Shown one piece after another: positions 1 through 64,000 of a stretch of DNA of 64,000 nt (position 1 is the stretch's first letter; each line of letters begins with the position of its first letter). The notes under the pieces are model-generated. The model made no database searches. It saw nothing but the letters and a program-made list of their open reading frames with translations, and was not told the origin of the DNA. The stretch lies in contig CBDCKW010000009.1 of NCBI GenBank assembly GCA_965218435.1, forward strand, positions 960,001-1,024,000. Reading direction: 5' to 3'. A program made the translations under genes and the position numbers. The DNA is from Truepera sp. (GTDB lineage: Bacteria; Deinococcota; Deinococci; Deinococcales; Trueperaceae).

Positions 1-857
1 TTTTGCCGAGTTAGAGCTTGACGGACTGCTGTTCACCAAAGTCATGGTCAAGTTGCTGGCGAAAACGCGCTACACGCTGTGCCTGGACAGAACGAATTGG
101 CAGTTTGGGGTGTTTGACATCAACATTTTGATGGTGGCTGTTGCAGATCAGGGCATTGCCATACCTTTGGCCTTTGTCTTGCTAGAGAGACGTGGCAACT
201 CCAACACGCTAGAGCGCACGCAACTGTTAGAGCAGGTGTTGGAAGTTATCAAACCAGAGCAAATTGAGGTTTTACTCGCAGACAGAGAGTTTATAGGACA
301 AAACTGGTTCACGTTCTTGAGCGACAAGAACATTCCTTTTGCTATCCGCATAAGAGAAAATAGTTTGGCAGACGAGTGGTTTCGCCTTTCTGCTTTTTCC
401 CGCAGCTCAAGAAGGCGCAAAAGAAGTGTCTCTACCACCGTTACAAGATTTGTGGTTGCCCCCTTAGCGTGGCGGCTACTAAAAGTGCAGACGGTGGGCT
501 TGTCATCGTCGTGAGCAACCGTCAACCCGCTTGGGCTTTGCCACCTACGCAACGCGTTGGCAGATAAAGTCTTTGTTCAAAGCTTTGAAGTCCAGCAGCT
601 TTGGACTTGAAGACACGCACCTTAAAGACATCAACCGTATCACTACCCTCGTTGCTATCGTGAGTTTGGCTTTCCTCTGGGCGCTCAAGGTCGGTCACTA
701 GCTCCATAAACAACGTCCTATCCGCCTCAAGTCTCATGGTCGCCGCAAAAAATCCGGTTTTCGTCTCGGCTTTGACTTTATCCGTCGTGCTATTTCTAAT
801 CTTGCTCTCGACAACAAGCCCCTACTCAGCACTTTTGGGCTTTTGTCGTGTACTTAG
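1..857 (+). pseudogene. IS4-family transposase, 5'-truncated by the window edge and frameshifted
   Basis: ORF 44..514 has DRTNW and LLADREFIG motifs; coding continues in other frames (376..567, then LFKALKSSSFGLEDTH) and ends ...LLSCT* inside the terminal sequence TTTTGTCGTGTACTTAG (841-857). Confidence 0.85.
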
Positions 858-1040
858 GTTTTACCGTTATAGTTTGCTCATGAACCTCGAGCATTAGGCC
901 CAGTAAATCAGTGCAACAGATCAAGGTTTTAAGTTAGACATCATCTGTTGCTTAGTTCAAGTCATAGCTCCTGAATCCCAGCTTAGCGAGAGTATAGGCT
1001 TTCTTGTGCGCTCTTAATATGTGCATTTAATGGAACATTC

Positions 1041-1176
1041 CTCACTACCCGGACAAAAAAGAGGAAACCAGTCTGTGCGATGATTGAGGTGTGAACAAAA
1101 CCGAAAGCAACGAACTGGCTTATGTATAAGCGTAACGAATTAAGCGCAAAAATCCAAGCTTACCTTGTACCCGCAC
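1041..1176 (+). mobile_element. Probable left end and first codons of a second IS4-like element, cut off by the IS630 insertion
   Basis: CTCACTACCCGGACAAAA resembles an IS4-type end; ATG at 1122 opens MYKRNELSAKIQAYL. Confidence 0.35.
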
Positions 1177-1196
1177 TAAGTACAACCAACCTAAAG

Positions 1197-1388
1197 TCAA
1201 ACACTAATAGCGCCTAGCAGATCAAGGGCTTTGAGTACAGTTTGTTTAAGTTCAGCTAAAGAAGCGTAGCAACGTCTAGGTAAAAGGAAACCTTTGAGCA
1301 CACGCCAGAAGCCTTCTATAGGGTTAAGGTGCGGCGAATAAGGGGGCAGGTAGCGTAGATAGAGACCTTTAGCTTGCCAGGTGGCTTC
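1197..1388 (-). pseudogene. IS630 transposase C-terminal fragment
   Basis: Manual translation: TWQAKGLYLRYLPPYSPHLNPIEGFWRVLKGFLL (LPPYSP-LNPIE motif). Confidence 0.85.
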
Positions 1389-1532
1389 AACAAAAGCGTC
1401 TGCTCAGTGGATTCTGGAAGGCGACATCAAAGCTTGCTTTGACACCATCAACCACGAATGGATGCTCAACCATTGATGTTCACCCGATAAAACGGAGACC
1501 GAGTTAAGCCTCTGATGCACAATGGAGGCGAT

Positions 1533-1832
1533 ATGAAAGAACGTAGGGTCTACACGGCGGAATTCAAGCGCGAAGCGGTCAGGTTGAGTGAACAAGCGGG
1601 GGTAAGCGTGGCTCAGATCGCCCAGGAACTGGGCGTGTCCGACTACAGCCTTTACAAGTGGCGGAAACAGGCGCGTGAGGGCGGCGAGCTGGCCTTTCCC
1701 GGGAACGGCAAGGTCGCTTTAACCGCCGAGCAGCAAGAGAACGTGCGCTTGAAAAAAGAACTCGAGCGGGTGATACAGGAGCGTGACATCTTAAAAAAAG
1801 CGGTCAAGTTCTTTGCCGGGGAAAGTCGGTGA
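1533..1832 (+). CDS. IS3 transposase OrfA (HTH)
   Basis: RRVYTAEFKREAV...ERDILKKA; GGAGG RBS; A7G slippery site at 1793-1800. Confidence 0.9.
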   Translation: MKERRVYTAEFKREAVRLSEQAGVSVAQIAQELGVSDYSLYKWRKQAREGGELAFPGNGKVALTAEQQENVRLKKELERVIQERDILKKAVKFFAGESR

Positions 1833-2709
1833 GGTACACCTTCATCAAGGAACACCGTAACTTTTGGGCCGTCAGCTTGATGGCCGGGGTGTTGGCCGTG
1901 TCGGTCAGCGGCTTCTACGCCTGGTCACGGCGAGGAAAAAGCCAGCGAGTCAGGAGCGAGTCAGGGAGGACGAAACGTTGAGCGAGAAGATCGTGATGTT
2001 CCACTGCGGGAGCCGTTGCACCTACGGCTCGCCGCGCATCCACAAGGACTTACGGGCTGCCGGACACAAGGTCGGGCGCAAGCGCGTCGCCCGTCTGATG
2101 CGCTCAGCAGGCATTAGGGGCAAGACGAAACGAAAGTTCAAGACCACCACGACCTCCCAGCACTCGCGCCCTAAAGCAGCAAATCTCGTTGAGCAGAACT
2201 TCGACGTGGCAACCCCCAACACCCTCTGGGCCAGCGACATCACCTACCTACCCACCGCCGAGGGCTGGTTGTATCTGGCGGTGACGCTCGACCTCTTCAG
2301 CCGCAAAGTCATTGGCTGGGCCTTCTCCGACGGACTCACCGATGACCTCACCCTCTCGGCGTTGACGATGGCGACGCGGCAGCGGCCCGATACGGCGACA
2401 CTGACGCATCATTCAGATAGGGGCAGCCAATATGCCAGTCGTGCTTTTAGGGCCGAGCTCGCAGCCAACCGCATCACACAAAGTATGTCGGGCAAAGGGA
2501 ATTGTTATGACAACGCCGTCGTCGAATCGTTCTTCGCTACTCTGAAAACCGAAGAGGTCGAGGGCGCAAATTACCAGACCCGCCAGCAGGCTAAGACCAG
2601 CATCTTCAGCTACCTAGAGGGTTTCTACAACGCCAAGCGTAGGCACTCCTCTCTGGGGTTTCTATCTCCTGACAATTTTGAACGGGTACACTTCTCTCAA
2701 GCTGCTTAA
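1829..2709 (+). pseudogene. IS3 transposase OrfB (DDE), frameshifted by an 11-bp tandem duplication
   Basis: GTG start overlaps the orfA stop; AGCGAGTCAGG x2 at 1944-1965; downstream WASDITY, HHSDRGSQY, DNAVVESFF. Confidence 0.85.
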
Positions 2710-2742
2710 CTACGACTCCATAAAAGCGGGTGAAGATCACAT

Positions 2743-3819
2743 ATCCCTAAGTGGCTGAAGGCTGGGTTCATCGATAACAAAGCCCTTTATTCGACGGAAG
2801 CGGGAACGCCGCAAGGTGGTCCTATCTCGCCAACGTTGGCAAATATGACCCTGGACGGTATTGAACACCTGTTAACCCAAAACTTCAAACCAAGAACGGT
2901 AGCTGGTGTTAGAACTAACCTGAAGGTCAATATGATTCGATACGCGGATGACTTCATCATCACGGGAGGCTCTAAGGAGTTACTGGAGAACGAAGTCAAA
3001 CCCCTGCTGACTGACTTTTTGAAAGTCAGAGGGCTGGAACTCTCGCAAGAGAAGACCAAAACCACGCATATCGATGAAGGGTTCGATTTCTTAGGGCAAA
3101 ATATCCGTAAGTACGACGGCAAGCTGTTGATTAAACCGTCAAAAGAGAACGTCAAGGCGTTCTCGGGTAAAGTTCGAGAAATCGTGAAGGGTCGGAAAAC
3201 GGCAACACAAGCCAACGTAGTTAGAGAACTCAATCCAGTGATACGAGGATGGGCTAACTATCATCGGCATGTGGTTGCCAAAGAGACTTTTCGGTCAGTG
3301 GACAGCAAGATTTGGGAAGTTTTATGGCAGTGGTCTAAACGCCGCCATCCCAAAAAGGGTACCCCCTGGGTAAAAGATAAATACTTTGCCTCAGAAGGAA
3401 CCCGGAGATGGGTATTCAGGGCGGATACACGAGAGACCCTGGCGGATGGAAAACCCGTAGTGGTCCGGCTACTTAAGACTGCCGACATACCTATACGGCG
3501 ACACATCAAAATCAAAGGAGATTCAAACCCGTTCGACCCACAGTGGGAAACTTACTTCGAGAGTCGTCAGACCCTGGAGATGAAAGACTCACTAGTCGGA
3601 CGGCCTAAATCCCTTTGGCTACGTCAAGAAGGAATCTGCCCGGTATGCAACGAAAAGCTCACGGAGAAGCGTGGCTGGCACGTCCACCACATCATTCCTT
3701 GGGTAATAAGCAAAGACGACCGGCTCTCCAACTTGATGATGGTCCACCCTAACTGCCATAGGCAGATTCATAGCCCAAGATTCAACGTGGTAACGCCGGT
3801 TCCCAAAAAGGGACTTTGA
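2743..3819 (+). pseudogene. ltrA: Group II intron RT/maturase/HNH, C-terminal part
   Basis: YADDF, LNPVIRGWANY, CPVC...HVHH...N...HPNCHRQIH; N-terminal RT domains missing. Confidence 0.9.
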
Positions 3820-3826
3820 ACAGCCT

Positions 3827-3901
3827 GAGCCGGATGCGGGGAAACTCGCACGTCCGGTTCTTAGGGGAGGGGATGACAGTAATGTCATCTCCTTACCCGA
3901 C
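3827..3901 (+). ncRNA. Group II intron domains V and VI
   Basis: GAGCCGGATGCGGGGAAACTCGCACGTCCGGTTC (AGC triad, GAAA loop, AC bulge), then DVI ending TTACCCGAC. Confidence 0.93.
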
Positions 3902-4460
3902 CTAAAGCCTGTTTCATCCAGGTAAAACAGCTTCAAGCGTCCTTCACTTGCCCCCTTTTTAAGGTATCCAAAGCCGCTTGATGCTTTTTGAGTTCCTCAT
4001 CACTGGGACGCTTCTGAGGCACAAAGCGTCCTTTTTTCCAGCTGTAACCCAGTTCTTTTAGACGTTTACGGATGCCTTCTCGCCCCACCCTTACTTGATA
4101 ATGCTCGACTACCGCCTCGGCAAGCTGGGCGCAGGTCCAGGTTCTCTCCTCGCTTAGCTGCGCTTGCATAAAGCCCTTGATTTCGTCACTGATAATCGCT
4201 TTTTGCCCATGATGTTCGTAGTGATCCGCTAGACCAGCGTATCCTTCGCTTGACCAACGATTCAGCGTCGCTCTCACCATGTTATAGCTCTTACCCACCT
4301 GCTCCGCTATCTCCTTCATGCCTAAGTCTTTGTCTGACAACCTCAGAATCTGTGCCCTTAAACGTACTTTAGAATGGATATAGGCGTTCTGCTCTAACTC
4401 CCTCAGCGCCTCATTCTCTTCTGGGCTCAAGCTTACATAGCGGTTTGCTCGGTTCGCCAT
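3902..4460 (-). pseudogene. IS630 transposase N-terminal HTH part and start of the DDE frame
   Basis: ORF 3933..4460 (HTH; ends at AAAAAGGGG slippery site); second frame LKLFYLDETGF is cut at 3902 by the intron. Confidence 0.88.
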
Positions 4461-4498
4461 TCCTTAATTATTGCTCGTTTTTCGGTTGGTTGTACTTA

Positions 4499-5190
4499 GA
4501 ATCAGCGCGGAAGCGAACGAAGCCGCGAAAGCTTGAGCTATATGAGGTGTTCAACGCTCTGCTGTATGTGGTCAAGACCGGCTGTCAGTGGCGCGCTCTT
4601 CCTAAAGATTACCCTAAGTACGTCACCGTACAACGCTACTTTCGCATTTGGAGTGAAGTGAATGACCAGGGCGAAAGTATCCTCAGTCAGGTCTCAAAAA
4701 CAGGTCGTGCGAGAGCGTATCAGCAGTGGCAGAAAGGCTTGTTTGAACATGGTTAAAGTTGACGCGCAAAGCGTAAAGAATACTGAAATAGCCCAGGTTA
4801 AAGGCTATGACGGCGGCAAAAAGGTGTCAGGGATCAAACGTCATATCGCTGTCGATACGCAGGGCTTACCCCACGCCTTAGCTGTTACGGCTGCCAACGT
4901 GACCGACCGAACCGGGGCAATAGACATGCTGGGAACTGCTCAAGTACAGCTCACAACAGTTAAGATCCTGGTGGACGGAAACTATACAGGCGAGACCTTT
5001 GCCGACTGCCTCAAAGATCTGCTCGCTGCCGACGTTGAAGTTGCCCAACGAAGTGACACGCGCAGCTTCTCCTGGCTAGAAAAGTGCAGGAGGCTTTGGA
5101 AAAACTGTGAGCGGCTCGTCTCTTCAAGTCTTGCCATGATGCAGCTTGCCTTCATCCGACTGCTGCTTAGAAGATTGTAGACGGTTTCTA
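4499..5190 (+). pseudogene. IS5-family (IS1031-like) transposase, degraded
   Basis: ESARKRTKPR...KTGCQWRALP, DAQSVKN, GYDGGKKVSGIKRHIAVDTQG, SWLEKCRRLWKNCER across two frames. Confidence 0.85.
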
Positions 5191-6440
5191 AGCTACCTCT
5201 GCAGAAATAACCTGAGCCTAGTAAAAGATAGAGAAGGCGATGTTGAGCGAAACGCCAACTGCAGCTAAGGCTAAACGCACTGCCTAGGCCAGGGTTCCAA
5301 AAGAAAGATAGTCCTGCGCCTCGAGCCATTCGTACTTGAGCTTACGCCAGAGGATTTCAGCGATGTTGAGCTGTGGGGAGTAGGGGGCAGGGCTTACGTA
5401 TGTTGATTTGTTTCAAAAGCTATCCATGTTTTTAACGTAACTATTGAAGGTGACGTTTTTCTTAATCAGTTCATCTAGGTCAAAAATAGCTGTTTTTACG
5501 CCCTCACTTCTCCAAGCCACTTACGAAGATTGGTACATGCGTAAGCCCTGGGAGTAGGGGGGCAGATAAAACAAGGTTAAGCCACGTTGCTGCCAGTAAG
5601 GACGCCGTTCTTGGACAGCCTTAGCCGTATGCGGTTTAGCATTGTCGAGCACAACCACCGTCTCTTTGCCGATACTGTAGCTGAGTTGCTCGGGCTGTTC
5701 AACGATCAAGGCGCTGTTGACGCTCTTCGTGGTGGTCTCAAAAAGTAGGGTGTTAGCTCTGTTGATTAGGGCAAAACAGTTGAGTCCTTGACCTTGACTG
5801 GTGGGCATAAAGACTTCCTCATCAGCGAACTGCCAGGCGTAAGGCACGCTAGGATTAAGCAAAACACGACACTCATCCCCGTAGTAAAGGTCGATCAAGC
5901 CTTGGTCACTCATCTGTTCGAGCAAGCTTAAGCCTTCGGCTTTAAGCTTGTAGAGCTGCGGACACGGCTCTTTGAGGGGACGTTTTCTGATTCGTTTATA
6001 ACGGCAAGCGTTTTTTTAACATAACGTCTCAAGGTATCGTCGCTAAAAGACTTGCCCAGAACCTGCCCGAGCTCGACTTTCGCAAGACCCAGTTTCTGAC
6101 GATGCTTGGTGACCAGTTCCTTGACTTTTTCCAAATCTGCTTCTTCCAGAATTGGATGGCGTCCCCTGCCAGCACGGGTTTCAAGTCCTGCCAGTCCTTC
6201 TTCTCTATAGCGCTTGAGCCAGTTATTGACCGTGATAGCATGACAAGCTAGCTCAGCAGCAACTTCGCTTGACTTATTTCCTTCACTTTTTAACAGTATT
6301 CCCTTACAGCACTGTCTATAGCTATGTGTCTTTCCCGTTCTATATCCCTGGGTTAGTACTTGCCGCTCCTGTTCACTGAGGGTTATCGTTTTGGTACGTC
6401 CCACGCACTACAGTTTAGGTTATTTCTGCTGGAGTACTTA
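5189..6440 (-). mobile_element. Second IS630-family element, interrupted by a MITE
   Basis: Imperfect inverted ends TAAGCTACCTCTGCAGAAATAACCT / AGGTTATTTCTGCTGGAGTACTTA; ORFs 5928..6404 (HTH) and 5521..5925 (YGDE, VLDNA, YLPPYS); tail PQLNIAEILWRKLKYEW resumes left of 5387. Confidence 0.9.
5388..5550. mobile_element. 163-bp MITE
   Basis: 16-bp TIRs CAGGGCTTACG(T/C)ATGT; 11-bp TSD GGAGTAGGGGG at 5377-5387 and 5551-5561; no ORF. Confidence 0.93.
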
Positions 6441-6480
6441 CTTATTTACTTACCTACTTAAATCAGTATGGCCTGCTCAG

Positions 6481-7002
6481 TTACCTGAGTTGACTCTCAA
6501 TGTAGCGTAAAGCCGTAGTTAGGTGATCGGTTTCCGGCTGACTGGTATCAACTTCCAAATAATCGTCGTCCCGAGGTTCTGTGTGGCGTTTCTCGACCTG
6601 TTCCCATCTCACTTCATCCATACCGGGGATGTTGCGTCTCCGCTGCTCGATACGTTGCTGGCGAAGCGCACCATCATTGCAAACACATTCGATCATGACC
6701 GCCTACCGCCTCAAGCCCGTGCTCTGCGGCGAGTGTTCGCCACACCTCACGGGCGGTCTCAATCAAGTTCGCCGCGTCAACAATGACTGAAAGCCCAAAT
6801 TTGAGCTGTTCGTCAGCTAGTGCGCAGGCGACCTCGTAAGCTGCTACGCCGGTTTTTCTTTAGCTAACCCACTCCGCCACATGGCAGCCTCAATAGGGTC
6901 AATGGATAGTATCGGCAGTGACAAAGCGACAGCTAGCTGTTCAGCGAGGGTGCTTTTACCCGAACCGGGGAGTCCAGACATAACGATTAAATGCTTTTGC
7001 AT
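6481..7002 (-). pseudogene. AAA/P-loop kinase-like gene with two frameshifts
   Basis: MQKHLIVMSGLPGSGKSTLAE (Walker A); 1-bp shift in an A-run near 6855; 7-bp duplication near 6698-6711; tail is ORF 6481..6696. Confidence 0.75.
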
Positions 7003-7375
7003 AGTCTAACCTTAACCAGAATTAGGTCAGCAAGAAAGGGACGAATCCAAACGTCGTAAAAGTGAAAGTCTGCTTAACGTAAGTATTTTTTCCGATTAGG
7101 GAATTGAGTCTATCCGCTTGTGAGCGCACCCGCTCAGCTCGAGCAGCTTCGGCCTCTTGCTAACATTCGAGACTGCAAGCTCCACCGTAAAAGCCACGGT
7201 GTAACACGGACGGCTCCTTGGCGGCAGCTCGCCAAAGCCTATAAGCGCCAGTATCCGACTCAGAAATCTAATCAGAGATCCAAACCGCCGAAGTGAACTG
7301 AAACCGAGGCGGGCCGTCCCTGCCGCGTTATAGTCCACCGGCTAACATCGTCTTACATCAGACGCCAGCCTATAT

Positions 7376-8038
7376 CTAAGCTGCTTCGGCGTCATGGTGA
7401 AGGGCTCGGGCAAGAAGCGCCGCGATCACTGCTGCGAGGAGAGGCGCAACAATATAGGTCATACCCTGGATTTCTTTACCACGCACGAGGTCGCCGACAA
7501 AAAAGACGGTGGCGACGGCCGGATTGAGGATACCGCCGCTGCTGGCTCCGGCAATGGCAATCCCCGTGGTGAGCGCAGTACCGATGGCGAGCGCACTGGC
7601 TGCGGGCGGCGCGTCCATTAAGACAACTCGGGTGACGACGAAGACTAAAAGAGAAATGCCCAACATCTCAAACCACAGCGCGTTGACCTCGGGGTTGGTC
7701 TGCGGCAAGTTGCGGTCCAAGAGACTCCCCAAGCCGAGCGCCGTAAGCGCCCCGACAAGCTGCGCGACGATGTAGAGTAGCCCGGTTCCAACGGCTATCT
7801 GACGAACGCTCATGAGACCGACGGTCACCGCCGGGTTGATATGCGACCCCGACACCTTGCCGATCACGACGACCATGATGAGCAGCACCGCGCCAACAAG
7901 CGCAAACGTCAGCTGCGGGGGCGAGAGCAGGGCGGCCACGACGAGAAAAAAAGTGCCGATCAGTTCAGCTAAAAGGCGCTTAACGAGTGGGGGTTCGGTT
8001 TCTTCGGGCACGGGGCGGACGACAACTTTGTCACTCAC
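7376..8038 (-). CDS. MIP/aquaporin family channel
   Basis: AELIGTF, SGSHINPAVT and GGILNPAVA (two NPA boxes), hydrophobic helices. Confidence 0.92.
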   Translation of the reverse strand: MSDKVVVRPVPEETEPPLVKRLLAELIGTFFLVVAALLSPPQLTFALVGAVLLIMVVVIGKVSGSHINPAVTVGLMSVRQIAVGTGLLYIVAQLVGALTALGLGSLLDRNLPQTNPEVNALWFEMLGISLLVFVVTRVVLMDAPPAASALAIGTALTTGIAIAGASSGGILNPAVATVFFVGDLVRGKEIQGMTYIVAPLLAAVIAALLARALHHDAEAA

Positions 8039-8132
8039 GAATAACCTTTCAAAATGTAAGAGAATGACGCTGGCGCGGTTAAGAAGTTGAGGCTTGTAAG
8101 TGTTGAGTCAAGCCTCAAGGTTGAAGGTACGC

Positions 8133-9011
8133 TTAAACGGCGTAAGGGTCTTTGGGAGTGCCCGCAGCTGCGCCAAACGCTGCGACGAGTGCGCCGACCA
8201 GGAGTGCAGCGCAGAGGCCCAGAGCAGCGACACCTGAGACGTTCGCCGCTTCCTCAGTCCCTTGCACCACGGTCTGCTGGGTTTGCTCGAGCTGCTGGCT
8301 GAACTGTTGCACCTGCTGGTTGATTTCTTGGTCGGTCAAGTTCGAGTTTTGCGTCAAGAAGTTTTTAAGTTCAGCTTGAGCGTCGGGTGAGGTGAGGCTT
8401 TCGCCCGCTTGAACTCGGTTGACGATGAGCTGTCCTAACTCCTGACCAGCCTGGGCCGGATTTTGCACGCCGTTTTGGTTAAGGAACTGATCAATTTGGC
8501 CTTGAACCGCACTAAAACCCGGAATCTGGCTGAGGGCGTTTGCTGCACCCTGCGCCGAGTCGGGCGCAGCCGTAGCAGCAGCTTGGGTGGTAGCTGAGAC
8601 CGTATTACCGACGAGACTGGTCACGCCGCCGACAAAGCGTCCGAGTGCGGTCGTTAAAAGAAAGACGGTCAGGATCGTCAGCACGCCCCAGGTCAAAACG
8701 CCGTGGATAAAAGCGTCGCTACGGCGCGAGGTGCCCGCTAAATGACCTGCGACCCAACCGCCCAAAAAGAGGGCTAAAAGGTTGGTCACTACGGCGGCGA
8801 TGATCCCACCCGTACCGTAGCCTGAGAGCGGATTTTGATTTGACGTCAGGTCAATACTCTGAAGGCCGATTCCGGCAAACAGCAGGCTGAGCAAAAACGT
8901 GATCATCAGCGCGATCAGTGCGCCTGCAAAGACGGCGCTCCAAGCTGTGTGCCGGAGGGCACCGTGGGTAGCTTCGGGTTGAACGATAACGCGGTCTGCA
9001 CGGTTTTCCAT
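8133..9011 (-). CDS. Membrane protein (general-stress associated, WSAVFAG-type)
   Basis: WSAVFAGA, HGVLTW, three N-terminal TMs, Q-rich loop, C-terminal TM; AGGAG RBS. Confidence 0.75.
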   Translation of the reverse strand: MENRADRVIVQPEATHGALRHTAWSAVFAGALIALMITFLLSLLFAGIGLQSIDLTSNQNPLSGYGTGGIIAAVVTNLLALFLGGWVAGHLAGTSRRSDAFIHGVLTWGVLTILTVFLLTTALGRFVGGVTSLVGNTVSATTQAAATAAPDSAQGAANALSQIPGFSAVQGQIDQFLNQNGVQNPAQAGQELGQLIVNRVQAGESLTSPDAQAELKNFLTQNSNLTDQEINQQVQQFSQQLEQTQQTVVQGTEEAANVSGVAALGLCAALLVGALVAAFGAAAGTPKDPYAV

Positions 9012-9060
9012 AACAACTCCTTTGAAGGGGGTGAGCCCTAAAGCTCGAGCTCAAAATGGT

Positions 9061-9807
9061 TTACGCGCGGAGAGTAGCCACGACCTTGATCGTCGGGCCA
9101 CCACGAGCACGTAAAAGTCCGGTGAACGAACGGCGCAGCACGTACCACCGGAGGCTGGTCAGTCCGGTGATAAGGCCGTAGGTTAGGAGGGCAGCGATCA
9201 GGGCGCTTAAGATACCTAACCAGTTCCCGGCGGCTGCGCCGAACAAAAAGCCTAAGGTTATGCTCAGGGTAAGCGGTAAGGTAAGAAGAAAAACCCGTTC
9301 CCAGTCCTCTAGTTCGGTCTGCTGCTCGTCTATAGCCGCGCCGATATAGGCGTAAGCCAAAGCACCGGCAGCGATAAGAAAAATACCGGGTAAGAGGCCG
9401 AGGAGAAAAACGCTCAGTACGTTGAGGTCGGCAGCGCCACGCGCTAAGCGCGCAAAGAGGACGATGATAAGGCTTGTGTAAAGGCCAGCTACTGCGCCGC
9501 TTAGCGCGGCCCTGAGGAGAACCTCCCGGGTAAGCAGCCTCGACTCGGTCTGACCGGGCTCGAGCATTTTGCCACGCGCCCGGTAGCTGAGCAGCACTTC
9601 GTAAAGCGCCACGACGAGCAGCACCGCGAGAAACGTCAGCACGCTTACAAAAATCAAACGTCCCCCTGCAAACGGACGGGCTGCATTTGCGCGTAGCACC
9701 ACGCCAAAGACAAAGCCGCTGACGATAAGCGAGACGAGCGCCATACTTACGCCGACGACCGCGCCGACCAGGTAGTCCCAAACTATTCTCGGTAACAAGT
9801 TTTTCAT
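9061..9807 (-). CDS. Hypothetical multi-pass membrane protein
   Basis: 248-aa hydrophobic ORF within the operon. Confidence 0.7.
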   Translation of the reverse strand: MKNLLPRIVWDYLVGAVVGVSMALVSLIVSGFVFGVVLRANAARPFAGGRLIFVSVLTFLAVLLVVALYEVLLSYRARGKMLEPGQTESRLLTREVLLRAALSGAVAGLYTSLIIVLFARLARGAADLNVLSVFLLGLLPGIFLIAAGALAYAYIGAAIDEQQTELEDWERVFLLTLPLTLSITLGFLFGAAAGNWLGILSALIAALLTYGLITGLTSLRWYVLRRSFTGLLRARGGPTIKVVATLRA

Positions 9808-9828
9808 GCTGCCCCCTAAGGTTTGTAG

Positions 9829-10305
9829 CTAGCGGCGGCTTAAAAAGCGGCGCGCCGCGAACATCGCTAGTCCCATAAGCGCCCGCTTACCGGCGGGGCT
9901 GGCGAGCGGGCTGTTACCACCTAACAGACTCGAGAGCAGGTTCGGGTCTTGCTGGGCGGCTTGCCGGGTCATCCGGCCAAGTTCACGGGGTGAGGCGGCC
10001 TGGTCTAAATCTTGACCTTGAGGAAAGCCCTCAAAACTGCGGCTACTGTCACGGTTGGCGTCTCTATACTGCCGTGCGAGTTCGCGCCGCTGCTCGGAGG
10101 ACATGTTGCTAAACGCCTGCTCGTATTCGGCTTCAGCGTTCGGATCGTCAAGGTCGTCGGGGGCGTGCGCCATCATGTCGCGGTAACGCTGCGCCGCCTC
10201 CGCCTGTGAAATGCTGTCCGGGTCTTCTTGGTAGCGCCGCTCGAAATCTCGGTAATCGTTTTCACGACTGCCCTGACCCATAAACTCGCTAAGTTTGTCG
10301 AACAT
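9829..10305 (-). CDS. Hypothetical hydrophilic protein
   Basis: Start re-set to MFDKLSEF (ATG 10305, AGGAGG RBS); D/E/Q-rich. Confidence 0.75.
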   Translation of the reverse strand: MFDKLSEFMGQGSRENDYRDFERRYQEDPDSISQAEAAQRYRDMMAHAPDDLDDPNAEAEYEQAFSNMSSEQRRELARQYRDANRDSSRSFEGFPQGQDLDQAASPRELGRMTRQAAQQDPNLLSSLLGGNSPLASPAGKRALMGLAMFAARRFLSRR

Positions 10306-10324
10306 ACCTGCCCTCCTAAGGGGT

Positions 10325-10654
10325 TTAAGCCGTACGACTGCCTTGACTGCGTTGACGCTGAGGTTCGGACAGCCTGTAGGTGAACATCCGTGAAAGCATC
10401 CAGAGGTGGTCACGCATTACCCCGAGCGCGTGGACACTTAACGCGTTGGTGGCAAAGCAATCGGTCAAGACCTCGAGGTTTTCTCGGACTAGGCGGTAGG
10501 TCTTGTCGCTCGTCTGCTTGCGGTAGGTAGGTAAAAGCGCGTGAAGTTCAGCAATGAGATTTTGAATTTCGGCACCATACCGCTGCGCCAGCGTGACCTC
10601 TAAGTCGAGTATTTGGTTCTCATTACCGGCTTTATATGCTGGGTTATAACGCAT
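10325..10654 (-). CDS. Hypothetical protein
   Basis: 109 aa, strong GGAGGT RBS, operonic. Confidence 0.7.
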   Translation of the reverse strand: MRYNPAYKAGNENQILDLEVTLAQRYGAEIQNLIAELHALLPTYRKQTSDKTYRLVRENLEVLTDCFATNALSVHALGVMRDHLWMLSRMFTYRLSEPQRQRSQGSRTA

Positions 10655-10703
10655 ATCACCTCCTCTGTCACGTCACTAGTCGTTGGGTTTGGCCGCTTGA
10701 CGC

Positions 10704-11354
10704 CTAATCTCTACTTCTTCTGACCTCGACCGTTTCGCGCCGGAGGGTGACCTGTTGCGGGTCGCGGCGCTCGCTGCGCGCCTTGGAAATCCGCACTTCT
10801 TCGACGAGCATAAGCTGTTTGCTGACGACTAAAATCTCTTCAAAAAGGGGAACGATCATCGTGTCGCCATCAAAACGTACCGGGGCCGCTTCGCTGACAA
10901 GCCGATTGACGCTGACCCGCTCGATCTCGACGCGCTCTTGTTGCAGCGGGAGGTCAACCGTTTCTTGGCGCTCTACGACCCGTTTGCTGAGCTGCACCAC
11001 GCCCTTGGTGACGCTGCGTTTGCCGATCTGTAAGGTTTCTTCGACAACCGGGATCACGGTATCTTCAGATGCCTCTGCTCGGGAGCTTCTGGCGTAATCG
11101 CGGAGGTTAACGCTCAGCTTAAAGCGCCCCTCACCAGCAGGAACCAGCAGGTTCCTGGACACGAGAAACTGGGTGCCGTCGGTGAGCTGCAAAATAAGCT
11201 GCGGGTCGGTCTCATTACCCTCGGCAGTTTTTAACCACGCCTTAAAGGTTAAGCCGCTCGCATCGGCAATAACGACTGCTTCTGCTCCGTTCACGCGTAT
11301 CCTCTCGAGTGTTTGGCTTTGTTTGCTCAAAGCTAGATGACCTGCCGTTTTCAC
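10704..11354 (-). CDS. YsnF/AvaK (DUF2382) domain protein
   Basis: IPVVEETLQIGKR...VPLFEEILVVSKQLMLVEEVRI...LRRETVEV. Confidence 0.85.
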   Translation of the reverse strand: MKTAGHLALSKQSQTLERIRVNGAEAVVIADASGLTFKAWLKTAEGNETDPQLILQLTDGTQFLVSRNLLVPAGEGRFKLSVNLRDYARSSRAEASEDTVIPVVEETLQIGKRSVTKGVVQLSKRVVERQETVDLPLQQERVEIERVSVNRLVSEAAPVRFDGDTMIVPLFEEILVVSKQLMLVEEVRISKARSERRDPQQVTLRRETVEVRRSRD

Positions 11355-11382
11355 ACCGGGCTGCTACGCCTTTAAGCCAAGT

Positions 11383-12243
11383 TCAGCTTTTGCCGCGTAG
11401 CCGGTCCCAAGCGTTTTTGACGCTGCTCTGCGCTTGTTCCCAGGTGCCTTTATCTTGGTTGTTGCTCTCCCAGTTGGTTTTCGCGTCGCCCTCGACTTCG
11501 TGCCACTCGCGGCCCTGATACTTCGGGTCGGACGCCAGTGATTCGCCGTAGCTCGAGCCGAGTTCTTCAATCTCTACGTCGGCGCGGCGCACCGTGTCCC
11601 GCACGGTTTCGGTGCGATTTTCCACCTCTTTACCGACGACGACTTCTTCGACGACCCGTGCTTCTTTGGCAACGACCGCTTCTTCGTCGGTTTCGGTTAG
11701 TTCAATGGTCTTTTCAGAGAAGAGGTCGTCGGTGTCGGCGACGCTGCGGTTGACGGTCTGCCGGTCAACATGGATTGTTTCGTCGCGGAGCGTGACCTGG
11801 GCTTCGACCTCGCGTTCAGATACGACCCGCTTGACCCGCACCCCGCCGCGCTCGACCTCGCGTTTGCCGACCTGCAGCTGTTCTTCAACGACCTCGAGGC
11901 GCTGCTCACCGTCTGCCGCTACCCCTGCTTGGCTGTCACCGGCGGCGTACTGAGCCTCGTCACGGTCGGCTGCGGGATAGTAACGGTTCATAATCTCGAT
12001 GGCGTCGTCGGTTTTGTCGTCGTCGGCCTGAACCACGACGATGGCACCCTCCCGGGTCACACTCGCGGCGTAGGTGCGGGCGTCGTCAGGCTCAATCCCG
12101 GCGCTAGAAAGCTGGGTTTCTAAGTTTTTGCCGTCGCCGTCATAGCGGGTGACCGCGCTGCTGCTAAAGCCGCTACTCGTCAGGTCACTGATCACTTCAT
12201 CAGCGACGCTGACACTTTCAAACACACCCATCACGTTGTTCAT
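11383..12243 (-). CDS. YsnF/AvaK (DUF2382) domain protein with general-stress N-terminus
   Basis: VVEEQLQVGKREVERGGVRV...EEAVVAKEARVVEEV...DTVRRADVEIE. Confidence 0.9.
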   Translation of the reverse strand: MNNVMGVFESVSVADEVISDLTSSGFSSSAVTRYDGDGKNLETQLSSAGIEPDDARTYAASVTREGAIVVVQADDDKTDDAIEIMNRYYPAADRDEAQYAAGDSQAGVAADGEQRLEVVEEQLQVGKREVERGGVRVKRVVSEREVEAQVTLRDETIHVDRQTVNRSVADTDDLFSEKTIELTETDEEAVVAKEARVVEEVVVGKEVENRTETVRDTVRRADVEIEELGSSYGESLASDPKYQGREWHEVEGDAKTNWESNNQDKGTWEQAQSSVKNAWDRLRGKS

Positions 12244-12349
12244 TTTGATCTCCTCTAAACTAAGCTGAACTAAAAAGTCGAGTGAGGGTGTCGCCCTGCC
12301 TTCCGAGTAGTCTTAGGAGCTAGGGCGAGCCCCGGTTGCCGTCAGGACC

Positions 12350-13297
12350 TTAGCGGTTGCTGCGGTTCTCCTCCCACCTGCTTTTAACGCTGTCGCGGAC
12401 GCTCTCCCACGGCTCGCCGTCTTGGTTGTCGCGTTCATAGTCGGCCCGCGCTTCGTCCTCAAAGTCGTGCCACTCGCGGTCTTGGTAACGGGTATCGCCT
12501 GCTAGGGTCTGCCCGTAGCTCTGAGCCATTTCTTCGATCTCGACGTCAGCGCGGCGCACGGTGTCGCGGATGGTTTCGGTCCGGGTTTCGACGTCTTTGC
12601 CGACGATGACCTCTTCAATGACGTGCGCTTCTTTGGCGATCACGGCCTCTTCATCGGTTTCGGTAAACTCAAAGGTCTGTTCAGAAAAGAGGTCGCCCTC
12701 AGTGCCGTCAAGCGTGCGGTCAGCCGGGCGGCGGTCAACGCGGATGGTTTCGTCGCGCAGTACGACCTGCTCTTCAACCGGGCGCTCGGTTACCACCCGG
12801 CGCACCTTCATCCCGCCGCGCTGCACTTCGCGTTTGCCGACCTTAAGCCGCTCTTCAACCACGTTCAGGTGGGCCTCGTCGGTGTTGGGTTCGACCGTGC
12901 TGCTCTCGCCGGTAACCTCGCTGGCTAGGGTATCTGCGCCCACTATCTCCGGATCAACGGTATCTGTCTCGGTACCGGTTAGAGGTGCCGTATAGCTGGC
13001 GTCGTCTATAAACTCGTCTTCAGTATCGGCGTGCCGGTTCATGATCTCGACGGCTTCATTGACGTGATCGTCTTCGGCGCGTACAGAAACCAGCGCTCCA
13101 CCCTGTCTAAGTCCTTCGGCGTAGTAGCTCGCGTCGGTGTTTGAAACACCTTCACGTTCTAGTTCATCTTCGAGGTCCTCCCGGTCGCCTTGCAGGTGGT
13201 TGATGTTACGCTGATTAAAGCCTTGTGCCCGCAGATCATCGATGACCCGCTGGGCGACCTCTTCGCTGCTAAATAGACCGATAACGTTGCTTGCCAT
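12350..13297 (-). CDS. YsnF/AvaK (DUF2382) domain protein, paralogue of 11383..12243
   Basis: Same motifs: VVEERLKVGKREVQRGG...DTVRRADVEIE. Confidence 0.9.
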   Translation of the reverse strand: MASNVIGLFSSEEVAQRVIDDLRAQGFNQRNINHLQGDREDLEDELEREGVSNTDASYYAEGLRQGGALVSVRAEDDHVNEAVEIMNRHADTEDEFIDDASYTAPLTGTETDTVDPEIVGADTLASEVTGESSTVEPNTDEAHLNVVEERLKVGKREVQRGGMKVRRVVTERPVEEQVVLRDETIRVDRRPADRTLDGTEGDLFSEQTFEFTETDEEAVIAKEAHVIEEVIVGKDVETRTETIRDTVRRADVEIEEMAQSYGQTLAGDTRYQDREWHDFEDEARADYERDNQDGEPWESVRDSVKSRWEENRSNR

Positions 13298-13599
13298 AAC
13301 TCCCTCTTTCCAGACGCCTGTAACAAAGTCTCAGGCAGGCCGGTGATACCCACTTACCTACCTGTTGCGACGCCTCGGGCTCGCGAACGCGGAAGACTGC
13401 CCCGTGTTGTCGTGAGTGATTGGTATCATCTCATGAACTGTACCAATTATATTGTAAGATTTTACACCGTCCACACGCACTATTTTTTAGTGCAATTTAG
13501 AAGAGTTCGAGTTAAAACATCTATAAAGCAAGGCTAAGCTGCAAAACAAGGTAAGTCAAGCTTACAATTCTAACCGGTGAAGAAGGCAGATGATAGACT

Positions 13600-15057
13600 A
13601 TGACGCACCAATCATCTACTGCTGCAGGTCACCGGTTTCAGCTCGAGGCGATGATCTCTGGACTAAGTACCGGCATTATCACGCTTGAAACCGATGGTAG
13701 CTTACGCTACGTCAACCGCGCCGCGTTGCAGCTGCACAACGTCACCGACGCTAAAGCGTTAGGCAGTTCGTCGCAGGTGTACCAAGAACGTTTTCGGCTA
13801 ATGGATTTGACCGGCGTCCCGTTGCCTGCGGGTGCTTACCCGCTCGAGCGGCTCTTAAACGGCGAAACGTTTACCGACTTAAACGTCAGAGTCCCGGTTG
13901 AGGGCGACGTATTGGTACATAAGTGCCGGGGTATCTGTATCAAGGACGCCGAGGGCCATACTGACTTTTACGCGCTCTTTATTGAAGACGACACCGAACA
14001 GTACGACGCCGAGCAGCGTTTTGAACGCACCTTCGGAGCCAATCCTGCCCCGGCCCTGATCAACCGGCTTTCAGATTTGCGCTTTATCAAGGTCAACGAG
14101 GGGTTTCTGACCATGACCGGGTTTAAGCGTGAAGAGGTCATCGGGCGCACGGCGTACGAGTTTGACGTGTTGGCCGGGGTTGAGGGGAAGGAGCTGGCCC
14201 TTAAAAAGTTTCACGCCGGGGAGACCATCTCGCCGCTCGAGTCGTATCTCGCTACCCGGTCGGGCGGTAAAAAGTTCGTCGTCGTCGGGGGGCAGCCGCT
14301 CGAGGTCAACAACGAGCCGTGTATGCTCCTGACATTTATTGACCTCGATGAACGCAAACGCACCGAGGACGCTTTGCGGCAGAGTGAAGAACGCTTTTCT
14401 AAAGCCTTCTCGCTTGCGCCCGTAGCGGGCGTGATCAGCGCCGTGGCCGACGGCCGCATCTTTAATATCAACGACGCCTTCACTAAACTTACCGGGTACG
14501 CGCCGGGTGAGGCCGTCGGGCGTACCCCTGCTGAGCTTGGGCTGTGGCGGCATGAAGGGGAAAAACTCGTGACGAACTTGCTAAAGACCAAGCGGGGCTA
14601 CAGTGGTCTCGAGCTTAAACTCCACACCAAAACCGGCGAGGTTTGTGACGTCACGGTTTCAGCGGAAACGGTCATGATCAATGAAGAGGCGTGTGTGCTC
14701 TCGATGTTTCAAGATGTAACCGAGTGGAAACGTACCGAAGCCGAACTGATCGAAGCGGTCAATATGGTCATGAAAGACCCCGAGTGGTTTAGCAACTCGG
14801 TCGTTAAAAAGCTGATGAGTGTCAGAGGTAAAAAACCTACGCCGCAAACCGAAGTCAAACTCAAGCGCCTGACGACACGCGAACGGCAGGTTTTAGAGGC
14901 GATCTGTCGCGGCCTAAGCACGGCTGAGATTGCGACGAAGCTGGGCGTCGCCGGCAACACGGTGAGAAACTACTTTTCCAGCTTGTATAAAAAGCTCGAG
15001 GTGCATTCGCGGGCTGAGGTGATCGTCTGGGCCAAGCGGCATGACGTGATGATGTAG
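13600..15057 (+). CDS. Multi-PAS LuxR-family transcriptional regulator
   Basis: Three PAS-like repeats (VNRAA; VNEGF...TGFKREEVIGR; INDAF...TGYAPGEAVGR) and C-terminal LTTRERQVL...IATKLG...TVRNY. Confidence 0.9.
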   Translation: MTHQSSTAAGHRFQLEAMISGLSTGIITLETDGSLRYVNRAALQLHNVTDAKALGSSSQVYQERFRLMDLTGVPLPAGAYPLERLLNGETFTDLNVRVPVEGDVLVHKCRGICIKDAEGHTDFYALFIEDDTEQYDAEQRFERTFGANPAPALINRLSDLRFIKVNEGFLTMTGFKREEVIGRTAYEFDVLAGVEGKELALKKFHAGETISPLESYLATRSGGKKFVVVGGQPLEVNNEPCMLLTFIDLDERKRTEDALRQSEERFSKAFSLAPVAGVISAVADGRIFNINDAFTKLTGYAPGEAVGRTPAELGLWRHEGEKLVTNLLKTKRGYSGLELKLHTKTGEVCDVTVSAETVMINEEACVLSMFQDVTEWKRTEAELIEAVNMVMKDPEWFSNSVVKKLMSVRGKKPTPQTEVKLKRLTTRERQVLEAICRGLSTAEIATKLGVAGNTVRNYFSSLYKKLEVHSRAEVIVWAKRHDVMM

Positions 15058-15311
15058 CACTGTGACGCAAAAAGGTGACCAACACCGCGTTTTCTCTGCT
15101 GAAGGTATTTCTGTGCAACCTGAACCCCGGACGACATCCACCGACACTGAATAAACCTGTACCTAAGGTGACTCGAGCTTTTGCTGACCTCGTTTGAACG
15201 AATGAAGGCTTATCAAAGCTGTGAGAAAGGCATCTTTAGAGTGTGGCTGCTTGGCTTTCGTTACCTTGACGCTAGCTATACAGACTTTTGTCCGGGCTTG
15301 AGTGCATAGTC

Positions 15312-15340
15312 TTGACAAATAGCGCATACAGGTATACCCT
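15312..15340 (+). promoter_or_regulatory. Sigma70-like promoter
   Basis: TTGACA-17 bp-TACCCT, bracketed by the inverted repeat CTTGAGTGC / GCACTCAAG. Confidence 0.45.
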
Positions 15341-15349
15341 TAAAGAATC

Positions 15350-15378
15350 AGAGCACTCAAGACGAGTGCTCTTTTTTT
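15350..15378 (+). terminator. Intrinsic terminator-like hairpin
   Basis: AGAGCACTC-AAGAC-GAGTGCTCT followed by a T-run. Confidence 0.5.
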
Positions 15379-15753
15379 GCCCTTTTGCAGGCTACTTTTC
15401 TCTTAGCGACCTCAGTCGAAGATTCTCTTAGCCGCTCGAGCACCAACGCGTCTCTGCTGAGTTGCCCAGCAGCCTAACGACTCGCTCTTACCGGGCTACA
15501 TTCGAAATTGCCGTGGGTTTATCAAAGACAATGACCTCAGCAGGAGACAGTGTTCTGGCACGTCTCGATCTTTTGGAAGTCAGGTAGAGGCCAACGGTTG
15601 AGGGAATGACGGGGAGTAGCGACCTCTTACCTAAGAGTGACCTCAAGGCCGTGAACCGAATTATGTAGCTGTAAATAAGGTGTAAACCGACTTTATAAAG
15701 AGCAACCCCCGCATCCGACGGGGGTCCTTTGTTGCGTCACACACGATCTTTTT

Positions 15754-15798
15754 TGGTAGGCGCGGGCAGGATTGAACTGCCGACCTCTACAGTGTCAA
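15754..15798 (-). repeat. att core: duplicated 3' 45 nt of tRNA-Val
   Basis: Identical to 41308-41352; identity stops in the anticodon loop. Confidence 0.97.
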
Positions 15799-15924
15799 GG
15801 TCAAAAAGGCTTTCACGGTTAATCACGCATCGTCACTTAACAAGCTAAATAACTCGACCCTGACGCAAATATATCAACTGCACTTTTTATTTCATCACGA
15901 GCTTTCACGCTTTGTTTTGAGCCT

Positions 15925-15947
15925 GTGGTCTTAAATTGGTCTTAAAT
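15925..15947 (+). repeat. Putative integrase arm-type site (TGGTCTTAAAT x2)
   Basis: GTGGTCTTAAATTGGTCTTAAAT recurs exactly at 41217-41239. Confidence 0.8.
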
Positions 15948-16527
15948 TGTGGGCTTGGTATTAGCGTCACAAACAGGGTTATTTGAATATTTTATTTCCA
16001 CGCACCAGGTCTAAAACCTTCGTCTTTAGGCGAACAGCTTCAGCAGGCGCTGACACAGACGAGCCGACTGAAAGGCTCCGCAATAGTATAAAAAAGGAAC
16101 TATCGTGCTGATGCTCAATCACTTATAACCTAACTTAAAAACCTCACATAACCCCATGACTCATAGCCCACAGGTCAAACACTCAATCAAAACCGGTCAT
16201 AACCCCATGAGTCAATGGTGGGCAGGTCAAACGCATAACCCAAGGTCAAAGCTGCTCAATGCGTTGACTTTGGACTGCGCTACCGCTAACCGGGCACTTG
16301 ACGAGGGGCGTAACGCTCAAGCATGTCCAAGAACAATGCGTTCAGCGCCTTCATCTTCACTCTTGGCTCCTGGGCCAACTCGTCGCCTCACCGTTTGCGT
16401 TCGAGCAGGTCTGGAGATGATACAAATAGTGCCGACATATAGGCTGAGTTCCAGTTATGCTGTGCTTACGCATTCGCGGTGTCTGCAATCTGTTGCACCC
16501 ACTTGGCGGCTTTAGGAGGTAAGTGCG

Positions 16528-16887
16528 TTGCTAAAAGCTGTTATCGCTTGGCACGACCGTCTTGGTGGCGAGCAACTCTGTTTGTGGACTGCTAACGCAT
16601 ACAAGGATGACGCGGCAGCTTATGCCGACTTTCTAGGTGATACTACGATCACCGTCTTTCACGATGACCGTACTGAAGCCTTCGTTGGTATCGACATCGA
16701 CTATCTCTCAGATGTGCTTAAGCACGAAGCGCTCTTGCGAACGCAGCCATACCCGCTTGTTGAACTGCTTAACGCTCCTCTAGCCGGTGTACACCCGGTT
16801 GACGCACTCCTCTGGGGCTATCATCAGCTCGCACTTAAAAGGATCGAGACCAAGACAGACGTATACGGGCTGCTGCGAAAAGGATAG
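16528..16887 (+). CDS. Hypothetical protein
   Basis: 119 aa, TTG start with AGGAGGT RBS. Confidence 0.65.
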   Translation: MLKAVIAWHDRLGGEQLCLWTANAYKDDAAAYADFLGDTTITVFHDDRTEAFVGIDIDYLSDVLKHEALLRTQPYPLVELLNAPLAGVHPVDALLWGYHQLALKRIETKTDVYGLLRKG

Positions 16888-17046
16888 CTAGAGAACAGCT
16901 TTACGGCACGGGAAACGTGTTCCGCACGCACCGATGTGTTCTCGAGCCCCTTCAACTCGGTTTAGATGGTGAGGGTAAGCGTCGTCGTGATGATGACATC
17001 CTCTCAGGGAGCGTTTAAGTGCGGAGCTACGGTTTGTTACCAAACC

Positions 17047-17353
17047 CTAGTCTAAAAAACCCTCGCGTTTCTCCTCTTCATAAAGCCGCTCGACCACGAA
17101 CTGCTTGAGCAGCGTTTGGTACGCCAGTCCTTTCTTATCGGCAAGGCGCTGCAACCGCTCAGCGGTATTGCGCTCGAGTCGTAAAGACGTGGCCCGCGTC
17201 TGGACTTTAGGGCGGTCCGTCGTCATCGGGTTCGTTTTTTGCCAAGTACGCTTCGGTTACTTCGTGGGTATCCCAGAACGCTTGGGCTTCAGCCTCGCTC
17301 ATGCCTTCAGGCACTTCGCCGGGGTCGGTTAAAGGGATCAGTCCTCTACTCAT
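17047..17353 (-). pseudogene. BrnA/CopG-like antitoxin, frameshifted
   Basis: MSRGLIP...SEAEAQAFWDTHE, then a shifted frame TSLRLERNTAERLQRLADKKGLAYQTLLKQFVVERL. Confidence 0.8.
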
Positions 17354-17425
17354 ACGGTGCGCCTCCTATACGATTTCTTTTCGTTGGCTTTTGGCGTCGT
17401 CCCATTGAAAACTTGTTGTGCTCAA
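17350..17425 (-). pseudogene. BrnT-like toxin remnant with an internal deletion
   Basis: (M)STTSFQWDDAK joined directly to KANEKKSYRRRTV*, whose stop overlaps the antitoxin ATG. Confidence 0.6.
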
Positions 17426-17615
17426 AGTATACGCGATTGTAGATACTAGACGCAGCTGGTGGGCTCGAGCTTGACACGTTTAATCTAGGTATGGGTCAGG
17501 CGTGGTCAGAGCTTGAATCAGAAACCGGACATAACCCCATGGGTCAGGGTGAAGAGGTTAGAAGGGTCTGACATAGACGATTAGGTCAGACCGTTTCAGC
17601 AGCTCTTATTGAGGG

Positions 17616-18593
17616 TCAGTATTTGGGCGTTCCCTCTTCAAGTTCACCGTCGGCATAGTCAGGATGTACTTGCACAATCTCTGCCCACGAACTACCGTAG
17701 AGCACGGTGACGGTGTAGCGGCCCATGTCCCAGAAGATGTCTCTGACCCTCCGATAAGCGGAAATCAGCCGTTCCCGGTCGTCGCTGAGCCGCTCGACAA
17801 ATAAGGTTTTCCGCCAGACGTTGTTCCGCACTACCAGATATTTCTCGGTGTCGGCTTCGCTGATGCCTAACGCTTCGTAGTTCGGCTCATGTACAGCGTA
17901 ACCAAAGTGATAGAGGTGACGCTGCTGGGATTCATAACTCAGCCACGGCTCCTCTTGCCTTGCTCGACCTTCCCTGATCCGTGTCATCCGTTCGGTACTC
18001 TCTGACAATTTGCGTGCATCCTTCTTTTTCCTGCGTTGCTCAGCTTTGTCGTACTTTTTGAGGTCTTCGAGCGTCGCTGTAATCTGCCGTGTCAGTTCGG
18101 CAAAGAAATCCGCAAAGCTGGCTAACACCTCCTCGAGCTTGACTTCGTTGTAGCCGACGACAAACTCTATCCAAATACGACTGCTGTCTTGCCGCTTGGT
18201 AGTGAAGGCGTAGGTAAGCAGCTTGTGACGGCGTTGTAGGGTGCCAAAGATAAAAACTTCATGGTAATCCCCACCCATGACGAAAGGGCGGAGTAGCGGG
18301 ACTTCAAAGGCTAGCGTCTCTTCATCTTCATAGAGACAAAAGCCCAGCGGTCTGTCGCCCAGGTCTACGGCAGCAACAGCAGCTTTTTTGCCGTCCCTAA
18401 ACTGTAGCCCTTCCCAGGTTACGCCGTGGTGCAAGGCGCTTACGCCCTCGAGCGCAGCGCCAAAACGCTTGACGCTAGGCCACTCGGGTACGTTGATAAC
18501 TCTTGCACCTTTCTGCCAAGCGTAGGTGTAAGGGTTTGTTCCCGGATACACGGCGTCTTGCTGGTGGTAAATATGGCGTTCAAATTTCATCAA
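17616..18593 (-). CDS. Hypothetical protein
   Basis: 325-aa ORF with AGGAG RBS; no family recognised. Confidence 0.7.
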   Translation of the reverse strand: MMKFERHIYHQQDAVYPGTNPYTYAWQKGARVINVPEWPSVKRFGAALEGVSALHHGVTWEGLQFRDGKKAAVAAVDLGDRPLGFCLYEDEETLAFEVPLLRPFVMGGDYHEVFIFGTLQRRHKLLTYAFTTKRQDSSRIWIEFVVGYNEVKLEEVLASFADFFAELTRQITATLEDLKKYDKAEQRRKKKDARKLSESTERMTRIREGRARQEEPWLSYESQQRHLYHFGYAVHEPNYEALGISEADTEKYLVVRNNVWRKTLFVERLSDDRERLISAYRRVRDIFWDMGRYTVTVLYGSSWAEIVQVHPDYADGELEEGTPKY

Positions 18594-19019
18594 GCTGCTC
18601 CTAAAGCAAGGCTTAGCCCAAACGAGGGCAAGCGGCTATGTCTCGACCCAGTGATGTTTGCGTGCAACACCAACGAAATAGACGCGGCTAACGCTCGAGT
18701 TACACGTGCAAAAATCTATGTTGTTAAAAAAGGGTTCTTAAAAGTCACCAAGCGCGTTTGCTTCTGCGGACAGGCCAGGTGCTTTGGAGTTACAGGTAAT
18801 TTTTGCTAACGCTCGTTTGAAGCTGTCTTGACTTGCTCGAGTAAAGCGGCAGAGCTTGCCATACTAAAGCGTGTGGAGCTGTTCGTCTTGGCCTTCCTGG
18901 TTATGCCTGCGGCAAAAACGGTAAAGGTATCAGCGAAATCTTGACTTGTCGCCAACGCATCGTTTTCCACAGCATTAGTTATAGCATAGATGAGATCGAA
19001 CGCTACAGAACTTGAGATT

Positions 19020-21788
19020 TTAAGTCACAGTGTATGTGTCGGCAAGCGTCTGTAACGTCGTTGCTGCATTGAAGGCATCGTGTGGAATGAGCAGATACGC
19101 CCAGGGCTTTGCACCGTTAGCTTGCGCGTGTTCGCTGGCGTGGCGACACCACGTCGCCGCCGCTCGAGCCTTCTTCTGCACCGTCTCGTCATCTACCTGA
19201 TCCCGGCGCTTAGGCTCGCACAGGTACTTATGTGTCCGTGTTTCGACCACGAAGTCCGGTTCGTAATAGTGCCCTCGTTCGTAATGAATCGACAATTGCG
19301 TCCGGGCAGGCTTAAACCACTTGAGCGTGTCTTCATCACGCTCGAGCAAGCGGGCGAACTCGAGTTCAGTGTTCGAGTCGAATTTTTGCAGGGGATACAA
19401 GCACTTGCCAAACCCTGAAAAGATCATCCGGCGGATGCGTTGCGGGTCGCTCACTGTTTGCTGAAAATCTACCGGCGCGCATCCTTCGGGCGCGTCGTAG
19501 CTGTTCGCGCGTAACTGGCTAAACCCCTGCACCACCTTCACCTCGTAAGCCGTACTCTCTTCGCAGTAATTCGCCTGCATCTGGGTATGAACGAGTTCAG
19601 CTAACCGCCTACCGTGATAGTGCAGCACGTTGTCTACCGCATCCTCGTTCGCCAGATACCCCCGCGCGTGCGCGACGACTTGCCCTGCCAGGTCATAAAG
19701 CACCTCGGCGTGCGTGTCGTAAGACACGTCATCGTAAAGGCGTAGATGGTTGACGAGATAGTTTTCCGGTCGGGCCTCCCAGATGGCGTACACGCCCCGT
19801 AACCGCTCGCGTTCGTGGGTGCGAAGGTAGTGAATCAAGATGTCCTGCGACACGGGTTGCAGGGCAAAATCCAAATCCAGGTCGAAGCATTCGTACTTAC
19901 CGGTAACACGTCCGATAGGCGTGAACCTGATCAGCGGGATGTCTATCGTGCGCTCCATAAACATGCTTGTGACCGTAGCGACGATACGGTCGGGATCGGG
20001 TCGCTGCACCTCTTGCTCTGCCGCACCCTCTCCGGCGTCCTCGAGGCGCTGCACCACTGCCGCACGTTGGGCAATCTCTCTAAGCCCTGCTTGTACTTCG
20101 GGCTGTAAGAGCGCCTGGGAGGTTGGCAGGTGGCTGTACTGCTCACTGATCGCCGCGCGGACGCGCCTCGCCATCTGGCGCTCGAGCCCTGTTTCAAAGA
20201 TGCGTGGTTGTGGGGGGAGCGTCGCCTTGCTCGGGGGAGTCGTTTCCACTACGCCCGGAACAGCCTCATCCTTTAGCACCTCATCTGTAGGCGGTTCGGC
20301 AAACGCCTCATCCAACCCGGAGGTTACAGTTATCGCCGTGCGTGCCTCGACGTGAATGTCACGCCCGATCACAAGCCCGGTACGGAGGATCGACTCTGGT
20401 TTATTCGCCTCGGCAATAATCTCCGAAAACTTGTCGTGGGCGATGATGTTGAGCCGGTCTACCGGCTTGACCCCGGTGCGCCGTCCAAAAGGTAGCCGCA
20501 ACCCGCGCCCGATGGACTGCTCGATAAGCGTTTTTGAGTTGGCAGCGCGTAGCGGGACGATGGTGTAAAGGTTCGTTACGTCCCAGCCTTCTTTAAGCAT
20601 GTTGACGTGAATAACGATCTCGGTAGGCTCTTTCGGGTTTTCGACCTGCATCAGGCGCTGCACATTGTCCTCGCGCTCTTCACCTGTCAGGCTCGAGTGA
20701 ACCGTAATCACCCGGTTCTTGTAACGCCCCTCGAAAAAGTTGTCGCTCTGAATCGTCTCTAGGAGCATCCCGGCGTGTTCGGTGTGTTGAGCAATAACCA
20801 AGATGAACGGTTTAACCGGCAGCGTATCGTTCTGTCGGGCGTAGAGGTCGAGTTCGACCTTGGTGTCTTCATGAAGTCGCACCGCATCCTCGAGCTTCAA
20901 CCGCTCTAATTGCCCGTCGCCTTTATAGTTTTCGGGATTGAAGTTTTCGCGGGTGATGACCGTCGGCTCTTTAACGAAACCATCTTTAAGGGCGCTCGAG
21001 AGTGGATAGCTGTACACAACGTTCTTAAATAGGATCGCCTTGCCCCCGCGCTCTACTTGCGGCGTCGCGGTCAGCTCGAGGCCCAACACCGGCTTAAGTT
21101 CGTTGATGGCGCGTACTCCGGCGCTGGCGCGGTAGTGGTGCGACTCGTCCATCAGGAGCACGAGGTCTTTAAGCCCTGCCAGGTAGTCGAAATAGCTCGT
21201 CCCGATGATCTCGCGGAAACGTTTGATTAAGGGTGCGTTGCCGCCGCGCACTTCGCTGTTGATTTTAGAGATGTTAAAGATGTTGATCTCGACCGGGCTA
21301 TACAAACCCAAAGGCGGTTGCACCCGGTACTGCTGATAGGTGTCGCCGGTAATGAGGTCGGGCGGCGTCGTTACGAACTCGGCAATCCCCTGAAACACAT
21401 ACTTGGGCGTGTTCGGCGTAAAGTCGGCGATCAACTTGTCGTAAACGGTAAGGTTCGGCGCGACGACGAAAAAGTGCTTGATGCCCTTCTCGGCGTATAG
21501 ATAGGTGACGAACGCCCCCATCAGGCGCGTTTTGCCGACGCCGGTCGCCAAGGCAAAACAGAGTGAAGGAAACGTCCGCTCGAAGTCCTCGACGGTAGGG
21601 AACTCGCTGCGGACAAGCTCGAGCGCCTCTTGCGGGTTCAGCTCTCCGGTCATGTCTAAGATGTCGGTAACGCGGCCTAGAATCTCGAGCGAACGGCGTT
21701 GCGGCGCTCGCAAGCTGAGCCGCCCGCTGATCGCGTTGATGGTGCGTGTGCCAGTTTTGAGGGTAAAAGGTGCTAAAGGTTGCGTCAC
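19020..21788 (-). CDS. res: Type III restriction endonuclease, Res subunit
   Basis: LATGVGKT, DESHH, TATP, MLKEGWDV, QSIGRGLR; C-terminal YEPDF...CEPK nuclease. Confidence 0.93.
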   Translation of the reverse strand: MTQPLAPFTLKTGTRTINAISGRLSLRAPQRRSLEILGRVTDILDMTGELNPQEALELVRSEFPTVEDFERTFPSLCFALATGVGKTRLMGAFVTYLYAEKGIKHFFVVAPNLTVYDKLIADFTPNTPKYVFQGIAEFVTTPPDLITGDTYQQYRVQPPLGLYSPVEINIFNISKINSEVRGGNAPLIKRFREIIGTSYFDYLAGLKDLVLLMDESHHYRASAGVRAINELKPVLGLELTATPQVERGGKAILFKNVVYSYPLSSALKDGFVKEPTVITRENFNPENYKGDGQLERLKLEDAVRLHEDTKVELDLYARQNDTLPVKPFILVIAQHTEHAGMLLETIQSDNFFEGRYKNRVITVHSSLTGEEREDNVQRLMQVENPKEPTEIVIHVNMLKEGWDVTNLYTIVPLRAANSKTLIEQSIGRGLRLPFGRRTGVKPVDRLNIIAHDKFSEIIAEANKPESILRTGLVIGRDIHVEARTAITVTSGLDEAFAEPPTDEVLKDEAVPGVVETTPPSKATLPPQPRIFETGLERQMARRVRAAISEQYSHLPTSQALLQPEVQAGLREIAQRAAVVQRLEDAGEGAAEQEVQRPDPDRIVATVTSMFMERTIDIPLIRFTPIGRVTGKYECFDLDLDFALQPVSQDILIHYLRTHERERLRGVYAIWEARPENYLVNHLRLYDDVSYDTHAEVLYDLAGQVVAHARGYLANEDAVDNVLHYHGRRLAELVHTQMQANYCEESTAYEVKVVQGFSQLRANSYDAPEGCAPVDFQQTVSDPQRIRRMIFSGFGKCLYPLQKFDSNTELEFARLLERDEDTLKWFKPARTQLSIHYERGHYYEPDFVVETRTHKYLCEPKRRDQVDDETVQKKARAAATWCRHASEHAQANGAKPWAYLLIPHDAFNAATTLQTLADTYTVT

Positions 21789-23491
21789 TGCTCTACCGCT
21801 TCATTTTGAAACAAGGGCTTCATAGCGTGTGGGCGCTCTTTCGCCGCCTCTGCTTTTTGTTCCGTATCCGATGTGGGCACCGGGGGCAAGTTCGTAACGT
21901 TAAGGCTGTAATCATCCTTGCCAAACTCACAGCGGTGCAGCACAGCCTGCGGAATCTTCTTTAAGGTCAAGTTCGGAAAGTGCGACACATCCGCACGCCA
22001 CGCGCTGCAACAGATGAGCAGCGTGCGCGTCTCGCCTACTTCATCGGAAAGCACCATCAACTGCTCATGGGTCAGGGTTTGCGTCGTCACATAGATAAAG
22101 TCGTGTTCAGTTGAGGAGCCCTGCTGCCAGTACACCGTTTTGCTTGGGCTATATCTAAACCCCTCGTGTTTGCACACGGCTTCCGCTAGCATCTCAGCTC
22201 TGTAGTCCTTATTGATGACCCAGTTGTCCCACTTGTCGCGCGTGAGCAGTGAGGGTGCCAGCTTAAAGTAGCGAAAGCCGCCCCCACCTTTCCAGCCCAC
22301 CGCCTCAGTGATACCGCCCGCATCGGCACCGTTGATAACCTTTTTCAGACGGGGAATGATATGCGTGTGACAGTGCTCGCCAAGCTCGACCATAATCCAG
22401 CGCCGACCCATCTTGTGCGCCACTGCACCAGTAGTTCCGGAACCTCCGAAACTATCTAGTGTCAGGTCGCCTTTTTCCGTAGCGACATCGAAAATTCGCT
22501 CGATGAGCTGTTCCGGTTTGGGAGTCTCAAACGGGTTAACGTTCGGCAGTAACGCCCGTTGGTGGGCTTTGGCCTGTCTAGTGGTTTGTAAATCACCCCA
22601 GATAGTAGGAAACGGTCTCGATGGATTGTCCGGCGCGTACTCCCGCGTGTAGGGCACCCATCTCTCTTCTCCTGCTATCACGCGCCGCTTCCAGATGAGT
22701 AAATTATTTTCTACCATCGAAAGAACAGACTTTTTTCCAGACGCCCAGCGTGCTGGGCGTCCGTCGTCATGCGTCGGATACACCTCATTACCATCCGGGT
22801 CTAATATTGGAAAGTACATCGATGGTCTATCTTCGCGCAGGCTGTTTTTTCCATTTTTTTTGAGCAGTCGATCTCTATACGGTATTTCGGAAGTTTCATC
22901 CGGCGCACGGTAGGCATTCAGAATATTTGCGTCTGATTTTCGCCCAAATTTAACGCCATTTGGTTGTTTGGTATAGCAGAGGAGATATTCGTGATCCGGT
23001 GTTATCGAAACTTTATTGTCGTTAGGACTGTCTACTTTTCTCCAGATAAAAGTCGTGACGAAGTTGGCGCGTCCGAAAATCTCGTCCATCATCACTTTTA
23101 GATATGCGTGTTCGTTGTCGTCGCAGTGTGCCCATATAGAGCCACTGTTAGAAAGAAGACTGTGCAAGATGGTCAAGCGGTCACGCATGAGTGACAGCCA
23201 AACAGAATGTTCTAGACCGTCGTCGTATTGTTCAAACGCTTGCTGGGTGTTGAAAGGCGGGTCGATGTAAATACATTTGACCTTACCTGCAAATTCCTGC
23301 TCTAACGCCTTAAGCGCCAGCAGGTTATCCCCGAAAATCAGTCGATTATCAAACTGGTCGGCGTCGCCATAGCTGTAATCAGCATGATACGAAAGCTTTT
23401 GGTCTTCTACTAGAATGCGCGGTTCTGGGCGCTGTCGGTCGTCTTTTCCTACCCAAGTCAGCTCGAGTTTGTTTCGGTGTATAGTGAGCAT
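21785..23491 (-). CDS. mod: Type III RM methyltransferase, Mod subunit (N6-adenine)
   Basis: KLELTWVGK, GDNLLAL, IYIDPPFN, TPKPE, LDSFGGSGTT; overlaps the res start; AT-richer central TRD; alternative start 23545. Confidence 0.93.
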   Translation of the reverse strand: MLTIHRNKLELTWVGKDDRQRPEPRILVEDQKLSYHADYSYGDADQFDNRLIFGDNLLALKALEQEFAGKVKCIYIDPPFNTQQAFEQYDDGLEHSVWLSLMRDRLTILHSLLSNSGSIWAHCDDNEHAYLKVMMDEIFGRANFVTTFIWRKVDSPNDNKVSITPDHEYLLCYTKQPNGVKFGRKSDANILNAYRAPDETSEIPYRDRLLKKNGKNSLREDRPSMYFPILDPDGNEVYPTHDDGRPARWASGKKSVLSMVENNLLIWKRRVIAGEERWVPYTREYAPDNPSRPFPTIWGDLQTTRQAKAHQRALLPNVNPFETPKPEQLIERIFDVATEKGDLTLDSFGGSGTTGAVAHKMGRRWIMVELGEHCHTHIIPRLKKVINGADAGGITEAVGWKGGGGFRYFKLAPSLLTRDKWDNWVINKDYRAEMLAEAVCKHEGFRYSPSKTVYWQQGSSTEHDFIYVTTQTLTHEQLMVLSDEVGETRTLLICCSAWRADVSHFPNLTLKKIPQAVLHRCEFGKDDYSLNVTNLPPVPTSDTEQKAEAAKERPHAMKPLFQNEAVEQ

Positions 23492-23685
23492 AATGTACCT
23501 CGAAAGATATAAATCAGTCGAGTCGGTCAGCGTATGCGATTTCATTTCTGGTCAATACGTTTAAGAAATTTTACTTTTTACCCACGAATAAATCTATGAG
23601 TTACTTAAGTTTCGGCACAGGCTTGACGAAAACTTCAGACAATTATACTTTTACTGTAGGTACCTACCAAGAGTATACTTAAGGC

Positions 23686-24557
23686 ATGGAACGGTACACG
23701 CTTAAACAGTTCATGCTTGAATTTCCTGATGATGCCGTGTGCTTAGCGTGGCTCAAAAACTATCGCTGGGCTGATGGTATCTATTGCGAGAAATGCGGAC
23801 GTGTAACTAAGCATCACCTCGTTCTTAGCCGCAGGTCGTTCAGCTGCCAAGAATGTGGTCATCACGTACATCCAACGGCTAACACTATCTTTCATAAGTC
23901 CTCAACCTCCCTGACTCAGTGGTTTTACGCTGTGTTCCTAATGGCCTCAACCCGTTGCGGTATCAGTGCCAAGCAGGTAGAGCGTGAGTTAGGCGTGACG
24001 TACAAGACTGCATGGCGTATGTGTAAGCTTATTCGTGACCGCCTAGCCGATGATAGCGACCCGTTTAAGGGTGATAACGGCGACGTTGAGGCCAATGAAA
24101 CCTATGTGGGTGGTAAGACTCTAGGTGGCAAACGCGGACGCGATGCCGAAAAGAAAACCGCTGAGTTTAGCGTGGTATAGCGTCAAAGCGGCGTGAAAGT
24201 CATAGTTGTACTCGACGTGAAGCGCAAAACCGTCATGCCGCTGCTCGAGAATGCGGTAGAAAAGGGTGCCCTCGTTCATACGGACGAATTCGTGATTTAC
24301 GACAACCTGCTCGAAAAAGGTTATAAGCACGAGCGCATTATGCACGAGTTAAAGGTGTATGTGAATGACGACGTACATACCAACACCATTGAAGGTTTTT
24401 GGGCGCTCGTCAAGACAGGCATCGTAGGTGTCTTTCATGGCATTAGTGCTACCTGCAAAGCTACCTAAATGAATACGCCTTCCGGTGGTTATACCGGAAG
24501 GACGATACGCCGATGTTTAGAAGCCTTATGAAACAAGCAGGCGTAAAGGCAGTCTAG
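23686..24557 (+). pseudogene. IS1595 (ISXO2-like) transposase with an in-frame stop and a frameshift
   Basis: Zn ribbon CEKC...CQEC, VEANETYVGG, HTDE, HTNTIEGFW; TAG at 24178-24180. Confidence 0.88.
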
Positions 24558-25555
24558 TTTTTACCAACTACTTTTTCCAGTGCTGTTTGGAACTCGCCTC
24601 GGGTGAAATTTGCGTTGCTCAAAGCTTCCCCGTCCTCAACATCGTCTGGATCTAGCACTTGCTGCAAACCATTCTGTACAGGCTTTGCTTGGTCGATAAA
24701 ACGCATAAACTGGTTCCAGTTTCTGCTAACCATCATCAGTGTTACTACAGAGTCTAGATGTTCGTGAAGGCGTAACCGGCCTTGTTCTTGAGTTAGGGAT
24801 TGGTGATACTTTGCTTTTGGACGTCCCTTGTCGTTTCGGGGCGTTATTTCACGTAGAGCGTCTAAAACGTAAGGTGCCAAACGGGAGTAGACAATATCAT
24901 TAGTGATATGTCCAATAACAGCGGGTCTATTTCTAGGTACCACATCATCGTACTGCCATCCTTTGAGACGATAAAGCTGTTTATAAAACTCGTCGGGGAA
25001 CGTTTTTTGCCATTTCCGCAAGTCTTTAGCTATCCAATCTTCTAAAAGCTGCTCCAACGCTTGGCGCGGTCTCGAGTATTGATAACCTGTTGCCTCGTCA
25101 ACTAGGGCAACAATCCCGAGCTTAGCAAAAGCTCTTACTAAAACTTCACACCTGGCGGCAATCGCTAATTGTGCCCCCTTCAAAACACCTGCTTCACGAG
25201 CCTTCAAGTAAACCTCACAGACTTCGGGCAAGAGTTCTGCCCGGTATCCAAAAGCCTTCACTCCGGTGTCTGGATAGCGAAAAAGTATAGGTTTACTCGA
25301 GGCCCTCAATTCGCGTGCTACAAAGGGTTGAAGGTTCCTTGCGCTGATAAAAAAGGGGGTTTCCTCGACTACCGACGCGCCCGTTCCGCCAGGTGGCGTA
25401 GCACTACGCCTAAGAGCAGTTAAGAAACTGCCTTGAGATAGCACTCGAATACCATCTTTTAAGACAGCACACGAAATACCAATATCGGCAATTTTAAGCG
25501 TACCCACGTGCATACCTTCATGTAGCGGTTCTATCTCTAGGCTCTTTTGTTCCAT
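24554..25555 (-). CDS. P63C domain protein
   Basis: CAVLKDGIRVLSQ...GIVALVDEATGYQ...WQKTFPDEFY...IGHITNDIVYSRLAP. Confidence 0.88.
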   Translation of the reverse strand: MEQKSLEIEPLHEGMHVGTLKIADIGISCAVLKDGIRVLSQGSFLTALRRSATPPGGTGASVVEETPFFISARNLQPFVARELRASSKPILFRYPDTGVKAFGYRAELLPEVCEVYLKAREAGVLKGAQLAIAARCEVLVRAFAKLGIVALVDEATGYQYSRPRQALEQLLEDWIAKDLRKWQKTFPDEFYKQLYRLKGWQYDDVVPRNRPAVIGHITNDIVYSRLAPYVLDALREITPRNDKGRPKAKYHQSLTQEQGRLRLHEHLDSVVTLMMVSRNWNQFMRFIDQAKPVQNGLQQVLDPDDVEDGEALSNANFTRGEFQTALEKVVGKN

Positions 25556-25608
25556 GCAATCACATTAGCAGACTTAATTACCTACAGTCAAGGGATAGCC
25601 AACAAACT

Positions 25609-25908
25609 TTAAGCAGCACATGTTTCGCTTTGAAGATAGAGTCGGCAAACTTTACCTAGTGTAAAAAAGATCTCACCTTCTTCTAGCGAGGTTTCTTTTT
25701 TGCGGTACTGCGTCCGGCGCGTTTTCTTCCAAGTGCGCTGGGTTTTAACCAAAATGTCATCGTAAGTGGTGGGCAACCCTGCGCCGCCTTTTCCGTTACG
25801 AAGCCGCGAGCGAAACGGGCCGTAGTCGCGTTCGATCTCGGCAAGCTAGGTGTGAAAGAGTGCGTCGTAGCGCTTTTTCCGTGTTGTTCTAGGTGCTCGA
25901 AAAAACAT
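25609..25908 (-). pseudogene. Small basic phage-type protein with an internal TAG
   Basis: AGGAGG RBS; MFFRAPRTTRKKR...*...LPTTYDDI...QRTWKKTRRTQY. Confidence 0.4.
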
Positions 25909-26137
25909 AAGACCCTCCTTTGGTCTTACGTCTCCTCGAGTGCAGCGTTGTAAGCCTGCATGTTCTCCTCCTTGAGTTTAGGTTACGGCTTTTTGAGCGA
26001 GCGGTGTTCCAAACGAGCGAGAGCGGTACGGAACTGTTTATTTAAGCTGAGTAGTGCGAAAAGGCTGTTGTAGGGGAAGCGTGCTTGTACTCTAATCCCA
26101 TAACTCGAGCAAAACCGACCTTCCACTATGGTAGCGG

Positions 26138-26896
26138 TCAAGTTTGATCATCAAATAAAGATTCAAACATTCCTAAGTTCTTCGGCAGTGGGGGAGGCTT
26201 TACTGTTTCCGATTTTTTCATGGTGGCGTCGCTTTTGGGTGGTGAGCTTTCGTCTATTCCTTCTAGGGTGACTGCTTTCTCTAGTGGGCTTTGGTTCTCT
26301 GGCGTAGTGGGCACATCGACAACTTGCGGTTCGGTTTCTTCCAACTGTTCTGGTTTTGCTTTGCTGCCCTTCTGAATTGTAAAAGCTTTTTCCTCGGTGG
26401 GTTCGGGCTGGAGGTTAGCTTCAGGTTCTGGGGGAACCTTGATGTCACCCCTTCTAACCTTTTCTCGGTAACGGGACGCGGTAGCTGTGTGTATCGGCTT
26501 CTCGAGCTCCCTTTCTATGAACTCACAAATGACTTTGAGCGGCGTGTCGATGCCGCGTTCGTGAAGAAATCTTGCCAGGATGCCTTGCTGCGTCTCGCTT
26601 AGCGCACCGGGCCGCCCAGCACCGGGCCGCTTGGTCGAGCGGGTAAATATCTCTGTGTCGTCACGGTTGTAATCGCGTACAATCTGCCCCACCCTCGACG
26701 CTGAATAACCGGTCTTTTTGGCAATCCATCTTGCGGTCACACGCTTCGTGGTTCCCTCACCCTGCGGGAGCATAAGCGTAGGGGCTTGATAAACCAAACA
26801 GAGCACAAGCCACCGTCTTCTTACACTTCTGAAGTCGGCTGTCGCCGCCTGAACCAAAGCCTCAGCTAGATCGAATGGACTGGTAATCTCGAGCAT
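26138..26896 (-). CDS. HTH protein resembling the IS630 transposase DNA-binding region, with a P/E/K-rich tail and no DDE domain
   Basis: RRRWLVL...IAKKTGYSASRVGQIVRDYN...PGAGRPGALSETQ...ICEFIERE. Confidence 0.7.
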   Translation of the reverse strand: MLEITSPFDLAEALVQAATADFRSVRRRWLVLCLVYQAPTLMLPQGEGTTKRVTARWIAKKTGYSASRVGQIVRDYNRDDTEIFTRSTKRPGAGRPGALSETQQGILARFLHERGIDTPLKVICEFIERELEKPIHTATASRYREKVRRGDIKVPPEPEANLQPEPTEEKAFTIQKGSKAKPEQLEETEPQVVDVPTTPENQSPLEKAVTLEGIDESSPPKSDATMKKSETVKPPPLPKNLGMFESLFDDQT

Positions 26897-27015
26897 TTTA
26901 CCTCAAAAAGTAAATTGAATTTTGCAAACCTATTTTAATCCCGTATCAATCGTGATAAATCATAACCCATTGAAACAATTCAGAAACTTGCTGACTTGGG
27001 CGGGACACTCGGTGC

Positions 27016-27234
27016 GTGATTGACTCACAGAACATCCCTACATCCGCGAAGGTCAACCAACCCGTCCTCCTCACCGTGCGCCAAGCCGCCAAGATACTGA
27101 ACTTGGGTATCAACCGCACCTACGGGCTTGCCAATGCGGGCGTTCTACCGTGCATTCGGATTGGCAACACCCTCCGTATTCCTGCTACGGCATTAGAGCA
27201 GTGGATTCAAGACAACATCGGAAAGAAGTTTTGA
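27016..27234 (+). CDS. Excisionase-like HTH (HTH_17) protein
   Basis: LLTVRQAAKILNLG...YGL...LPCIRIG...RIPATALEQWI. Confidence 0.88.
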   Translation: MIDSQNIPTSAKVNQPVLLTVRQAAKILNLGINRTYGLANAGVLPCIRIGNTLRIPATALEQWIQDNIGKKF

Positions 27235-27235
27235 G

Positions 27236-28132
27236 GTGGCTGATGTTGCAGTGCTCAAGGCTGCCATTCTCTTCGCCGAACTCGTCAGCGAAACGCATGA
27301 GTTTGGGCGTAACGGTAAGGTGCTGTGCCCGGTTCACGACGACCGCAACCCAAGCTGCCATATTTACCCGGACAGCTTTTACTGCTTTGCGTGTGGGGCT
27401 CACGGCGACGCTGTGGACTGGCTCGAGGCGGTTTACAACCTCGACACTGCCGAAGCCATACGAGACCTCGAGCAGCGTGCAGGCGGTGCGGTAGGCGTTA
27501 CGCTAACCCGCGTACCTGTCAAAGTTGCCAAACCTGCCCCCACCTTCAAACCGGTTGCACCAGAGGTGCTCGAGCGCCACTACCGCCAAGCCGCCCAGTT
27601 ATGCCGCGTTCCCCTTTCAATGGCGGGGCGCGGGTTTACCTTGGGGGACTTACAACAGCTCGGCTTCCGCGCTGAACGGGACGACGCGCTTTTTCCCGTA
27701 TTCGGCCCGAGCGGAACCGTTCTTAACATCAAGCGTCGCAAAGCGCATCCGAAAACCAAAAACGACCGCTTCATCGGGCTGGCAGGTCACGGTAGTCCGG
27801 CGTGGTGCTCACCAGGCTTTTTGAACCATAACGAAGTGCTTGTAATTGAAGGGGAGTTAAACGCGATGGCATGTTCCTTAGTACGACCTGACTTGGGTGT
27901 CATGGGTGTAGCAGGTAGTGGTGGAAAACCACACCTTGACGTACTCAAAGGCCGCACCGCTTACGTTTATGGCGACGACGATGAGGCAGGTCAAGAAGCG
28001 CGTGATAAGTGGGCGACGCAGGCGCTCGAGGCGGGTGCTTGCAAGGTTTACACCCTTGACCCATGGCCTATGGATGCGTGCGATATAGCAGGTCAAGAGG
28101 GCCGTACTGCCCTCAGAAAGCTTTTGGAATGA
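27236..28132 (+). CDS. DNA primase-like protein (CHC2 zinc finger + TOPRIM)
   Basis: CPVHDDRNPS...CFACGAHGDAVDW; VIEGE; YGDDDEAG. Confidence 0.9.
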   Translation: MADVAVLKAAILFAELVSETHEFGRNGKVLCPVHDDRNPSCHIYPDSFYCFACGAHGDAVDWLEAVYNLDTAEAIRDLEQRAGGAVGVTLTRVPVKVAKPAPTFKPVAPEVLERHYRQAAQLCRVPLSMAGRGFTLGDLQQLGFRAERDDALFPVFGPSGTVLNIKRRKAHPKTKNDRFIGLAGHGSPAWCSPGFLNHNEVLVIEGELNAMACSLVRPDLGVMGVAGSGGKPHLDVLKGRTAYVYGDDDEAGQEARDKWATQALEAGACKVYTLDPWPMDACDIAGQEGRTALRKLLE

Positions 28133-29673
28133 AAGGGGCGACCGAAGTGAAGCTGCCCGAATGGGAAGCCTTGCTCGAGCTACCCAAATCCGTACCTGAA
28201 GTACCGACCCTACCTGCTGAAATGATACCCGAGCCGTTGCGCCCGTGGGTTGACGATGGAGCCGAACGGCTCTGTGTTCACCGCGAATACATCGCCATAC
28301 CCGTTCTGGTTTCGCTCAGTGCAGTGGTTGGGCGCACCGTCGGGATTCACCCTAAACAGTATGACGACTGGCTCGAGGTGCCGAACTTATGGGGCGCACC
28401 AGTAGGCCCACCGTCGTCGAAAAAGTCCCCAGCTATGGCTGAAGGCACCGCACCTTTAGACCGTCTTGCAGCCCTCTCTGCTGAAGCCTACGCCAACGCC
28501 CAAGCCGAGCGTGAAGCCGACGCCGAGATCATCAAACTCGAGCTTGAAACTATCAAAAAACAGGCACGGAAAAAGGGTGCCAAGCCTGGAGATTTTCGGG
28601 ACGAACTACAAACCAAGTTAAGTGAACTCGAAGAGAACGACGTACCCGAACGCCGCTACCTTACGAACGATGGCACCATCGAAAAGATTGCTGAACTGCT
28701 AAAAGCAAACCCACGCGGCCTACTCGTCAAACGAGATGAGCTGATCGGGCTCTTGCGAACCTGCGATAAAGCAGGGCACGAAACCGACCGCGCTTTTTAT
28801 CTCGAGGCTTGGAACGGCAAAGGACGCCACACCATCGACCGGGTAGGTAAAGGCACGTTTCATATTCCGGCGTTGACCCTGGCAGTGTTGGGCGGGATTC
28901 AGCCGGGGCCGTTAGCGAGCTATGTACGCGGCGCAGTTGACGGTGAGGGAGGCGCTGACGGACTCTTACAGCGTTTTCAGCTGCTTGTTTGGCCCGACCG
29001 TCAGCGGCCTTACGTCAACGTTGACCGCTGCGCTGACACCGCCGCTAAGAGCCGTGCTTTTGAGATATTCGAGTTTTTAGACTCGAAAACGGGCGAAGAA
29101 CTCGGCGCAAAAAAAGATGAGCTGAATCCGGACAGTATCCCGGCACTGCGCTTTAGCCCACAAGCTCAAGGGCTCTTTAACGACTGGCTCGAGTCGCTGA
29201 TGGGGCGCTTGCTCTCGCCCGAACTGGAGGCGACCCCGGCGTTTCATGCACACCTCAGTAAGTACCCGTCACTTATGCCAAGTTTGGCGCTGCTCTTTCA
29301 TCTGGTAGACGTTGCCGACGGTAGAGCATCCGGCCCGGTCTCGGCAGACGCCGCCGATCTTGCTATCAACTGGTGTGACTTTCTGGAGTTACACGCGCGA
29401 AAGCTTTACGCCCTAGAACTCAACCGTGAAGCCGCGAGCGTCCATGCTTTAGCAGAGCGGATTGAGCAGGGTGAAGTACAAGACAGTCAAAACGTCTCAG
29501 ACCTTTACCGGCACAAATGGCCCAATCTCAAAACCGCTGACGAAGTAGCCGCTGCACTGGGTGTTCTCGAGTCCTGCCACTGGCTGCGGGTCGAAGAAAT
29601 ACCTAACCCCGGAGCAAGGCCGACAAAACAGATACGTCTGAATCCAAAAACGATAGGTGGTAAGCATGGCTGA
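28129..29673 (+). CDS. DUF3987/YfjI-family ATPase (putative replicative helicase)
   Basis: PNLWG..VGPPSSKKSP, DGTIEK, RDEL, LEAWNG, DRVGKG, GGIQP, DGLLQRF; ATGA overlap with the primase. Confidence 0.88.
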   Translation: MKGATEVKLPEWEALLELPKSVPEVPTLPAEMIPEPLRPWVDDGAERLCVHREYIAIPVLVSLSAVVGRTVGIHPKQYDDWLEVPNLWGAPVGPPSSKKSPAMAEGTAPLDRLAALSAEAYANAQAEREADAEIIKLELETIKKQARKKGAKPGDFRDELQTKLSELEENDVPERRYLTNDGTIEKIAELLKANPRGLLVKRDELIGLLRTCDKAGHETDRAFYLEAWNGKGRHTIDRVGKGTFHIPALTLAVLGGIQPGPLASYVRGAVDGEGGADGLLQRFQLLVWPDRQRPYVNVDRCADTAAKSRAFEIFEFLDSKTGEELGAKKDELNPDSIPALRFSPQAQGLFNDWLESLMGRLLSPELEATPAFHAHLSKYPSLMPSLALLFHLVDVADGRASGPVSADAADLAINWCDFLELHARKLYALELNREAASVHALAERIEQGEVQDSQNVSDLYRHKWPNLKTADEVAAALGVLESCHWLRVEEIPNPGARPTKQIRLNPKTIGGKHG

Positions 29674-30022
29674 GTTTGTCATGAAGTCTCGAAAGAACGA
29701 GAAGAAAACCCCTGACTTTGAACTCGAAAAACTCGAAAAACCGGACGAAAAGCAGTTATTCGAGTTATTCGAGTCAAAAGTGGAGGATGTCCGTCCCGAA
29801 AGAATAGCGGACACCGTGCCCCGGCTTCCCCGGAAACTCGAGGCACTTGTCAGGGCTGCTGGTAGCAACGTGCTTCCCGAAACGGTGATGCTCAGCTCTG
29901 GGCTCGTACCTGACCTCAACCGTTACGTTCTCGGCTGTGTGGGTAGGTACGTTGTCGGCGACCATGACGAGGCGCTACGGTGTCTTTGGCAAGCTCACTG
30001 TGCGTGGCAGGGTGTGAACTGA
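29666..30022 (+). CDS. Hypothetical protein, last gene of the replication operon
   Basis: Overlaps the DUF3987 stop; 118 aa. Confidence 0.65.
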   Translation: MAEFVMKSRKNEKKTPDFELEKLEKPDEKQLFELFESKVEDVRPERIADTVPRLPRKLEALVRAAGSNVLPETVMLSSGLVPDLNRYVLGCVGRYVVGDHDEALRCLWQAHCAWQGVN

Positions 30023-30123
30023 CGGCCCGAAAAGCCATCCAATTCGGTTCGCCTACTGTTGTCTGACTTGGTGTGAGGTGGCGCTAGCACTGTCATCACC
30101 TAATTACCCACTGAGTTTTTAAG

Positions 30124-30169
30124 GGGATTTTTAGCGCATGTCAATGTTTTGACATGCGCTAAAAATCCC
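30124..30169. repeat. Perfect 21-bp inverted repeat with a 4-nt loop
   Basis: GGGATTTTTAGCGCATGTCAA-TGTT-TTGACATGCGCTAAAAATCCC. Confidence 0.95.
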
Positions 30170-30436
30170 ATATAAAGGACGCTCTACACGTCTTATTACG
30201 GTTTGTGCGGAGCCGTCTTTATAGTTTCCGCACGGTTTAGCTGATAAATAAAGTCTACACTAAACCCAGCTCATACCCCTTGGGCGGCGTCCCAGTTAGC
30301 GGTCTGGGGCGTTTTTACGTTTAACTCCCATCTGTGAGATGTGAAAAAGCTCAGGGGTATAAAATGCGTTTAAGTTGGTAAATTCGTTTACACGTGACGT
30401 GCAACGGTGAGTTGCCGTTGCTAGAAAGGTCAAGCT

Positions 30437-30637
30437 ATGGCGATTGGTCTAAAGTGCCGCGCACCACAAAACAGCACGAAAGAGGTTAAAAGGGCTGTCG
30501 TCCCGGTAAAGTTTTCAAGTTCGGGCACCCCGTATGTAGATAGCTCGGTGTCTGCTATCTCGCCGCAACGCCTCGAGGAACTCGTGCAAGAGCAGATGCG
30601 CCGCCGCGAGCAGACGAACGCCCACCCTAAAAAATAG
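30437..30637 (+). CDS. Small hypothetical protein
   Basis: 66 aa, GAAAGG RBS. Confidence 0.5.
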   Translation: MAIGLKCRAPQNSTKEVKRAVVPVKFSSSGTPYVDSSVSAISPQRLEELVQEQMRRREQTNAHPKK

Positions 30638-30798
30638 TGCCGACGGTCAACATTTTTTTGCTGCCGCTTTCGGGCGGCTTTCTTCTGTTCATCGTTCAGC
30701 TTTTATCTTTTGAGGTGTTACCCTTATTTTGCGACATTAGGTAAAACTTAGCTGTGTCACGCACTGTTATCATGAAACAGTAGAAGCAGCACATTTAC

Positions 30799-33045
30799 TT
30801 GACCGAAAGCCGAGAATATATTTTGACAACTTTGACAAAGAGAAAGCTCGAGACCCAGCTCTGGAACATTGCCGACAGCTTGCGCGGCAAGATGAACGCC
30901 GACGAATTCCGCGACTACTGCTTGGGGTTTATCTTCTACAAATACCTGTCCGAACGCCTCGAGACCTGGGCAGACAGCATCTTAAAAGACGAAGGGGTGA
31001 CGTTTACAGCCTTAGACGAAACGACCGCCGACGGTAGCGAAATGCTCGAGGCACTCCGCGAAGAGGCGCTCGGCGCACTCGGTTACTTTCTAACCCCGGC
31101 GGAGCTGTTTCACACTTTAGCGGGGCGGGGTAAACAGGGCGAGTTTATCCTGGGCGAGCTGCAAACGGTCTTGAACAACATCGAACAGTCCACGATGGGC
31201 ACGGCGAGCGAAGACGACTTCGACCACCTCTTTGAAGACTTAGACCTGACCAGTACCAAGCTCGGACGGTCTGAGGGTGCCAAAAACACCCTCATTGCCA
31301 AGATCATGGGACAGCTCGACAGCATCGACTTTCAGCTCGAGCAAACCGATAGCGACGTGTTAGGCGACGCCTACGAATACCTGATCGGGCAGTTTGCCAG
31401 CGGCGCGGGGAAAAAAGCCGGGGAGTTCTACACCCCCAGCCAGGTCTCTACGATTCTTGCCAAGATCGTCACTACCGGCAAAGTCAAGCTCAAGAGCATC
31501 TATGACCCGACCTGCGGCTCGGGCTCGCTACTGTTGCGCGTGGCGCGTGAAGTGGACTCGGTAGGCGACTACTACGGGCAGGAGATGAACCGCACCACCT
31601 TCAACCTCGCCCGGATGAACATGATCATGCACGGCGTTCACTACCGCAACTTCAACCTGCGCCAAGAGGACACCTTGGAGCACCCCCAGCACCAAGACAT
31701 GCGTTTTGAAGCGGTGGTGGCGAATCCCCCCTTTAGCGCGAAGTGGAACGCCAACCCCATCTTTCAAAGCGACGACCGCTTTAGTCCCTACGGCAGACTT
31801 GCCCCTTCATCGAAAGCCGATTACGCCTTTGTCCAGCACATGCTCTACCAGCTCGGCGAAAACGGCACGATGGCGGTCATCTTGCCGCACGGGGCGCTGT
31901 TTCGGGGCGGGGCCGAGGGACACATCCGGCAGTACCTCATCAAAGATCAGAACTGGCTCGACGCGGTGATCGGCCTCCCCGCTAACATCTTTTACGGCAC
32001 GAGCATCCCGACCTGCATCATGGTCTTCAAGAAGTGCCGCGAGAACCCCGAGAACATCCTCTTTATCGACGCCAGCGCCCACTTTGAAAAGGCGAGCAAC
32101 CAGAACTATCTGCGTGACGCGGACGTGGAGAAGATTGTCAGCACCTACCGGGAGCGCAAAGCAGAGCCCAGGTACAGCCATGTTGCGCCCTTAAGCGAAA
32201 TCGAAGAGAACGACTACAACCTGAACATCCCGCGCTATGTGGACACCTTTGAGGCGGAAGAGCCAATAAATTTAGATGATGTAGTTCTTCTTTTAGACGA
32301 TTCTCAAGAGGCATTTGAGGAAGCCGATGCAATCATTGCAAGATTTTGCCGCGAGTTAAATCTCCCTGAACCTAAAGGCGTCAATGTGAGCTTGCTAGAG
32401 ACCTACAAGCGCGGCGTGATGCAAAAGCTCTTTTCGCAAGAGGTGCGGTTTAAGAGGGAGGACGGCTCGAGCTTTCCTGATTGGGAAGAAACTACTTTGG
32501 GCGAAATTGCAAGTGTACATAAAGGTGGTGGTCTAAGTAGAAGTTCGATTGTGGCAGACGGTTTATATTCTTGTATTCTTTACGGCGAGCTTTTCACAGG
32601 TTACTCCGAAGTCATTTACGAGGTAGATTCTAAAACCAACGAAGATTTGGGACTACCTAGCAAATCCGGTGATATTCTCATGCCTACCTCTGATGTGACA
32701 CCTAATGGCTTGGCAACCGCAAGTGTAATTATGAAAGACGATGTCAGATTAGGCGGGGACATCAACATTATTAGATTACAAGGTAATCAATCCCCAATAT
32801 TTATGTCGTACTTGATAAACTCAAAAAAAGCTGAGATCATTCGTTTGGTAACGGGTACGACTATCAAGCACATCTATGCTAAAGACATCAAAAGCTTAAT
32901 TTTGAGCATTCCATCATCTACTCTTGAACAACAAAAAATCGCCGCCTTCCTCTCCGCCATCGACACCAAACTAGACGCCGTAAACGCGCAAATTTCACAG
33001 ACGCAGCACTTCAAAAAGGGTTTACTGCAACAAATGTTTGTCTAG
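30799..33045 (+). CDS. hsdM: Type I RM methyltransferase HsdM fused to a half (single-TRD) HsdS
   Basis: LWNIADSLRG, GEFYTP, YDPTCGSGSLL, NPPF, YNLNIPRYVD; in frame to YKRGVMQKLFSQEVRF...DWEETTLGE-TRD-EQQKIAAFLSAID...KKGLLQQMFV; start may be 30823. Confidence 0.92.
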   Translation: MTESREYILTTLTKRKLETQLWNIADSLRGKMNADEFRDYCLGFIFYKYLSERLETWADSILKDEGVTFTALDETTADGSEMLEALREEALGALGYFLTPAELFHTLAGRGKQGEFILGELQTVLNNIEQSTMGTASEDDFDHLFEDLDLTSTKLGRSEGAKNTLIAKIMGQLDSIDFQLEQTDSDVLGDAYEYLIGQFASGAGKKAGEFYTPSQVSTILAKIVTTGKVKLKSIYDPTCGSGSLLLRVAREVDSVGDYYGQEMNRTTFNLARMNMIMHGVHYRNFNLRQEDTLEHPQHQDMRFEAVVANPPFSAKWNANPIFQSDDRFSPYGRLAPSSKADYAFVQHMLYQLGENGTMAVILPHGALFRGGAEGHIRQYLIKDQNWLDAVIGLPANIFYGTSIPTCIMVFKKCRENPENILFIDASAHFEKASNQNYLRDADVEKIVSTYRERKAEPRYSHVAPLSEIEENDYNLNIPRYVDTFEAEEPINLDDVVLLLDDSQEAFEEADAIIARFCRELNLPEPKGVNVSLLETYKRGVMQKLFSQEVRFKREDGSSFPDWEETTLGEIASVHKGGGLSRSSIVADGLYSCILYGELFTGYSEVIYEVDSKTNEDLGLPSKSGDILMPTSDVTPNGLATASVIMKDDVRLGGDINIIRLQGNQSPIFMSYLINSKKAEIIRLVTGTTIKHIYAKDIKSLILSIPSSTLEQQKIAAFLSAIDTKLDAVNAQISQTQHFKKGLLQQMFV

Positions 33046-33091
33046 CTTCAAGCCATACCGACCAATATGACCGATATGCTACGATAGGCGT

Positions 33092-33391
33092 ATGATCAAG
33101 ACCGTCCCGGCAGTCAAAGCAAGGCAACAGTTCGGCAGTTTGCTTAACGAGGTAGAGCTTACTGGGGCGAGTATCGTCATTGAGCGCGACGGCAAACCCA
33201 AAGCGGTGATGGTGTCCGTGGCCCGCTTTGAAGCTTGGGAGAAGCGCCGGGAACAGGCGCTAGAGAACCTGAAAATGCAAGCTGAGCGTAATCAGGCGTT
33301 GCTGGGCGGCGAGGGTGTAAGCTTCGATGCGCTCATGGACGAACTGGTCAGCGCCAGCAAAGACGCCCGCAAAGAAACGGTCAAGCCCTAA
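33092..33391 (+). CDS. Phd/YefM-family antitoxin
   Basis: AVKARQQFGSLLNEV...IVIERDGKPKAVMVS. Confidence 0.9.
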   Translation: MIKTVPAVKARQQFGSLLNEVELTGASIVIERDGKPKAVMVSVARFEAWEKRREQALENLKMQAERNQALLGGEGVSFDALMDELVSASKDARKETVKP

Positions 33392-33397
33392 ACGTCT

Positions 33398-33817
33398 GTG
33401 CTGGTCGTTTTAGACACGAATATCCTGATCGCCTTTTCTATCACCAATCGTCCCCCTATTACGCACATCAGAGACGCCTGGTTGACGGGCAAGCTGGACA
33501 TCGCCGTGACCGAAACCCTGATAGAGGAATATACGCGGGTCACAGGTTACAAGCACCTTGCCAGATACTTTGAGGGCGCGGAGCGTCAGGAGCGTATAAG
33601 TGAGCTTTACGATTTCGGTGTCCTGATTGAGATTGCCGAGCCGTACCCCGACGCGCCCGACCTGGATGACCGCTACCTCTTTGCGATGCTTGAGCATCCT
33701 CTGGTGGTGGCGCTGGTTACAGGCGATAAGGCGCTCCTTGGGCTCGAGTCTTTTGGGGGCAAGCCCATCCTCGGCCCTGCGGCGTTTGTGCAGCGAGTTC
33801 TGAATGCGCAGGGCTGA
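33398..33817 (+). CDS. PIN-domain toxin (VapC-like, PIN_3 type)
   Basis: VVLDTNILI...IEEY...PDLDDRYL...LVTGDKALL. Confidence 0.9.
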   Translation: MLVVLDTNILIAFSITNRPPITHIRDAWLTGKLDIAVTETLIEEYTRVTGYKHLARYFEGAERQERISELYDFGVLIEIAEPYPDAPDLDDRYLFAMLEHPLVVALVTGDKALLGLESFGGKPILGPAAFVQRVLNAQG

Positions 33818-33867
33818 GGTGTCGGGTTTTTCTGCGGGTTCTCTTCGCCGCTCTGATAGCGTTTAGC

Positions 33868-36729
33868 ATGGTTCAGTCCGAGGCGCAACTAGAAGAGAGT
33901 CTTATAAGTCAGCTCACGGGTTTGGGTTACGAACGGGTAGTCGTTCCGGACGCGGCGGCGCTCGAGCAGAACCTCAAGCGGCAGCTAGAGAAGCACAATG
34001 GGCTCACCCTCTCGAACGGCGAGTTTCAAAAGGTCTTGAACCACCTCAATAAGGGCAACGTCTTCGAGCGGGCCAAGACCCTGCGCGACCGGATGCAGCT
34101 CCCCCGCGACGACGGCAGCACCGCCTACCTTCAGTTCTTAGACAGCGAAAACTGGTGTCAGAACCGCTATCAGGTCACGCACCAGGTCAGCGTAGAGGGG
34201 CGGCACAAGAACCGCTATGACGTGACGCTGCTGATCAACGGCCTGCCCCTGGTGCAGATCGAACTCAAGCGGCGCGGCATGGAGCTTAAAGAGGCGTTCA
34301 ACCAGGTGAACCGCTATCACCGCCACTCCTACCGGGCAGGGAGCGGGCTGTTCCAGTACGTGCAGCTCTTTGTCATCTCGAACGGCGTCAACACCAAGTA
34401 CTACGCGAACAACCGCAAGCAGGACTTTAAGCAGACGTTCTTCTGGGCCGACCGGGAAAACCGGCTCATCACCCAGCTCGACAGGTTTGCCGACGCCTTT
34501 CTGGAGAAATGCCACTTGTCTAAGATGATCTGCAAGTACATCGTCTTGCACGAGTCGGACAAGGTGCTGATGGTCTTGCGCCCCTACCAGTACTTCGCGG
34601 CGGAAGCGCTGGTGGACCGGGTAGCGCACACCCGCAAAAACGGTTACATCTGGCATACGACGGGCTCGGGCAAGACCCTGACGAGCTTCAAGGCGGCGCA
34701 GCTCTTGACGGCCATAGATGGCGTTCACAAGGTGGTCTTCGTCGTTGACCGTGCCGATCTGGACTACCAGACGACAAGGGAGTTCAACTACTTCAGCGAG
34801 GGCAGCGTAGACGGCACCACCAACACCCGCGCTTTGGTCAATCAGCTTGCAGGCAAGAACAAGCTTATCGTCACCACCATTCAAAAGCTCAACACCGCCA
34901 TCAAGTCGAGCCGCCATGAACGGGCGATGGAACGGCTGAAAGACAAGCGGGTCGTGTTTATCTTCGATGAGTGTCACCGCTCGCAGTTTGGCGAGACGCA
35001 TAACGCCATCGTCACCTTCTTCGCTGAGGCGCAGATGTTCGGTTTTACCGGCACGCCTATCTTCGCCGACAACGCCATCAAAAAGCGCACCACCAAGAGC
35101 TTATTCGACGAGTGCTTGCACCGCTACGTCATCACTAACGCCATCAAAGACCAGAACGTCCTCAAGTTCTCGGTCGAGTACTGGGGCAAGCTCAAACGCA
35201 AAGACGGCAGCCTGATCGACGAGCAGGTTGAGAGAATCAACACTAGGGAGGTCTTTGAGCATGAAGAGCGCCTCGAGGGGGTGGTGGACTGGATTATTGA
35301 GAACCACGGGCGCAAAACGCACGGCAAGCAGTTCTCGAGCATCTTCTGCGTCTCGAGCGTCGAGATGCTCATCAAGGTCTACGACATCTTTAAGGCGAAA
35401 AAAGACGCGGGAGAGCACGACCTGCGGGTGATCACCATCTTTACCCCTACCGACAACGAACCCGACGACGACGCGAACGGGCTGATCGGCGACCCTGATA
35501 TGGATGTTGATGCGGCGGACGTGAACAGCCACAGCAAAGACAAGCTCGAAAGCTTTATCGGAGACTACAACGCCATGTACAGCACACAGCACTCGGCAAA
35601 GGACTCAACCGCTTTTTATACCTATTACAAAGACATCGCCAAGCGGATGAAAGAGCGCGACCGTGAGGGCTTTTTAGATGCCGACCGCGCCGACATTTTG
35701 CTGGTCGTCAACATGTTTTTAACCGGCTTCGACGCCAAAAAGCTCAACACCCTCTATGTGGATAAGAACCTGCGTTATCACGGGCTGATTCAAGCCTACT
35801 CACGCACCAACCGCACCTTGGGTGAACTGAAAAGCCAGGGCAATATCGTCTCGTTTCGCAACCTCAAAGACAAGACCGATGAAGCCGTCGCACTCTACTC
35901 CGACGAAAACGCCAACGAGAACGTGCTCTTGGAGCCCTATGAGCACTATGTCGAGCGCTTCAACCAAGGTGTCGTCGCTCTAAAAGCCATCAGCGAAACA
36001 CCGGACGCCGTGAACGACCTCGATAGCGAAGACGAACAGCTCGAGTTTGTTCAAGCTTTTAGAGGGCTCATCCGTGAGCTGAACGTGCTCACTTCGTTTA
36101 CTGAATTTGGCTTTCACGACCTCGAGCTACCTGAACAGCAGTTTGAAGACTTCAAGAGCAAGTACCTGGACATTCACGACCGTTTCAAAACCGGGGGCGG
36201 TGGCGAGGGCACAAGCATCATCGACGATGTGGACTTCGAGCTGGAACTCATTCAACGTGATGAGATCAACGTGGCCTATATCCTCAAGCTACTCGCCAAG
36301 CTTAAGGAGACCGAGACTAAAAAGGGTAAGGGCCAAGCCTACGAGAAGCAGAGGAAGCAAGTCCTTGACACTCTTTCGCAAGAGGTGCAGCTCCGCAGCA
36401 AGCGCGAGCTAATCGAACGGTTTATCGACAAGAACATGCCCGCCTTGCAGCCTGAAGACGACGTGACCGAAGCGTTTAGCATGTACTGGTCGGCTGAGAA
36501 AGACGCCTCACTCGACGCGCTGAGTCAGCAAGAGAAGATTGACCGTGCCGCCGTTGAACGCCTCCTCAGTAACTACCAGTTTTCAGGCAAGGAACCGCTG
36601 CGCGAAGAGGTATTTGCGGCGCTCGAGGCCAAGCCGAAACTTGTAGAGCGCAAGACCGTCTTTGAACGTATCGTCGGCAAGCTGATGGAGATTGTGCAGG
36701 TCTTTGAAGACGATATGGGGGCGGTGTAG
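33868..36729 (+). CDS. hsdR: Type I restriction endonuclease subunit R
   Basis: RYDVTLLINGLPLVQIELK, HTTGSGKT, DECH, FTGTP, MFLTGFD, QAYSRTNR. Confidence 0.95.
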   Translation: MVQSEAQLEESLISQLTGLGYERVVVPDAAALEQNLKRQLEKHNGLTLSNGEFQKVLNHLNKGNVFERAKTLRDRMQLPRDDGSTAYLQFLDSENWCQNRYQVTHQVSVEGRHKNRYDVTLLINGLPLVQIELKRRGMELKEAFNQVNRYHRHSYRAGSGLFQYVQLFVISNGVNTKYYANNRKQDFKQTFFWADRENRLITQLDRFADAFLEKCHLSKMICKYIVLHESDKVLMVLRPYQYFAAEALVDRVAHTRKNGYIWHTTGSGKTLTSFKAAQLLTAIDGVHKVVFVVDRADLDYQTTREFNYFSEGSVDGTTNTRALVNQLAGKNKLIVTTIQKLNTAIKSSRHERAMERLKDKRVVFIFDECHRSQFGETHNAIVTFFAEAQMFGFTGTPIFADNAIKKRTTKSLFDECLHRYVITNAIKDQNVLKFSVEYWGKLKRKDGSLIDEQVERINTREVFEHEERLEGVVDWIIENHGRKTHGKQFSSIFCVSSVEMLIKVYDIFKAKKDAGEHDLRVITIFTPTDNEPDDDANGLIGDPDMDVDAADVNSHSKDKLESFIGDYNAMYSTQHSAKDSTAFYTYYKDIAKRMKERDREGFLDADRADILLVVNMFLTGFDAKKLNTLYVDKNLRYHGLIQAYSRTNRTLGELKSQGNIVSFRNLKDKTDEAVALYSDENANENVLLEPYEHYVERFNQGVVALKAISETPDAVNDLDSEDEQLEFVQAFRGLIRELNVLTSFTEFGFHDLELPEQQFEDFKSKYLDIHDRFKTGGGGEGTSIIDDVDFELELIQRDEINVAYILKLLAKLKETETKKGKGQAYEKQRKQVLDTLSQEVQLRSKRELIERFIDKNMPALQPEDDVTEAFSMYWSAEKDASLDALSQQEKIDRAAVERLLSNYQFSGKEPLREEVFAALEAKPKLVERKTVFERIVGKLMEIVQVFEDDMGAV

Positions 36730-37163
36730 GGAGTCACAGCTAGCCCTTCGTATGAACTTAGCCAAACGTAGTGTGCTATCTTCTGCACGTCCAACCGATC
36801 AGTGCGCCAGCTTTAACATCACGGCTGGCGCACTTGAAACGGTGATTTAAGCAGCGTTAGGTAAGACCATCGTTTCAAGGGTTCTAAGCTGATATCGGGC
36901 CAAATCCCACTTGAGCCCAGCGAGTTCAAACGCACACGTTCTTATCACGATAAAACAGGCAGAGCTTTCCTAATCGAACCTTTAACTCCATGAAACTTAA
37001 GCAGCCATTAAGCTTCGCCTCTTAGTATGTTCACATCAAAAGCTTAACGAGAGGAAGGGCCGTAAGCGTCCGTCTAACACACCACCGTCGTGCTGTGAGG
37101 TTTGGGGTGAAAAGGGGCTCACAACACCGTTCAGCGTCCGAGGGACGTAAGGAGGGTTCAAAA

Positions 37164-38408
37164 ATGTTTAAACGCGTTTTGCTGGTCGCAGGACTTATGG
37201 CTCTCGCCGCTTGCTCACAAGCTCCCGTCTCGCCGATTGAACACCTTGACCTTTCAGCCCAACGTTTGGGTACGGCTGCCTATGACTCGGTTGCCGACGT
37301 CGCCGTCGATAGGACGCTAGGGGCCGTTTATGCTATCGGCAGCACGACCGGCTCGCTCGACGGGACCAACCGGGGCGGATCCGACGTGTTTCTCAGACGC
37401 TACAACCGGAACGGCACAGTCGTCTGGAAGCGGCAACTCGGCGGTACCCCGCAAGACACCGCCTTCAGCGTCGCGGTCGCCCCGAACAGCTCGGTTTTTG
37501 CTGGCTATACGCAAACAGAGGGTGCCTACTACGTCGGGGACGGCCTACTTCAGAAGTTCTCCGCCAATGGCGCACGCCTGTGGACGCGCAGATTTAGGGT
37601 TGATGACAACCTTACTGAGGTTACGTCCGTCATTGCCGACCCGAGTGGCAATGTCTTTGTCGGCGGAAGTTTGGGTGGAGCCACCGGAGCCTTTGTCAGA
37701 AAATACTCGGGCTCGGGAGCGGTGCTCTGGACTTATGTGTTTTATGGTAACGGTATTGTTCAAGAGGTCGAAGCTCTGACTACCGACGCTGCTGGGAACG
37801 TCTACGCGGGCGGCAACGACTACGACGATTCCTGGTTTACTAACTTCCTTATCAAGCTGAGCCCCGGCGGCGAGCTGCTATTTTCAACGGAACTCAGCGC
37901 CGGAAGGTCCAGCTTGACGAGTATCTGGGACATGCAGGTAGCAGGTAATACTATCTACGTCGCGGGCTCTAAGACCTACAACTATGAAAACCCTGACAGT
38001 GAGGAGAGAGATGCCTTCGTCGGTAAATACACGCTCGGCGGCGTGCCGCAGTGGCAGAAAACGTTCGGTACCCGAAGCAGTGACAGCGCGTTGGGACTCT
38101 CAGCCGACACGAACGGCAGCTTTTACGTCACGGGTTACACCTGCGGCAGTCTCGGCGGCAGCGTTGATCCAGGTGGCTGCGATGTTTTCTTGCGTAAGTA
38201 TAACGGCAGCGGTGCAGCTCTCTGGACTAAACAGATTGGCTCACCGGGCAACGACTATGGTGAAGCGGTAGCGGCCTACAGCAGCAGTGAACTTTACCTG
38301 GGCGGTGAGGTAGGCGGAGCCCTCGCAGACACCACCTACCGTGGCGGTCAGGACGGCTTCTTGCGCCGCACCGATGGCCAGGGCAACCGGCGTTGGACAG
38401 ACCAGTAG
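37164..38408 (+). CDS. Lipoprotein with SBBP-type beta-propeller repeats
   Basis: Lipobox ALAAC; repeated D..GNVYxxG and DVFLRKY...WTKQIG; AGGAGG RBS. Confidence 0.85.
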   Translation: MFKRVLLVAGLMALAACSQAPVSPIEHLDLSAQRLGTAAYDSVADVAVDRTLGAVYAIGSTTGSLDGTNRGGSDVFLRRYNRNGTVVWKRQLGGTPQDTAFSVAVAPNSSVFAGYTQTEGAYYVGDGLLQKFSANGARLWTRRFRVDDNLTEVTSVIADPSGNVFVGGSLGGATGAFVRKYSGSGAVLWTYVFYGNGIVQEVEALTTDAAGNVYAGGNDYDDSWFTNFLIKLSPGGELLFSTELSAGRSSLTSIWDMQVAGNTIYVAGSKTYNYENPDSEERDAFVGKYTLGGVPQWQKTFGTRSSDSALGLSADTNGSFYVTGYTCGSLGGSVDPGGCDVFLRKYNGSGAALWTKQIGSPGNDYGEAVAAYSSSELYLGGEVGGALADTTYRGGQDGFLRRTDGQGNRRWTDQ

Positions 38409-38538
38409 TGGGGATATGTTTAATTGATGCGGTGTGTTGAAAGTTTACCCCCAGGAACGCGCTGTCTGTTACAACACCGCCGTAGAGGCATCCGGTCGGT
38501 TTGTGCCCTTTCTTTTAAGTCTCTACATAGAAACCGAA

Positions 38539-38559
38539 AGCCCCCCGATTTGGGGGGCT
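38539..38559. terminator. Hairpin between convergent genes
   Basis: AGCCCCCC-GATTT-GGGGGGCT. Confidence 0.7.
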
Positions 38560-38565
38560 CTATCG

Positions 38566-38895
38566 TTATGCTGCCTCGCGGTAGGGTTCAAACAGCCGCA
38601 CGCTGTAACATGCCAAATCCCACTCGAGCCGCGCGAGTTCAAAAGCGCAGCGAGCTTCTATCAGCGCGTCCTCAGCTTCAGCGAGCGCCGCATACTCCGA
38701 ACTCAGCTCGAGCCGTAGCTTAGCTGTCCGCTCCCGTTCGTTCTTACCTTCTACGCCTTCACAGAGCTTGTGTGCTTCACTCAGCTCGAGCCCTCGCTTG
38801 GCTTCAGCGTGAGCAGTGACCGCACCGCATAAGGTGATCTGAGTATCCTCTAAGCCGTTCTTAGCTTGGGTGAGTTGGGATAAGAGAGGGGCCAT
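38566..38895 (-). CDS. Hypothetical helical phage-type protein
   Basis: EGKNERERTAKL motif; TAATG coupling with the upstream ORF. Confidence 0.75.
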   Translation of the reverse strand: MAPLLSQLTQAKNGLEDTQITLCGAVTAHAEAKRGLELSEAHKLCEGVEGKNERERTAKLRLELSSEYAALAEAEDALIEARCAFELARLEWDLACYSVRLFEPYREAA

Positions 38896-39062
38896 TAGGC
38901 CGCCTCTCCCCAGAAGTCATAGTCAGGTACTTCGTCTTGAATGATGGGGGGCAGTTCATCGTCTGCCCCGTCGTCTTCAGCTGCCAACTCTGCGTAAAGA
39001 GCTTGTAAGTCCTCTTCACGGTCGCTGTACATCTCGATGTCCACGAAAGTAAAGGGGCTCAT
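38895..39062 (-). CDS. 55-aa highly acidic protein (absent from the ORF track)
   Basis: MSPFTFVDIEMYSDREEDLQALYAELAAEDDGADDELPPIIQDEVPDYDFWGEAA; TAATG overlaps on both sides. Confidence 0.8.
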   Translation of the reverse strand: MSPFTFVDIEMYSDREEDLQALYAELAAEDDGADDELPPIIQDEVPDYDFWGEAA

Positions 39063-39268
39063 TAAAGAGCCCTCGCTGCGACACGTACTGCTGCTTTGAT
39101 GGTGGTGTGCTTAGAGACGCAGTTAAAGCCAGCGTCTAAAACCTCCCAGACGGTGCCCCAAGTCTGAAGCGTGCCGACCGTGACGCCGTTACGCTCGAGG
39201 TCATACGCCTTAACGGGGGTGCGGTAGCTTGCGCCGTCTTGCTTGTGAAGGGTGATGGTATTGTTCAT
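39062..39268 (-). CDS. Small hypothetical protein
   Basis: 68 aa, GGAG RBS, first gene of the coupled triplet. Confidence 0.7.
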   Translation of the reverse strand: MNNTITLHKQDGASYRTPVKAYDLERNGVTVGTLQTWGTVWEVLDAGFNCVSKHTTIKAAVRVAARAL

Positions 39269-39328
39269 GTGGAACTCCGTTTCTAGTTAGGGGCTGTACT
39301 TTTGCGGGTCTGCCCTTAACTGCCTCTA

Positions 39329-39385
39329 TACTACCATGCGTATGCTAGTAATACAAGGGGTGTAGCAGCTTGGGGTATGCTAGTA
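39329..39385. promoter_or_regulatory. Putative operator in a divergent promoter
   Basis: GTATGCTAGTA at 39340-39350 and 39375-39385; imperfect inverted copy TACTACCATGC at 39329-39339. Confidence 0.65.
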
Positions 39386-39392
39386 TAAAGAC

Positions 39393-39761
39393 ATGGTTAC
39401 TTGGAAACTACGCGAATACTTAGATGCTCATAAGGTCAGCGCCTACGCCCTGACAAAAGCAGCTGACCTAGCCCCCAACACCGTCTACGCGCTGGCGCGT
39501 GGCGACCAGGGCCGGGTAGACCTAGTTGTGTTGGATAAGGTCATTACTGGGCTTGAGCAGCTCACCGGGCAGACGGTCACGTTTAACGACCTACTCGAGC
39601 GCGATACCCAAGACGGCGGCGTGGCGGTTGACGATTCAGAATATGAGTTTCCCGACGGCGTACCCGACGATATACGTGAGCGCATAGAACGCTTTGAGCA
39701 GAGTGATAAAAGGGGTAAGCCGCTCCGAGAGATTGCGGCTAAGTACGGTGTGAAGCGTTGA
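39393..39761 (+). CDS. Cro/C1-type HTH regulator with an antitoxin-like C-terminus
   Basis: WKLREYL...SAYALTKAADLAPNTVYALARG...FNDLLE; acidic tail; overlaps relE. Confidence 0.8.
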   Translation: MVTWKLREYLDAHKVSAYALTKAADLAPNTVYALARGDQGRVDLVVLDKVITGLEQLTGQTVTFNDLLERDTQDGGVAVDDSEYEFPDGVPDDIRERIERFEQSDKRGKPLREIAAKYGVKR

Positions 39762-40066
39762 CCTATGAGGTTATTGTGTCGCCTCTAGCTGAAGCCGATT
39801 TAGACGCGATTACCGACATGCGAACCCGTAAAGCAGTCATTCGCAAAACTTTTGACCTTAGTACCGAACCCGACAAGCAAGGCAAGGCGCTAGGCAGAGA
39901 CTTAGGCGATTACCGCGTTGTCAGAGCCGCAGGGCAACGTTACCGAGTGGTGTATCAGATAGCGAGTCTCGAGGGTGTGGTGACGGTCGTGGTGGTGGGT
40001 ATCCGCAAGGAAGGCGACAAGAAAGACGTGTACCGAGTAGCTAGCAAACGGTTAGGAAAGGGGTAA
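39758..40066 (+). CDS. RelE/ParE-family toxin
   Basis: YEVIVSPLAEADL...GKAL...L.DYRVVRAAGQRYRVVY...VVVGIR. Confidence 0.9.
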   Translation: MTYEVIVSPLAEADLDAITDMRTRKAVIRKTFDLSTEPDKQGKALGRDLGDYRVVRAAGQRYRVVYQIASLEGVVTVVVVGIRKEGDKKDVYRVASKRLGKG

Positions 40067-40068
40067 AG

Positions 40069-41211
40069 ATGGCGCGTAAACGAGCAGACGGTGAGGGCAC
40101 AATTTCTAAACGACCTGACGGCACCTGGGAAGCTAAAATCAGCTTGGGTTACGACGGTGAGGGTAAACGGAAGCGCAAAACCGTTTACGGACGTACCCAG
40201 GGCGAAGTCCGTGAGAAGATCGAGGTACTTAAACAGCAGGTGTCTAGCGGCACTTACACCGACACAAAACTGACGATAGCGGCTTACCTCGAGCGTTGGC
40301 TAGGGGAGAAGAAGCGTACGCTAAAGCCCTCGACGCTCGAGCAGTACGAGAGCTGTATCAACCGCTCGATTGTGCCGATCATCGGGAGTGCCAAGCTCGA
40401 TAAACTTACCCCTTTGCAGGTGCAAAACCTCGTCAACGGGATATACGATGTTTCGGGAGCGGCAAGGGCGGCAAAGTGTCGAACGGTACTTTTCAGCGCC
40501 TATAAACAGGCAATCCGCTGGCAGCTTGTGACTCGTAACCCTGTAGAGGTGACCGAGCCCGTAAAAGAGCCGCACCGAGAAATGACCTTATGGGAGCCGG
40601 AACAGGCGGCACGGTTTCTCGATGTGGCAAGGGGACACCGGCTCTACGCTTTCTTTTATCTAGGCATGGCCACAGGGTTGCGTCGCGGTGAGTTGTTAGG
40701 GCTGCGCTGGATTGATATAGAAGAGAACCTTTTGCACGTCAAGCAAACGCTTGTGAAGGTGGGGAGTCAGCTCATCCTCTCGACGCCGAAAACCCGTAAG
40801 GGATTTCGCACCGTCGCCTTATCGCCGGACGTACTCGAGGTGCTTCTCTTGCACCGTCAGCGCCAGGACGCCGAGCGTGCTCTACTCGGCGATACCTGGA
40901 AACACCCTGAACTGGTTTTTACCTCCGAGGTCGGGACACCCCTGAACCCTGACAACCTCAAGCGAGTACGCGATTACCTCATGGAGAAAGCCGACGTGCC
41001 CCGTGTCCGCTTGCACGATCTGAGACACCTACACGCTTCCCTCGCAATCAAGGGCGGGATGGACGCCAAGGTGCTAGCCGACCGTCTGGGCCATAGCCGC
41101 GCGTCGTTTACGCTAGACCGCTATACGCACCTTTTTGAATCGCAGAGGGCGCAGAGCGCGGTGTCCTTGCTTGATTTCTTACCTAAGAGCGACCCCGACG
41201 TACTAAACTAA
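40069..41211 (+). CDS. int: Tyrosine recombinase (phage/ICE-type integrase)
   Basis: N-terminal arm-binding RADGEGTI...GTW; TGLRRGELLGL, HDLRH, RLGH, RYTH. Confidence 0.97.
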   Translation: MARKRADGEGTISKRPDGTWEAKISLGYDGEGKRKRKTVYGRTQGEVREKIEVLKQQVSSGTYTDTKLTIAAYLERWLGEKKRTLKPSTLEQYESCINRSIVPIIGSAKLDKLTPLQVQNLVNGIYDVSGAARAAKCRTVLFSAYKQAIRWQLVTRNPVEVTEPVKEPHREMTLWEPEQAARFLDVARGHRLYAFFYLGMATGLRRGELLGLRWIDIEENLLHVKQTLVKVGSQLILSTPKTRKGFRTVALSPDVLEVLLLHRQRQDAERALLGDTWKHPELVFTSEVGTPLNPDNLKRVRDYLMEKADVPRVRLHDLRHLHASLAIKGGMDAKVLADRLGHSRASFTLDRYTHLFESQRAQSAVSLLDFLPKSDPDVLN

Positions 41212-41216
41212 ATCTC

Positions 41217-41239
41217 GTGGTCTTAAATTGGTCTTAAAT
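41217..41239 (+). repeat. Putative integrase arm-type site (TGGTCTTAAAT x2)
   Basis: Same 23-mer as 15925-15947. Confidence 0.8.
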
Positions 41240-41253
41240 GCCATTCAAAGAAG

Positions 41254-41275
41254 AAACCCCGCTTATTGCGGGGTT
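41254..41275. terminator. Hairpin between int and tRNA-Val
   Basis: AACCCCGC-TTATT-GCGGGGTT. Confidence 0.65.
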
Positions 41276-41307
41276 CTCGCTTTTGCTGTCTCTCGCGACT
41301 TTTCTTT

Positions 41308-41382
41308 TGGTAGGCGCGGGCAGGATTGAACTGCCGACCTCTACAGTGTCAATGTAGCGCTCTCCCACTGAGCTACGCGCCT
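41308..41382 (-). tRNA. tRNA-Val(GAC)
   Basis: Cloverleaf AGGCGCG...CTACA-TTGACAC-TGTAG...GTTCAAT...CCA. Confidence 0.97.
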
Positions 41383-41404
41383 ATGTCCCTTCAAAGCGAG
41401 GTGC

Positions 41405-41478
<74 letters not shown>

Positions 41479-41694
41479 AGGAACTAGAGCCTATCACGGG
41501 CGCTAAAAACGTGTCAATGACATTTCAAATCAGGTGGTTCTAAAAAATTGGGTTTTTGGTGAAAAGTCAGCTCGAGCCCAATCTGTCCTTTACCGCTCGA
41601 GCCTTGAGGCGCAGCAAAATACTTCGGGACGCCTCTATAAAAAACCCTCAGCTGCCAAAAGCTGAGGGTTACGAGTCCAAGTTTGGCTACAGCG

Positions 41695-42345
41695 TTACGA
41701 TTTTTTCTCGTCGTCTGAACTGCTTTGGGTTTCGTCCTCCCCAACCGGCTCGCCGGACTCTGCGACCGGTGTTGGTTCTTCTGTTTCGGTAAGCTCGAGC
41801 CCAGCCGGAACAGGTTCACCTGAATCGGCGACGGGTTCACTCGGGGACGAGCTGACTTCGGGGGGTATTCCCAAGGGGCTGACGGGTTCGCCGGAGGCCG
41901 TAACCGGCGGTGTTGTAATCGGGGCCGCCGCCGGTGGTATTCCCGCCGGTTTCCCGCTCGCGGCGTCGGAGTCGGTGTTTGACGACACGATGACGCTGCG
42001 CGAGCTGCCCGTCTGGGCTTGTGTTTGAGAATTTTGGGCCTGGGGACCTGCCGCAGGTGCTCCGCTACTACGTGGACCGCTGACGACCGGCTCACGCGTG
42101 GGCGCTTCGGCGCGTCTTTGGTTTTGGCGTTGCAGCAGCCTGAAGAGCGCGTACACTGCGGCTAAAATCACGACTATCGGAATAATCCAGCGCAAGAGCC
42201 ACCAGAGGATTCCGGCAATCCACATAAAGAGCAGCCCGACCAGGCTGATCAGCCAACCGACGAGCCAGATGACTCCGGTGGCGACTAAAAGGGCGATAAC
42301 GGCAAAAACGACGAGTTCGACAATCTCTTGAATAGAGCGTTTCAT
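41695..42345 (-). CDS. Membrane protein with a low-complexity acidic tail
   Basis: N-terminal hydrophobic helices; P/S/E-rich C-terminus. Confidence 0.75.
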   Translation of the reverse strand: MKRSIQEIVELVVFAVIALLVATGVIWLVGWLISLVGLLFMWIAGILWWLLRWIIPIVVILAAVYALFRLLQRQNQRRAEAPTREPVVSGPRSSGAPAAGPQAQNSQTQAQTGSSRSVIVSSNTDSDAASGKPAGIPPAAAPITTPPVTASGEPVSPLGIPPEVSSSPSEPVADSGEPVPAGLELTETEEPTPVAESGEPVGEDETQSSSDDEKKS

Positions 42346-42512
42346 ATGCAGGTGAGTATAGCAAGAAGTTCCGCTACCGTTTAGGAATGTGCCCCCAAAT
42401 TGTAAGCTGGCTCAGGTTATAAGGTTTTTTGCATTTTTTCTCACCTTTTCAGTGACCTATCCTCGTCTTTTCGGCTAGGGTTTTAGGAGATCGGCGCGGT
42501 AGACTGGCCTAC

Positions 42513-43796
42513 GTGCTACTTAAGCTGGAAAAAATGGTTCATGGTGGAGCCGCGCTCGCTCGCCTTGCTGACGGGCGAGTTGCGCTTGTTCGGGGCGGCC
42601 TTCCGGGTGAACGGGTCAAGGCCGAGGTCCGGGAGCGTGCCGGGGTGTTGCAGGGTGTCGTAACCGAAGTCGTTGACGCGAGTCCGCACCGCGCTACATC
42701 TGCCGGGAGACTACATCCCGGACTCGATTACAGCCACAGCAGTTACGGCTACCAACTCGAGCTTAAACGCAGCGTTGCTGAAGATGCGCGCTCGAGGGCG
42801 CTTAAACCCAGTGCCCAAGCGTCCGGAGTAGGGCCTGGCGTGCCGGTTTCTCCGGTCATTGCCGCACCTGAACCATGGGGCTACCGCAGCGCGGTACAAC
42901 CTGCAGTCTCTCGCACGGGTTTAGAAGCGGGTACAGCAACCGCTCTCGGCTATAGGCAACCGCAGACGGACACCTTTGTCCCGCTGGGGGGTGACCCGAC
43001 CGCCAACGCGGGCCTTAACCGGGTGTGGATACGCCTGCAGGAAGAAGGCTTACCCAAAGGTGTCCGTGAACTCGCCCTGCGTGGGAACGACGTGGGCGAA
43101 GTGCTCGTCTGCTTGATTGCAAGCGCGTCGGCAAAAAACTATCTGGACGCAGCGCATAGACTTCTGGGTAACGGCATTGTCGGCGTGTCTTACGCGCAGT
43201 ACGACCCGCGTGGGCGATTTCGCGGTGGGTCGGAGCGGCTTGCCGGAGCGCGGAGCATCACGCAGCGTTACGGCGACTTTGACCTGACGGTAAGCGCGAC
43301 GAGCTTCGCGCAACCCAATCCGGCGGCGGCTTCACAGCTCTACAGTGAGCTGACTCGTTGGGCCGGTGCAGGAGCGCACGCCCTCGACCTCTACGCGGGG
43401 AGCGGCATCATCGGGTTGCATCTGGCTAAAGGATTTGGGCAAGTCACGGCGCTAGAGCTCGACCGTAGCAGCGTCATTCGGGGAGCGCACGACGCGACGC
43501 GTCTAGGCGTTGACAATCTGTCGTTTATTCACGCGGACGCCCGCAAGCTCTCGGCCTTGCCGGACGCTGAGCTTATCACCGTAGACCCGCCCAGGGCCGG
43601 ACTCGCTAAGGCGGCGCGGCAGGCCGTCACCGCGTCTAAAGCGGCGCGGCTCATCTACGTCTCGTGTGACGTCGCAACGTGGGCTAGAGACGTCGCTGAA
43701 TTTGTGGCGGCGGGCTGGCGGTTAGGGCGAGCACAACCGTTTGACTTTTACCCACAGACGCACCACATCGAGATGCTGTCACTGCTGACACGCTGA
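42513..43796 (+). CDS. RNA m5U methyltransferase (RlmD/TrmA family)
   Basis: TRAM-like N-terminus, SFAQPN, LDLYAGSG, VDPPRAG, YVSCD, FYPQTHHIE. Confidence 0.92.
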   Translation: MLLKLEKMVHGGAALARLADGRVALVRGGLPGERVKAEVRERAGVLQGVVTEVVDASPHRATSAGRLHPGLDYSHSSYGYQLELKRSVAEDARSRALKPSAQASGVGPGVPVSPVIAAPEPWGYRSAVQPAVSRTGLEAGTATALGYRQPQTDTFVPLGGDPTANAGLNRVWIRLQEEGLPKGVRELALRGNDVGEVLVCLIASASAKNYLDAAHRLLGNGIVGVSYAQYDPRGRFRGGSERLAGARSITQRYGDFDLTVSATSFAQPNPAAASQLYSELTRWAGAGAHALDLYAGSGIIGLHLAKGFGQVTALELDRSSVIRGAHDATRLGVDNLSFIHADARKLSALPDAELITVDPPRAGLAKAARQAVTASKAARLIYVSCDVATWARDVAEFVAAGWRLGRAQPFDFYPQTHHIEMLSLLTR

Positions 43797-43872
43797 GCAA
43801 CCGCTTTGATGAGAAGTTGGTTATACTCACTCCGTGAGCCGCATGTAGATCACGAGTTCTCAGAGGGTGTAA

Positions 43873-44319
43873 ATGCAAAAACGTCTGCTGTGCGTATCTT
43901 TGGTTTTAGGCTTGAGCGTCGTTCAGGCGCAGCAATTTTACTTGGGTGCCGGGGGTGCGCCAACGACGTGGGCCGATGCAGAAACACCTTTTTTGCACCT
44001 TCAGGCGGGCGTTATTCAGGACGGGCTCGAGATGCGTCTCGGATTTACGACCAATCTGGCTTTTGGAGGAGCCTACGCCTCTTACGCCGGAGCCGATTTG
44101 CTCGGCACGTTCCCGCTTTTTGAGGGTGCGGCGCGTGGTTACGCTGGAGGCGGTTTGGGGTTCAGCTCAGCTTTTGCACGTAGCACCTTGGCACTCGAGG
44201 CCGTTCTGGGCGGCGAATACCGTACCGGGCCGGTCGCTTTGTTTGCTGATATAGGCGCACTGGTTTTTCTACCGTTTCCTTTCCCGCAAGCTCGAGCGGG
44301 CGTCAACATCTATTTTTAG
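43873..44319 (+). CDS. Secreted or outer-membrane beta-strand protein
   Basis: Signal peptide, YAGGG motif, C-terminal ...NIYF. Confidence 0.7.
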   Translation: MQKRLLCVSLVLGLSVVQAQQFYLGAGGAPTTWADAETPFLHLQAGVIQDGLEMRLGFTTNLAFGGAYASYAGADLLGTFPLFEGAARGYAGGGLGFSSAFARSTLALEAVLGGEYRTGPVALFADIGALVFLPFPFPQARAGVNIYF

Positions 44320-44357
44320 AACTGCCTATCACCGATTATCTCTGTGTGGAGGAAACT

Positions 44358-44729
44358 ATGGGAAGTACCGTTCGTGCCAATGATACGCTGCAAATTACGG
44401 CGAGTCAGGGTTTTCCCGAAGAGCTTGACATTAAACGTCACCGGAAGTCGCCCCTGAACGCTGCACAGTTTGAGAACCGGACGTTTTCTTTTTGGGGCAA
44501 AGAAGAAATCAGAAACTTTCAGCAGCCGCCCGTAAAAAACTTTTTGGTCGAAAACCGTCAAGGTAAACATATTTACTGGGGTCTTATCACCGTGCTTACC
44601 GTAAAACACGATTACGTGGGCAAGGTAACAGCAGGTCGTTACCAAATCCACACGCTCTACACCTATGAGGAGATGAAACTAGCTGCCCGAATGTCGGGGC
44701 TGGACCCTCAGCTTGACTACTTCTTATGA
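44358..44729 (+). CDS. Hypothetical protein
   Basis: GGAGG RBS; NDTLQIT..QGFP motif. Confidence 0.7.
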   Translation: MGSTVRANDTLQITASQGFPEELDIKRHRKSPLNAAQFENRTFSFWGKEEIRNFQQPPVKNFLVENRQGKHIYWGLITVLTVKHDYVGKVTAGRYQIHTLYTYEEMKLAARMSGLDPQLDYFL

Positions 44730-44790
44730 GCTTGTATACAGAAGCCGCTATCAACGTCTACTTTAGCGTTCAGGGCGTAAACTTATAAGC

Positions 44791-45570
44791 GTGTTAGCCA
44801 AACGCATCATCCCCTGCCTCGACGTTCACGACGGCCGCACCACCCGTGGTCAACAGTTTGGCCGCGCCGAAGCGGGCGAACTAAGAGACGTCGGTGACCC
44901 CGTAGCTTTAGCCTTGCAATACGATGAGCAGGGTGCCGACGAACTCGTTTTTTACGATATAACCGCGACCTCTGAGGGCCGCAGCGCGATTTTGGACATC
45001 ATCACCCGCACCGCTGAGATGTGCTTTATGCCGCTGACGGTCGGCGGCGGCGTGAGGACGCTTCGTGATTTTCGTACGCTCTTTTTGGCTGGGGCCGACA
45101 AGGTTTCGATCAATTCGGGCGCGGTGTCCAATCCTGAGGTTGTCCGCGAAGCTGCCGAGCACTACGGCTCACAGGCGGTGGTGTTTTCTATTGACGCTAA
45201 AAAACGCACGGACGGCTCTGGTTGGGACGTGTACGTTGCCGGTGGGCGCAAAAATACGGGGCTAGATGTACTCGAGTGGGCCGTGCGTGGTCAGGAGCTT
45301 GGGGCAGGGGAGATCGTCCTAAACAGTATGGACGCCGACGGGATGAAAACGGGGTATGACTTGGGGGCGACGCGGGCGGTGGCCAGGGCCGTAGACATCC
45401 CGGTCATCGCCTCGGGTGGAGCCGGAAACGCAGCGCATATGCGCGACGTGCTCCGTGACGCTGAAGCGGACGCGGCGCTCGCGGCAGGTATCTTTCACAG
45501 TGGTCAGACGACGGTCGGTGAGGTTAAACAGCTGTTGGCAGACGCAGGCGTTCATGTGAGGCTCGTCTAG
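44791..45570 (+). CDS. hisF: Imidazole glycerol phosphate synthase cyclase subunit
   Basis: [43 protein letters not shown]. Confidence 0.97.
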
Positions 45571-46706
45571 TGGGGGAGAAGAACTGGAAGCTCGAGACCG
45601 TAGCCGTCCACGCAGGCGCAGAGGTAGACCCCACAACCGGGGCCGTCACGCCGCCGATTCACCTGACGACGACCTTTGAACGCAACGCTGACGGGAGCTA
45701 TCCGCACGGGTACATCTACAGCCGCACCGACAACCCGAACCGGCGGGCGTTAGAAGGTGCGCTGGCAGTGCTCGAGGGCGGGGAAGCCGCCGCCTGTTTC
45801 GCCTCAGGTTCGGCGGCAGCGGCAGCTATTTTCCGTACCCTCCGCCCCGGCGACCATGTGTTAGCCCCGGATGACCTCTATCACGGCATTACCAAGCTCT
45901 TAAAACTGGTCTTCGTCCCGTGGGGTCTCGAGGTTGACTTTGTAGACACGTCCGACGTTGACACCGTAAAAAAAGCGTGGCGGGATACCAAGCTGCTCTG
46001 GCTCGAGACCCCCTCCAATCCGCTTCTAAAAATCAGCGATGTCGCAGCCCTGTCCGAGCTGGCCCATAGCCGGGGCGCACTTGTGGCGTGTGACGCCACC
46101 TGGACCCCGCCGACGGTGCAGCGTTCGCTCGACCTGGGTGCAGACTTAGTGCTGCACTCGACGACCAAATATCTGGCCGGTCACTCGGACGTGCTGGGCG
46201 GCGCAGTCATTGCCAAACGTGCTGCGGGCGTCTTTGAGAGGGTTCGGACGGTGCAAAACCTCGAGGGTGCCGTCCCCTCACCCTTCGACTGTTGGCTCGT
46301 CCTCCGAAGTTTACGCACCCTGCCGTACCGGATGCGGGGGCATTCTGAGAATGCCGGGAAGGTCGCCGCGTTTTTAGCCGCGCAGCCCCAGGTCGAACGC
46401 GTGTACTATCCGGGGCACGAGTCGCATCCGAACCATGACGTGGCAGTACGTCAGATGCTTTCGTTTGGAGGGATGCTCTCGTTTGAGGTCGGCGGCGGCG
46501 AAGCGGCGGCGATGCAAGTTGCGGCGAACGTGCAACTTTTTACCCGTGGCACGAGTTTGGGCGGCGTGGAGAGTTTGCTCGAGCACCGCGCCAGCATCGA
46601 AGGACCGGAGAGCCGGACGCCCAAAGGGTTGTTGCGGGTGTCGGTGGGGCTCGAGCATCCTGATGATTTGATTGCAGATTTAGCGCAGGCGTTAGCGCAA
46701 GGATGA
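45570..46706 (+). CDS. Cystathionine gamma-synthase/lyase family PLP enzyme
   Basis: YSRTDNP, ETPSNP, HSTTKYLAGHSD, SLGGVESL. Confidence 0.93.
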   Translation: MGEKNWKLETVAVHAGAEVDPTTGAVTPPIHLTTTFERNADGSYPHGYIYSRTDNPNRRALEGALAVLEGGEAAACFASGSAAAAAIFRTLRPGDHVLAPDDLYHGITKLLKLVFVPWGLEVDFVDTSDVDTVKKAWRDTKLLWLETPSNPLLKISDVAALSELAHSRGALVACDATWTPPTVQRSLDLGADLVLHSTTKYLAGHSDVLGGAVIAKRAAGVFERVRTVQNLEGAVPSPFDCWLVLRSLRTLPYRMRGHSENAGKVAAFLAAQPQVERVYYPGHESHPNHDVAVRQMLSFGGMLSFEVGGGEAAAMQVAANVQLFTRGTSLGGVESLLEHRASIEGPESRTPKGLLRVSVGLEHPDDLIADLAQALAQG

Positions 46707-47443
46707 GGGAGTACGACTTTGCTGCGGATTACGACGCACAGTACAGCGCAGCCTACGACCCTGAGATCCGTACCCTGACCGAGTTGGCGAAGGAGCAGGG
46801 TGGCGGGGTTCTCGACCTCTGCTGCGGCACCGGCATCGTGACGATCCCGCTGGCAGAAACCGGGCTCGAGGTCGTCGGGGTAGATATCTCGGAAGCGATG
46901 TTGGCGCAGGCGCAGGCTAAAGCCAAAGGTCGGCAAAACCTGATGTTCTACCTGCAAGATGCGCTCGAGTTCAGTACCTCACAGCGTTTTGGGCTCACCT
47001 TGATGACCGGGAACGCCTTTCAGTGCTTTCTGACAGACAAAGACCTAATCACGCTTTTTGCCAAGGTTTACGCCCTCCTTAGTCCGGGCGGCATGTTTAT
47101 CTTCGATACACGGTTACCTGAAGGGTATGACCTTACGCTGAATGACTTTGAGCTTTGGAGTGAGTACCATGACGCAGCCGGAAACTCTGTCCGTTGGCTC
47201 GTTAAACAAGCCGCTTACGACGCCGAGCATGGCGTCTTGCGTTATGAGATGAAAGAGGTCTACGACGACGGTACGGAGCGGCCCTCGAGTGAAGCCCTCA
47301 AATTTACGTCACTCGAGGCGCTCCTCATCCTGGCTCAAAACGCGGGCTTTGAGGTCGTCGGGCAGTACGAAAACTGGAACCGGGAGCCACTTGGAGAAAA
47401 CCCGGCGGCAGCGGTGCTCGAGCTAAAAAAGCTAACCCGGTAA
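46703..47443 (+). CDS. Class I SAM-dependent methyltransferase
   Basis: VLDLCCGTG, GVDISEAML. Confidence 0.9.
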   Translation: MREYDFAADYDAQYSAAYDPEIRTLTELAKEQGGGVLDLCCGTGIVTIPLAETGLEVVGVDISEAMLAQAQAKAKGRQNLMFYLQDALEFSTSQRFGLTLMTGNAFQCFLTDKDLITLFAKVYALLSPGGMFIFDTRLPEGYDLTLNDFELWSEYHDAAGNSVRWLVKQAAYDAEHGVLRYEMKEVYDDGTERPSSEALKFTSLEALLILAQNAGFEVVGQYENWNREPLGENPAAAVLELKKLTR

Positions 47444-47451
47444 AAGCTGGA

Positions 47452-48219
47452 CTAATGCGGTTTTAGGGCTCGAGTCACCAGCAAAACGGCTAAATAATCG
47501 TCAACCGGTTTGCCCGGAAAGCGGTCTTCGTAAAAGCCGGTCAGCACAAACCCTGCTGCCAACTGTCCGCCGATGAGGTCATCTAAGGTGTGGCCAAACT
47601 CGAGCGCTTGCCCCTCACTAAAACGCCCTTGCTGCTCGTCCGGGTTTAAGTTCTCCAGGTCAGAATAAGGAATCTTGTGCCGAACGACGAGTCGGTCATC
47701 TTCACTCTCGTCATCGAGCGCGTAGAGCACCGGATTGACCATCCCGGCAAGCAAGAGACCGCCGGGGCGCAAAACCCGGTACGCTTCACGCCACACCGGG
47801 TTCACGTCGGGGACAAAACAGTTTGAAATCGGATGGACGATGGTGTCAAAGCTGGCGTCGGCAAAAGCTGACAGGTCGGTCATGCTGCCCTGAACAGTTT
47901 GGAGCTCGAGCCCGTCTCTCTCAGCGACCAACCGGTCTTGGGCGAGCTGTTCATCGGAGAGGTCAAACACTGTAACGCGTGCGCCTGTGACGGCTAACAA
48001 CGGACCTTGTTGCCCACCGCCGGACGCTAAATAGAGCACGTCACGTTCCGCCACCTCTAACCAAGCATTTGGAACGGGACGCCCCGGTGTCAGGCGTATC
48101 TGCCACTCGCCGCGTTTGGCCGCTGCGACTTGTTCGGAGGTTACAGGCTGCGTGTAGGGACTTGTACCCTCTGTTACGCGCCGATTCCACGCTTGGCGGT
48201 TGATGCCTGATACATTCAT
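47452..48219 (-). CDS. Class I SAM-dependent methyltransferase
   Basis: [25 protein letters not shown]. Confidence 0.9.
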
Positions 48220-48322
48220 AACGTTGAGTTTACCGTTTAACGCGTCTCGAGCCGAATTTAATCCAAAAGTGGTTGAACAAACGCGCTTGTCAAGCGCCTC
48301 CTCACCGCTTAAGCTGCGCTTA

Positions 48323-48976
48323 GTGTCACGTCAACAGGTTTTGGAAACGGTCGCTACATATATCTTGAACGTGTCTTCGCCTTTTGTTCTCCGCGTCGCC
48401 ATTGACGGCGTAGACGGTGCGGGAAAAACGTATTTTGCCGATGAGCTGGGGCCACGTTTAGCAAAATCTAGACGAGATGTGATTCGCGCCTCGGTAGACG
48501 GCTTTCATCATCCTAAAGAGATACGTTATCGGCTGGGACGCGGCTCACCCGAAGGCTATTACCACGACGCTTACGATTACAAAACGTTCAAAGAGGTTCT
48601 ACTAAACCCGCTCAGCCCCAGTGGGTCAGGATGCTACCGCACAGCCGTTCACGACGTTGACGCTGAAATGCCTGTTTCGGTGCCTGAACGACGAGCGGAA
48701 CCCGGTGCAATCTTGCTCCTCGACGGAATATTCCTGCACCGCCCGGAGTTGCGCGACTATTGGGACATGTCCGTGTGGCTCGAGGTTCCTTTCAGCGTTT
48801 CCGTCCCACGGATGGCGCAGCGTGACGACAATTCACCTACCCCGGATGCCCCGGAACATCGGCGCTACATCGAGGGTCAAAAGCTCTATCTAGCTGAGAG
48901 TACGCCACAACGTCACGCGACGTTTACCGTTGACAACCGTGACCTACACGCCCCCTTCGTCGTCGGCAAAGATTAG
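48323..48976 (+). CDS. Uridine kinase-like P-loop protein
   Basis: [28 protein letters not shown]; start uncertain. Confidence 0.85.
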
Positions 48977-48979
48977 AGC

Positions 48980-49894
48980 TTACGCAGTAACCGCGTTTTC
49001 AGTAGGATAATGAACCTCAGTCAGCTTTTCCGATACGCGCCAGAGCCGCTCCGCTAAAGCGCTGTTTTGCGCGTCCGCCGACATCGAGACCTTTTCTGGG
49101 TAGCCGCGCATCTCTTGAAATCCGTCCGGGCCGTAGTAATCATTAGGCTTAATGTCCGGCGCAGTCGCGGCGTAAAGCGTCGGCAGTGCGCCCATCTCGG
49201 GTTTTTGACCGAGCACAGGGTTGAGGAACTTGAACAAGCCGGAGGTTGCCTGCAAGTTGGTGCCGGTATAGCCGGGGTGCGCCGCCGCCGCGAGCGCGTC
49301 TAGCTGCTCACGGGCAAAGTACACATTGAGTTGCCGCATAAAGAGCAAATTGGCGAGTTTACTCTGCCCATACGCGGCCCACGGCTTGTACCCTTTTTCG
49401 GCCTGCAAGTTGCCAAACTCGAGTTTGGCCATCCGGTGCGCCCCACTGCTCACGCTGATGACCCTGGCCTCCAGTGTCGCCCGGATATGTGGTAGCAAAA
49501 GGCCGGTCAGCGCAAAGTGTCCGAGATGATTCGCGCCGAACTGCAACTCAAAGCCGTCTTTGGTTTTGGTAAACGGCGGCACCATCACTCCGGCGTTATT
49601 GATCAGCAGGTTGAGCTTGTCAAACTTACGCCCGAACGCCTCGGCAAAGGCGTGGACTGAGGCGAGGTCGGCGAGGTCTAAGTGCATGATAGTCAGTTGT
49701 GCGCCCGGTAGCTGAGCGCGGATGCGGTCGGCGGCGAAGTCGGCCTTTTGCAGGTTGCGGCACGCCATCACCACCCCGGCACCTTTGGCGGCGAGCGCCT
49801 TGGCGGTCTCAAAACCGATTCCATTGTTCGCCCCCGTCACGACGGCGACGCGGTTCGTTAGTGAAGGCATATTTGCAGCTGTCCAGTGCGGCAT
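48980..49894 (-). CDS. Short-chain dehydrogenase/reductase
   Basis: TGANNGIG, NNAG, NHLGHF, YGQSK; start set at MPHWTAAN (AGGAG RBS). Confidence 0.93.
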   Translation of the reverse strand: MPHWTAANMPSLTNRVAVVTGANNGIGFETAKALAAKGAGVVMACRNLQKADFAADRIRAQLPGAQLTIMHLDLADLASVHAFAEAFGRKFDKLNLLINNAGVMVPPFTKTKDGFELQFGANHLGHFALTGLLLPHIRATLEARVISVSSGAHRMAKLEFGNLQAEKGYKPWAAYGQSKLANLLFMRQLNVYFAREQLDALAAAAHPGYTGTNLQATSGLFKFLNPVLGQKPEMGALPTLYAATAPDIKPNDYYGPDGFQEMRGYPEKVSMSADAQNSALAERLWRVSEKLTEVHYPTENAVTA

Positions 49895-50075
49895 AGTTCT
49901 CCTCGCCTTTCTTTGCACGTGCGGAATATGCGTAAACCCTACCAAAGTCGGAACCGGGCTTTGGTAACTCAAGCGTTAGCAATGAGTACCGAGCAATGGA
50001 CAATGAGGTTTTGGGCTTTTACTCATTGCTCGTTACTCATTGCTAGAATTGCCCTAGAGATTGTGAGGAATTCTA

Positions 50076-51068
50076 ATGTCTACCAACACCAAAGCCCAAA
50101 CCCCTGTGTCCGACTTTATCCGCCACCACTACCGCCACTTCAACGCCGCTGCCCTCGTGGACGCTGCCGACGCCTACACCGCGCACTTGGGAAACGGCGG
50201 TCACATGATGGTCACGCTCGCCGGAGCGATGAGCACCGCCGAACTCGGCTTATCGTTCGCTGAGATGATTCGGCAAGACAAGGTGCAGCTGATCTCTTGT
50301 ACAGGCGCAAACCTCGAGGAAGACATCTTTAACCTCATTGCCCATGACTTTTACGAACGCGTCCCGCATTACCGTGACCTCACCGCGCAAGATGAACAAG
50401 ACCTCTTAGACCGCCACATGAACCGCGTGACCGACACCTGTATCCCCGAAGAAGAGGCGATGCGGAGGCTCGAGGACGCGCTGCTAAATGAGTGGCAACG
50501 CGCCGACGCCGCCGGAGAACGTTACTTTCCGCACGAGTTCTTGTACCGCCTTATTCGCTCGGGGGCGCTCGAGGAGCATTACCAGATTGCCCCTAAAAAC
50601 TCGTGGATGATCGCCGCTGCCGAAAAAAACCTGCCGATTATCGTTCCCGGTTGGGAAGACTCGACTACCGGCAACATATTCGCCGCGCACTGCATCTCCG
50701 GTGATATTAAAAACGTCCACACCGTCAAGACCGGTATCGAATACATGACGTACTTGGCTAAGCTGTATACCCAAACCGCGCCGGAGCACTCCATCGGCTT
50801 TTTTCAAATCGGTGGCGGCATCGCCGGGGATTTCCCCATCTGCGTGGTGCCGATGCTGCATCAGGATTTACGGCGCGAAGGTGTGCCGATGTGGGGCTAT
50901 TTTTGTCAGATCAGCGATTCGACCACGAGTTACGGGTCATATTCGGGGGCGGTGCCGAACGAGAAGATTACCTGGGGCAAGCTCTCGGCAGATACGCCCA
51001 AGTTCATTGTGGAGAGTGACGCGACGATTGTGGCACCTTTGATGTTCGCGCTGATTTTAGAGCAATAG
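50076..51068 (+). CDS. Deoxyhypusine synthase-family protein
   Basis: GAMSTAE, TGANLEED, IGGG, SYSGAVPNEKITWGK, ESDAT. Confidence 0.92.
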   Translation: MSTNTKAQTPVSDFIRHHYRHFNAAALVDAADAYTAHLGNGGHMMVTLAGAMSTAELGLSFAEMIRQDKVQLISCTGANLEEDIFNLIAHDFYERVPHYRDLTAQDEQDLLDRHMNRVTDTCIPEEEAMRRLEDALLNEWQRADAAGERYFPHEFLYRLIRSGALEEHYQIAPKNSWMIAAAEKNLPIIVPGWEDSTTGNIFAAHCISGDIKNVHTVKTGIEYMTYLAKLYTQTAPEHSIGFFQIGGGIAGDFPICVVPMLHQDLRREGVPMWGYFCQISDSTTSYGSYSGAVPNEKITWGKLSADTPKFIVESDATIVAPLMFALILEQ

Positions 51069-51572
51069 GTGGGCGTTCAAGACCAATACTGGAAAGAGCT
51101 TTATCAACTCAGAGTTCACGTAAACTACTTGGAACTCTACCATCAACGGTCTGAAGGTCAAGACAAAGCTGTAAAAATAATTCTTGCCGTTGCTTCCAGC
51201 TCCAGTATCGCTGGTTGGGCTATATGGCAGAAATATAGTTTTATATGGGCATCAGTTATAGCTCTGTCTCAGGTCATTGCAGCCATAAAAGGTTTTCTGC
51301 CATATGAGACAAGACTGAAGTTGCTTACGGGTTTGTTATCAGAACTCGAGGAGTTACTCAATTTTACAGAAATGAATTGGTACTATGTTTCTAATGGTTC
51401 GCTGACAGAAAGAGAGATTCATGAGTTGCAGTTTGAAATACGGAGAAGGAAGACCAAAGCCGTCCACGAGCATCTAGGTTCTAATTCTTTACCGGAGAAA
51501 CCAAAGTTTCATGAAAAAGCAGTTGAGTCGGCTGACATTTACGTCAACAATTTCTACCCCTCGGAGGTATAA
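51069..51572 (+). CDS. Two-TM membrane protein, SLATT-like
   Basis: YW..LY..., TM1 IILAVASSSSIAGWAIW, TM2 IWASVIALSQVIAAIK..LPY; AT-rich. Confidence 0.7.
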   Translation: MGVQDQYWKELYQLRVHVNYLELYHQRSEGQDKAVKIILAVASSSSIAGWAIWQKYSFIWASVIALSQVIAAIKGFLPYETRLKLLTGLLSELEELLNFTEMNWYYVSNGSLTEREIHELQFEIRRRKTKAVHEHLGSNSLPEKPKFHEKAVESADIYVNNFYPSEV

Positions 51573-51574
51573 GT

Positions 51575-51718
51575 ATGTCTGATAACGACAAAAGGGTCTA
51601 CATTCCGCAAGATGACCGCAGACCGAAACCACTTTCCGAAGATAAGGGATTACTTCCAGTTAAAGTGACGCCACAGACTCCACCCGTACAACCTCCAAAA
51701 CAAGAAAAGAAAGACTAA
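51575..51718 (+). CDS. 47-aa Pro/Lys-rich peptide (absent from the ORF track)
   Basis: GGAGGT RBS; MSDNDKRVYIPQDDRRPKPLSEDKGLLPVKVTPQTPPVQPPKQEKKD. Confidence 0.6.
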   Translation: MSDNDKRVYIPQDDRRPKPLSEDKGLLPVKVTPQTPPVQPPKQEKKD

Positions 51719-51761
51719 GTGTTGTCTTGCCGCAATCTTCAGCTAGGCGTACTATCTGGTC

Positions 51762-51968
51762 ATGAGCTATAAAGGCGTCATCACCCTCGAGCCGGGAAAG
51801 CGCAGCGGGAAACCCTGTATCAGAGGGATGCGTATCACGGTTTATGATGTTCTCGAGCTTTTAGCCAGCGGAATGACCCATGAGGAGATACTCGAGGATT
51901 TTCCCTATCTGACAAATGAGGATATCCTAGTCTGTTTCAGCTACGCCGCCGACCGAGAAAAAGCATGA
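51762..51968 (+). CDS. DUF433-family antitoxin
   Basis: PGKRSGKPCIRGMRITVYDVL...GMTHEEILEDFPYL. Confidence 0.9.
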   Translation: MSYKGVITLEPGKRSGKPCIRGMRITVYDVLELLASGMTHEEILEDFPYLTNEDILVCFSYAADREKA

Positions 51969-52146
51969 TAACTGCTTGAGCTGATCTGAAACTTCCATAG
52001 GAAATTAAAAGGTCAAGTGTCGATCTCCAGCCAGGCATGTTGGCACTCTTTTAGAAAACCTCGAGCTACTCGGATACTCCCTAGAACTCATCTCAAAAAT
52101 GGTTCTCAAACTGAGAGCATCTTATCTTACTCGCCTAGCTCGGTTT

Positions 52147-52181
52147 AACCCTTATGGGGCAGAGCCCCATAAGGGTTTTTT
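52147..52181. terminator. Strong hairpin terminator
   Basis: AACCCTTATGGGGC-AGA-GCCCCATAAGGGTT followed by a T-run. Confidence 0.8.
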
Positions 52182-52230
52182 AGATGGCTTTTGCTTCCGT
52201 CTGTCTTGACCTAGAAACCGGAAACGCAGC

Positions 52231-54096
52231 TCAGCGAAACTTTTGCCCGGCTTCAAGGCGGTAGACGCGAACATAATCGAACGACGCGGTGTAGCCTGCA
52301 CCACCAAAGGAAACTAAGCCAATCTTGGCAGCTGAACCGAGTGCGTGTGTCCAGGTACCGCCCCGCACCCACTCACCCCCGGGTACATCGCGTTTGGTGT
52401 AGGCAGTGTAACGCTCTTCGCCTTTGACCTGCTCTTTGGCAATGCGCAGCAGCGTCCACTCAGCCGGTGGTCCGACGACCGTGTTGCCGTACCGCGGGTA
52501 GCCCTCCGGCACCGGTGAAAGTTCTTTGGCAAACTCCGTCTGCCGGGTATTAAAGATCGCTACATCAACCAGCTTGATAAAGTTGTCGTCATCACCGTAA
52601 ATCACTAGGCCCGCTTGGTTGAAGTTGCAGTCGCTACCGCACTTGTCGAGCGGCGCGTCCAGCTTGAGGCGTGTTTCGACGACGTACTCGCGCCGATCAG
52701 CAGGCCGGGTCAGGACGGGCGCGGTATTGCTGTCGACGTAAAGGTCGCCGGGTTGCGTGTTGAACGCCAGTACACCCCCGGTGACGCGGTACTGACTCGA
52801 GTCGGGTTGCCGTACCCAGTTCCAGCGCCGGTCGAGTGTTCTCCCATCGAACTCGTCGCGGTCGATCAGCTTACCGAGCCGGAGGCCGCGGAACGGCTTT
52901 GTCTTGTACTTACTGCGCTCACCGGGTTGAGCCGCAGGCCCGCGCTGGTTGTTGTCCGAAGCCCAATTGCCTCCCCGTACCGTCGGCCAGCCGTCTTGCC
53001 AGTCGAGCGCGTCAAGGAGTAGTGGCCGTTTGGTAAAGCCGACAGCCCCTGCAAAGTAGGGATCATGACGGTCAACCGCGTGATAGAGCGTCCACCACTG
53101 GCCGTCAAAGTCTTTTAAGACGGTGTTGTGACCCGTCCCGACCCAACGGTTGCCGTTCATACTGAGCACCACCGAGCCGCCGACGCGGGGCTCGAGCAGC
53201 GACACCCCTTCACGGTCAACATAAGGGCCGAGTGGGCTGCGCGACCGTCCGGCGAACAGAGAATATCCGGTTAATGGCCCTCGGCAGCAGTCAGTCGCCG
53301 AGACAAATAGATAAAAGTAACCATCCTTTTCAACAACCTCAGAGCCTTCATAACGGTTGTCGATGGTGATACGTGTTTGCCGCGCCTGATCGGTCGCCAG
53401 CCCATCTTCTGAGAGAGGGCGAGCAAAGATGCCCCCATAAAAGCCGCCGAAGTACAGATAACGCTGCGCACCGTCTGTGACAACTTCAGGGTCGATGGCA
53501 CCAAAAAAATTGCACTCGCGTGCGCCAAACGCCCTGCTTGGATTGCCGTTATATTGGGGTTCGACGACCACGGCTCCTGAGTCCGTCCACGGTCCCGCTG
53601 CGCTCGGCGCGGTCGCCACCCCAATCGCTTGGTCACTGTCACAGTTAGGTGCGCCGCTCACCTCGGCGCTGGCGTTCGTCACGATGTAGTAGAGATAGTA
53701 GGTGCCCTTGTGATATTCGATTTCAGGCGCAAATACCGTTGTTCCCGGATCAGCCCAAGTGGGTAGCTCGTCTAGAGCCTCTCCCAGGTAGGTCCAGTCG
53801 GTGAGGTTCGAGGAGCGCAAGATCGGGAGGTTGCGAAAGTTAAACTCACCTTGAGCGTTGCGGTCTTCGTCATTGAGTGGGTCGCGGGTACAGTAGGTGT
53901 ACCAGTAACCATCTTGAGCGTAAAAGGTTGAAGGGTCGGCGCAACTTTCAACGAGACCGTTGCCGATACCTGCTGCGCGAATAGGGACAGGATTCTCGTA
54001 CTTATTGCTTGTTTGCGCGCTCAGTTCAGCTGTTCCCAGCTGTTGACAACCTGCAAGCACCATCACCAAAACTCCAATACTCTGCTGCCATTTCAT
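52231..54096 (-). CDS. GH43 glycoside hydrolase lipoprotein (arabinanase/xylosidase-like)
   Basis: Lipobox LAGC; ADP, FAPE, AIDP, YEG, GTGHN; C-terminal beta-sandwich. Confidence 0.9.
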   Translation of the reverse strand: MKWQQSIGVLVMVLAGCQQLGTAELSAQTSNKYENPVPIRAAGIGNGLVESCADPSTFYAQDGYWYTYCTRDPLNDEDRNAQGEFNFRNLPILRSSNLTDWTYLGEALDELPTWADPGTTVFAPEIEYHKGTYYLYYIVTNASAEVSGAPNCDSDQAIGVATAPSAAGPWTDSGAVVVEPQYNGNPSRAFGARECNFFGAIDPEVVTDGAQRYLYFGGFYGGIFARPLSEDGLATDQARQTRITIDNRYEGSEVVEKDGYFYLFVSATDCCRGPLTGYSLFAGRSRSPLGPYVDREGVSLLEPRVGGSVVLSMNGNRWVGTGHNTVLKDFDGQWWTLYHAVDRHDPYFAGAVGFTKRPLLLDALDWQDGWPTVRGGNWASDNNQRGPAAQPGERSKYKTKPFRGLRLGKLIDRDEFDGRTLDRRWNWVRQPDSSQYRVTGGVLAFNTQPGDLYVDSNTAPVLTRPADRREYVVETRLKLDAPLDKCGSDCNFNQAGLVIYGDDDNFIKLVDVAIFNTRQTEFAKELSPVPEGYPRYGNTVVGPPAEWTLLRIAKEQVKGEERYTAYTKRDVPGGEWVRGGTWTHALGSAAKIGLVSFGGAGYTASFDYVRVYRLEAGQKFR

Positions 54097-54182
54097 CCGT
54101 TCGTTCCTCCCTTAAGATACTTTTGCCTGCCCAGCGCCGACCCCCCAAGCCTCCTACGCACTGCTGCTCTACAAAACATCTA

Positions 54183-55017
54183 CTAGAAGCCATCTCAAAA
54201 ACGCCTAAGCAGCAGTTTGATGCAACCAAGCTGAAGGAAGGCCAAGAAGTTTTGCGAGTAGCGTTCGTAGCGGACGACTAAGCGCCGGAAGTTGCCAAGG
54301 TGGGCAAAGAGCCGTTCGATCTTCCAACGCCTTTTATAGCGCCTTAGTTTACGTCCATCTTGAGTCTTCGCTTTCTTGCGGTTTTTCCTATGAGGTGCAA
54401 TCATCTCAACGCCCGCTTCGGCAAGTTCAGCATCTAAAGGGTCACTGTCATACGCCTTGTCACCGATTAACTTCTCGGGCTTACCTCTGACGTGTCGAGA
54501 TGCGAGAGTTTGCTGTACCAGTCTGACTTCATGCGGTGAAGCAGATGTAACGTAGAGGGCGAGACAAGCACCACTAGCATCCGATATTGCCATGACTTTG
54601 CTACCCTTGCCCCGTTTAGTCTTACCAATTGCCGAGCCCCTTTTTTTGCCGCTACGAAGGTGCCGTCTATAAAGCACTCGCTTAAATCAAGCTCACCACG
54701 TTCTTCCAAATCTTGCGCTAAAGTCTCTAAAACACTCTGTAGTACACCGTTTCTCTCCCATTCTTGGAAACGCCGGTGACACGTCTGGTAGGGCGGATAT
54801 CTGCTGGGCAGGTCAGCCCATTGTGCGCCGGTTCTGAGTATCCAGCAGATACCTTCAAGTACCTCTCGTGAAGGGCGTCTAGGCCGACCTTTACCGTCTT
54901 TACGTCGAACCGGCTCGGGAATAAGTGGCCCGAGAATCGTCCACTGTTCATCTGTTAGTTCCATACCACTTTTTAGCAGCTATCCAGCTGACTATTCGTT
55001 TTTGAGATGGCTTCTAG
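54183..55017 (-). mobile_element. IS5-family (IS427-like) element; two-ORF transposase 54467..54964 + 54195..54677
   Basis: Perfect 21-bp inverted ends CTAGAAGCCATCTCAAAAACG including the CTAG target; A7G4 slippery site at 54637-54647; LRTGAQW, GDKAYD, RWKIER. Confidence 0.95.
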
Positions 55018-55318
55018 AAATGTACTAGACGCGCTGACATCTCGGTGCCAGAAAGCACCTTTTGCCGAAGCGACGCAAGTTGTAAACTACCTGGTTAATA
55101 TACGGAAGCTTATCAGGCTTGTCAAATGTCCAGACAAACTAAAACCCCAAAACTTTGCGTTTTGTGGCAAAGTCGTGGCCCAAGCTCATGAAATGGTGTC
55201 AGCAGAGGAGAAACGTCAACCAGACGTACGACTCAGCTTGACTACAGAAGCGACGCGTCCCGAAATACTTCAAGCATTTTTGAGTAGATAGACTGCGTTT
55301 GAGCCCGAGCCTTTTAAC

Positions 55319-57883
55319 TTACTTAGCCTCGAGCCAATTCTGCCCCAACCCAACCTCAGCGGTGATCGGTACATCGAGCTCATAAGCCCCTTCCATCGCC
55401 GCTTTGACGGTTTCGGCCACCGCCTCGGCGTCACCTTTAGGCGCTTCGATCACGAGTTCGTCGTGAACTTGTAAGAGGAGTTTGGAGCCTGAAGCGGCGA
55501 GTTTGGGGGCAACTTCTAACATCGCCAGCTTGACAATATCGGCCTGCGTGCCCTGAATCGGCATGTTGTAGGCGGTGCGTTCGGCGTATTCGCGGGCGTT
55601 GCGGTTTTTGCTGCCTATGTCAGGAATCATCCGGCGGCGGCCCAAAAGCGTCTCGACGTAGCCGTTTTGCCGGGCGAACTCGAGCGTCGTCTCGATATAT
55701 TTCTGCACCTTCGGATAGCGCGCGAAGTACGTTTTGATAAAGGTGTCGGCCTCGGCGTAGTCAATACTCAGCTCGCGGGTCAGGCGGTGCGCGGACATGC
55801 CGTAAAGTACGCCGAAGTTGATGATCTTCGCGACGCGGCGCATGTCCGGCGTAATCTTTTCCGGGTCTGCGCCGTAAATTTGCGCGGCGGTGCGGCGGTG
55901 GATGTCTTCGCCTGAACGAAAGGTTTCTAGGAGCGCCGCTTCACCGGTGATGTGCGCCAAAATCCGCAGTTCAATCTGCGAATAATCCGCGACTAAGAGC
56001 GTCATGCCTTCATCCGCGATAAAACCGCGCCGGATTTCACGGCCGATTTCGGTGCGAACCGGGATATTTTGCAGGTTCGGATTCGTGGACGAGAGCCGCC
56101 CAGTCGCGGTAGCCGCTTGATTAAAGGTCGTGTGCAGCCGTCTGGTCTTAGGGTTGACGAGGCGCGGCAGTGGGTCTAAGTAGGTGCTTTTGAGCTTGGC
56201 GAGTTCGCGGTAATCCAAAATCAGCGGGACGACCGGGTGCGCGTCTCTGAGGGGTTCCAAGGCACTCACGGCTGTTGAGCGTTTGCCGGTCGTAGTTTTC
56301 CGGCCTGCTTGGAGCTCGAGCTTTTCAAACAGTAACTCGGCCAATTGGTCACGTGAGTTGAGGTTTAAGGCATTGTTACCAGCGATTTCCCGGACTTGCT
56401 CTTCGAGCCCTACTAGGGTTTCGTTCATCGCTTCGGACTGCGCGGTTAAAAAGGCGGTGTCAATTTTGACGCCGGTGCGCTCCATCTGCGCGAGGACGCC
56501 CGCGAGTGGGCGTTCGATCTGCTCGTAAAGGTCTTTGAGGCGCGGTTCGGCGGCGAGTTTGGGCGGCAAGAGCTTGAAGAGTTCGGCAGTCGTGACCGCC
56601 CGTGACGCCGCTGTGACGCCCCAGTCAGGTGCGCCGTAACGCCGTGCGACAGTCTCCGGGTTGGCGGTGTTGGGGTCCAGGACGTAGGCCATCAACAAAG
56701 GGTCGTCGCCGGGGGAGACCGCTTCACCCCTTTCACCACGCGACGCGTAGACCGCTAGGGCTTTGGCGTCGCACGCGTTAAGCACGCCTTCACTCGCCAA
56801 AATAGTCTGTTGCCATTCGGGTTCGATGGTGGCGACTGTTCCTGCTGAGGCGACAGCTAGCTCGGTCAGCTCGGCGCTCATCGGGGAGACGCTCGAGAGC
56901 ACAAAGCCCAGCGCCCCGCCGAAGAAAATATCTGCTGAAGCGATTTTACGGTAGCCGTCTCTCGCCACTGCTGACGTGCTGCTTGCAGCCTCGTCCACCA
57001 GCCCCAACTCGCGCAGCATCGAGCCAAACTCTAAACCTTCTAAAAACTCAGTGAGCGCCTCACGTTGCAACTCGCGTTTGGCCCACCGTTCGGGGGCGAT
57101 CTCTAAGTCGGCGTCGGTGACAATCCGTGACAGCTGACGCGAGAACTTGACGTTTTCCATGCTGGCTGCGACTTTTTTGGCGGCACTTTCGGGTTTAAGC
57201 GCCTCAACATTGTCTAAAATGGCGTCGAGCGTGCCGTAGTCTTGCAAGAGCTTTGCGGCTGTTTTCGGGCCGATACCCTTTGCGCCGGGGATGTTGTCCG
57301 AGGCGTCACCGGTTAGTGAGCGGTAATCTACCCACTGCGCGACCGTGACGCCGAACTTGTCCAAGACCTCTCGCGGGCCGAAAGAGTCGTTTTTAGAGAG
57401 CCCCCGCACGGTGATGCGGTCACTCACCAGCTGATAGGCGTCGCGGTCGGACGTGACGATTTCGACCTTGTAGCCGAGTTCGGCGCAGCGGGTGGCAATC
57501 GTGCCGATGAGGTCATCGGCCTCGAGCCCCGGTACTTCGGTCTGGTAGAGCCCTAACAGCTCGACCGCTTGTTTAATCTGCCGAATCTGGCGCGGCAAAT
57601 CTTCGGGCGTGTCGCGCCTGCCCGCTTTATAGCCGTCAAACTGCTCGTGCCGAAAGGTCTTGGCGGGCGCGTCAAAGGTCACGATGGTCGCGTCGAACTC
57701 ACCCTCTTCGTTCATGATGCGCAGTAAAGACCGTAAAAAGCCGTAAACCGCGTTCGTCGTTTCACCTTTGGAATTGCTCAGGTCTCGGATGGCGTAGTAC
57801 GAGCGAAAGGCGAGCGCGTGACCGTCGATAATAACGAGTTTGTGACCGTTACGGTCTGCCGGAGCCGGAGGTGTCTCAGCCAT
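55319..57883 (-). CDS. polA: DNA polymerase I
   Basis: 5' exonuclease (IDGH, EADD, GDASDNIPG); TGRLSS, ADYSQIELR, KIINFGVLYG, QVHDEL. Confidence 0.98.
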   Translation of the reverse strand: MAETPPAPADRNGHKLVIIDGHALAFRSYYAIRDLSNSKGETTNAVYGFLRSLLRIMNEEGEFDATIVTFDAPAKTFRHEQFDGYKAGRRDTPEDLPRQIRQIKQAVELLGLYQTEVPGLEADDLIGTIATRCAELGYKVEIVTSDRDAYQLVSDRITVRGLSKNDSFGPREVLDKFGVTVAQWVDYRSLTGDASDNIPGAKGIGPKTAAKLLQDYGTLDAILDNVEALKPESAAKKVAASMENVKFSRQLSRIVTDADLEIAPERWAKRELQREALTEFLEGLEFGSMLRELGLVDEAASSTSAVARDGYRKIASADIFFGGALGFVLSSVSPMSAELTELAVASAGTVATIEPEWQQTILASEGVLNACDAKALAVYASRGERGEAVSPGDDPLLMAYVLDPNTANPETVARRYGAPDWGVTAASRAVTTAELFKLLPPKLAAEPRLKDLYEQIERPLAGVLAQMERTGVKIDTAFLTAQSEAMNETLVGLEEQVREIAGNNALNLNSRDQLAELLFEKLELQAGRKTTTGKRSTAVSALEPLRDAHPVVPLILDYRELAKLKSTYLDPLPRLVNPKTRRLHTTFNQAATATGRLSSTNPNLQNIPVRTEIGREIRRGFIADEGMTLLVADYSQIELRILAHITGEAALLETFRSGEDIHRRTAAQIYGADPEKITPDMRRVAKIINFGVLYGMSAHRLTRELSIDYAEADTFIKTYFARYPKVQKYIETTLEFARQNGYVETLLGRRRMIPDIGSKNRNAREYAERTAYNMPIQGTQADIVKLAMLEVAPKLAASGSKLLLQVHDELVIEAPKGDAEAVAETVKAAMEGAYELDVPITAEVGLGQNWLEAK

Positions 57884-58109
57884 AAACACGTTGTGAGGCG
57901 TCAAGAGAGGGTGTGCAGAGCATCTATTAGAGTGTACAACGCGTCTTTTGCCGGTGAGGTCGGTTGCCTGAGCTGTGCTAGGGGCCTTCGCTGAGAGCTT
58001 CTATCAGGGGCAGTGCACCGGCCTCAGCTGCGCTAAGCTGACCGTGAGACACCAGAAGTGGCGATGAGCCGACCTTTGGCGTCTTAAAAGGTTGTATTGA
58101 CCGGTTCGG

Positions 58110-59318
58110 TCAATACTTAAGGGGTAGGGCCTCGAGCCCCCGTAGTTGCGGGTTGACGCGCCAGGTCAGCGTATCCGGGGCGGCGTTTAGGGAGAGGTCC
58201 GGAAAACGCTCGAGAAGTGCCCCTAACGCCTCTTCTGCCTCCATCCGGGCCAGAGGAGCGCCCAGGCAGTAATGCACCCCTTGACCAAACGCGATGTGCT
58301 TGTTGAGCTTGCGCGCGATATCGAGTTCATCGGGGTCGGTGAACTGCGTTTCGTCGCGGTTGGCCGAAGAAAGAGCGGCCATCACCATCTCGCCCGCCTT
58401 AATCTGCTGACCCCCGAGCGTCAGGTCCTCGAGTGCAAAGCGGGGGGCCGTTAAGGTCACCGGACCCTCGAGCCGTAACAGTTCCTCAACCGCCGACCCC
58501 AGCAGGTCCGGCTGGGCGCGCAGCTTCGCCAGCTCAGCCGGGTGGGTGAAGAGCGCCAACATCCCGTTGCCGAGCAAGTTCACCGTCGTTTCGTGCCCCG
58601 CGAAGATGAGCAGCGCGACCATCGAGATCAGCTCCTGCTCGCTAAGGGTGTCGCCCGCATCTTCGGCGCGTACAAGTGCCGAGACGAGGTCGTCGCCCGG
58701 TTCGCGCCTTTTGAGCTCGAACAGTCCGAGCAGATAGTCGGTAAACGCGGTCATCTCCGCGGTGTTGTCGAGCTGCTCGTCGGCCGTGACGCCAACTGCT
58801 CTAAACATCGAATCCGACCACGCGCGGAACTTTTCCCGGTCCTCCAAGGGCAACCCCAACATCCCCGAGATCACGTTGATAGGGAGGGGGAAGGCAAAGC
58901 TGTCGATCAGGTCGAACTCGCGGCTACCGGACGCTTCGATGGCGTCGATGAGTTCCCGGGCCAGGCCCCGCACCTGGGGTCTCAACCCTTCGACGAACTT
59001 GGGGGTAAAGCCTTTGCTGACCAGGTTGCGCAAGCGGCGGTGGTCAAGCCCGTCGGTACTGAGCAGATGGGGCGTTCCGTCCAGCGGGCCGACGTTGGCG
59101 GCGTTGGCCGTGTCTTCGCTCAGTTTCAGTTGGCGGGTAGGGCCGAGTCCGAAGCGTGCGTCCTTAAGCACAGCGACGACATCTTCAAAGCGGGTGACGA
59201 GCCAAGCGTCGTGCTCATAGACGCTGAACTTGAAAACCGGGGCCTGCTGACGTAGTTGGGCAAAGGCGGCAAAGGAATCGCCAGAAAAACCGGCACCGAA
59301 CGAGGGGGTTGACTGCAT
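58110..59318 (-). CDS. Cytochrome P450
   Basis: AGHETT, EELLR, FGQGVHYCLG. Confidence 0.96.
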   Translation of the reverse strand: MQSTPSFGAGFSGDSFAAFAQLRQQAPVFKFSVYEHDAWLVTRFEDVVAVLKDARFGLGPTRQLKLSEDTANAANVGPLDGTPHLLSTDGLDHRRLRNLVSKGFTPKFVEGLRPQVRGLARELIDAIEASGSREFDLIDSFAFPLPINVISGMLGLPLEDREKFRAWSDSMFRAVGVTADEQLDNTAEMTAFTDYLLGLFELKRREPGDDLVSALVRAEDAGDTLSEQELISMVALLIFAGHETTVNLLGNGMLALFTHPAELAKLRAQPDLLGSAVEELLRLEGPVTLTAPRFALEDLTLGGQQIKAGEMVMAALSSANRDETQFTDPDELDIARKLNKHIAFGQGVHYCLGAPLARMEAEEALGALLERFPDLSLNAAPDTLTWRVNPQLRGLEALPLKY

Positions 59319-59430
59319 GGTTGCCTCCAGGCGTAGACGGCAGCTACTACGTCTACCCGGTTATATTAGCTGCATTTTGCATTAGCTGCATGAAGCAGGT
59401 ATACAAACTTGCTGAGGACACTTCGTTAAG

Positions 59431-59877
59431 ATGGAGAGACCTATGCTTGAAAACGAACCTCAGCGTCTTATGCTTTCCCTCTGGCACCTGCATGAAATTC
59501 TGGTTGCACGCGTTGACAACCGGTTAAAGGAGGAGCAGGGGGCAAGTCTGCGTGAATACCTGCTCCTGACTTTCGTTGAAGGGGGCGTCAACCGAACGGG
59601 TGACATCGCCAGAACCCTCAACCTCCCCGGTTACGCTGCGAGCCGCATGATCGAACCTCTTTGGCGCACGGGTCTGCTCGAGCGTACGGTCGATGTGGCC
59701 GACGCGCGCAGCTTCAACCTGTCGCTGAGTAAAACGGGTGAAGCCCGGTTGCGAGAGGCCGAGCGCGTTGTATTCGGCGAACTCGGTACACTGTTAGAAG
59801 GGTTCGAGCCCGAGCGGCGTCAAGCGTTTCTGACGATGTTAGAGGATTTAACCACCTTAGCTCGGAAGCTCGGTTAA
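59431..59877 (+). CDS. MarR-family regulator
   Basis: wHTH, DARSF..LS..G; divergent from the P450. Confidence 0.88.
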   Translation: MERPMLENEPQRLMLSLWHLHEILVARVDNRLKEEQGASLREYLLLTFVEGGVNRTGDIARTLNLPGYAASRMIEPLWRTGLLERTVDVADARSFNLSLSKTGEARLREAERVVFGELGTLLEGFEPERRQAFLTMLEDLTTLARKLG

Positions 59878-60356
59878 GTATAAAAGTGGACCCCTAAAAG
59901 TGGCGATGGGCCGGAGGACGGGGTCAACGCTGCCTTACATCAAAATGTGATGCGACAAGCTCTCTGTGGGAGCAGCTCTATACCTACGCCTACGCTCCGC
60001 TAAGCGAGGCCGACAGCTACCGCCGCACTGCCGACCCGCGCGGCGGCTACTATGTTCGGCTCGTCTATGGTGACGGCGAAGCGGACGCCAAAAAGCGGGT
60101 GTCCCAAATTGCGTAAACATATTCGAGCCGTCAGACAAGTATAGTTTTTTACACCCAGGCGAAGGCTGCTGCGTTTACACTGCCGTTGGCGGTTTCAGCC
60201 TTGGCCGGTTACGCCGCAATATATTTTTATCGCTCTACAGGTGGGGACCTGTAGAGCACCTTTTTGGGACACCAGCCCGCCGCACCTTGCAAAAGGCTAA
60301 CTGTACCGAGATAAAAACAGTTTTTGCTGTACCTGCTGACGCAGTATCAGCCCGTT

Positions 60357-61265
60357 TTAGTCAGAGCGTCTAGGCACTTGGTTAGAGCGGCCGCGAGTGT
60401 CCCATGCGGTGTTTTTAGGCGCTGGTCTGCCGGTCTCAGCGGTAAACGCTTCCTTTACACTGAGCACATGAACACCCGCAAGCCGCGTCATCAAGGTAGC
60501 GTCAAGGGAAGTGTCTCGAGGCACAGTGTCTCGAGTTATAGGCGTGTCAGCCGGAAGCGTGTTGGCGTGCAGCGTCTCTGTCGGCACCCCTAAAACGCTC
60601 ATCGCGCCTTGGTAAAAGTCGTAAACGCTCGTCCGTGCGCCGCTGATGTGAACGGTCCCGGTGGTGCTAGAGAGTGTGAGTTTGGCCACGGCCTCGGCAG
60701 CCAATCCAACTTCCATCGGACTTTTGAACATATCCTGCGCGTAGTAGACATCTTCACCTGCCAGAAGACGTCGCTGCACCTCTGAAAGTCTAGGGTCAAG
60801 CTCGCCAGCTGAGAAGCCGTAGAGGTAGCTCGGTCTGACGATACAAGCGTTTCTGCAGCTGCCCAGAACGAGGGGCTCGAGCACCGCCAAGTTTCGGCCG
60901 TAGAGCGTGGTGGGTGAAGGTAGGTCTGACTCGTTGTAGTTGCCTTTTGCGCCATCAAAAATAGCGTCGCTCGACAAGTACACGACGCGCTGCGCCGCAC
61001 ACGCCTTAAAAAAGTGCGTTGCCCTCTCTTGGAGTTCCAAAGTCGGCGCATCCGGTTCGACATCTGCGGCAAAGATCACCGTGTCGGCTCCGGTCTGTTC
61101 GAGCAGCGGCGTCACGTCATCGTGCCAAAAGTCAAAGGAAAAGTCGGCTACAGCTTGCTGACAGTACGTGCCGTATACGCTTACGTTTTGTTGACGCAGC
61201 TCAGCCGTCACCGCTCGGCCCAAAAATCCACTTGCGCCGACAACTAGAACCGTCCTCTGTGTCAT
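60357..61265 (-). CDS. RmlD-like SDR / sugar-nucleotide oxidoreductase
   Basis: GASGFLG, YLSSDAIFDG, YNESD.P.P.TLYG; start set at MTQRTV. Confidence 0.85.
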   Translation of the reverse strand: MTQRTVLVVGASGFLGRAVTAELRQQNVSVYGTYCQQAVADFSFDFWHDDVTPLLEQTGADTVIFAADVEPDAPTLELQERATHFFKACAAQRVVYLSSDAIFDGAKGNYNESDLPSPTTLYGRNLAVLEPLVLGSCRNACIVRPSYLYGFSAGELDPRLSEVQRRLLAGEDVYYAQDMFKSPMEVGLAAEAVAKLTLSSTTGTVHISGARTSVYDFYQGAMSVLGVPTETLHANTLPADTPITRDTVPRDTSLDATLMTRLAGVHVLSVKEAFTAETGRPAPKNTAWDTRGRSNQVPRRSD

Positions 61266-61270
61266 ATCGC

Positions 61271-62164
61271 TTATATCGTCCACCAACGCACTTCGTTGTG
61301 CTCGAGTTTTAGCTCTACCCGCCCGGTTTCTCGCAAAAAGCTCAAATACGCACTTACCACACACAAGTTCAGATAGTAACGCGGCAAGTCGTGTATCTCG
61401 AGCCCGAGCGCGTCCGCCGCAGCCTTGAGTACGCCTTCGGTGCTGAGTCCTGTGCAGACCTTTTCAATGGTGTCGGCAGCCCGTGCAAACGCCGCCAGAT
61501 TCGCCTCTACCAACGCCTCAATAGCTTCAGCCGGGTCGCCGTGACCGGGTAAGACGACCCTTGCGCCCAGCTCTGCGACTCGGGCCGCACTCGCCCACTG
61601 TGCGCCGACGTCCTGACCGAACGGCAGCGGGTATTTTTCCAGCACGCTAGCGCCAAAAACCGCGTCGGCTGCGATCAGAACCTCTCCAATTTTGACAGCG
61701 TAGTGCGTGTGTGCGTGCCCGGACGTGTTGATGACGCCCAGCTCGAGCCCCGCCAGCCTCAGCGTTCCCGGTGCTAACAGGCGCGTAACGTGGACGGGTT
61801 TCGCCAGCAACCATTTAGACATGAGTTCGGCGGGCGGTTTGGCTCCGCTAAAAAGGTAGACGGGCTCGAGATACGGGTTTCCGATGATGGCCGCTTCAAA
61901 GGGTGGCGCGTAGACCGGTAAGCCGAAATTTCTGACTAAAAAGTCGTTGCCGCCGTAATGGTCGGCGTGGGCGTGCGTGTTGAGGATGGCGACCGGCGTA
62001 ACCGCGAGAGCCTCACACGCCCTTTTAACCCGTCTGCCCGCATCTTTGTCGCCGCCTGTGTCAATGATGACTGCCTCTTTTTCAGGCCCTACAGCGAGCG
62101 CCATGTTGACGGCTCCCGGCAGATAGTAAACGCCTTCGCCGAGTTCTAAAATATCTTGTGCCAT
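61271..62164 (-). CDS. Metallo-beta-lactamase-fold hydrolase
   Basis: THAHADHYGG, SGH, AAD, PGHG. Confidence 0.92.
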   Translation of the reverse strand: MAQDILELGEGVYYLPGAVNMALAVGPEKEAVIIDTGGDKDAGRRVKRACEALAVTPVAILNTHAHADHYGGNDFLVRNFGLPVYAPPFEAAIIGNPYLEPVYLFSGAKPPAELMSKWLLAKPVHVTRLLAPGTLRLAGLELGVINTSGHAHTHYAVKIGEVLIAADAVFGASVLEKYPLPFGQDVGAQWASAARVAELGARVVLPGHGDPAEAIEALVEANLAAFARAADTIEKVCTGLSTEGVLKAAADALGLEIHDLPRYYLNLCVVSAYLSFLRETGRVELKLEHNEVRWWTI

Positions 62165-62204
62165 AAGTATTGAGTGTAACGTCTAGCCTTAGCAAAACCT
62201 CGTG

Positions 62205-63410
62205 TCAGCTCCGGCGAAACCTCACTAAGTAAAAGCCGTCGAGTCCGCCCAGAGGCAAAATGGTTGACCCTTCCGGCCCGTTGTCGGCGGGCAGGTCGAA
62301 CAAAAACGGTTCAGCTTCAAACTCTGGAAATTTGTCCAGAAACCAACGCGTCTGCTCCGGGCCTTCAGCTTCAGTAAGGGCACATACCGCGTAAACCAAG
62401 ACGCCGCCGGGCGCGGTCAGAGCAGCAGCGGTTCTCAGCAACGCGCGTTGTAAGGCGGCGAGTGAAGCCACCTCGTCCGGGGTGACGCGTCCGCGCAGTT
62501 CCGGGTTGCCGCGCAGGGTGCCGGTGCCGCTGCACGGGGCGTCGAGCAAAACTTTGGGGGCAGGCGTCAGCTCAGGGACGGTGCGGAGGTCATGAACCAG
62601 GCCGGTGGCGTGCAGTCCCAAACGGTTGAGGTTGACTTCGGCCCGCTCGAGTTTGCCCGCGTGCAGTTCAACGCTCGTCACGTCCGCGCCAGCCGCGGCA
62701 AGTTGGGCCGCTTTGACGCCGCTGCCGCTCGCTAGGTCGTACACCCTTTCGCCGGGGGTGGGCTCGAGCAACCGCACCGGCAAGGTTGACGCCGGGTTTT
62801 GCGGCTGCACCCAACCGTTTTGATAAGCCTTGAGCTCAGCTAGAGGTTTTCCCAACCGGACCTGGAGCGTGCCGTCTAAGGGGCCGAACTGAACCTCACA
62901 ACCGTCGGCAATCAGCGCGTGCGTCGCCTCCGGGCTGTAAGACGTGAACCAAAGCGGGTCGGAGTCGTTCATCCCGGCGGCGATACTGCTCGCACGTTCC
63001 AGGCCGAACCGCGTCACCCACTCGCCGTAAAGCCATTTGGGAAGTCCGGCGGCGGTCGCAGGGGGAAGCTCGAGACTTTCTACCCGCCGTAAAACCGCGT
63101 TGGTCAGACCGGAGAGTTTCGGATTCTGTTTTTTGACGATCTCGACCCAGGCATTAGCGACGGCGTATCTGGGTGTGTCACGGTACAGGGTTTCAAATGC
63201 GCCGAGCCTGAGCGCGTCCAAAACCTCAGCTGGGAGTTTATCGGGCCGTTTTAAGAAGGGCTTTAATTGGGCGTCAAGTGCTAGCTCGAGCCGCAGCATC
63301 CCGTAGACGAGTGCGGTGACGAACCCTTTATCTTGTTCGGTAAGAGAACTTTTTGAAAGAGCCGCGGCCAAAGACGGCGCAGAAAATGCGCCGCGGTGGA
63401 CGCGGCGCAA
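62205..63410 (-). CDS. rsmB: RsmB/NOP RNA m5C methyltransferase with NusB domain
   Basis: LVYGMLR, NAVLRR, LDAPCSGTG, YAVC, DGFY; the real start is probably further upstream (see findings). Confidence 0.9.
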   Translation of the reverse strand: MRRVHRGAFSAPSLAAALSKSSLTEQDKGFVTALVYGMLRLELALDAQLKPFLKRPDKLPAEVLDALRLGAFETLYRDTPRYAVANAWVEIVKKQNPKLSGLTNAVLRRVESLELPPATAAGLPKWLYGEWVTRFGLERASSIAAGMNDSDPLWFTSYSPEATHALIADGCEVQFGPLDGTLQVRLGKPLAELKAYQNGWVQPQNPASTLPVRLLEPTPGERVYDLASGSGVKAAQLAAAGADVTSVELHAGKLERAEVNLNRLGLHATGLVHDLRTVPELTPAPKVLLDAPCSGTGTLRGNPELRGRVTPDEVASLAALQRALLRTAAALTAPGGVLVYAVCALTEAEGPEQTRWFLDKFPEFEAEPFLFDLPADNGPEGSTILPLGGLDGFYLVRFRRS

Positions 63411-63436
63411 GACTTCTAAAGCAGTGACTCGAGCGT

Positions 63437-64000
63437 TTATCTGCGGCTGGCCGAGATGAAGTAGAGCAGGTACGCGATTGAGGTCGCGGCGGCGGCCACG
63501 TAGGTCATCGCGGCGGCGGTCAATACGCTCCTTGCACCGCTGCTGTCACGGCTGGTCACGAGCCCCAACTTGTTGAGCTGAACGAGGGCGCGGCGGCTCG
63601 CGTCGAACTCAACGGGGAGCGTAACGATCTGAAACAAGACGGCGGCAGAGAAGAGGACGATACCGATCTGCAAAAGTCCGCCCGCCTGAATAAACAACCC
63701 GAGCGCGGCCAGCATAATCCCAAACTGCGAGCCGATGCCCGCAACCGGCGCGATCGCACTGCGCCACGCTAACGGCGCGTAAGCTTTGGCGTGCTGAATT
63801 GCGTGCCCGACCTCGTGGGCGGCGACCGCCATGCCCGCGACGCTGGCCTTGTCGTAGATACCTTCAGAGAGCCGTACAACCCGGGTACGAGGGTCGTAGT
63901 GGTCACTTAATTGCCCTTTAACTGCTTCGACTTGGACATTGTTGACGTTGTTTGCACTCAAAATCGCCTCAGCGACTTGCCTGCCGGTAAGCCCTGACGA
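63437..64000 (-). CDS. Neutral zinc metallopeptidase (YugP-like), 5'-truncated by the window edge
   Basis: SDHYDP, AAHEVGHAIQ, TLPVEFDASRRA, AAAMTYVA. Confidence 0.92.
   Translation of the reverse strand, partial: SSGLTGRQVAEAILSANNVNNVQVEAVKGQLSDHYDPRTRVVRLSEGIYDKASVAGMAVAAHEVGHAIQHAKAYAPLAWRSAIAPVAGIGSQFGIMLAALGLFIQAGGLLQIGIVLFSAAVLFQIVTLPVEFDASRRALVQLNKLGLVTSRDSSGARSVLTAAAMTYVAAAATSIAYLLYFISASRR

Follow-up and report, generated by a model that had tools for sequence, protein, structure and literature searches.

At one end of a mobile island in a Truepera genome, three very small genes lie divergent from an HTH regulator gene, and the middle one encodes a strikingly acidic peptide. What does such a cassette do for the element that carries it? 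Mobile elements of the Deinococcota are, to our knowledge, almost unstudied. Here, the cassette was analysed in a 64-kb stretch of the genome (the window is this whole stretch) together with its copies in the same genome, its relatives elsewhere and the known systems it resembles, and the outcome was set against a first-pass annotation that had proposed an anti-defence or DNA-mimic operon.

A coupled three-gene operon on a mobile island

The cassette consists of the following features:

39062..39268, minus strand: g1, 68-aa ORF, basic, pI 9.4
38895..39062, minus strand: g2, 55-aa acidic peptide ORF
38566..38895, minus strand: g3, 109-aa ORF, acidic, pI 4.9
38537..38561, minus strand: terminator-like hairpin closing the operon, 10 pairs (7 G-C) followed by a T-rich tail

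The first-pass annotation had described a triplet of 68-, 55- and 109-aa ORFs that are joined by TAATG and closed by a hairpin, and we found the coordinates, the junctions and the hairpin to be as it said. On the coding strand, both the g1/g2 and the g2/g3 junctions read TAATG, with stop and start overlapping by one base, and a GGAG-like Shine-Dalgarno stretch, as read from the sequence, lies ahead of each of the three starts. The terminator-like hairpin starts 5 bases past the g3 stop. g2 would be absent from an ORF track simply because it is shorter than the usual 60-aa threshold; in many public assemblies it is a called gene.

Relatives of all three genes are found in public protein collections (43 of g1, 82 of g2 and 193 of g3), with none of them named and none carrying a Pfam domain. 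Across seven copies (window, L017, L018, L020, L002, L007 and L023; 21 pairs, dS ~0.75), the median pairwise dN/dS was 0.21 for g1, 0.07 for g2 and 0.18 for g3, which shows that the three genes are under purifying selection and that g2 is the most constrained of them. Left out of this comparison were L019 (frameshifted), L003 (same values as L023), and L008 and L022 (partial or divergent). One copy has an in-frame 8-residue insertion within the acidic linker of g2 and this, combined with the low dN/dS, argues that g2 is translated. The annotation had allowed for a peptide that is neither translated nor conserved; given 82 relatives and a dN/dS of 0.07, g2 is a real gene.

The genome holds five distinct copies of the cassette, four intact and one decayed. 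Four of the copies are chromosomal, among them the decayed one, in which g3 is still open despite frameshifts in g1 and g2. Contig C8 (21 kb) carries two cassette copies 10,471 bp apart, which we read as a 10.5-kb circle assembled twice. Overall, g1-g2-g3 is one real operon, translationally coupled, conserved and located on a mobile island. The genes next to it and the ends of the island are:

15754..15798, no strand: attL, 45-bp tRNA-Val(GAC) repeat, the same as in attR
39393..39761, plus strand: HTH_26 regulator, 122 aa with a C-terminal extension (Pfam HTH_26, E 7.4e-6, above the curated cut-off)
39758..40066, plus strand: ParE/RelE-family toxin gene (Pfam ParE_toxin, E 6.5e-9; PHROG RelE-like toxin, E 5.2e-9)
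40069..41211, plus strand: tyrosine integrase (Pfam Phage_integrase, E 1e-19, plus a SAM-like N domain)
41308..41352, no strand: attR, 3' part of tRNA-Val(GAC), 45-bp repeat

The island between attL and attR is ~25.5 kb long, with the window cassette at its right end. It contains a Type III RM system, IS1595 fragments, a P63C protein, a CHC2 primase, a DUF3987 helicase, a Type I RM system with a Phd/PIN pair inside, and an SBBP lipoprotein. The end of the island has the order SBBP lipoprotein, g3-g2-g1, HTH_26, ParE and integrase, and the cassette is the only counter-oriented operon, with every other island gene running in the HTH/int direction. The other genomic copies belong to 6-10-kb elements of the same plan as the window island, namely a primase with an AAA_25 or DUF3854 helicase, the opposite-facing cassette, the HTH gene (with or without ParE) and the integrase. 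A terminase-like gene pair is present in two of the five genomic copies, ahead of the cassette in element order, and a ParE module is next door in three of the five. The circle C8 carries the cassette, an HTH-like gene, ParE, two HTH_17 genes and a Toprim-helicase without an integrase, and the cassette is therefore not tied to the integrase.

When 17 loci were compared by tblastn (L003 and L023 among them are probably one organism), 15 had an HTH_26-family gene facing away from the cassette and 15 had an integrase, and one HTH_26 family accompanies the cassette across genera. One related contig bears the label Coleofasciculus. Just beyond g3, known defence genes were found in 5 of the 9 loci examined, with no match in the other four. 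This cargo site is occupied by the Type I RM system in the window, and in the four other loci by a CBASS cyclase with a 2TM effector, by bSEFIR with a Type I RM system, by a Type I methyltransferase, and by Type II/IIG-like methyltransferases. The DNA just past g3 is a defence-cargo hotspot.

Predicted promoter, boxes and the HTH_26 regulator

The gap between g1 and the HTH gene and the start of the g1 transcript contain these features:

39328..39356, minus strand: predicted g1 promoter, -35 TTGTAT (39356-39351), 17-nt spacer, -10 TAGTAT (39333-39328)
39329..39350, no strand: putative operator O1, 22-bp imperfect palindrome made of box 1 and its inverted 9-of-11 copy
39375..39385, plus strand: box 2, overlapping a -10-like TAGTAT, 7 nt ahead of the HTH start codon
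39285..39321, minus strand: conserved hairpin of 8 pairs at the predicted 5' end of the g1 mRNA

That the triplet diverges from the HTH gene across repeated boxes, as annotated at first pass, is correct: GTATGCTAGTA occurs in exactly two copies in the 64-kb window, at 39340-39350 (box 1) and 39375-39385 (box 2), both inside the 124-bp g1-HTH gap, and no further boxes above chance were found in the window. A third copy, inverted and matching at 9 of 11 positions (2 mismatches), lies beside box 1 at 39329-39339. The resulting palindrome covers the spacer and the -10 of the predicted g1 promoter. This promoter was read from the aligned upstream regions of the copies; in five others (L007, L002, L017, L018 and L020), the corresponding positions upstream of g1 read TTGACA, 17 nt and a TAnnnT-like hexamer. 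A consensus promoter scan did not list the window promoter, which with 8 of 12 matches is below the cut-off of the scan. In other copies, the spacer or the -35 carries a palindrome or repeat of another sequence, which goes with a different HTH variant. We infer that the boxes are placed where a repressor would shut the g1 promoter, with the HTH_26 protein predicted to bind them. On the HTH side of the gap, the position of box 2 and TAGTAT suggests that the HTH-ParE-integrase mRNA may be leaderless and autoregulated. The leader hairpin shows compensatory changes in 5 of its 8 pairs among 9 copies, and its stability is modest (-11.8 kcal/mol, z -1.68).

The start of the ParE gene overlaps the HTH stop. 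All cassette-linked regulators share one ~80-residue domain, and an extra C-terminal stretch of ~40 residues is present only in those regulators that are followed by ParE; this extension likely neutralises ParE. The HTH_26 protein is thus predicted to have two functions, namely repression of the cassette and ParE antitoxin activity.

The three proteins, their ends and their distant relatives

None of the three proteins has a usable family in Pfam (none at E <= 1), PHROGs, NCBIfam or PADLOC, and PDB profile searches with the g1, g2 and g3 alignments returned chance-level rows only. Of the searches proposed in the first-pass annotation, the HMM searches have now been run with g1, g2 and g3 and the structure searches with g1 and g3, without an informative match. 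The kinship with Ocr, ArdA or anti-CRISPRs to which it had pointed finds no sequence or fold link in Pfam, PHROGs, NCBIfam, PADLOC, PDB profiles, Foldseek, VIA or BFVD.

g1 is modelled as five beta-strands and a basic C-terminal helix (AF2, mean pLDDT 91.3). This fold has no clear solved relative, with a best E of 0.29 for Foldseek against the PDB and a best VIA Z of 5.1 (YkuJ), and PDB profile matches of g1 to designed propellers are repeat matches that we treated as spurious. BFVD contains many small uncharacterised phage proteins of similar structure (TMq 0.6-0.72, E at least 0.015), which we take as a lead only. A search of 1.84 billion representatives with the g1 profile gave 25 matches, of which ~15 are true small relatives and none is informative. 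Comparison of g1 with the one DUF2188 protein of the genome gave an hhalign probability of 6%, on an alignment of 22 columns in the last strand and helix, and g1 has no DUF2188 match in Pfam.

The charge that had been reported for g2 is accurate: 18 Asp+Glu, 1 Arg and 0 Lys in 55 aa, for a pI of 4.05 and a net charge of about -17.5. Its relatives are similar in this respect (n=82; median 17 acidic and 2 basic residues). The g2 family is built from a conserved N-terminal strand and amphipathic helix, an acidic linker that varies in both length and sequence, and a conserved tip Trp-x-x-Ala-Ala. The sole match of g2 in PHROGs is one unnamed family (E 0.079), whereas g1 and g3 match no family there; the best E of g2 in the PDB profile search is 0.19, and the Atlas gave no usable match for it.

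g3 is an antiparallel coiled-coil hairpin (AF2, mean pLDDT 92.7), whose most conserved stretch is the hairpin tip G-V-D/E-G-K-N. It has the widest family of the three, occurring in 40 of 301 Deinococcota genomes and 13 of 55 genera, with 73-86% identity among the 120 listed of its 193 relatives, and it is a member of a phage/MGE family spread through the Deinococcota. Its Atlas neighbours are unnamed clusters, mostly viral, and a cluster bearing UvsY lies near g3 at 0.87, a lead only. IMG/VR contains only two distant relatives of g3 (49% and 34% identity), both on viral contigs and matching only PHROGs of unknown function, and contains no g1 or g2; tblastn of g3 against plasmid and phage collections gave no match. 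The best Foldseek E of g3 against the PDB was 0.1, and its VIA matches (ties at Z 11 with PrgA, FliJ, YscO and colicins; UvsY at Z 8.8) are generic hairpins and uninformative. We discarded the idea of a metal site in g3, as its cysteines are not conserved outside the genus.

g2 and g3 have in common the way they end. Ala-Ala is the C-terminus of 76 of the 82 g2 relatives and of 104 of the 120 listed g3 relatives (of 193), as against none of the 43 g1 relatives and a background of 59 of 2758 (2.1%) long ORFs of the genome. ssrA-type C-terminal signals are recognised by ClpX, which is encoded in this genome, and the host tmRNA tag is GTNNQQYAMAA, ending in MAA. Because their Ala-Ala ends are conserved and like known ssrA-type ClpX signals, g2 and g3 are probably short-lived and cleared by ClpXP.

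Outside the cassette, the g2 motif is found in three other genera as the C-terminus of 98-136-aa proteins with unrelated N-domains. Their genes immediately precede a g3 homologue and point away from HTH_26-integrase, and these loci have no g1. The g2+g3 pair is thereby shown to persist where g1 is replaced, and to be the core of the cassette. g2 is not obligatory, since L045 and L046 (one genus) carry g3 without g2, preceded instead by an unrelated 66-aa basic protein.

Divergent g3-like genes are also present on three plasmid-like contigs of the same genome, C3, C4 and C5. On C5, a g3-like/g2-like pair adjoins DUF6876 (E 1e-30), a family on which we found no literature; on C3, ArdC-N/M78 and ParB genes are followed by a g2-like ORF and then the g3-like gene; C4 has its g3-like gene near a PRTRC gene. 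g2 and the C3 ORF are weakly similar (hhalign probability 30%), and the g2-likeness of the C3 and C5 ORFs rests partly on synteny. The acidic end of the C3 ORF matches the tip of the host SSB: 28 of 65,408 frames end in [LI]PF, and only SSB and the C3 ORF have an acidic tail of that kind. In addition to the long operons of C3, C4 and C5, g3-/g2-like genes without an HTH_26 or integrase neighbour occur in Deinococcaceae prophage-like clusters.

Candidate functions and comparison with known systems

We tentatively favour a reading in which the cassette is a repressor-gated, short-pulse module for establishment or host interference, belonging to tRNA-integrating defence islands, and to one 10.5-kb circle, of the Trueperaceae. 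The HTH_26 protein would bind the 22-bp palindrome over the spacer and -10 and keep the operon shut. Upon arrival in a new cell, or upon induction, the repressor would be absent or lost, and a burst of g1, g2 and g3 would follow. g2, which is acidic and mostly tail, and g3, with its coiled-coil hairpin and conserved tip, may then act together on host proteins, the predicted targets being those that handle or attack incoming DNA. ClpXP would clear g2 and g3 through their ssrA-like Ala-Ala C-termini, making their action a short pulse. We favour this burst-and-clear module because a putative operator sits on a near-consensus promoter, because g2 and g3 form the core and are likely to have short lifetimes, and because the cassette lies beside defence cargo and its paralogues beside plasmid-establishment genes. 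Against it stand the absence of any match of the operon proteins to known anti-defence, anti-restriction or host-takeover families, the lack of an informative fold match for g1 and g3, and the facts that g2 is not obligatory and that the g2-like similarities on C3 and C5 are weak. Of the anti-defence operon originally proposed, what stands is a coupled and constrained operon with boxes placed as for a repressor and with paralogues beside ArdC-N, ParB and DUF6876; its membership of the Ocr, ArdA or Acr-Aca groups does not. An anti-defence role of the cassette is plausible on this sequence evidence.

A bolder form of the same reading, which we regard as speculative and rather unlikely, would have g2+g3 define a new class of proteins that help Deinococcota mobile elements to establish themselves and then erase themselves. 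Together with the coiled-coil hairpin and its conserved tip, an acidic docking peptide that copies features of the host SSB tail or of DNA would briefly disarm host DNA-surveillance or defence enzymes, possibly including the RM cargo of the island itself, and both would be timed out by their ssrA-like Ala-Ala ends.

The main rival is that the cassette is the output of an internal switch, acting as the inducer of the island itself. It could encode an anti-repressor that titrates HTH_26, with the acidic g2 as a decoy of the operator; alternatively, it could set off excision, replication or packaging through an activator or cofactor. Rapid proteolysis of g2 and g3 would keep the switch off. We consider this possible, if somewhat doubtful. 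The cassette occupies the xis/early-gene position opposite a repressor-integrase operon, as in ICEBs1- and SaPI-type elements, and all other genes of the island run the other way. It is also the only unit carrying the HTH boxes, and this restriction of the boxes to the divergent region fits a switch output as well as it fits the favoured module; labile Ala-Ala tails would suit a bistable switch. But g3-/g2-like genes also occur away from any HTH_26 or integrase neighbour, and the HTH variants and operators diverge widely while g2 in the other copies stays 84-89% identical to that of the window.

The DNA mimicry suggested by the first-pass annotation appears unlikely. Here g2 would resemble Ocr, ArdA or p56 and block Type I or Type III RM (including that of the island itself), Cas or a RecBCD-like nuclease. 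Its charge of about -17.5 in 55 residues is kept across 82 relatives, very small acidic mimics such as phi29 p56 exist, Type I and Type III RM systems are present on the island, and the cassette flanks the defence-cargo hotspot in the 5 of 9 loci noted above. However, no HMM or PDB-sequence match links g2 to ArdA, Ocr or any mimic, and the acidic linker is the variable part of the peptide, whereas the best conserved parts are the helix with its hydrophobic face and the Trp-x-x-Ala-Ala tip. This pattern of conservation is more like that of a docking peptide than that of a rigid charge array.

We also find a three-component addiction module improbable. In such a module, the acidic g2 would serve as a labile antitoxin to a toxin encoded by g3 (or g1), with g1 as regulator or adaptor, and the set would stabilise the island or the circle. 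The genes are small and coupled, g2 is acidic and partly disordered-looking with a degron-like end, a small circle would need stabilisation, and the decayed copy has lost g1 and g2 to frameshifts with g3 open. The last point cuts both ways, as an intact g3 without g2 should not be tolerable if g3 were a toxin. g3 also ends in Ala-Ala, though a toxin should outlive its antitoxin, and a ParE module already adjoins three of the five genomic copies. No toxin or antitoxin family was matched in Pfam or PADLOC; membership of the Type II toxin-antitoxin systems was rejected on the grounds that g1 and g3 have no toxin match in Pfam, NCBIfam or PADLOC and that g3 is a plain coiled-coil hairpin.

A set of recombination directionality factors, in which the small, basic g1 with helpers g2 and g3 would steer the integrase towards excision, is very unlikely. 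The cassette does lie next to the integrase operon, facing away from it, in 15 of 17 loci, but it also persists on the circle C8, which lacks an integrase and has HTH_17 (Xis-like) genes of its own; other genera have unrelated domains in place of g1 while keeping g3, and g1-g3 have no Xis/HTH_17 profile match.

The locus matters as a compact operon of three unassigned protein families with a promoter-operator design and a constant place beside a defence-cargo hotspot. If the establishment or anti-defence pulse is true, it would add new inhibitor families and a new design principle, inhibitors with their own proteolytic timer. If instead the cassette is a switch output, it would define how these satellite-like islands are induced.

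The elements as a whole may be phage satellites or integrative islands of the PICI or P4 kind: they have an integrase at a tRNA with a 45-bp repeat, an HTH regulator, and a primase with a DUF3987, AAA_25 or DUF3854 helicase. No capsid or tail family was matched in them, though many of their ORFs are unassigned, and we found no literature on phage satellites in the Deinococcota. The layouts of ICEBs1 (immR-immA-int / xis) and of SaPIs (stl-int / str-xis) are close to that of the island, as in each an HTH repressor gene (a predicted one here) stands first in the integrase operon, with small early genes transcribed from a promoter that points the other way. Here, however, the early arm is three genes and a terminator, the replication and packaging genes run the other way, and g1-g3 match no Xis or Cro family.

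An acr-aca operon includes its HTH gene as a downstream member. The cassette likewise associates small genes with an HTH regulator, but here the HTH gene points away from it, with ParE and the integrase next in line, as befits the regulator of the island itself, and on this layout acr-aca membership was rejected. The likeness to HTH-repressed acr operons that the first-pass annotation had in mind is not supported: the HTH protein is not Aca-like and heads the separate HTH-ParE-integrase operon.

ArdA and Ocr are very acidic mobile-element proteins, early and repressor-controlled. g2 has their high negative charge, and its cassette lies in an RM-carrying island. Unlike them, g2 is a peptide of only 55 aa that has a single helix and an acidic tail of varying sequence, and it is always coupled to the hairpin protein g3; it shows no sequence or profile similarity to either. 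Membership was rejected, as g1-g3 match no anti-restriction family in Pfam or PHROGs.

In plasmid leading regions, as described in PMC11541004, ArdA, PsiB and SSB genes are expressed early and transiently. The likeness to that account lies in the idea of a transient burst on entry, and in the g2-/g3-like paralogues located beside ArdC-N, ParB and DUF6876 on plasmid-like contigs. The two differ in that the cassette is carried by an integrated tRNA island or small circle and has a double-stranded sigma-70-type promoter with an HTH operator rather than ssDNA promoters, and they share no families. A parallel for the predicted timing is offered by the ssrA-type ClpX degrons, since the g2 and g3 families have x-Ala-Ala ends as in the host tag; the Ala-Ala of g2 and g3, which ClpXP is predicted to recognise, is encoded in the genes rather than added by tmRNA.

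Defence cargo beside the cassette

The site adjoining g3, the 109-aa member of the minus-strand g1-g2-g3 cassette, is a hotspot for defence cargo in these islands. The systems found at this site in two sister islands, and a toxin-antitoxin pair in the window, are as follows:

L018, 7837-9301: CBASS cyclase and 2TM effector
L023, 9352-14514: bSEFIR and Type I RM
Window, 33092-33817: Phd/PIN toxin-antitoxin pair inside the island's Type I RM, flanked by the HsdM-S fusion gene and HsdR

In the window, the stretch separating HsdR from the SBBP gene contains a 38-nt relic of the g3 3' end (87% identical; 36899-36936), suggesting that the cargo adjoining the cassette was swapped through recombination within g3. 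Within the cassette itself, the TAATG junction between g1 and g2 sits in the loop of a G-C-rich 6-bp hairpin (window 39055-39072), which may tune translational coupling.

Regulator, island ends and split terminase

The HTH_26 regulator divergent from the cassette carries a C-terminal extension of about 40 residues only where a ParE toxin gene sits between regulator and integrase, as in the window (39393-40066). In this form the regulator appears to be a repressor that has been co-opted as an antitoxin.

To the left of attL, a remnant resembles the integrase gene's 3' end together with its terminator (window 15625-15947 versus 41177-41355). A GGTCTTAAAT-type double repeat, exact over 23 nt, is present at 15925-15947 and 41217-41239 of the window. 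The remnant and these repeats may have been left behind by tandem or earlier integrations, or may represent arm-type sites.

Two island copies also share a terminase large-subunit homologue split alike into overlapping ORFs, N (Terminase_6N) and C (Terminase_6C):

L018, 3716-5180
L019 (the copy with frameshifts in g1 and g2), 8366-9840

Rather than decay, this arrangement may reflect a genuinely split gene or a programmed shift.

Relatives of the cassette on other contigs

Contig C8 of the same Truepera genome (21,040 bp) contains one 10,471-bp unit twice; it probably represents the dimeric assembly of a small circular element. The unit encodes the cassette, ParE, two HTH_17 genes, DUF4238 and a 1031-aa Toprim-helicase; an integrase is absent from its genes. 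A 7.6-kb contig in a record labelled Coleofasciculus sp., a cyanobacterium (L022), carries an integrase-HTH-g2-g3 module with 73% identity to the Trueperaceae module, which could be explained by a contaminant contig or by transfer.

A further locus, on contig C3 of the Truepera genome, has the following gene order:

L050, 3735-7331: ArdC-N/M78, 583-aa ParB-like gene, SSB-tail-like ORF, 60-aa ORF, g3-like gene

The ORF that follows the ParB-like gene has an acidic C-terminus copying the tip of the host SSB, and is itself a candidate decoy.
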